DNA of 21,896 bases from an uncultured virus (IMG/VR IMGVR_UViG_3300023208_000399) (Duplodnaviria > Heunggongvirae > Uroviricota > Caudoviricetes). How positions within the stretch are numbered: position 1 is the first letter of the stretch; every line of letters starts with the position of its first letter. Position numbers and translations under genes: made by a program. Positions 1 to 21,896 of this stretch are shown piece after piece. The notes under the pieces are model-generated. The model saw only the letters and a list, made by a program, of their open reading frames with translations, had not been told where the DNA came from and made no database searches. The stretch lies in the IMG/VR virus record IMGVR_UViG_3300023208_000399. One strand, written 5' to 3'.

Positions 1-897
1 GGCCTTGGCGTCCAACGCCGATTGCAGCCCGGAGACGTTGGCGATGTTGGTCGGGAAATAGGCCGGTTTGTCGGCGATGGCGGACCAAGGGGGCGTCGTG
101 TCGGCCATGGCCCTATAGCTGGACTCCGAAGTCTTGGACCCGCCGAGGAATGACCAGAACACGCCGTCCGACGTGACGACGGTGGAGCCGATGCGGACTT
201 CCGACTGCTGTGTCGATGTCAGCGACGCGATGGTCGATGACGCCACGATGGGGGCTTGGAAAACCGTCGAGGGCAGACGCGCCGGATCGAGCGTCCCGAC
301 CAGACGGGTTGCCGCGAGCGTGTCGGATTTCTTGTCGTAAAGGGTCGGATCGAATGTCGCCGCCAGCGTGGCCGAGGCTGCGGCAGCGGTCGCCTTCTGC
401 GACGCAAGGGCGGCGTTGTCCGCCACCTGTTCAGCGAGGTCTTCCACGACGGCGCGATCCGCCGAGGTGGACTGTCCCGAGCCTTGCGCGAGTTCGGCCC
501 AATAGCGGGCATTCGCCTCGCTCGTGCCCGCGTGATTGCGATGTTGCTGTGCGAGATCGCGCGCTTCGACCGCCGCGCCGCGCGCCGCTTCCGAAAGGAT
601 ACGCTGCGCGTCGGCACGGTTGGCGTGATCGTTTGCCAGATCGCGCGCGAGTTCAGTCGCGACCTTGGCGGCGGCGGATTGCGCCGCCGGGCCGGAGGTC
701 ATGTCGTTGAACGATGCGGGCGACGGCACGAGGATTTCTTGGCCGCCCAAATCCACAAAGGGATAGCGACCGTCATTGTTGGGTCCGCCGGTCGCGGACC
801 CACCCAGCCAAGCAGAGACGGCTTTCGTCTGCTGCTCCGATTTGACGATTAGGTCTTCAATCTGCTGGGCGAGAGTGGTGATCGTCAGCCCGCTCAT
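1..897 (-). CDS. second tail fibre / receptor-binding protein (3' end outside window)
   Basis: Not in the ORF track because it runs off the window. ATG at 897 follows the previous stop; the frame is open to base 1: MSGLTITTLAQQIEDLIVKSEQQTKAVSAWLGGSATGGPNNDGRYPFVDLGGQEILVPSPAS..., then an Ala-rich helical region and PPWSAIADKPAYFP...VSGLQSALDAKA, motifs typical of phage fibre shafts. Lies downstream of the first fibre gene. Confidence 0.75.
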   Translation of the reverse strand, partial: MSGLTITTLAQQIEDLIVKSEQQTKAVSAWLGGSATGGPNNDGRYPFVDLGGQEILVPSPASFNDMTSGPAAQSAAAKVATELARDLANDHANRADAQRILSEAARGAAVEARDLAQQHRNHAGTSEANARYWAELAQGSGQSTSADRAVVEDLAEQVADNAALASQKATAAAASATLAATFDPTLYDKKSDTLAATRLVGTLDPARLPSTVFQAPIVASSTIASLTSTQQSEVRIGSTVVTSDGVFWSFLGGSKTSESSYRAMADTTPPWSAIADKPAYFPTNIANVSGLQSALDAKA

Positions 898-903
898 TCG
901 ACC

Positions 904-1125
904 TTACTCCGTGTCGGGAGCCGGAGCGGTTTCGACCGGAGCCGCCGGTTCAGGCGTTGCGAGTTGGTAGCCGAGTTCGGCGCCTTGAAGGGCTGCGCGG
1001 ACATTCGACAGGGCGATCTTCGTGGTTTCGACCTGCGACATGAGGTGGCCGAGGGAAGCCAGAAGCGATTGCTCCTGCGCCGCGAGGGTCTGGTGCTGCT
1101 GTGCAGCGGAAGGCGTTTGGGACAT
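904..1125 (-). CDS. small coiled-coil hypothetical protein (73 aa), possible fibre accessory or chaperone
   Basis: Start moved to ATG 1125, which has ACAGGAG just upstream. MSQTPSAAQQHQTLAAQEQSLLASLGHLMSQVETTKIALSNVRAALQGAELGYQL is heptad-like with a Pro/Ala-rich tail. Lies between the two fibre genes. Confidence 0.7.
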   Translation of the reverse strand: MSQTPSAAQQHQTLAAQEQSLLASLGHLMSQVETTKIALSNVRAALQGAELGYQLATPEPAAPVETAPAPDTE

Positions 1126-1167
1126 GCGTCTCCTGTGATCGTTTGAGGGTCTTGTATTTAGATGTGG

Positions 1168-1189
1168 GACCGGCCGGTTAAGGCCGGTC
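1168..1189 (-). promoter_or_regulatory. intergenic stem-loop just after the tail fibre stop codon
   Basis: Perfect 8-bp inverted repeat GACCGGCC-N6-GGCCGGTC with no U-tract, so not a classical terminator. Confidence 0.45.
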
Positions 1190-1194
1190 ACTCG

Positions 1195-3390
1195 TCAGGC
1201 CATGATGGGTTCGATGCCGCCACCGCCGCCGCCGCCGGGGTCAGGGTCGTAGCCCCCACCGCCGCCGCCACCGCCAGATGAACCGCCTCCTGATCCAACG
1301 CCGCCGCCGGAGCCGGAGCCGCCGCCGAGGGTCGAGGTGTTGTTCTTCATCTCCGTGACCTTGCCGTAGCGGGCGGTCACGATCTGGGTGGACATGCCGG
1401 AACTGAAGTAGATTTGGACGTAATAGTGCCAGTTGCCAGCCTCACCCGGACGGTCGAGGAACTTCATCGGCAGGGCGCCTTGCCATGTATCGTTCGCCAT
1501 GCCGGAGCCGTTCAGTTGGACGGACTGGATGACGGTTCCGCCATCGGTCCCGCGCGACCGGACAAGCTGCACGACGGCCACGAACGACCCGCTCGCATTG
1601 TGGGTGAATGTCCCATAGGCGTTGAAGTCGATGTCGATGGGGCTGTCGGCTTTTTCGACGCCGATCCAGACGCCGTGAATGCGCGTCGGCGTGGTGTTGT
1701 TGAGGGTGACGGTCCCGCCGTTGTAGGCCGCTTCGACGCCAGTGACAGTGTTGTTGACCAGACGGGAGTTGTTGATTGAGCCGGTGACGAGCAGGTCGCC
1801 GAAGATTTCGACGTTCGAGTTGAAGCGGACCTTGTTCGCGACGACGGACATGATCTTGACCGGCGAGCCGCCGTTCGGCGCGACGAAACCGACTTCATCT
1901 GCCACGAACGAGAGCGACCCGAAGGAGCCGTTGTTCTGGGCCGTAATCCCGGTGATGTGGCCGTTGGAGTTGAGGGCGACGCTCCATCGGAGATTCAGGC
2001 CGTCAGTCACTTGCTGAAGCGTGGTGATCGAACCCGTGTGCGCCCCAACCGTGTTCTGAACGGTCTGGATCGTTTGGGAGAGCGCGCTGTCCGCATTCGC
2101 GCGAGCCGTCGCCTCATTGACGACGGAAGCCGAGACGTTGCCGACTGCGACATCAATCCCCGACAGTCGGGTGCCGAGGCTATAGCCGGGACCGACTTCG
2201 ACCCGGTTCAGGTCGAGGGTGAAGGCGGACTGATTGTTGCGGAAGGCGCCGAGGACAGCGAACTGCTGGGCGATTGCGCCATCGGCGTTCGCCCGTGCCG
2301 TCGCTTCGTTCTGGATCGCGGTCGAGTTCTGCCCGACCTGAACGGCCAGCGATTGCCGAAGCTGGGCTTCGGCCGCATCCGCCGCGACGCGGGCGTTGGT
2401 TTCCACGAGGACGGCCGCGTTGATGAGGCCCGGAATCGAAGCCGACAGGGCGGCGCGCGCGCTGGCTTCCGCCGAGATCGCATCGGCCCGTGTGGTCGCT
2501 TCATTGGCGATGGCCGCTTGGTTCGCGTCGATCCGGCTCCCTTGCGTCTGCAAGGTCTGCGTCACGGAATCTATCGCCGTCACGCGGGCCGTCTGTTCGG
2601 TCTGGATCAGCCCGAGCGCGTTGGCGTTCGCCGCGTAGATCGCGTTGAACCGCTGGGCCATCGTCTCGGTCGGCGACGACTTCAGTTTGTTGAGGTCGAG
2701 GATGAAGGAGAGATTGTCCGCGCTCTTCGCGCCGATCAGGGCGAAGGTATCGACAAGGGCTTGGTCGCCCGAGAGGCGGGCGTTGGCTTCGTTCTGGATG
2801 ACGGTGGCGAGGCCGGTCCCGTCTTCGAGATTGGTCAGAGCGTCCACGACGCCCGTCAGGTTGTCCAAGCGGAAGGCTTGATCGGTCAGCGCGAGGGTGT
2901 TGCCGATGATCTGTTCGGTGGAGAGGTCGATGGTCGCCAGCGCGTCACGGAAGCGATTGAGGGCTTCGTCCCCGAGTTCGGAGGTCAGGATCAGTTCATC
3001 GACAATAGCGTCTGGCGTGGTGACGACGCCGAGGTGATCGCCAAGGCGGACCTGCGCCCGGTCGAGAGAGCCGGTGTAGAGGTCGTCGAGTTCCTGAAGG
3101 CGATAGAGGTTCTGAAGGTGTGCCCGGTTCAGTTCTTCGGCGGTCAGGGTCGCCCCGTTCTGGAACTCCACGAGGGCCGTCGAGATCGGGGTCTCGCGTC
3201 GGATTTGCAGGACGCTGCTTTCGACCGGCGCCTGACGAAGGCGGATGCGGCTGTCGGTCAGCCATTCAAAGAACGGCGTGGAGCCGTTGAGCGTGACCTT
3301 GATGTGGTTTCGGTCGAGGAAGGGAACGGCAAGGTCGAACTCTTGCTGGCCTCCCGTCACGATGTATTGGGCGCGGGTCTGGTTAGACAT
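1195..3390 (-). CDS. tail fibre protein: T7 gp17-type N-terminal anchor, coiled-coil shaft, J-like C-terminal region, Gly-rich tail
   Basis: N-terminus YIVTGGQQEFDLAVPFLDRNHIKVTLNG...IRRETP...EFQNGATLTAEELNRAHLQNLYRLQE matches the T7 tail-fibre attachment domain. Repeated E-A-T-A-R-A-x-A-D units follow. SD AAAGGA upstream; position after the internal virion genes. Confidence 0.9.
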   Translation of the reverse strand: MSNQTRAQYIVTGGQQEFDLAVPFLDRNHIKVTLNGSTPFFEWLTDSRIRLRQAPVESSVLQIRRETPISTALVEFQNGATLTAEELNRAHLQNLYRLQELDDLYTGSLDRAQVRLGDHLGVVTTPDAIVDELILTSELGDEALNRFRDALATIDLSTEQIIGNTLALTDQAFRLDNLTGVVDALTNLEDGTGLATVIQNEANARLSGDQALVDTFALIGAKSADNLSFILDLNKLKSSPTETMAQRFNAIYAANANALGLIQTEQTARVTAIDSVTQTLQTQGSRIDANQAAIANEATTRADAISAEASARAALSASIPGLINAAVLVETNARVAADAAEAQLRQSLAVQVGQNSTAIQNEATARANADGAIAQQFAVLGAFRNNQSAFTLDLNRVEVGPGYSLGTRLSGIDVAVGNVSASVVNEATARANADSALSQTIQTVQNTVGAHTGSITTLQQVTDGLNLRWSVALNSNGHITGITAQNNGSFGSLSFVADEVGFVAPNGGSPVKIMSVVANKVRFNSNVEIFGDLLVTGSINNSRLVNNTVTGVEAAYNGGTVTLNNTTPTRIHGVWIGVEKADSPIDIDFNAYGTFTHNASGSFVAVVQLVRSRGTDGGTVIQSVQLNGSGMANDTWQGALPMKFLDRPGEAGNWHYYVQIYFSSGMSTQIVTARYGKVTEMKNNTSTLGGGSGSGGGVGSGGGSSGGGGGGGGYDPDPGGGGGGGIEPIMA

Positions 3391-3403
3391 TGATCCTTTC
3401 GTT

Positions 3404-3452
3404 CACCCACGACGAAAGGCCCGGCCGCGTGAGCGACCGGGCTTTCCGGGTG
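3404..3452 (-). terminator. long GC-rich hairpin (weak terminator or RNA processing site) before the tail fibre gene
   Basis: Minus strand GAAAGCCCGGTCGC-TCAC-GCGGCCGGGCCTTTC (3446-3414), extended by CACCC/GGGTG. Only a short U-run follows. Confidence 0.6.
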
Positions 3453-3468
3453 GATTGAGGTTGGTGTT

Positions 3469-6400
3469 TTAGTCGGCGCCGAAGTTCATGATGTCGGCGA
3501 GGGCATCATCGGAGACGCCGTAGGACCGAGCCTTGTTCTCGATCCGGTATGGCTCCCAGCCCTTCTTCTCGCCCATGTCCTGCGCCTGTGCGGCGCCTGT
3601 GCGGTCGAGCATGGGGGCCATGTCAGGGAACTCGCCGCGCTTGATCGCCGCTGTCGCCAGTCGGCGATAGCGGGACACAGTGTCCTTGATCTCTTGGGCG
3701 CGACGAGGGTCGCTGTAGCTGGCGTAGTCAGCCGAGTTGACAAGTTCGGCCAAGGCTTCGTGCATGTTCAGGCCAGTCATCGGATCGCGCCATTCCTGAC
3801 CTTGGATCGCCAGAAGGCGCGCATGTTCCTTCGGCGTGATCTTCTGCCCGTTGAAGCGGGCGTCAGGTCGGGTCGCCATCAGGAGGTCGGGATCGTTCTG
3901 GGCCAGAGCCGAGATTTCCAGACGCACCATGTCGTCCTCTCGTTCAGACACGCGGAGCGGCTGGACCAGAGCTTCGATGAAGCCGCCGTCCTTATCCTTG
4001 CGGACGATGGGAAGGCCGAGCCAGTCGCGGCGTTCGGGCAGACTGTCCGACAACATCGGAATGTTGCGGGCGAAGTAGTCGAGGAATTCCGACGCCTCGC
4101 GCATCACCGGGTCTTGGGCTTGCGCCGTGTTCCTGACGATGGCCGGGACGAGGGAGTCGCCCAGCTTCTTGAACGCGGCCTTCGCAACGGCTGTGCCGCG
4201 CGATGACGCCGTGGTCGAGAACGACGGGTCCAAGAGGTCGAAGAAATCGCCGACGCCTTGAAGCGCGGCCTTGTTGACGATGTTGTTCATGATCGCGCCC
4301 ATGACGCCGCCCGCCAGTGCGGAGGCTTGGTCATCGGCGAGATCGCGGTCTCGCATAGTCTGGTAGAGGTCGGCCGTAATGCCGATCATTTCGGCTACCG
4401 GCGACAGGGTGCTGTATTGATACCAGCGGCCCCCGAGGCGGATGGAGTAGGATTTCACGCCGTCCTCTTCCTCTGCCGGGGTGCGCTTGCCGACGAGATC
4501 GCCGTTGGCGAACAGCATGGCGGCGGTCCCCATGAGGGCCATGCCGCTGACCATTCGGGCCATCACGATGTCGGCTTCGGCGCCCCCACGAGAGAGAGCC
4601 TTTTCCTGACCGTCGAGGGCGGCGAAGTAGGTCTTGAACGCCGCACGGTTTTCCTTGGTGAGCCAAGCCAGAGCCGGGTTGCGATCCACCATGCCAGCGC
4701 GAACAAGGTTCAGCGGAGTGCGGAGGAACGGGACGTAGAGAGCTTTGACGATGGGGATGTATTTCATCGCCTTCTCGAAAGCCTCAACCGCCGGGCCGGT
4801 CTTTTGGAAAGCCATGAGCCGCGCGTAGTCGTTCGCCATTTCGTGGAGATCGACCGAGGCAAGCACATCGGCGGCTTCCTCAAGCCGGGCGTCGCCCATG
4901 TAGGATTTCGCCGGATCGTAGATTTCGCCGGTGGCCTCGAACTCGGATTTGGCGCGGACGAAGGCTTCGGCCGTGGGCCGCTGCGTCACCGCTTCAAGAG
5001 TCTTGGCGAAGACGCGATCCGCTTCGCTCCCGCGCAGACGCGCCGAACGGTAGGAGGCTTCGCGCGCGGCCAGTGCGTTGATCTGCATCCGGCGTGTCAT
5101 GACCTTCGTGAACTCGTCCATCCCGAGGGAGGGGCGAATGCCGAGGGTGCGGAGCGTTCCGAACAGGCCGGTCATCGCCATGTCGGGCACGGACTTGATG
5201 CCGCCTTCCTTCCACTTCTTGACCCTTTCGGCGTTGAACTCGAACGGCTGGGCCATGGCGTAGCGGCCGACGCTCGTTTCGATGTCGGTCTGCGGGGCCG
5301 CGTGGATGAAGGCTTTGAACCCGGCCTTCGTCGCATCGACGAACGACTGGTGGATGCCGAACAGATAGGCGTTGGCTTCGCGGAAGGTGACGCCCTCTGC
5401 GGAGGTGCGCTTTCCCCCGAGGCCGCGCCGGAGCGGGCTGGTGATGCCAGCGGCGATGTAGCGTTCCCCGACCGTCATGGACGCATGGAGAACCGAGCCG
5501 ACAGCGTTGCGGACGGCGGTCGCGGGCGTCGTCAGATAACCGGCGACGATGTAGTAGGACAGGTAGTCGCTGAACCCCATGTGACGGCCCTTGCGGAGTT
5601 CGTCTTTGAGGCCGCGTTCGCCGCCCGAGCCGTAGGCTTCGCGCAGTCGCTTGAGGGCTTCGGCCATCTTCTTCGCGTCGAGGTCGCCGGTGCCGAGGGC
5701 GTCGGCCATGAGGTCCATCTGGCCCTGTAGGTCGTTGATGATCCGGCTGCGCTGCTTCGCCATCTTCATGATGTTGAGGGCGCGGCCGATCTCGGATTTG
5801 GCGCCCGCCGCCATGGCGTCGAACATCACGGTCGCTTGCAGTTGAGCGGCCACGTCGCCGATCAGATTGTTGTCGATGACGTTGCCGTTCAGCGATTTCT
5901 CCAGTTGCGCCATCTTCGTCACGAGATGGTCGGTGTGCTGGATCGAAATTGTCTCCAAGGCGTGCATCTTGGCCGCGATGCCGTTCTCGCCGGTAATGTC
6001 GCTATGGGCCTTCACCACGTCAGACACGGTGACGCCGAATGCAGCCTGACGATCCGCGACCGACTTCCAAGTCTTCTTGGCGTCTCCGGCCGCGTCGTAG
6101 AGCGGCTTGAAAATCTGGGCCATGACGCCGACGATTTCTTCGAACTTCTCCGGCTCGTTCGACAGCTTGTCGAAATCAAAAATCTCTTGGTTCCAGTGCG
6201 GCGACGGATCGTCCGCGAGGGCCACGGCTTCCTTGCCCGCCCAGCGCACGAAGAGTTCGACCTGATCCGGCTTGATGTAAGCCTTCAGGCGGTCGAGGTG
6301 TTCGGTCACGGCCTTGAGCCGTTCGGGCGATATGCCCTTCGTCCATTCCGGGTTGATGTCCGGGCCAGCTTCGGGGCCATCCATACGCGGGCCGTCCATG

Positions 6401-7383
6401 CGTTCGGCTCGGGGAGCCTCGACGCGCATCGGCAGAGCCGACACCGGACCCTGCTTCGTGGGTCGGAAGGTCCAGTCGTCCAGCGTCAGGGCTGGGAGCG
6501 AGATCGCATCGGCCGTGTCGAGTTCGTCGCGGAAGGTCTGGGACAGGTTCACCGGCTCCGAACGGAGGTCGGCGTCAATGCGAGCGCGGACGGTTCCGCG
6601 TCCCTTCATCAGCGCACCGGCCCCTTCAAACGCGCCAGTGAAGACCGCACCGGCGCCAGCCGAAAGCACGGTCTGGAGAACGTCGTAGCGATCCTGCGTC
6701 AGGCCGGTGGCGTCCATCTGGGCGAGCAGGTCCACGGCCCCGGCGACCGTGGCCTGAACCGCGATCTTGGCGCCGACTGACGAGCCGCCGGTGATGTAGG
6801 ACGTAGGGTCCAGCGCGGCGCCCCCGAGGGTGCCGAGCAAGGCCGCGCCGCCGTGCAGCGTCTTGCCGACGATGCCGCCTTCGGCCTCCCAGAACGGGTC
6901 GTCCTTGGACGCCTGTGCGAATTCCTGACGACGGGTGCGCTCACGGCTAACCCAATCGTCAGCCGCTTCGCGGGTGTTCTGCGTGTCGCGGGTCATGTCC
7001 ATCAGGACGCCGCCCGAGTTGTAGAGGCGGGAGACGAGACGAACCGGGTTCAGGGTGAAGCGGTCATTGACCGCCATGGCGGCTTTCGTATCGCCGCGCT
7101 GTCCTGCCTCGATGTAATCGGCCGTGTCATCCAGACCGGCCCGCCAACCTTCGGCGATGAAGCCGGTGTTGAAGGTATTGGAGAACACGTCGCCGAGACG
7201 TTCGCCGAGGCTGCGCTTGTCCTTCGGAGCCGAGAGGGAGACAGCCGCCGAGCGGCGGCTGTTGTTCTGCTCTGCGGACGTGCCGTAGTGGCGTTGAATG
7301 AAGGCGCGACGGACGTGTTCAGGGGTGCCGTCCTCGAACTCAAAGACGTGCCCGTCAGGGCCGGTGAAGCGGATGGAAGCCAT
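3469..7383 (-). CDS. internal virion protein D (T7 gp16-like large ejection protein)
   Basis: 1304-aa helical protein at the gp16 position, coupled to the upstream gene by a TAATG overlap. C-terminal segments (VPFLRTPLNL, YSIRLGGRWYQYSTLSP, LPERRDWLG) are typical of large internal virion proteins of T7-like phages. Confidence 0.85.
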   Translation of the reverse strand: MASIRFTGPDGHVFEFEDGTPEHVRRAFIQRHYGTSAEQNNSRRSAAVSLSAPKDKRSLGERLGDVFSNTFNTGFIAEGWRAGLDDTADYIEAGQRGDTKAAMAVNDRFTLNPVRLVSRLYNSGGVLMDMTRDTQNTREAADDWVSRERTRRQEFAQASKDDPFWEAEGGIVGKTLHGGAALLGTLGGAALDPTSYITGGSSVGAKIAVQATVAGAVDLLAQMDATGLTQDRYDVLQTVLSAGAGAVFTGAFEGAGALMKGRGTVRARIDADLRSEPVNLSQTFRDELDTADAISLPALTLDDWTFRPTKQGPVSALPMRVEAPRAERMDGPRMDGPEAGPDINPEWTKGISPERLKAVTEHLDRLKAYIKPDQVELFVRWAGKEAVALADDPSPHWNQEIFDFDKLSNEPEKFEEIVGVMAQIFKPLYDAAGDAKKTWKSVADRQAAFGVTVSDVVKAHSDITGENGIAAKMHALETISIQHTDHLVTKMAQLEKSLNGNVIDNNLIGDVAAQLQATVMFDAMAAGAKSEIGRALNIMKMAKQRSRIINDLQGQMDLMADALGTGDLDAKKMAEALKRLREAYGSGGERGLKDELRKGRHMGFSDYLSYYIVAGYLTTPATAVRNAVGSVLHASMTVGERYIAAGITSPLRRGLGGKRTSAEGVTFREANAYLFGIHQSFVDATKAGFKAFIHAAPQTDIETSVGRYAMAQPFEFNAERVKKWKEGGIKSVPDMAMTGLFGTLRTLGIRPSLGMDEFTKVMTRRMQINALAAREASYRSARLRGSEADRVFAKTLEAVTQRPTAEAFVRAKSEFEATGEIYDPAKSYMGDARLEEAADVLASVDLHEMANDYARLMAFQKTGPAVEAFEKAMKYIPIVKALYVPFLRTPLNLVRAGMVDRNPALAWLTKENRAAFKTYFAALDGQEKALSRGGAEADIVMARMVSGMALMGTAAMLFANGDLVGKRTPAEEEDGVKSYSIRLGGRWYQYSTLSPVAEMIGITADLYQTMRDRDLADDQASALAGGVMGAIMNNIVNKAALQGVGDFFDLLDPSFSTTASSRGTAVAKAAFKKLGDSLVPAIVRNTAQAQDPVMREASEFLDYFARNIPMLSDSLPERRDWLGLPIVRKDKDGGFIEALVQPLRVSEREDDMVRLEISALAQNDPDLLMATRPDARFNGQKITPKEHARLLAIQGQEWRDPMTGLNMHEALAELVNSADYASYSDPRRAQEIKDTVSRYRRLATAAIKRGEFPDMAPMLDRTGAAQAQDMGEKKGWEPYRIENKARSYGVSDDALADIMNFGAD

Positions 7384-9560
7384 TAGTCTCCTTGGATGAT
7401 GTTTCCGTTCCTATCGACGCGCGTGACACCGCCAGCACTGGCGGTCTGGGTTGAGCCGGGGGCGCGGGTGTTGCCACCGCCCGGCGGGGCGGCTGCACGT
7501 TGAGTCAGTCGGGGGGTATATTCAGCAATGATGTCGTCGGCCGCTTTCATGGGGGCGGCGCCTCCTGCGACGCGGCGTTCCCATTCGATCAGGGCTTCGG
7601 CGCCGATGCGGCGACGTGACGGCGGGGCGCCTTCGCCGACGAGTTGGCCGAGAGCCGAGCCGACATAGGATCGGGCGACAGTCGCGGTGCGACGTTCCTC
7701 GGGCGGGACGCTGGCGGTCTGACGAGAGCCAGCGGCCACACGTTCCTTCACCGCCAGATAGGCGCGGGTCGCATTGCGTCCGGTCCCGAAACGTCCCGCA
7801 TTGTAGTCGCGATCTGCTTGGGCGCCGATGCTGGCGTAGTTGGGTTCGGCCGTGGCGAAGCGGCTGGCGTAGTTGAGAGCCAAGTCCTCGTTAGCCTCGC
7901 CGTCCGCGACATCGTTGCGGAGGCTGCGGAAGGCGCCGCGCATGGTCATGGCCTCGCCGGGTTCGAGAACCCCGTTGGCTGCTGCGGTCTGGATCGCCTC
8001 GTCCACGTTCTCGCCGCGAAGCGAGCGGTTGTAGAGGTCGATGGTCAGGTCGTCCTTGGCTTCCACACGCGCCTTTTCGGTGCGGCGTTCGGTGTCGGCC
8101 TCGACGCCCTCAATCGCGTTCAGGACGCGGATTTGCTGGGCCGAGGTCAGAACCGAGGCGCCCGGTGCGCGAGCGCGCCGTTGGGCCGGGGTTTCTGCAT
8201 CCGCGACTTCGACGGCTGGAGCCGCCGGGTCTGCGGCTGCGGTCTGCGCCGGTTGGCCGACGATGGAGCGCGGGTCGATGCGGCGCCCTTGAGCGTCGCG
8301 AGCCGAGAAGTGAAGGTGCGGGCCGGTCGAGTTGCCGGTGTTGCCGGAAGCGGCGAACGCCGTGCCTTGCGACACGCGATCTCCTGCCTTGACGGTGATC
8401 GTGTCGAGGTGGGCGTAGCCGGTCACGCGACCGTCTGCGTGACGGATCAGGACGGTGTTGCCGCCCCGTCCACGCGGGCCAGCGAACTCCACGACGCCAT
8501 CCGCCGGTGCCACGACGGGCGTTCCAATCGGAACTGCGATGTCGATGCCGCCGTGATCGGTGGATGCACCACGAAGCGGAGCGCGGCGGGAACCGAAGCC
8601 CGAGGTCACGCGGCCTTCCAGCGGCATGATGTAGGTCGAGGCGGGAGCCGGAGCAGCCGGAGCCGGTTCGGGTTCAGCGACGACGGACGGAAGCGGCTGG
8701 CCTTCGATCACCGCACTGTTCGCGTTGGCGCGAGCCTCTTCGATTTCGGCCGCCACATCTTCCGGGCGACGGGTGTCGATCAGCGAGTAAAGGCCGGATA
8801 GATCGCCGGTCTGGGTGGCGTAGGCGACGACGGCGTTGACGACTTCCTCTTGGACGGCGACGCCATCAAGGCCAGCCTCTTTCAGGCGGCGCACGGTTCC
8901 GAGAAGGTCGATGCCCTCGCCACGGCCCAGCGCGGCTTGAACCTCGCCGGTCGTCATTTCGAGCATTTCGCGGTCGGTGCGCTCTTGCAGGACGCCGGAT
9001 GCGCGAGCGTTCAGGTCGTTCGACCAACGCTGCATCCGCTGTCCGACCTGAAGGCGGACCTCCGGGCTTTCGAACAGGTCGCTGACCTCGCCGATGAAGG
9101 CCGAGGATCGCTCGTTCATGTAGGTCTCGATGTCCTCGACCGTCGCGCCGTTCTGGATCAGGTCGTCCAGACCTTGGGCGGTTTCCGTCTCGAACTTCGT
9201 CTGACGGTTGGACGCCGTGACGCTGTAGTAGGCGCGCTGATAGGCGGTAGCTTGGGCCTTGGCCGGGTCCATTTCGACACCGGCAAGGGCGTCGGTCGTG
9301 CCCTGTGCGAACTCGCCTTCGGCCCGCTTGGCGGTCTGGGCGATGTCGTTGCGGAAGTAGGCTTCGGCTGCGTCCTGCGTCTGGCCGAAGAACCGGCGAA
9401 GTTCGTCGAGATTGTTGCCGCGCTGGGCGTCGCGCATCGAGGCGTTGATGCGAACCGGGTCAACGCGATCTTCGCGGCGGGTCGGGAGGATCGCATCACG
9501 GTTGTTGGTGATGCGGTCTTGCGTCGTGCGACGCTGGGATTGTCTGGAAAGGTCGGCCAT
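7383..9560 (-). CDS. internal virion protein C (gp15 position) with an internal M23-family peptidase domain
   Basis: 725 aa, syntenic with gp15. The segment at about 8260-8633 carries M23/LytM motifs HGGID (HxxxD), YAHL and GNTGNSTGPHLHF (HxH). Confidence 0.88.
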   Translation of the reverse strand: MADLSRQSQRRTTQDRITNNRDAILPTRREDRVDPVRINASMRDAQRGNNLDELRRFFGQTQDAAEAYFRNDIAQTAKRAEGEFAQGTTDALAGVEMDPAKAQATAYQRAYYSVTASNRQTKFETETAQGLDDLIQNGATVEDIETYMNERSSAFIGEVSDLFESPEVRLQVGQRMQRWSNDLNARASGVLQERTDREMLEMTTGEVQAALGRGEGIDLLGTVRRLKEAGLDGVAVQEEVVNAVVAYATQTGDLSGLYSLIDTRRPEDVAAEIEEARANANSAVIEGQPLPSVVAEPEPAPAAPAPASTYIMPLEGRVTSGFGSRRAPLRGASTDHGGIDIAVPIGTPVVAPADGVVEFAGPRGRGGNTVLIRHADGRVTGYAHLDTITVKAGDRVSQGTAFAASGNTGNSTGPHLHFSARDAQGRRIDPRSIVGQPAQTAAADPAAPAVEVADAETPAQRRARAPGASVLTSAQQIRVLNAIEGVEADTERRTEKARVEAKDDLTIDLYNRSLRGENVDEAIQTAAANGVLEPGEAMTMRGAFRSLRNDVADGEANEDLALNYASRFATAEPNYASIGAQADRDYNAGRFGTGRNATRAYLAVKERVAAGSRQTASVPPEERRTATVARSYVGSALGQLVGEGAPPSRRRIGAEALIEWERRVAGGAAPMKAADDIIAEYTPRLTQRAAAPPGGGNTRAPGSTQTASAGGVTRVDRNGNIIQGD

Positions 9561-9563
9561 GGA

Positions 9564-10046
9564 TCAGTTCGGACCCTTGGCTGCTGCGCTCTGCTGAAGC
9601 TGGAGGCTCTTGCCGCCGTAGTATCCTTGGGCGCCCGCTGTAGCGATGCGGAGACCCGCGCCGAGAATGGTCGGCGACTGGATGCGGCTGGACATGGAGT
9701 TGGCTTCGGCGGCGGCGGCGCGCTGCTGGGACTCTGCGTTGAGGTTTGTGCGTTCGGCGGAAAGTTGGGTCTGCATCAAGCTGTCCTTGAGAAGAGCTTC
9801 GATGCTTCCCCCGATATTTAGACCGGCTTCACCGGCGGCGACCTTGATGCGGGCCTGCTCCTTTCGGGCGACGCGCTGACGCTCGTTGAGTTCGGCGGTC
9901 TGGGCGACGCGGATTTCCTGCTGGGCGGTGGCAAGCTGGTTGTCGATGGCCTTCTGTTGGGCCTTGGCGGACTGCATTTGACCGATGGTTTCGGTCGCAG
10001 CCCCGACGACAGCGAGGGTCGTCATGATGGTCACGGGATCACAGAT
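9564..10046 (-). CDS. internal virion protein B (T7 gp14-like), apparent ATC start
   Basis: xCDPVTIMTTLAVVGAA...GQMQSAKAQQKA...ARIKVAAGEAGLNIGGS is gp14-like. GGAGG at 10060-10056 lies 9 nt before ATC-TGT-GAT-CCC. The start position is inferred. Confidence 0.82.
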   Translation of the reverse strand: MCDPVTIMTTLAVVGAATETIGQMQSAKAQQKAIDNQLATAQQEIRVAQTAELNERQRVARKEQARIKVAAGEAGLNIGGSIEALLKDSLMQTQLSAERTNLNAESQQRAAAAEANSMSSRIQSPTILGAGLRIATAGAQGYYGGKSLQLQQSAAAKGPN

Positions 10047-10557
10047 GGATTGGTCCCTCCTGAATGCTGCTGATGAGGTAGAATGGGCGGCTCTCGCGGC
10101 CATGGGTGAGATCGACGTCCTCGATCTGGAACCCAGCGCGGAAGAGCCAGAGAATGCTCATGCTGTTGCGAGCATCGACGTGATTGAAGAGACGCGGCCA
10201 ACGCTCGTGCCACCGTCTGATGACGGCGTAGGTCTCGCGACCGATGGCGATCTTGGCCCTCGGTCTTTCCATGCCCGGCGTCCCGAGCATCCAGACGATG
10301 CCGGAAGCCGGGTCGTCGGAAGGCCCCACGCCATAGACGGCGATGGCCTTGCTATCGTCGGTGATGACCCAAGCGTCCAAGCTGTTCATGACCGACATCG
10401 TGAGAACCAGAAGCGGGTCTGGATCACCGATGGTCAGGAGAGGGTTGGTCGCTCTGATCTCGTCGAAGTCGGCGGGGCGCATGTCGTTCGCGATGGCGTC
10501 GAGCCAGTCGTGAATCTGTTCGCCCGATACGTCGGCGAGGTCATGGAATTCGATCAT
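10039..10557 (-). CDS. T7 gp13-like protein (internal virion protein A / acetyltransferase-like fold)
   Basis: MRPADFDEIRA, GIVWMLGT and LFNHVDARNSMSILWLFRAGF motifs; lies between tail tube B and the gp14-like gene. Confidence 0.85.
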   Translation of the reverse strand: MIEFHDLADVSGEQIHDWLDAIANDMRPADFDEIRATNPLLTIGDPDPLLVLTMSVMNSLDAWVITDDSKAIAVYGVGPSDDPASGIVWMLGTPGMERPRAKIAIGRETYAVIRRWHERWPRLFNHVDARNSMSILWLFRAGFQIEDVDLTHGRESRPFYLISSIQEGPIHL

Positions 10558-10567
10558 GGGGAAAGGC

Positions 10568-10591
10568 CCTGACCGCCCGGAGGCGGTCAGG
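10568..10591 (-). promoter_or_regulatory. 10-bp hairpin with UCCG tetraloop overlapping the tail tube B stop codon
   Basis: Minus strand CCTGACCGCC-TCCG-GGCGGTCAGG, a perfect stem ending 10 nt before the next ATG. Confidence 0.65.
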
Positions 10592-12794
10592 TTCTGGAAC
10601 GGTTGTAGTAGTTAGCTTCCCACTCGGCCGCGACGAACGTCGAGGCGACGTGGGTGTCGTTGGCGATGCGGATGCGGGTCGTCGTGTTCTGGCCGTAGAC
10701 CTGAAAACGGTGAGTCCCTGTCGCGTAGGCCGGGGCGTTCAGACGGAAGCTCGCGGCGCCCAAGGTCTTGCCGCTGAACTGCGAGAGTTTGGCGGGCAGG
10801 ATTTCTTCGACGTTCGGATTGAAGCCGTAGGGCGCAACCGAGGTCTTGAAATAGGCGGTGTCCACGAAGTTGACGTTGAACGTCCGCAACGTGGTGCGGC
10901 CGGTCGTGATGGCCTCGCCGCGCTGGGTCCGCATGTATTGCGTCGAGAACTCGAACGCGAACTCGTAGCCTTCGCCGATCACGACAGGACCGGCGATCTC
11001 GCTGGCCGGAACCTCGACGATGTTGTCTGTGATCCAGACGTAGGTCGAAGGGTCGATCAGCGTTTGCGGCCGGGTCGTGAAGGCGTCACCCCGGACGATC
11101 TCGAACCGGTCTTTGACCGGGCGATACGGAAGGATGAACTGCGTCGTGTTCGTGGTCTGCTGATACTCGCCGGTGACGGTCGCCCGACGATCCAGATGGA
11201 TTTGTCGGGAGGTCTGGGCCGGGCGCGAGCCAGCGGTCAGGTTGACCTTTTCCAGCCATAGGCCGTCGTTGCGCTCGACGGTCAGGAAGACGTTGCCCTT
11301 GAGATAGGCGCCGGAGACGATCCGGGCGCCGGGTCCGAAGTCCCACTCGTGCCAAGCCGACTGAAGCTTCTCGTCGGACGAAGCCCAATAGAAGTTGTAG
11401 CAGTAGACCGTGTTCGGGGCGCCGTGCGTCAGGACGAATAGAGCCGACAGGTCATCGGCCGGGATCAGGTCGTGGACGCCAGCCGGGATGTAGCGGTCGC
11501 AATGCGCCGTCACGTCCGAGGCCGTGGTCGTGTCAGCCCCGGCGAGCCGGGTGTATTCCATGACCTTCGCATACCCGCTGTTCTCGACTGCGAAGTAGAT
11601 TTCGGAGCCGAGTGCGGCGAGGCCAGCGGACGTGTTGAGGGTGTAGTTCGTCGTCGGCCGGATCGCGAGCGACGATGCGTTCAGCCCGAGTTCGCCATGC
11701 GACATGCTGAACTGTGTCTGGTCGGACGTGAGCAGGATGCCGTCATTGTGGGTGGTCGCATCAAGCAGCGGCGAGACCTTGGTAGAGGTCGCCCCGGCGT
11801 CCAGCACATCGCTTTCCAGATAGTCGGTCTGGGACATCCGCCAGAAGTTCCCGAAGTCACCGACGCACGAGAGGATGCAGTTCTCGTCGTAGAGGAACGC
11901 CAAGCGGTTTTGATAGAAGAACACCTTGCGGATCGGGCGACCGATGAAGCCGGGGTTCGGGTTGATCTCGGTATCGCCGACGCGGCGATGCGCCCACGAG
12001 AACGGAGCGAAGACGAACGTGCCGTCGCTATCGCGGACCAATGCGTGAGGCATGGTCTTGTAGTCGATGGCGTTGACCAGTCCGGGCTTGACGCATTCCT
12101 CCCAGACGCCGCCGCGACGGACGACATAGTAGGACATGAACCCGCCAGTCTCGTCGCCTTGGACACGGTAGATCGCGCCTTCGGCCGGGGGCGTGTCGCC
12201 TTGATTGACCGGCGGCAGTTTGTCGAACCGCTGCACCGTGCCGGTGATGACGCCGTAAGCTGGGTTCAGCGGATAGCTGTAGGTGCTTCCCGGTGCGTAG
12301 GGATCGCCATTAGCGTCGGTGCCGATCCGGCGGTTCAGCCAGATTTGTTCGGCGGGATCGGGCTGGGTATCGGCGCCGAGGGCGCCCATGGCGCACTTCA
12401 CGCGGCGGTTCGTGATGAAGGTGTAGTCCGCGACGCTGAACGCCGAGATGTCGGTGCTGTAGTCCTCGACGGTCGAGAGATAGCCCCATCCGCCGGGAGC
12501 GGTGACGGTCTTCTCTTCGCCGGTCAGGGTGTCGAACACCTTTATCTGACCGTCTGCGACGATGACGACATACTGTTCAATGGTGTCGCGGTTGATGGTG
12601 TGGACGTGTGCGTTTTCCGGCGCGGTCGGCGTCAGCCGGGCGATGATCTCGGAGGGGGCGCGTTTGGTCAGGCCGGTCGCGATGGACGGCCAGCCGTTGG
12701 TCAGGCTTTCGAGTTGATCGGGCGAGCGGACCAGCGGCGATTGCTGCGAAACGCCCCCGTGAAGGGACGGCAGCGAGCGGGTCACGAGGCTCAC
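10587..12794 (-). CDS. tail tubular protein B (nozzle, T7 gp12-like)
   Basis: 735 aa; SLPSLHGGVSQQ...GLTKR N-terminus, NPNPGFIG..I..VFFYQNRLAFL and KLQSAWHEW motifs; GTGA overlap with tube A. Confidence 0.95.
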   Translation of the reverse strand: MSLVTRSLPSLHGGVSQQSPLVRSPDQLESLTNGWPSIATGLTKRAPSEIIARLTPTAPENAHVHTINRDTIEQYVVIVADGQIKVFDTLTGEEKTVTAPGGWGYLSTVEDYSTDISAFSVADYTFITNRRVKCAMGALGADTQPDPAEQIWLNRRIGTDANGDPYAPGSTYSYPLNPAYGVITGTVQRFDKLPPVNQGDTPPAEGAIYRVQGDETGGFMSYYVVRRGGVWEECVKPGLVNAIDYKTMPHALVRDSDGTFVFAPFSWAHRRVGDTEINPNPGFIGRPIRKVFFYQNRLAFLYDENCILSCVGDFGNFWRMSQTDYLESDVLDAGATSTKVSPLLDATTHNDGILLTSDQTQFSMSHGELGLNASSLAIRPTTNYTLNTSAGLAALGSEIYFAVENSGYAKVMEYTRLAGADTTTASDVTAHCDRYIPAGVHDLIPADDLSALFVLTHGAPNTVYCYNFYWASSDEKLQSAWHEWDFGPGARIVSGAYLKGNVFLTVERNDGLWLEKVNLTAGSRPAQTSRQIHLDRRATVTGEYQQTTNTTQFILPYRPVKDRFEIVRGDAFTTRPQTLIDPSTYVWITDNIVEVPASEIAGPVVIGEGYEFAFEFSTQYMRTQRGEAITTGRTTLRTFNVNFVDTAYFKTSVAPYGFNPNVEEILPAKLSQFSGKTLGAASFRLNAPAYATGTHRFQVYGQNTTTRIRIANDTHVASTFVAAEWEANYYNRSRT

Positions 12795-13402
12795 TTATCG
12801 GACCTCCAAGCCCGGCCACGCCGGTTGAGGGATGCCGCGAGAGCCTTGTTGGCGCGGAAGATGTTGATGTCGGCCGAGGCGGACTGCTGGCGTTGCAGCG
12901 TCAGCCATGCGCGGCGTTGATCCTCTTCGCCGAAGCGATCAGCGGCAGGGTCGCCGATGACGCGCGCGGTGAACTTCCGACCGGCTGCGATCACGGCGTA
13001 TCCGCGAGCGGCTTCCGGCAAGGCGTCGAAGGTGAAGGACCATTTGATGCGGACCTTGACCGGCAGGGCCATCACCCACGTCAGGTTCGCAGCATCCCAG
13101 AGGCCGAAGCCCTTCGTCGGATGCTTGCGGACGATCAGGTCTTGGGCCTTGTCCATCGGGTCGATGTCGAGGGCGCCAGAGGGGACGGCGATGAAACCGT
13201 CGATGTCGGGGGAGAGGACGAAATCCTCATCGGTGTTGAACTTGAAGCCGTAGAGGCAGACTTCGCGAACGACCTTGTTCAGTTCTCCGAGCGCGATGGA
13301 TTGATCGACGATCTCGGGAATGATGGCGTTGACGGGAAGCTGGCCGATGCCGATCAGCATGTCGTTGACGGCCTCAAGTTCCGTCATGGGCGCAGCCAGC
13401 AT
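12791..13402 (-). CDS. tail tubular protein A (adaptor, T7 gp11-like)
   Basis: TELEAVNDMLIGIGQLPVN...GFKFNT...FDALPEAARGY motifs; SD AAGGAG; follows the capsid terminator. Confidence 0.95.
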   Translation of the reverse strand: MLAAPMTELEAVNDMLIGIGQLPVNAIIPEIVDQSIALGELNKVVREVCLYGFKFNTDEDFVLSPDIDGFIAVPSGALDIDPMDKAQDLIVRKHPTKGFGLWDAANLTWVMALPVKVRIKWSFTFDALPEAARGYAVIAAGRKFTARVIGDPAADRFGEEDQRRAWLTLQRQQSASADINIFRANKALAASLNRRGRAWRSDK

Positions 13403-13429
13403 GGGCGCGGTCTCCTTCGGAACGAGGTG

Positions 13430-13466
13430 AAAAAAAGGACGCGCCCTCGTGAGAGAGCGCGCCCTT
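13430..13466 (-). terminator. intrinsic terminator after the capsid gene (T-phi equivalent)
   Basis: Minus strand AAGGGCGCGCTCTC-TCAC-GAGGGCGCGTCC followed by T7. Confidence 0.9.
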
Positions 13467-13489
13467 CTGGTTTGGCGGTTTGCCGGTCG

Positions 13490-14449
13490 TTAGGCCGGGA
13501 TGGCGCCGGTGCGGAGTTCGACCGCATCCGAGGCGCGGAACGTGTCCGTGCCGGTCATCTGACGCGCGAGGATCAGCGTGCCTTGCTTGCTGATCTGGTC
13601 TTCGGTCTGCACCGAGACGCCTTGGACTTCGGCGGTGCCGATGGCGTCCTTGGTCCAGACGGCGCCGACAGTCGTGCCCATCTTCAGACGGTAGCGAGCC
13701 GGGATCGTCAGGTTGGCCGAGTCGTCAGCACCGAACGGTGCGATGTTCGACTTGATGATCTTAATGCCGTCGATGGTTTCGAGGGTGTGCTTGCGGAGCG
13801 AAGCGTCACCGCCGTTGTAGTCGCGGTTCAGGTTCTTGTCCGAGCGCGCCATCAGATACCATTGGGCGTTCTTCACGAGACCGAACACATCGACCATATC
13901 GACGCGGACGTTCTTGCCGTCGAGGTTTTCCTTGGCCTTGGAGAAGGCTTCGAAAAGCTTGGTGGCGTCCGTGAGCAGAGCCGCATCCACGACCGGGGTC
14001 GAGGCGCCGCCGCCGAGCAGGTCGGTCACACGAGCAGCCTTCACGACCGCGCGCATGGCGTTCTGGTCGAACTGAACGGCCAGAGCTTCAGCCAGTTGGC
14101 GAACGTATTCCGAGCGGATGTCGAAGTGGTTCAGGATTTCTTGAATGTCGGAGACGAACACGTCCGAGATCAGCTTGTCGTCGGACGACAGCACGATCTC
14201 ATCGTGGTCGATTTGCTTGCCGACGATCTCGGTGCCCGGCGTGTGGTAGGTCGCGGTCGCGCGGCCGACGCGGGGGAAGCGCAGCGACTTGCCGTTGGAC
14301 AGCGAGAAGATGCGGTGCTTGTCGCGCATGACGGTCATGCGCTCGTAGGATGCTTGGACCTCGCCGCCGAAGATATCGAGCAGCAGGTTGTTGGTGCCAG
14401 CGGGATCACCGGCCTTGTAGCCGGGATTCGAGGGGGTGGAGTTAGCCAT
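13490..14449 (-). CDS. major capsid protein (T7 gp10A-like, 319 aa)
   Basis: Start moved to ATG 14449 (SD AAGGAG). LLLDIFGGEVQASY, SNGKSLRFPRVG, YHTPG and HFDIRSEYVRQLAEALA motifs. Confidence 0.96.
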   Translation of the reverse strand: MANSTPSNPGYKAGDPAGTNNLLLDIFGGEVQASYERMTVMRDKHRIFSLSNGKSLRFPRVGRATATYHTPGTEIVGKQIDHDEIVLSSDDKLISDVFVSDIQEILNHFDIRSEYVRQLAEALAVQFDQNAMRAVVKAARVTDLLGGGASTPVVDAALLTDATKLFEAFSKAKENLDGKNVRVDMVDVFGLVKNAQWYLMARSDKNLNRDYNGGDASLRKHTLETIDGIKIIKSNIAPFGADDSANLTIPARYRLKMGTTVGAVWTKDAIGTAEVQGVSVQTEDQISKQGTLILARQMTGTDTFRASDAVELRTGAIPA

Positions 14450-14697
14450 TAGGCTCCTTGATTGAGAGAGAGTTTTTGGCTCCCGTCGATCAATCGGAGT
14501 CCGCTGGCGCAAAGGTTGTCGGAGTGATCCGGCCTCTTCGCAGCCGGATGTTTCCGCTTTGATTTGGGAGAAAGGGTTAGGCCGGGCTTTCACCGGCCGC
14601 CCGCCCGCAGACGGTCAGTTCCGTGTTTGCGCTGGGAACTGTGCGGCCCCGCTGGCGAGCCTCTGTGGAGGCAAGCGATCAGGGTCTTATGGGTGCT
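14450..14697 (-). ncRNA. candidate structured leader RNA upstream of the capsid gene
   Basis: 248-nt intergenic region with at least five inverted repeats: 14659-14672, 14616-14641, 14580-14598, 14527-14549 and 14478-14502. Family not recognised. Confidence 0.45.
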
Positions 14698-15549
14698 TTA
14701 GAGCAGCGTTCCTGCTGCTTGTGAGCGAGCGACCTTCGCCGCGACCTCTGCCACAAAGGCACGGTCGGTCTGGTATCGGTCGGTCTTCATCGCGGCGACC
14801 ATTTCCGATTTGGATCGGAACACGTCACCGACTGCGGTGCCCGGCATCGACTCGACGAACGAGCCTTCGGACGGACGAGCCGCCTTGTATTTCGCCACCA
14901 ACCATTCGATGCCTTGAGTGGCGGTCGTGGGGTTGGAGACGAGGGTGTTGTAGCTGTCGATCTCCGCTGCGGTCAGGGACTTTGAAGCCCAATCCGTTGC
15001 AGCGTCGAAGACATCCTCGCCGCCCGCCGTCGCATGTGCCTGTTGGAATGCGAGTTGGGACATGGCCGACAAACCGGCGAGGTAGTTTTCTACGACGGAC
15101 TGCGGGACGCCGAGCTTCACGATCTCTGCGATCTGATCTTCGGCGGGTTGTCCCTGCGTCTCTTCGTAGTGTTTGGCGAATGACTCGAACGCGGTCGTGA
15201 CAGGGTTGGCCTCGACTTGTGCCGGGGTCTCTTCCGTCGCCGGTTTGATGGTCAGGTCGTTAGGCTTGGCCGCTTGGTCAGCGGGCTTGTCCTCGGGCTT
15301 CGCAGCCGACTTCATCTTCTCCAGTTCCGCGTAAGACTTGGCGAGATCATCGACGCGGATCGTGCCCGCTTCTGCATCCCAGAACTTCTCGGGGATGTGG
15401 GCGGGGCGTTCCGGCTTGGCCGGGGTTTCCGGTGCCGACAGGGAGTCTTTGTAGGTCGAGGGGTCTGCACCCTCTGGGAAGGCCGACGCCGGAATCTGCG
15501 AATAGTCAGCGGGCGTGGTGGTCTCTGTGACCGGGCTTTCGAGGCTCAT
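14698..15549 (-). CDS. capsid assembly scaffolding protein (T7 gp9-like)
   Basis: ERPAHIPEKFW, DLAKSYAELEK, AGGEDVFDAATDWA and FRSKSEMVAAMKTDRY motifs; lies between portal and capsid. Confidence 0.94.
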   Translation of the reverse strand: MSLESPVTETTTPADYSQIPASAFPEGADPSTYKDSLSAPETPAKPERPAHIPEKFWDAEAGTIRVDDLAKSYAELEKMKSAAKPEDKPADQAAKPNDLTIKPATEETPAQVEANPVTTAFESFAKHYEETQGQPAEDQIAEIVKLGVPQSVVENYLAGLSAMSQLAFQQAHATAGGEDVFDAATDWASKSLTAAEIDSYNTLVSNPTTATQGIEWLVAKYKAARPSEGSFVESMPGTAVGDVFRSKSEMVAAMKTDRYQTDRAFVAEVAAKVARSQAAGTLL

Positions 15550-17069
15550 TAAGTTCCTTGGTTAGGGTCTTGGGTAGCCGCGCCGATGGCGGCTTCCGCG
15601 ATGGCCGGGGTCGCGGCTTGCATGGCCTGTTGCGCCATGGCTTGCTGCTGCTCTTGGGCCATTTGTTCCTCCGTCTTCAGGAGGGTTTCGAGGCTTGAGA
15701 CACCGTGTTCATTGCCAAGGCGGCTCAAGAACGACGGGGCGTTCACGAGGCTGGCGAAGACTTGCGGCGTCAGGATTTGGATGGCGTCGGCGGCGAACGT
15801 GCGGAGGCGGTTGACCTCAGCGGCTCGACCAAGCGCAGCCAGACCCGTCACGATCTTGGGACGGATGCCGTCAGGGATCGGGGGGATGAGGTTTCGCTGT
15901 GCGGCGACGTAGAGATAGCGCGACGCAATCGGCTGCTGGAGTTCGGAAGCCAGCACCGAGAAGGAGCCGCCCAAGCCGTTCTCCAGTTCTTCGGACTGGC
16001 TGCGGATTTCCTCGGCGGTGACGCGCTCTGCATTGCGGAATTGAGTGACGAGGAAGGCTTCCTTCACCCGCGCCTCAATGGTCATCGTCACGTCTTTGAT
16101 GACGGCAAAGTCCTGCGACTTGTTCAGACCGAGCGTCTGGATCGCATCAGGCTCGCCATAGAGGTAGTCGCCGGATTCAGCCGCCGCGAGTTCTGCGACA
16201 TCGAGCGATGAACTCGGATTGACGACCGTGACCACGCGCGAGGCGATGGCCGCGAACTGCGTGATGGCCTTGTAGTTGTCCTCCATCGACAGGAGGTCGC
16301 CGAGATATTCGGTGATGTGGCTGCGGCCGTAATCGCTACCGGGAACGACGCTCCAGCGGGGCGCAAGCCAACCGGCCTGATCGGTCGGGATGGCGTCCGA
16401 CTTCGTGCCGGGGACTTCCTTGCCTTCGATCTCTTGCCAGTGGGTGACGAGGCCGTCGCGCTGTTCGACGACGGTGTAGACATCGACCTGCTGCTCATCC
16501 TTGTTCGGGTCCAGCTTCACGCCGAGGGCGGTGCGAACGGCCTCGGGAAGCGTGGAAGGCCAGACCTTCTCTTGGATGATGATGTCGGTGAACTGACCGT
16601 AGTTGTCTCGCTTCAACACGAACTGGTCGATGCGATAGACGCGAGGCGCGCGGTCCTGCGGCAGGTAGCCGACGACGTTGCCCGCTGCGATCAGTTGCTT
16701 GATGATTTCGCCCAGCGCGGGACGAACCTTGAGGTCGTCCATCATCGCGGCGGTCGTTTCGGCGACCTGCGAGAGGCGGGTGTCTACGTTGTTCTTGTCG
16801 GCCTGAAGCTGCGCCGCCGCGAAGGCGTCGAGTTCCAGTCGGAAGAACTGAACCGATGTCGGGAACAGGGTCGAAAGCAACCGGGCCGACAGGCTGCGGA
16901 GGCCGTGGGCGCCCGCCGACTGATAGGGTTGGCTCGGGGTGTAGTGTTCGTTCTGGCCCGGCTCTGGGATCAGGCCGGGAATGGTCAGGCGCGATGCTTG
17001 ACGCGCCTTCTCCAGAACGGAGTTGCGAGCAACAGACAGCGCGCTGAAACGCGCTGCTGCGGTCTTCAT
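15549..17069 (-). CDS. portal / head-tail connector protein (T7 gp8-like)
   Basis: 506 aa; PYQSAGAHGLRSLSARL, GSDYGRSHITEYLGDL, RNAERVTAEEIR and IVTGLAALGR motifs. Confidence 0.96.
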   Translation of the reverse strand: MKTAAARFSALSVARNSVLEKARQASRLTIPGLIPEPGQNEHYTPSQPYQSAGAHGLRSLSARLLSTLFPTSVQFFRLELDAFAAAQLQADKNNVDTRLSQVAETTAAMMDDLKVRPALGEIIKQLIAAGNVVGYLPQDRAPRVYRIDQFVLKRDNYGQFTDIIIQEKVWPSTLPEAVRTALGVKLDPNKDEQQVDVYTVVEQRDGLVTHWQEIEGKEVPGTKSDAIPTDQAGWLAPRWSVVPGSDYGRSHITEYLGDLLSMEDNYKAITQFAAIASRVVTVVNPSSSLDVAELAAAESGDYLYGEPDAIQTLGLNKSQDFAVIKDVTMTIEARVKEAFLVTQFRNAERVTAEEIRSQSEELENGLGGSFSVLASELQQPIASRYLYVAAQRNLIPPIPDGIRPKIVTGLAALGRAAEVNRLRTFAADAIQILTPQVFASLVNAPSFLSRLGNEHGVSSLETLLKTEEQMAQEQQQAMAQQAMQAATPAIAEAAIGAATQDPNQGT

Positions 17070-17078
17070 GCGGTGGGG

Positions 17079-17384
17079 TTAGACTTTCGAAGAGAGGGTT
17101 CTGTTCGTGATCGCCAGCGTCGGACGCATGGTCGTCAGGTCGGTCAGGCTGGAGCCGGAACCGACGCCTGATCCGCCGGTGACAGGCGGCGTCGAAGGAA
17201 CGGGGCTGACGGTTGGGTTTCCAGTCGTCGCGGTGCCCGTGGCCTTACGGATAGTCAGCGAGCGGACGCCGCCCTGACGGGCACGAACCACGGCATCAAG
17301 ACCGTCGAGGTAGGGGTTGCGAAGGATGGGTGCGTCGGCCGCGACGGGGGCTGAAACCACCTTCGGTTTCTTGAAGAGGCACAT
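17079..17384 (-). CDS. small virion protein, T7 gp6.7/gp7.3-like
   Basis: MCLFKKPK N-terminus and GVRSLTIRK segment; immediately upstream of the portal; SD AAGGAG. Confidence 0.7.
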   Translation of the reverse strand: MCLFKKPKVVSAPVAADAPILRNPYLDGLDAVVRARQGGVRSLTIRKATGTATTGNPTVSPVPSTPPVTGGSGVGSGSSLTDLTTMRPTLAITNRTLSSKV

Positions 17385-17396
17385 GGGGCGATCTCC

Positions 17397-17615
17397 TTAA
17401 AGGGCGTTCGGCCGCTCAAGGGATCGCTCGAACTGGCGTTTGATCTGGCGCGCGAAGTCGCGGCGGCCAGCGGCGAACATCACTTCCTCAATCGTCTGGC
17501 CGGGGCGCGGCATCGGCTCCGGGCAGTGCTTGTCGAGCCAAAGTATCAGGTCGGGGATATTGGTCGGGAAGGTGTTGTCCGCACCGTGGGCGGTGGGCTG
17601 ATGACGGTCGCTCAC
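17397..17615 (-). CDS. conserved small hypothetical protein of T7-like phages
   Basis: LILWLDKHCPEPMP...EEVMFAAGRRDF resembles small proteins found upstream of portal genes; GTGA overlap with the previous gene. Confidence 0.75.
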   Translation of the reverse strand: MSDRHQPTAHGADNTFPTNIPDLILWLDKHCPEPMPRPGQTIEEVMFAAGRRDFARQIKRQFERSLERPNAL

Positions 17616-17797
17616 GCGGCGGGCTTGTCTTTCCAGACGATGGAAACCACGCCGCCAACAGCGGCGCCGACTGCCAGTGCGACATCGACAAGAGCCGGAT
17701 CAATGACGATGCCGAAGGCGGTCGCGAGGGCGACGAGGCCGACGTAGGTGCTGCGCTCTTTGAGGCGCGGGAGGATGTAGTCGCGGACGAAATTCAT
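17612..17797 (-). CDS. putative holin-like small membrane protein
   Basis: 61 aa with RLKERSTYVGLV, two hydrophobic stretches and a charged C-terminus (WKDKPAA). The function is inferred. Confidence 0.6.
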   Translation of the reverse strand: MNFVRDYILPRLKERSTYVGLVALATAFGIVIDPALVDVALAVGAAVGGVVSIVWKDKPAA

Positions 17798-17823
17798 GGC
17801 GTCAGCCCTTTCGAGAAAATGGA

Positions 17824-18240
17824 ATGGGAAGGGGCATCCGCGTTAAATACGGGATGCTGAAATCAGAGGGCCGGTGGGCCGAGAAGATCGAAGGACTGCT
17901 GGCGCCCCACTCGATTGAAGAGGAGGCGCCCGCTCCACGACTTCTCAAAGAAGACGAAGGCGGCTGTGCCTACTGCGGGAACGAGCTTCCGCTATCGAGC
18001 CAAGCCAGAAGGTTCTGCAATGATCGCTGCAAGGTGATGGCCGCGAAGCGACGCTCGGTCGGCATGCCCGAGGCCAGAGGCACGGGCCTTGAGGTCACGA
18101 CCAAGTGCGCCGGATGCGCTGCTGACTTCACCTACTTGCGGGTCGGCAAGCCGAGACTGACGTGCAGCGAACGGTGTCAGCGTGTGGTGTCGAACCGAAA
18201 GAGACAGGCCCGACGACATCATCAGTCCCCCACATCCTGA
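17824..18240 (+). CDS. antisense-oriented protein with two Cys4 zinc-finger-like motifs (start could be ATG 17854)
   Basis: CAYC-x12-FCNDRC and CAGC-x14-TCSERC, each followed by a basic helix. Confidence 0.65.
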   Translation: MGRGIRVKYGMLKSEGRWAEKIEGLLAPHSIEEEAPAPRLLKEDEGGCAYCGNELPLSSQARRFCNDRCKVMAAKRRSVGMPEARGTGLEVTTKCAGCAADFTYLRVGKPRLTCSERCQRVVSNRKRQARRHHQSPTS

Positions 18241-18454
18241 ACGCCAGTGCGCCTTTGGGATCGGCAATCGAGATCAGGGTTCCGCCGGTAGGCTCGCGCC
18301 CCATGATGTAGAGGTCGTTCCAATCGTGCTGGATGCCCTGCGACAGGAGCCAAGCTGACGCCTCGTCGGCCAAGTCTGTCGGCATGAGGAAGTGCGCGGC
18401 GTCCGACTGCATCGGCCGGGCCAGCGCGACGAAGACTGACGGATCAGGCTTCAA
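18128..18454 (-). CDS. hypothetical protein
   Basis: TTG start overlaps the upstream TGA stop (TTGA). The first about 75 aa look protein-like; the 3' 113 nt overlap the convergent zinc-finger ORF. Confidence 0.55.
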   Translation of the reverse strand: MKPDPSVFVALARPMQSDAAHFLMPTDLADEASAWLLSQGIQHDWNDLYIMGREPTGGTLISIADPKGALAFRMWGTDDVVGPVSFGSTPHADTVRCTSVSACRPASR

Positions 18455-18759
18455 TCAATCCGGCGCAACTCGCCGTCAGCATAGTCGCGGATCGCTTGGA
18501 CGTGGACGGTGTGCGGGCCTTCCGCCGTCGAGAGCATTCGCTTCGCGCTGTTCAGGGCGTCATGACCGTCGATGCCAATGGCGTCGGAGATCACGGCTGC
18601 AACCAGAAACAAGGCCCGGACCTGATCCGAAGGATTGGCGTCTTGTATGCGCGAAAGCAGTTCGAATGCTGGCTCGCGCAGGATGGCGACCGTCGAGTCC
18701 GTGCGGACGCGATCACCGATTGAGGGAAGAGGGTTCATGGGATTGGTTCGGTTGTTCAA
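18451..18759 (-). CDS. conserved hypothetical phage protein (start may be ATG 18738)
   Basis: Helical protein (AFELLSRIQD...QVRAL...AIRDYADGEL) directly after the RNAP gene and co-oriented with it. Confidence 0.75.
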   Translation of the reverse strand: MNNRTNPMNPLPSIGDRVRTDSTVAILREPAFELLSRIQDANPSDQVRALFLVAAVISDAIGIDGHDALNSAKRMLSTAEGPHTVHVQAIRDYADGELRRID

Positions 18760-18774
18760 TAGCGGGCTGACGGC

Positions 18775-21195
18775 TCACGCGAACAGGTAATCAGAGCGTC
18801 GAACGCTCTGGATGTCGAAGTCGCCGAGGTCTGGAACCGGCGGGATTTGGTCGGCCCACTCGGGCGGTAGCTGCGAAACGAACTCTTCGCGGAAGACCTC
18901 AAGCCAGTTCGTCTCGTAGAGATCGGCGAAGGTGTTGCGGAGGATGCTTTGAAGCTCTGAAGCTCGCGCCGCGTGGACCCCGAAACTGTCGTGGACCACG
19001 GCCAACGAACGGATGTCGTGGTCGTAGCAGCGGTTGGCCACACCCATGAGGTGCGAGGCGTCCATGCTGTGGATCAGGTTTGGGCTGATGCCGTTGGCCT
19101 GACGTTTGGAGTCCAGCTTGCGTTGCTCGATCTTGGTTTCGAGCCGGATGCGCTGGCCCTTATATGTCACCACCACCCGGCCGGTCTTGCGGCTGGCGTA
19201 TGTCTGGAGAACCGGGAAGCCTGTCGGCGCCGTCCAGCGGATCGGGACGCCAGCTTTGGTCATGATCGACGCCACAGTTCGCAGCCACGCCATGGCCTCT
19301 GCGGCGGCGACGACCGTGCCCTGAACGCCGTCCCAGATTTCGGCCGCCATGTAGCGCGCGGCCAGATAGTTGTCGGCGTCGAGGTAGGGCTGACCCTCGC
19401 CGTCGATCTCGCGAAGGGTCTGGAGGATTTGGTCGCAGTAGCCGTATTTCGTGGCCGAGTAGGTGAAGGTCATCACCGGACGCTTGGTGATCTTGCGCGT
19501 GACCTTGTTGCCCTTCCACGCCGTGGCGTCGGGGTCGTAGCTGTCGTTGACCTTGGCCTGAACGTCGCGGGCGACATCGCTGTAGATGTCCTGCGGACGG
19601 TCGCCCGGTTCGAGGTTGACTGCCTTGGCTCCGATGGGATCGCGGAGCATTGCGCTGAAATGCTGGAGGCCGGAGTTCGACCCGTCGAGGCTGACAGGCA
19701 GATGGCTGATGAAATCGGCGCCCTCGTTGATGTAGCCCGCCCATTCCATACAGGCGGCCAGAGCCATGAAGGGGCTATCGGCCGTGGCCCAGAACCGTTG
19801 CCCGTCGAGGGGTTCCGCTGCGCTGTCGAGGATGGCGGCTTGGTTGGCGTGAACCCATTGGACCCGTTCTTCGAACGGAACCTTGTCGATGCCGAACAGA
19901 CCGGCGAGGTGGATCGCCAGCCAGCGGGCGCCGTCATGAGTGATCGGCTCGCCCTTGGCGAAAGTCAGGAGAGACTTGGCGACATCATCACCCTGCGGGT
20001 TCGGCCCGCCGGTGGACAGCGGATAGACGCGGCCTCGGAAATCCACCGAGTGTGGGAAGAAGATTTCTTCCTCGTCGGCGAACTTCGTCGCGACCCAGAG
20101 GCGTTGCGATAGGGCCAGCCGCTGGCTGACGTTCTTGGCGTTGAGGTCGTGGATGTCCGACGCCTCGCGCTTCCAGCGGTTGGCGGCCTCTTCGTTCTCC
20201 GCATAGTCCGCCGGACGTGGCGGGATCGGCTGCGGATTACGCGCCGGGAGATCGCCGAGGACGCCGCCGCCGTCCCAGATTTCGCGCATGATCGCGAGGA
20301 TGGGTGGGTTGATCTTCCACGCCGTCTCCTGCACCGCGTTCACGGCGTCATAGACGCCGGGCATCATGTGGTCGCGAAGCTGATCGTGATAGGCGGCGTT
20401 CGCCTGTTTCACGAGACGGTTGCCGGGCTGCTTGGTGACGTAGCCGCCCTTGAATGGCGACGACCAACGGCGCGGACGCACGATCATAGGAAGGTTGATC
20501 GGCTCCAGCAGTTCGCAGCGGGCGTGTTGCTGCTCCAGCCATTTGTGAACGGCCTCGGTCGGGCGGACATACTTGGTGCGCTGGCCTTGGCTCTCGATGG
20601 CGAACAGGCCGGTCGCATCGCAGAACAGTTCGATGGCCTTGACGCCGGTGCGGATACGCATGGCCAGCGGGAACGACTGATCCACGCCGTGTTCGGTCAT
20701 GACGTTCTGGATTTTGCGCTTCATCTTGGCCGAGCGGACGCCGTGCGCCTGAACGCGGAGGACGCCTTTGAAGACATCGGCGCGGGCGCGGCGAAGGGTC
20801 TCCATCTGGCCGTGCTCGATGATGGCGTCGGCGACGGCGATGGCGGTCGCGGTCAGCTTCTTGCCTTCGGCTGCGGCGGACAGGATCACGCGGCCGGTCA
20901 GATAGGCGGCCTCTTCGGCGCCGACACTGGAGAGGATCAGAGCAGCTTCCGGGGTGCGGGCACCGCCGCCGTGGTTCACGATGTCGCAGAACGACCGGAT
21001 CGCTTCGGCGGTGGGCTGGATGGCCAGACGCAGTAGCTGACGGCCGGGAGGCAGGTCGCCTTCCTCGTCCGTGCTGGAGGGTTCATGTCGCCACGGTAGC
21101 GGGCGGCGCGCACGATATCGGCTGGCGCCGAGCGCACGGCTCTCGTCCTCAAGCGCGATCTGTCGCGCCAGTTTGTCTTTGAAGGCTTCTCGCAC
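18775..21195 (-). CDS. single-subunit T7-type DNA-dependent RNA polymerase
   Basis: 806 aa with DFRGRVYP, motif A (LDGSNSGLQH), motif B (RKITKRPVMTFTY), PNLIHSMDASH and motif C (VHDSFG), all intact. An in-frame TAG two codons before the GTG limits the ORF. Confidence 0.98.
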   Translation of the reverse strand: MREAFKDKLARQIALEDESRALGASRYRARRPLPWRHEPSSTDEEGDLPPGRQLLRLAIQPTAEAIRSFCDIVNHGGGARTPEAALILSSVGAEEAAYLTGRVILSAAAEGKKLTATAIAVADAIIEHGQMETLRRARADVFKGVLRVQAHGVRSAKMKRKIQNVMTEHGVDQSFPLAMRIRTGVKAIELFCDATGLFAIESQGQRTKYVRPTEAVHKWLEQQHARCELLEPINLPMIVRPRRWSSPFKGGYVTKQPGNRLVKQANAAYHDQLRDHMMPGVYDAVNAVQETAWKINPPILAIMREIWDGGGVLGDLPARNPQPIPPRPADYAENEEAANRWKREASDIHDLNAKNVSQRLALSQRLWVATKFADEEEIFFPHSVDFRGRVYPLSTGGPNPQGDDVAKSLLTFAKGEPITHDGARWLAIHLAGLFGIDKVPFEERVQWVHANQAAILDSAAEPLDGQRFWATADSPFMALAACMEWAGYINEGADFISHLPVSLDGSNSGLQHFSAMLRDPIGAKAVNLEPGDRPQDIYSDVARDVQAKVNDSYDPDATAWKGNKVTRKITKRPVMTFTYSATKYGYCDQILQTLREIDGEGQPYLDADNYLAARYMAAEIWDGVQGTVVAAAEAMAWLRTVASIMTKAGVPIRWTAPTGFPVLQTYASRKTGRVVVTYKGQRIRLETKIEQRKLDSKRQANGISPNLIHSMDASHLMGVANRCYDHDIRSLAVVHDSFGVHAARASELQSILRNTFADLYETNWLEVFREEFVSQLPPEWADQIPPVPDLGDFDIQSVRRSDYLFA

Positions 21196-21407
21196 CTTCT
21201 ACTTATCATGGGAGCGCGGAGGCTTAACGCCGGGCAGAACCGACGACGCGCAACAACGCCCATAATTGCGTTGACCACATCTTCCTTGCTGTGGCACATA
21301 GGGGTTCTCACCAGCCACAGGAGGCCGCTATCCAAACCCTGTTTTCAATTGAGGAAATGGGTGACTCAGAGCAATCGTTTGGCAGACCCGTAAAAGGACC
21401 GCCAAAG
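21196..21407. promoter_or_regulatory. divergent control region with candidate operators and sigma70-like elements
   Basis: CAACGC-N8-GCGTTG (21254-21273) encloses CATAAT and overlaps TTGACC (21271-21276); also CCACA-N10-TGTGG (21275-21294) and CTGTGGC-N18-GCCACAG (21289-21320). Confidence 0.55.
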
Positions 21408-21896
21408 ATGCCCCGTCGCCGCAAATCCTCCGAAGAACTTCAAGGCTCTGTCGTCGAGGGCATCGACCTCAAGGCGCCGAGCCGCCTCAAGGAAGGGGCG
21501 GGCCAGTTCATGGCTCTGGCGAAGGCGTTGCAGATCATCGCCTACGAAATCCCGCCGCGCACATCGCTGCGCCAAATCTACGCCTTCGCGCTGATCGTCG
21601 AAGCCAACAGCCTCGGTAAGTCGATCATCATCAGCGACCTCAAAGAGATCGCGGGCGCCGACAACACGGGCGAGCCGATCTTCGGCCAGTCCATTGGCCG
21701 GTCCTATCAACTGCTCATGGAGCCGACCAAGCGCGACCCCGATGGGCTGGGCTGGATCAAGCTCGAAACCGACGAAGACGACCAACGCCGCAAAGTCATC
21801 CGCTTGACCGAAAAGGGAGAAGCCATCGCAAACCAACTCCGTCGAACCGTAGCCACTGGACAGAGCAAGGACGGAGACCATGACGTATCAGGCTAA
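21408..21896 (+). CDS. MarR-like winged helix-turn-helix transcriptional regulator
   Basis: ATG 21408 has AAAGGA upstream. SLRQIYAFALI...GLGWIKLETDEDDQRRKVIRLTEKGEAI contains the MarR-type wing signature D-x-R-R-K-x-x-x-L-T-x-K-G. Confidence 0.8.
   Translation: MPRRRKSSEELQGSVVEGIDLKAPSRLKEGAGQFMALAKALQIIAYEIPPRTSLRQIYAFALIVEANSLGKSIIISDLKEIAGADNTGEPIFGQSIGRSYQLLMEPTKRDPDGLGWIKLETDEDDQRRKVIRLTEKGEAIANQLRRTVATGQSKDGDHDVSG
21880..21896 (+). CDS. probable start of the next gene (truncated by the window end)
   Basis: GGAGA followed by ATG ACG TAT CAG GCT, overlapping the end of the regulator gene. Only five full codons are visible. Confidence 0.4.

Follow-up and report, generated by a model that had tools for sequence, protein, structure and literature searches.

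Several T7-like phages with a temperate lifestyle have been described, and these are the closest systems to the locus studied here. Caulobacter phage S2B (MN857473.1) is a functional temperate member of the Autographiviridae (PMC9145550), and Rhizobium phage Pasto (MT708545.1) lysogenises Agrobacterium (PMC10134795, PMC9145550), both according to the portions of these articles drawn on here. The same portions of PMC10134795 describe a MarR-like regulator and an integrase beside the RNA polymerase (RNAP) gene in temperate T7-like phages, and credit a MarR-based lysogeny model for phage LUZ100 to Boeckman et al. 2022. Under the mechanism proposed there, the regulator prevents expression of the RNAP and so keeps every middle and late gene off; a stable LUZ100 lysogen was not obtained, as reported in those portions (PMC10134795).

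The DNA analysed here (the window, 21,896 nt) is part of an integrated temperate T7-like prophage of a Brevundimonas-type host. Our preferred reading, to which we give a probability of roughly 0.72, is that a MarR-like lysogeny repressor gates the RNAP gene over a spacer that the two genes share, in a prophage that would carry no T7-type replisome. The features on which the argument is built are given below, in window coordinates; G0 denotes the record itself and G1 to G7 its seven related genomes.

15549-17069, minus strand: portal (head-tail connector; phrog_449, 6.4e-143), the first large virion gene after the RNAP
17079-17384, minus strand: 101-aa small ORF just upstream of the portal, conserved in G1-G7
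17397-17615, minus strand: 72-aa small ORF (phrog_6575 and phrog_4970, both of unknown function), in 7/7 relatives
17612-17797, minus strand: 61-aa ORF, hydrophobic by eye, putative membrane protein, 50-89% identity in 6/7 relatives
17824-18240, plus strand: 138-aa zinc-ribbon ORF, conserved, opposite in strand within the RNAP-to-portal stretch
18128-18454, minus strand: 108-aa small ORF, kept in 7/7 relatives at 39-86% identity
18451-18759, minus strand: 102-aa ORF directly after the RNAP, 57-96% identity in G1-G7
18775-21195, minus strand: single-subunit T7-type RNAP, 806 aa, from profile, structure-chain and catalytic-position matches
21196-21290, no strand: divergent control spacer, with invariant blocks in an alignment of 7 distinct relatives
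21221-21240, no strand: 20-nt block on the RNAP side of the spacer, largely conserved in 7/7 aligned spacers, unique in the record
21266-21275, plus strand: TTGCGTTGAC, candidate operator of the MarR-like regulator, its core GTCAACGCAA invariant in 7/7 aligned spacers
21291-21896, plus strand: winged-helix regulator with a predicted MarR fold, ORF from GTG 21291
21880-21896, plus strand: first 17 nt of a tyrosine integrase (397 aa; remainder at C1 772-1965)

The RNAP matched phrog_414 (2.3e-237) and Pfam RNA_pol (1e-114) and aligned end to end with T7 RNAP chains (7.5e-122), with the DGS..SG, TKR, Y, HDSF and C-terminal FA positions in register; its dN/dS relative to the related genomes was 0.12-0.16. 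It heads the minus-strand genes of the window, as the first-pass annotation had it. The portal, 58-94% identical among the 7 related genomes, is followed by scaffold and then capsid, and the distance from RNAP to portal is 1.5-2.3 kb in 14 of 15 related loci. The "few small ORFs" reported between RNAP and portal are indeed there, six in number, but they are not one same-strand block, since the minus-strand ORFs of 102, 108, 61, 72 and 101 aa are accompanied by the 138-aa ORF on the plus strand. The 102-aa ORF is 54% identical to S2B 36294-36578, shortly downstream of the S2B RNAP gene, and the N-terminal part of the 101-aa ORF has its match in the stretch of S2B immediately preceding the portal gene there. 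Family profile searches gave no match for the 108-aa ORF, and the 61-aa ORF, whose hydrophobic look suggests that its product may be a membrane protein, lacked a match in G4 among the seven relatives compared. By tblastn, the 138-aa ORF was found on the same strand in G1 and G5 (69%) and in G4 (43% over 140 aa, 7e-24), with partial matches in G2, G3, G6 and G7. Its own family matches were weak and sub-threshold (DUF2116, YacG and HNH-associated PHROGs), those to HNH-endonuclease PHROGs (E 2.5e-4 to 5.6e-4) being the sole nuclease-labelled matches in the window.

On the other side of the spacer, an oppositely oriented winged-helix gene had been proposed, and the ORF at this position matched phrog_9665 "transcriptional regulator" (4e-9). 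Public gene calls begin it at a conserved ATG at 21408 (162 aa), and the spacer accordingly measures 95 nt to the GTG or 212 nt to the ATG. Its AlphaFold model (mean pLDDT 81.6, pTM 0.72) points to a MarR fold: nearly all listed PDB matches were MarR-family chains (probability ~1.0, E 1e-3 to 4e-2), at TM-scores of just 0.4-0.5. The only Pfam match was a sub-threshold winged-helix one (HTH_27, E 0.038), the protein fell below the cut-off of every curated MarR-type HMM, and its similarity to the MarR-family gp10 of LUZ100 was weak (28% over 54 aa, E 1e-5 pairwise). The further plus-strand gene that had seemed coupled to the regulator is the tyrosine integrase, whose start codon at 21880 lies 17 nt inside the regulator ORF; the two genes are translationally coupled. 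The integrase matched phrog_1 (3.3e-43) and Pfam Phage_integrase (46.9 bits, cut-off 27.1), and the catalytic residues R..HxxR..H..Y were seen by eye. A homologous pair, in the order regulator then integrase, is found upstream of the RNAP in S2B and phage jiawei.

Relatives share the divergent regulator/RNAP junction, which is present in 9 of 18 related IMG/VR loci (7 distinct sequences, regulator identity 64-99.5%), and a MarR-like gene occurs in 8/8 genomes (G0-G7). This conservation bears on the concern, raised at the outset, that the junction might be an assembly chimera or the regulator a piece of unrelated host DNA. As a metagenome contig, and one classified as linear, the record would be compatible with such an artefact, but the same junction recurs in nine related viral contigs and is spanned without differences by contigs of 53.8 kb and 8.6 kb from two runs, which may represent the source sample, and with 1 difference by a 951-nt contig from a different study that covers regulator, spacer and RNAP. 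Against an origin in host DNA, a regulator homologue lies beside an integrase in S2B, jiawei, G1 and G2. We consider both versions of this explanation highly improbable.

The IMG/VR record is a 47.5-kb virus contig (C1), within which we place a putative prophage of ~43 kb bounded by a 12-nt direct repeat at both ends; the window covers its left two-fifths, and relatives of the element were found in Brevundimonas genomes. In contig order, attL is followed by the integrase and the MarR-like regulator (leftward), and then by the RNAP, six small genes, a full T7-like virion set and the terminase (rightward). Beyond the terminase come ~15 kb of accessory genes, among them a conserved operon of a small gene and an ArdC-like gene, and then attR. 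The att 12-mer TGGCGGAGACGG occurs at C1 665-676 and 43615-43626 and nowhere else in the record, and in runs X15 and X16 (sequencing runs were compared as assembled contigs) the likeness to the record stops exactly at 665. No excised or free phage DNA was seen among these contigs. The same 12-mer follows the integrases of G4 and G5, with a different flank in G4. Integrase arm-type repeats adjoin the direct repeat; CGTGCCA is present in 8 copies within 186 nt beside attR (expectation, 1.8 per 9.5 kb) and as an inverted pair beside attL. Further, three different flanking sequences adjoin the same integrase end and sister elements are inserted in another host gene, which speaks for ongoing mobility. 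The dN/dS values of 0.08-0.23 for RNAP, portal, TerL, the ArdC-like gene, integrase and p102 suggest purifying selection on the core genes. The first-pass proposal of a temperate T7-like element is therefore upheld by the regulator-integrase coupling, the att sites and a junction that recurs in relatives and in an independent study, with integrase, att sites and terminase located by following the flanks.

No DNA polymerase, primase, helicase, SSB or ligase was found in the 24 window ORFs scanned, in agreement with the first-pass annotation, and the absence extends to the whole record and its relatives. That is, PF00476 and PF03796 were absent in six frames from this record and five related records (CheckV completeness 97-100%), i.e., no family-A DNA polymerase or DnaB-type helicase in the record or these near-complete relatives, while PF00476 was picked up in both S2B and a distant T7-like contig, and a single time in each host genome. 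Nor did the record or its 7 relatives show a recognisable DNA polymerase, primase, helicase, SSB or initiator. Judged from sequence, the whole lineage is without recognisable DNA-replication genes of its own and has no T7-type replisome. The DNA of the element would be copied by host enzymes, possibly together with a yet unrecognised initiator.

The missing genes could alternatively mean that the element is defective, helper-dependent or a domesticated producer of particles, having lost its replication and lysozyme module and either riding a helper or packaging DNA that serves the host. Two further results fit this alternative: no endolysin or holin was recognised among the element's genes (save for a Peptidase_M23 domain inside an internal virion protein), and the phage collection holds no isolate with this layout, the best RNAP matches there being 52.7% and 51.5% identical. 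However, many temperate phages use host replisomes, the virion and terminase set is complete, the RNAP retains its full length and its catalytic positions align, and the low dN/dS values, the integrase with its catalytic residues, the att sites and the varied flanks all argue against such a state. To our knowledge, satellites are without most virion genes and gene transfer agents are without integrase and att sites. Hence, we find the alternative unlikely, and the suggestion of a satellite or domesticated element made in the first-pass annotation was not sustained.

Under the preferred reading of a repressor-gated temperate prophage, the MarR-like protein would be the lysogeny repressor, by analogy with LUZ100 and other temperate T7-like phages. 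It would bind the spacer at or beside TTGCGTTGAC and keep the phage RNAP off, leaving all RNAP-dependent late genes silent, and would also control its own regulator-integrase transcript. Copies of the motif are also present on either side of the small gene that precedes the ArdC-like gene, so that this operon may form a second repressed arm. Since attP would be situated on the far side of the integrase, outside the interval that separates it from the RNAP, the prophage keeps its repressor gene next to the RNAP. In the sister Brevundimonas prophages G1 and G2 (RNAP 91% and 60% identical, respectively), integration separates the two. These prophages share the RNAP, the small ORFs, the portal-to-terminase synteny and the ArdC-like operon, and are likewise without a T7 replication block, but their RNAP is at the prophage end, directly against a host DUF72 gene fragment, and their regulator-then-integrase pair (regulator 45-48% identical) is ~39 kb off at the other end, co-directional and beside a large serine recombinase.

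As to the spacer itself, a simple consensus scan found no sigma-70-type promoter site in it and a search for a repeated phage-promoter consensus found none; the 20-nt block may be a promoter or operator of the RNAP gene. TTGCGTTGAC occurs 4 times in the record vs. 0.045 in shuffles, and 3-4 times each in G0, G3, G4, G5 and G6 at the same syntenic places (the regulator/RNAP spacer and both sides of the small gene). G1, G2 and G7, which carry another type of regulator, lack the motif; at the syntenic places, G1 and G2 show repeated motifs of their own. The ArdC-like protein of G6 (68% identical to that of G0) is no closer than that of G1 or G2 (70%), which indicates that the motif goes with the type of regulator rather than with similarity in ArdC. 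On the other hand, TTGCGTTGAC is non-palindromic, whereas MarR dimers usually bind palindromes, and it could be a promoter element, not an operator, because it contains TTGAC, resembling a -35 element. A 10-mer linking the spacer to a second operon would fit a repressor-controlled design with more than one arm. To this extent the lambda-like two-armed control that had been envisaged survives; the divergent arm, however, is not a lambda-like early arm because it holds only the regulator and the integrase and terminates at attL.

It could also be that the MarR-like protein is not the master repressor but tunes integrase or excision, or senses a small ligand, with another protein holding the RNAP off. 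MarR proteins are typically ligand-responsive, one TTGCGTTGAC copy in the record adjoins the integrase end near attL, and two other genes are candidates for the repressor:

C1 28709-29164: HTH protein (HTH_23), downstream of the terminase, alternative repressor candidate
C1 31627-31992: XRE family protein with RstR- and DicA-like matches (~1e-12), second repressor candidate, in a low-GC island found otherwise only in G3

These two genes are non-core, however, missing from G1, G2, G6 and G7, as opposed to the MarR-like gene of all eight genomes; further, the MarR-like gene and the RNAP have a common spacer in 9 loci, and the motif co-varies with regulator type. A subordinate role thus appears improbable to us, and we favor the MarR-like protein as the repressor.

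Compared with known systems, the arrangement recalls the lambda immunity region, with its divergent repressor, in that the repressor and the gene it would silence are back to back across a short spacer and the same motif appears again at a second operon. It differs in that a phage RNA polymerase gene would take the place of cro as the silenced gene, a Cro-like antagonist was not identified, the leftward arm consists of regulator and integrase only, and the repressor, of predicted MarR fold, shows nothing of the peptidase domain found in lambda-type repressors. The nearest isolate, S2B, is similar in its RNAP (52.7% identity), its T7-like virion and terminase genes, the homologues of the ORFs after the RNAP and before the portal, and its regulator gp057c (50.5% over 103 aa), directly upstream of a tyrosine integrase. 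S2B, however, has all its annotated genes on one strand, its regulator, integrase and RNAP running in the same direction where the pair is inverted here, and has ~11 kb between RNAP and portal (DUF2815 protein, RusA, lysozyme, primase/helicase, DNA polymerase, exonuclease), a block absent from this element. Pasto likewise has a winged-helix or HTH gene overlapping a tyrosine integrase upstream of the RNAP, and an anti-restriction gene in its early region, but everything is co-directional and a ssDNA-binding protein gene follows the RNAP (first 14 kb of its record). In LUZ100, a MarR-like regulator of marginal sequence likeness to ours is co-transcribed with a tyrosine integrase beside the RNAP, as stated in the portions of PMC10134795 used here, but on one strand, in the order regulator, integrase, terminator, phage promoter and RNAP, with replication genes after the RNAP. 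The layout is therefore known in part, as the MarR-integrase module beside the RNAP has been described, in these portions as co-directional (PMC10134795). Novelty lies not in the concept itself, which is known, but in the orientation of the regulator-integrase pair, together with the missing replication module.

This record carries a member of a lineage of temperate T7-like prophages from Brevundimonas-type hosts. The lineage differs from its described relatives in two respects: the regulator-integrase module is inverted, producing a control region in which the regulator and the T7-type RNA polymerase (RNAP) stand back to back, and no recognisable replication module is present anywhere in the element. 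The record is a single sequence of 47,480 nt, linear according to IMG/VR and with a CheckV completeness of 100; the window is its bases 1949-23844 on the reverse strand, and the analysis outside the window was made on this same record, whose coordinates (C1) equal 23845 minus the window coordinate.

Gene order of the record (C1 coordinates, strand)
66-602, plus: PAP2 phosphatase gene
772-1965, minus: tyrosine integrase, 397 aa
1949-2554, minus: regulator
2650-28329, plus: RNAP through large terminase
28326-31502, minus: seven genes after the terminase
31500-34200: lower-GC island with an XRE-type regulator and a receiver-domain protein
34222-35931, plus: small gene and ArdC-like gene (ArdcN and zincin domains)
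ending at 43358, plus: further accessory genes
43695-47471, minus: phage-like genes unrelated to the element

Annotation of the flanks, as the first-pass annotation had proposed, revealed an integrase, att repeats and a terminase. Specifically, the 12-mer direct repeat TGGCGGAGACGG occurs in the record only at C1 665-676 and 43615-43626. Just inside the right copy, CGTGCCA is found eight times within 186 nt (about 1.8 copies are expected per 9.5 kb), and in the interval that separates the left copy from the integrase it forms an inverted pair. On the integrase side, contigs from another study are ~99.8% identical to the record, with the likeness ending exactly at C1 base 665, i.e., the first base of the repeat. 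In the related genome G4 (integrase 92% identical), the same CGTGCCA pair and 12-mer recur and border a different flank again; the 12-mer is also present in G5. We read the two 12-mer copies as the putative att sites, left (attL) and right (attR), of a prophage of ~43 kb, with arm-type sites for the integrase, and these repeats, together with the host-like flanks, show the element, at the level of its sequence, in the integrated state. ARAGORN found no tRNA or tmRNA at the element ends and Rfam returned just two chance-level microRNA matches there, so the att core does not lie in a recognisable tRNA; no exact terminal repeat of the record was found. The stretch beyond the right repeat (C1 43695-47471), which includes a small ORF resembling an AlpA-type HTH by eye, a DUF6197 gene and an HNH nuclease, is absent from all seven relatives and probably represents an adjacent mobile element. 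The island at C1 31500-34200 (GC about 0.50-0.54 vs. 0.62-0.66 elsewhere), which encodes a repressor with RstR- and DicA-like matches and a response-regulator receiver-domain protein, is shared with only one relative, G3.

Features of the window (window coordinates, strand)
21291-21896, plus: regulator ORF, 201 codons
18775-21195, minus: RNAP
between RNAP and portal, minus: small ORFs of 102, 108, 61, 72 and 101 aa
17824-18240, plus: zinc-ribbon ORF, 138 aa, two CxxC-type stretches
15549-17069, minus: portal
after the portal, minus: scaffold, capsid, tubular tail proteins A and B, internal virion proteins
7383-9560, minus: internal virion protein, 725 aa, Peptidase_M23 domain (4e-32)
minus: fibre with T7 tail-fibre N-terminal domain, then start of the second fibre
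1-897, continuing to C1 25515, minus: second fibre, 855 aa, C-terminal endosialidase-chaperone (Peptidase_S74) domain

The RNAP is of T7 type (phrog_414 at 2.3e-237; Pfam RNA_pol, 384 bits), and its alignment with T7 RNAP chains runs from one end to the other and includes the catalytic positions. A T7-type virion and packaging module follows, from the portal through a T7-type terminase, with matches that include PF03906 Phage_T7_tail, PF22530 Terminase-T7 RNaseH-like and PF11123 DNA_Packaging_2. The Peptidase_M23 domain is the sole cell-wall-degrading function recognised in the element, and no separate endolysin or holin was recognised in it. The window starts inside the second fibre; across relatives, fibre identity spans 41-88%, a much wider spread than the adjacent virion genes show and one to be expected of genes that set host range. 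The order described from the sequence alone (i.e., a minus-strand RNAP upstream of small ORFs and then portal, scaffold and capsid, with a divergent winged-helix gene and a coupled plus-strand gene on the other side) was recovered here, and the coupled gene is the 397-aa integrase. Only small ORFs lie between RNAP and portal, as had been stated, but they are not all on one strand: the 138-aa ORF, which is antisense to its neighbours and overlaps the end of the 108-aa ORF, keeps its plus-strand orientation in relatives, where its full-length identity falls as low as 43%, and this stretch is therefore not purely one-stranded. The sign of the AT skew flips across window 17000-19000. More broadly, the essentially unidirectional gene order typical of T7-like genomes is not found in this element, the genes on the opposite strand being the regulator and integrase, the 138-aa ORF, the seven genes at C1 28326-31502 and a DUF892 gene.

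The regulator was modelled by AlphaFold with a pLDDT of 81.6, and the model matched MarR-family structures almost exclusively (Foldseek matches to MarR, MexR, SlyA, OhrR and similar proteins; probability ~1.0, E 1e-3 to 4e-2, TM 0.4-0.5), so that the predicted fold is a MarR-type winged helix-turn-helix; the sequence scores below the curated MarR-family cut-offs (Pfam HTH_27, 14.7 vs. 22.2 bits; NCBIfam HpaR, 16 vs. 121). Its ORF is separated from RNAP by a 95-nt spacer. The start of the gene within window 21291-21410 is ambiguous: public gene calls use a conserved ATG at 21408, dN is lower than dS in four comparisons of the 26 codons ahead of this ATG, an invariant AGGAGG stands 5-6 nt ahead of an ATC or ATT codon, and locus L029 is without an ATG at the EEM position. 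These features hint that translation starts at a non-ATG codon or that a leader is translated. The integrase, whose start overlaps the regulator end by 17 nt, scores 46.9 bits against PF00589 (cut-off 27.1), and its R, HxxR, H and Y residues were picked out by eye in the translation (ACRKGEAL, HTLRH, GHSS..RYGH). The arrangement of a MarR-type lysogeny module, a regulator and then a tyrosine integrase adjoining the RNAP gene, is present here.

The first-pass annotation had left room for an assembly chimera at the regulator/RNAP junction and had suggested checking whether the divergent pair is conserved. The regulator is divergent and directly upstream of RNAP in 9/18 related viral-contig loci (L020-L025, L029, L030 and L034), which represent seven distinct sequences with regulator identities of 64-99.5%. 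The remaining loci have a host DUF72 fragment upstream of RNAP (one locus), a co-directional serine recombinase ~2 kb upstream (two), a co-directional tyrosine integrase (one distant locus, RNAP identity 36%) or an upstream sequence too short to judge (five). A 6.5-kb stretch is whole in fourteen lake-water runs, which are not independent, since the source sample may be among them, and a 951-nt contig from another study covers the regulator, spacer and RNAP with one difference. (Runs X15 and X16, whose label as possible RNA is a guess, are contigs and served for junctions rather than as expression evidence.) The recurring junction and the contig from another study contradict a chimera, which we regard as excluded for practical purposes.

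Within the spacer, GTCAACGCAA (window 21266-21275), the reverse of the 10-mer candidate operator TTGCGTTGAC, is invariant across the seven spacers aligned, and a 20-nt block closer to RNAP is largely conserved among them. TTGCGTTGAC occurs four times in the record (mean of 0.045 in shuffled sequence): in the spacer, upstream of the small gene, inverted in the interval between the small and ArdC-like genes, and beside the integrase end. It is found at the same syntenic places in G3, G4, G5 and G6, which carry this regulator type, and is absent from G1, G2 and G7, which carry another. Since the ArdC-like protein of G6 (68% identical to the one here) is as distant as those of G1 and G2 (70%), the motif goes with the regulator rather than with the operon. 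In G1 a separate 14-15-mer occurs twice within the ArdC operon and once upstream of the regulator. G2 has another motif, with a perfect 10-N6-10 palindrome at the regulator, and part of this G2 motif overlaps ribosome-binding sites. This co-variation of motif and regulator is the best evidence, albeit indirect, that the regulator may control its own spacer with RNAP as well as the ArdC-like operon. The 10-mer, unlike the palindromic operators that dimers of MarR proteins usually bind, is non-palindromic, and it holds TTGAC, which could be a -35 element. The inverted copies flanking the small gene (C1 34235-34244 and 34487-34496) are 252 nt apart in this genome, G3, G4 and G5 and 331 nt apart in G6; the constant spacing may simply reflect the high identity of the small gene. 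A second inverted arm beside the spacer 10-mer (CAACGC-N8-GCGTTG) was dropped from consideration, as the six other spacers do not keep it. A search for a phage-promoter consensus repeated among intergenic regions gave no family (best pairs, 16/18 nt), and a sigma-70 scan of window 16900-21896 gave no promoter-like sites, with terminator-like sites at chance level.

The lack of replication proteins noted for the window holds for its ORFs, and none was recognised anywhere in the element. Six-frame searches for a family-A DNA polymerase (PF00476) and a DnaB-type helicase (PF03796) found neither in this record nor in five related records (CheckV 97-100%), with PF00476 recovered in the positive controls, i.e., Caulobacter phage S2B, a distant T7-like contig and one copy per host genome. 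The accessory ORFs of the eight genomes (this one and G1-G7) include methyltransferases, UmuDC, recombinases, HNH nucleases and regulators, and no replicative function within the reach of Pfam, PHROG and NCBIfam, which stops short of very remote homologues. RNAP and portal lie 1.5-2.3 kb apart in 14 of the 15 related loci with both genes and 8.5 kb apart in the fifteenth (RNAP identity 36%). The ORF after RNAP and the ORF before the portal have S2B homologues on either side of most of the S2B replication block, and thus the difference comes close to being a single uninterrupted block. Apart from the virion block, RNAP, regulator and integrase, just the small gene and the ArdC-like gene are common to all eight genomes; the C-terminal part of the ArdC-like protein had no usable match in the ESM Atlas. 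A 458-aa P-loop protein of G1 and G2, absent from this record, has no Pfam or NCBIfam match and belongs to a PHROG of unknown function only. With dN/dS values of 0.08-0.23, RNAP and the ORF after it, portal, terminase, integrase and the ArdC-like gene are not decaying remnants. Alongside a temperate T7-like phage, a satellite or domesticated particle-producing element had been considered for such a replication-less genome. Satellites (PICI, P4-like or capsid-forming PICI) typically lack most virion genes, and gene transfer agents, which package host DNA, typically have no integrase or att sites. The full virion and terminase set, the integrase and the att sites speak against both of these and against a domesticated element, all of which are unlikely.

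In textbooks, T7-like phages exemplify a genome that is self-sufficient, runs in one direction and is strictly lytic; recognition of temperate relatives that carry a MarR-like regulator and an integrase is recent, and control of the phage polymerase by such a regulator is still a hypothesis. By analogy with described phages and from the motif distribution, we infer that the regulator here would repress RNAP. We tentatively propose, with a probability of roughly three in ten, that a temperate T7-like lineage gave up its replisome and kept its RNAP, with one MarR-type repressor acting at two places and the host replisome copying the genome. The two places would be the spacer shared back to back with the RNAP gene and the conserved ArdC-like operon, and copying would perhaps be started by phage-RNAP transcripts, which start replication at the T7 primary origin. 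Alternatively, the ArdC-like ssDNA-binding protein may be the starter, a candidate because its gene is the sole conserved non-structural one besides RNAP, regulator and integrase. The lineage offers a compact test case for the hypothesis of polymerase control by the regulator: the repressor and polymerase genes share a short spacer that contains invariant blocks, and the candidate operator recurs at a second operon and changes with repressor type. It also shows that a T7 chassis of virion genes plus RNAP can do without the T7 replisome, which bears on the family's origin from temperate ancestors and on the choice of hallmark genes, and orthogonal repressor/RNAP/promoter sets could serve as gene-circuit parts.

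Finally, other arrangements of these genes exist both among close relatives and among described phages. In the sister Brevundimonas prophages G1 and G2 (RNAP 91% and 60% identical), the virion block begins with RNAP against a host DUF72 gene fragment, and the regulator (45-48% identical) and integrase are co-directional and ~39 kb off at the other prophage end, adjoining a large serine recombinase. The RNAP-side DUF72 fragment is N-terminal in G1 and C-terminal in G2 (L005, L006 and L014-L019), so the two insertions seem oppositely oriented to the gene; both prophages also carry a double DNA methyltransferase and umuDC-like genes. Integration in this type separates RNAP from the regulator-integrase unit, whereas in the window's type the attP lies beyond the integrase and the regulator therefore stays beside RNAP in the prophage. 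According to the LUZ100 paper (PMC10134795), the regulator and integrase genes are co-transcribed, and repression of the phage RNAP is the role proposed for the regulator; hence, the regulator-integrase-RNAP concept is already known. Searches of the literature apart from the Boeckman 2022 survey and the S2B paper yielded no account of a divergent layout or of any T7-like phage that lacks a replication module, and the idea that described Autographiviridae already share this layout is not borne out by the four genomes inspected (S2B, jiawei, LUZ100 and Pasto), none of which is divergent. The nearest isolates by RNAP are Caulobacter phage S2B (52.7%) and the record named Mycobacterium phage jiawei (OR464703.1, L053; 51.5%). 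In its RNAP, regulator and layout, the latter closely parallels S2B and the Brevundimonas elements described here, and its host label may deserve a check. Both isolates have, as here, a homologous regulator directly upstream of a tyrosine integrase; unlike here, their regulator, integrase and RNAP all point the same way, and RNAP is separated from the portal by ~11 kb of genes for replication and lysozyme. LUZ100 and Pasto have the same co-directional order as these two, whereas in the element described here the regulator-integrase pair is inverted relative to RNAP.
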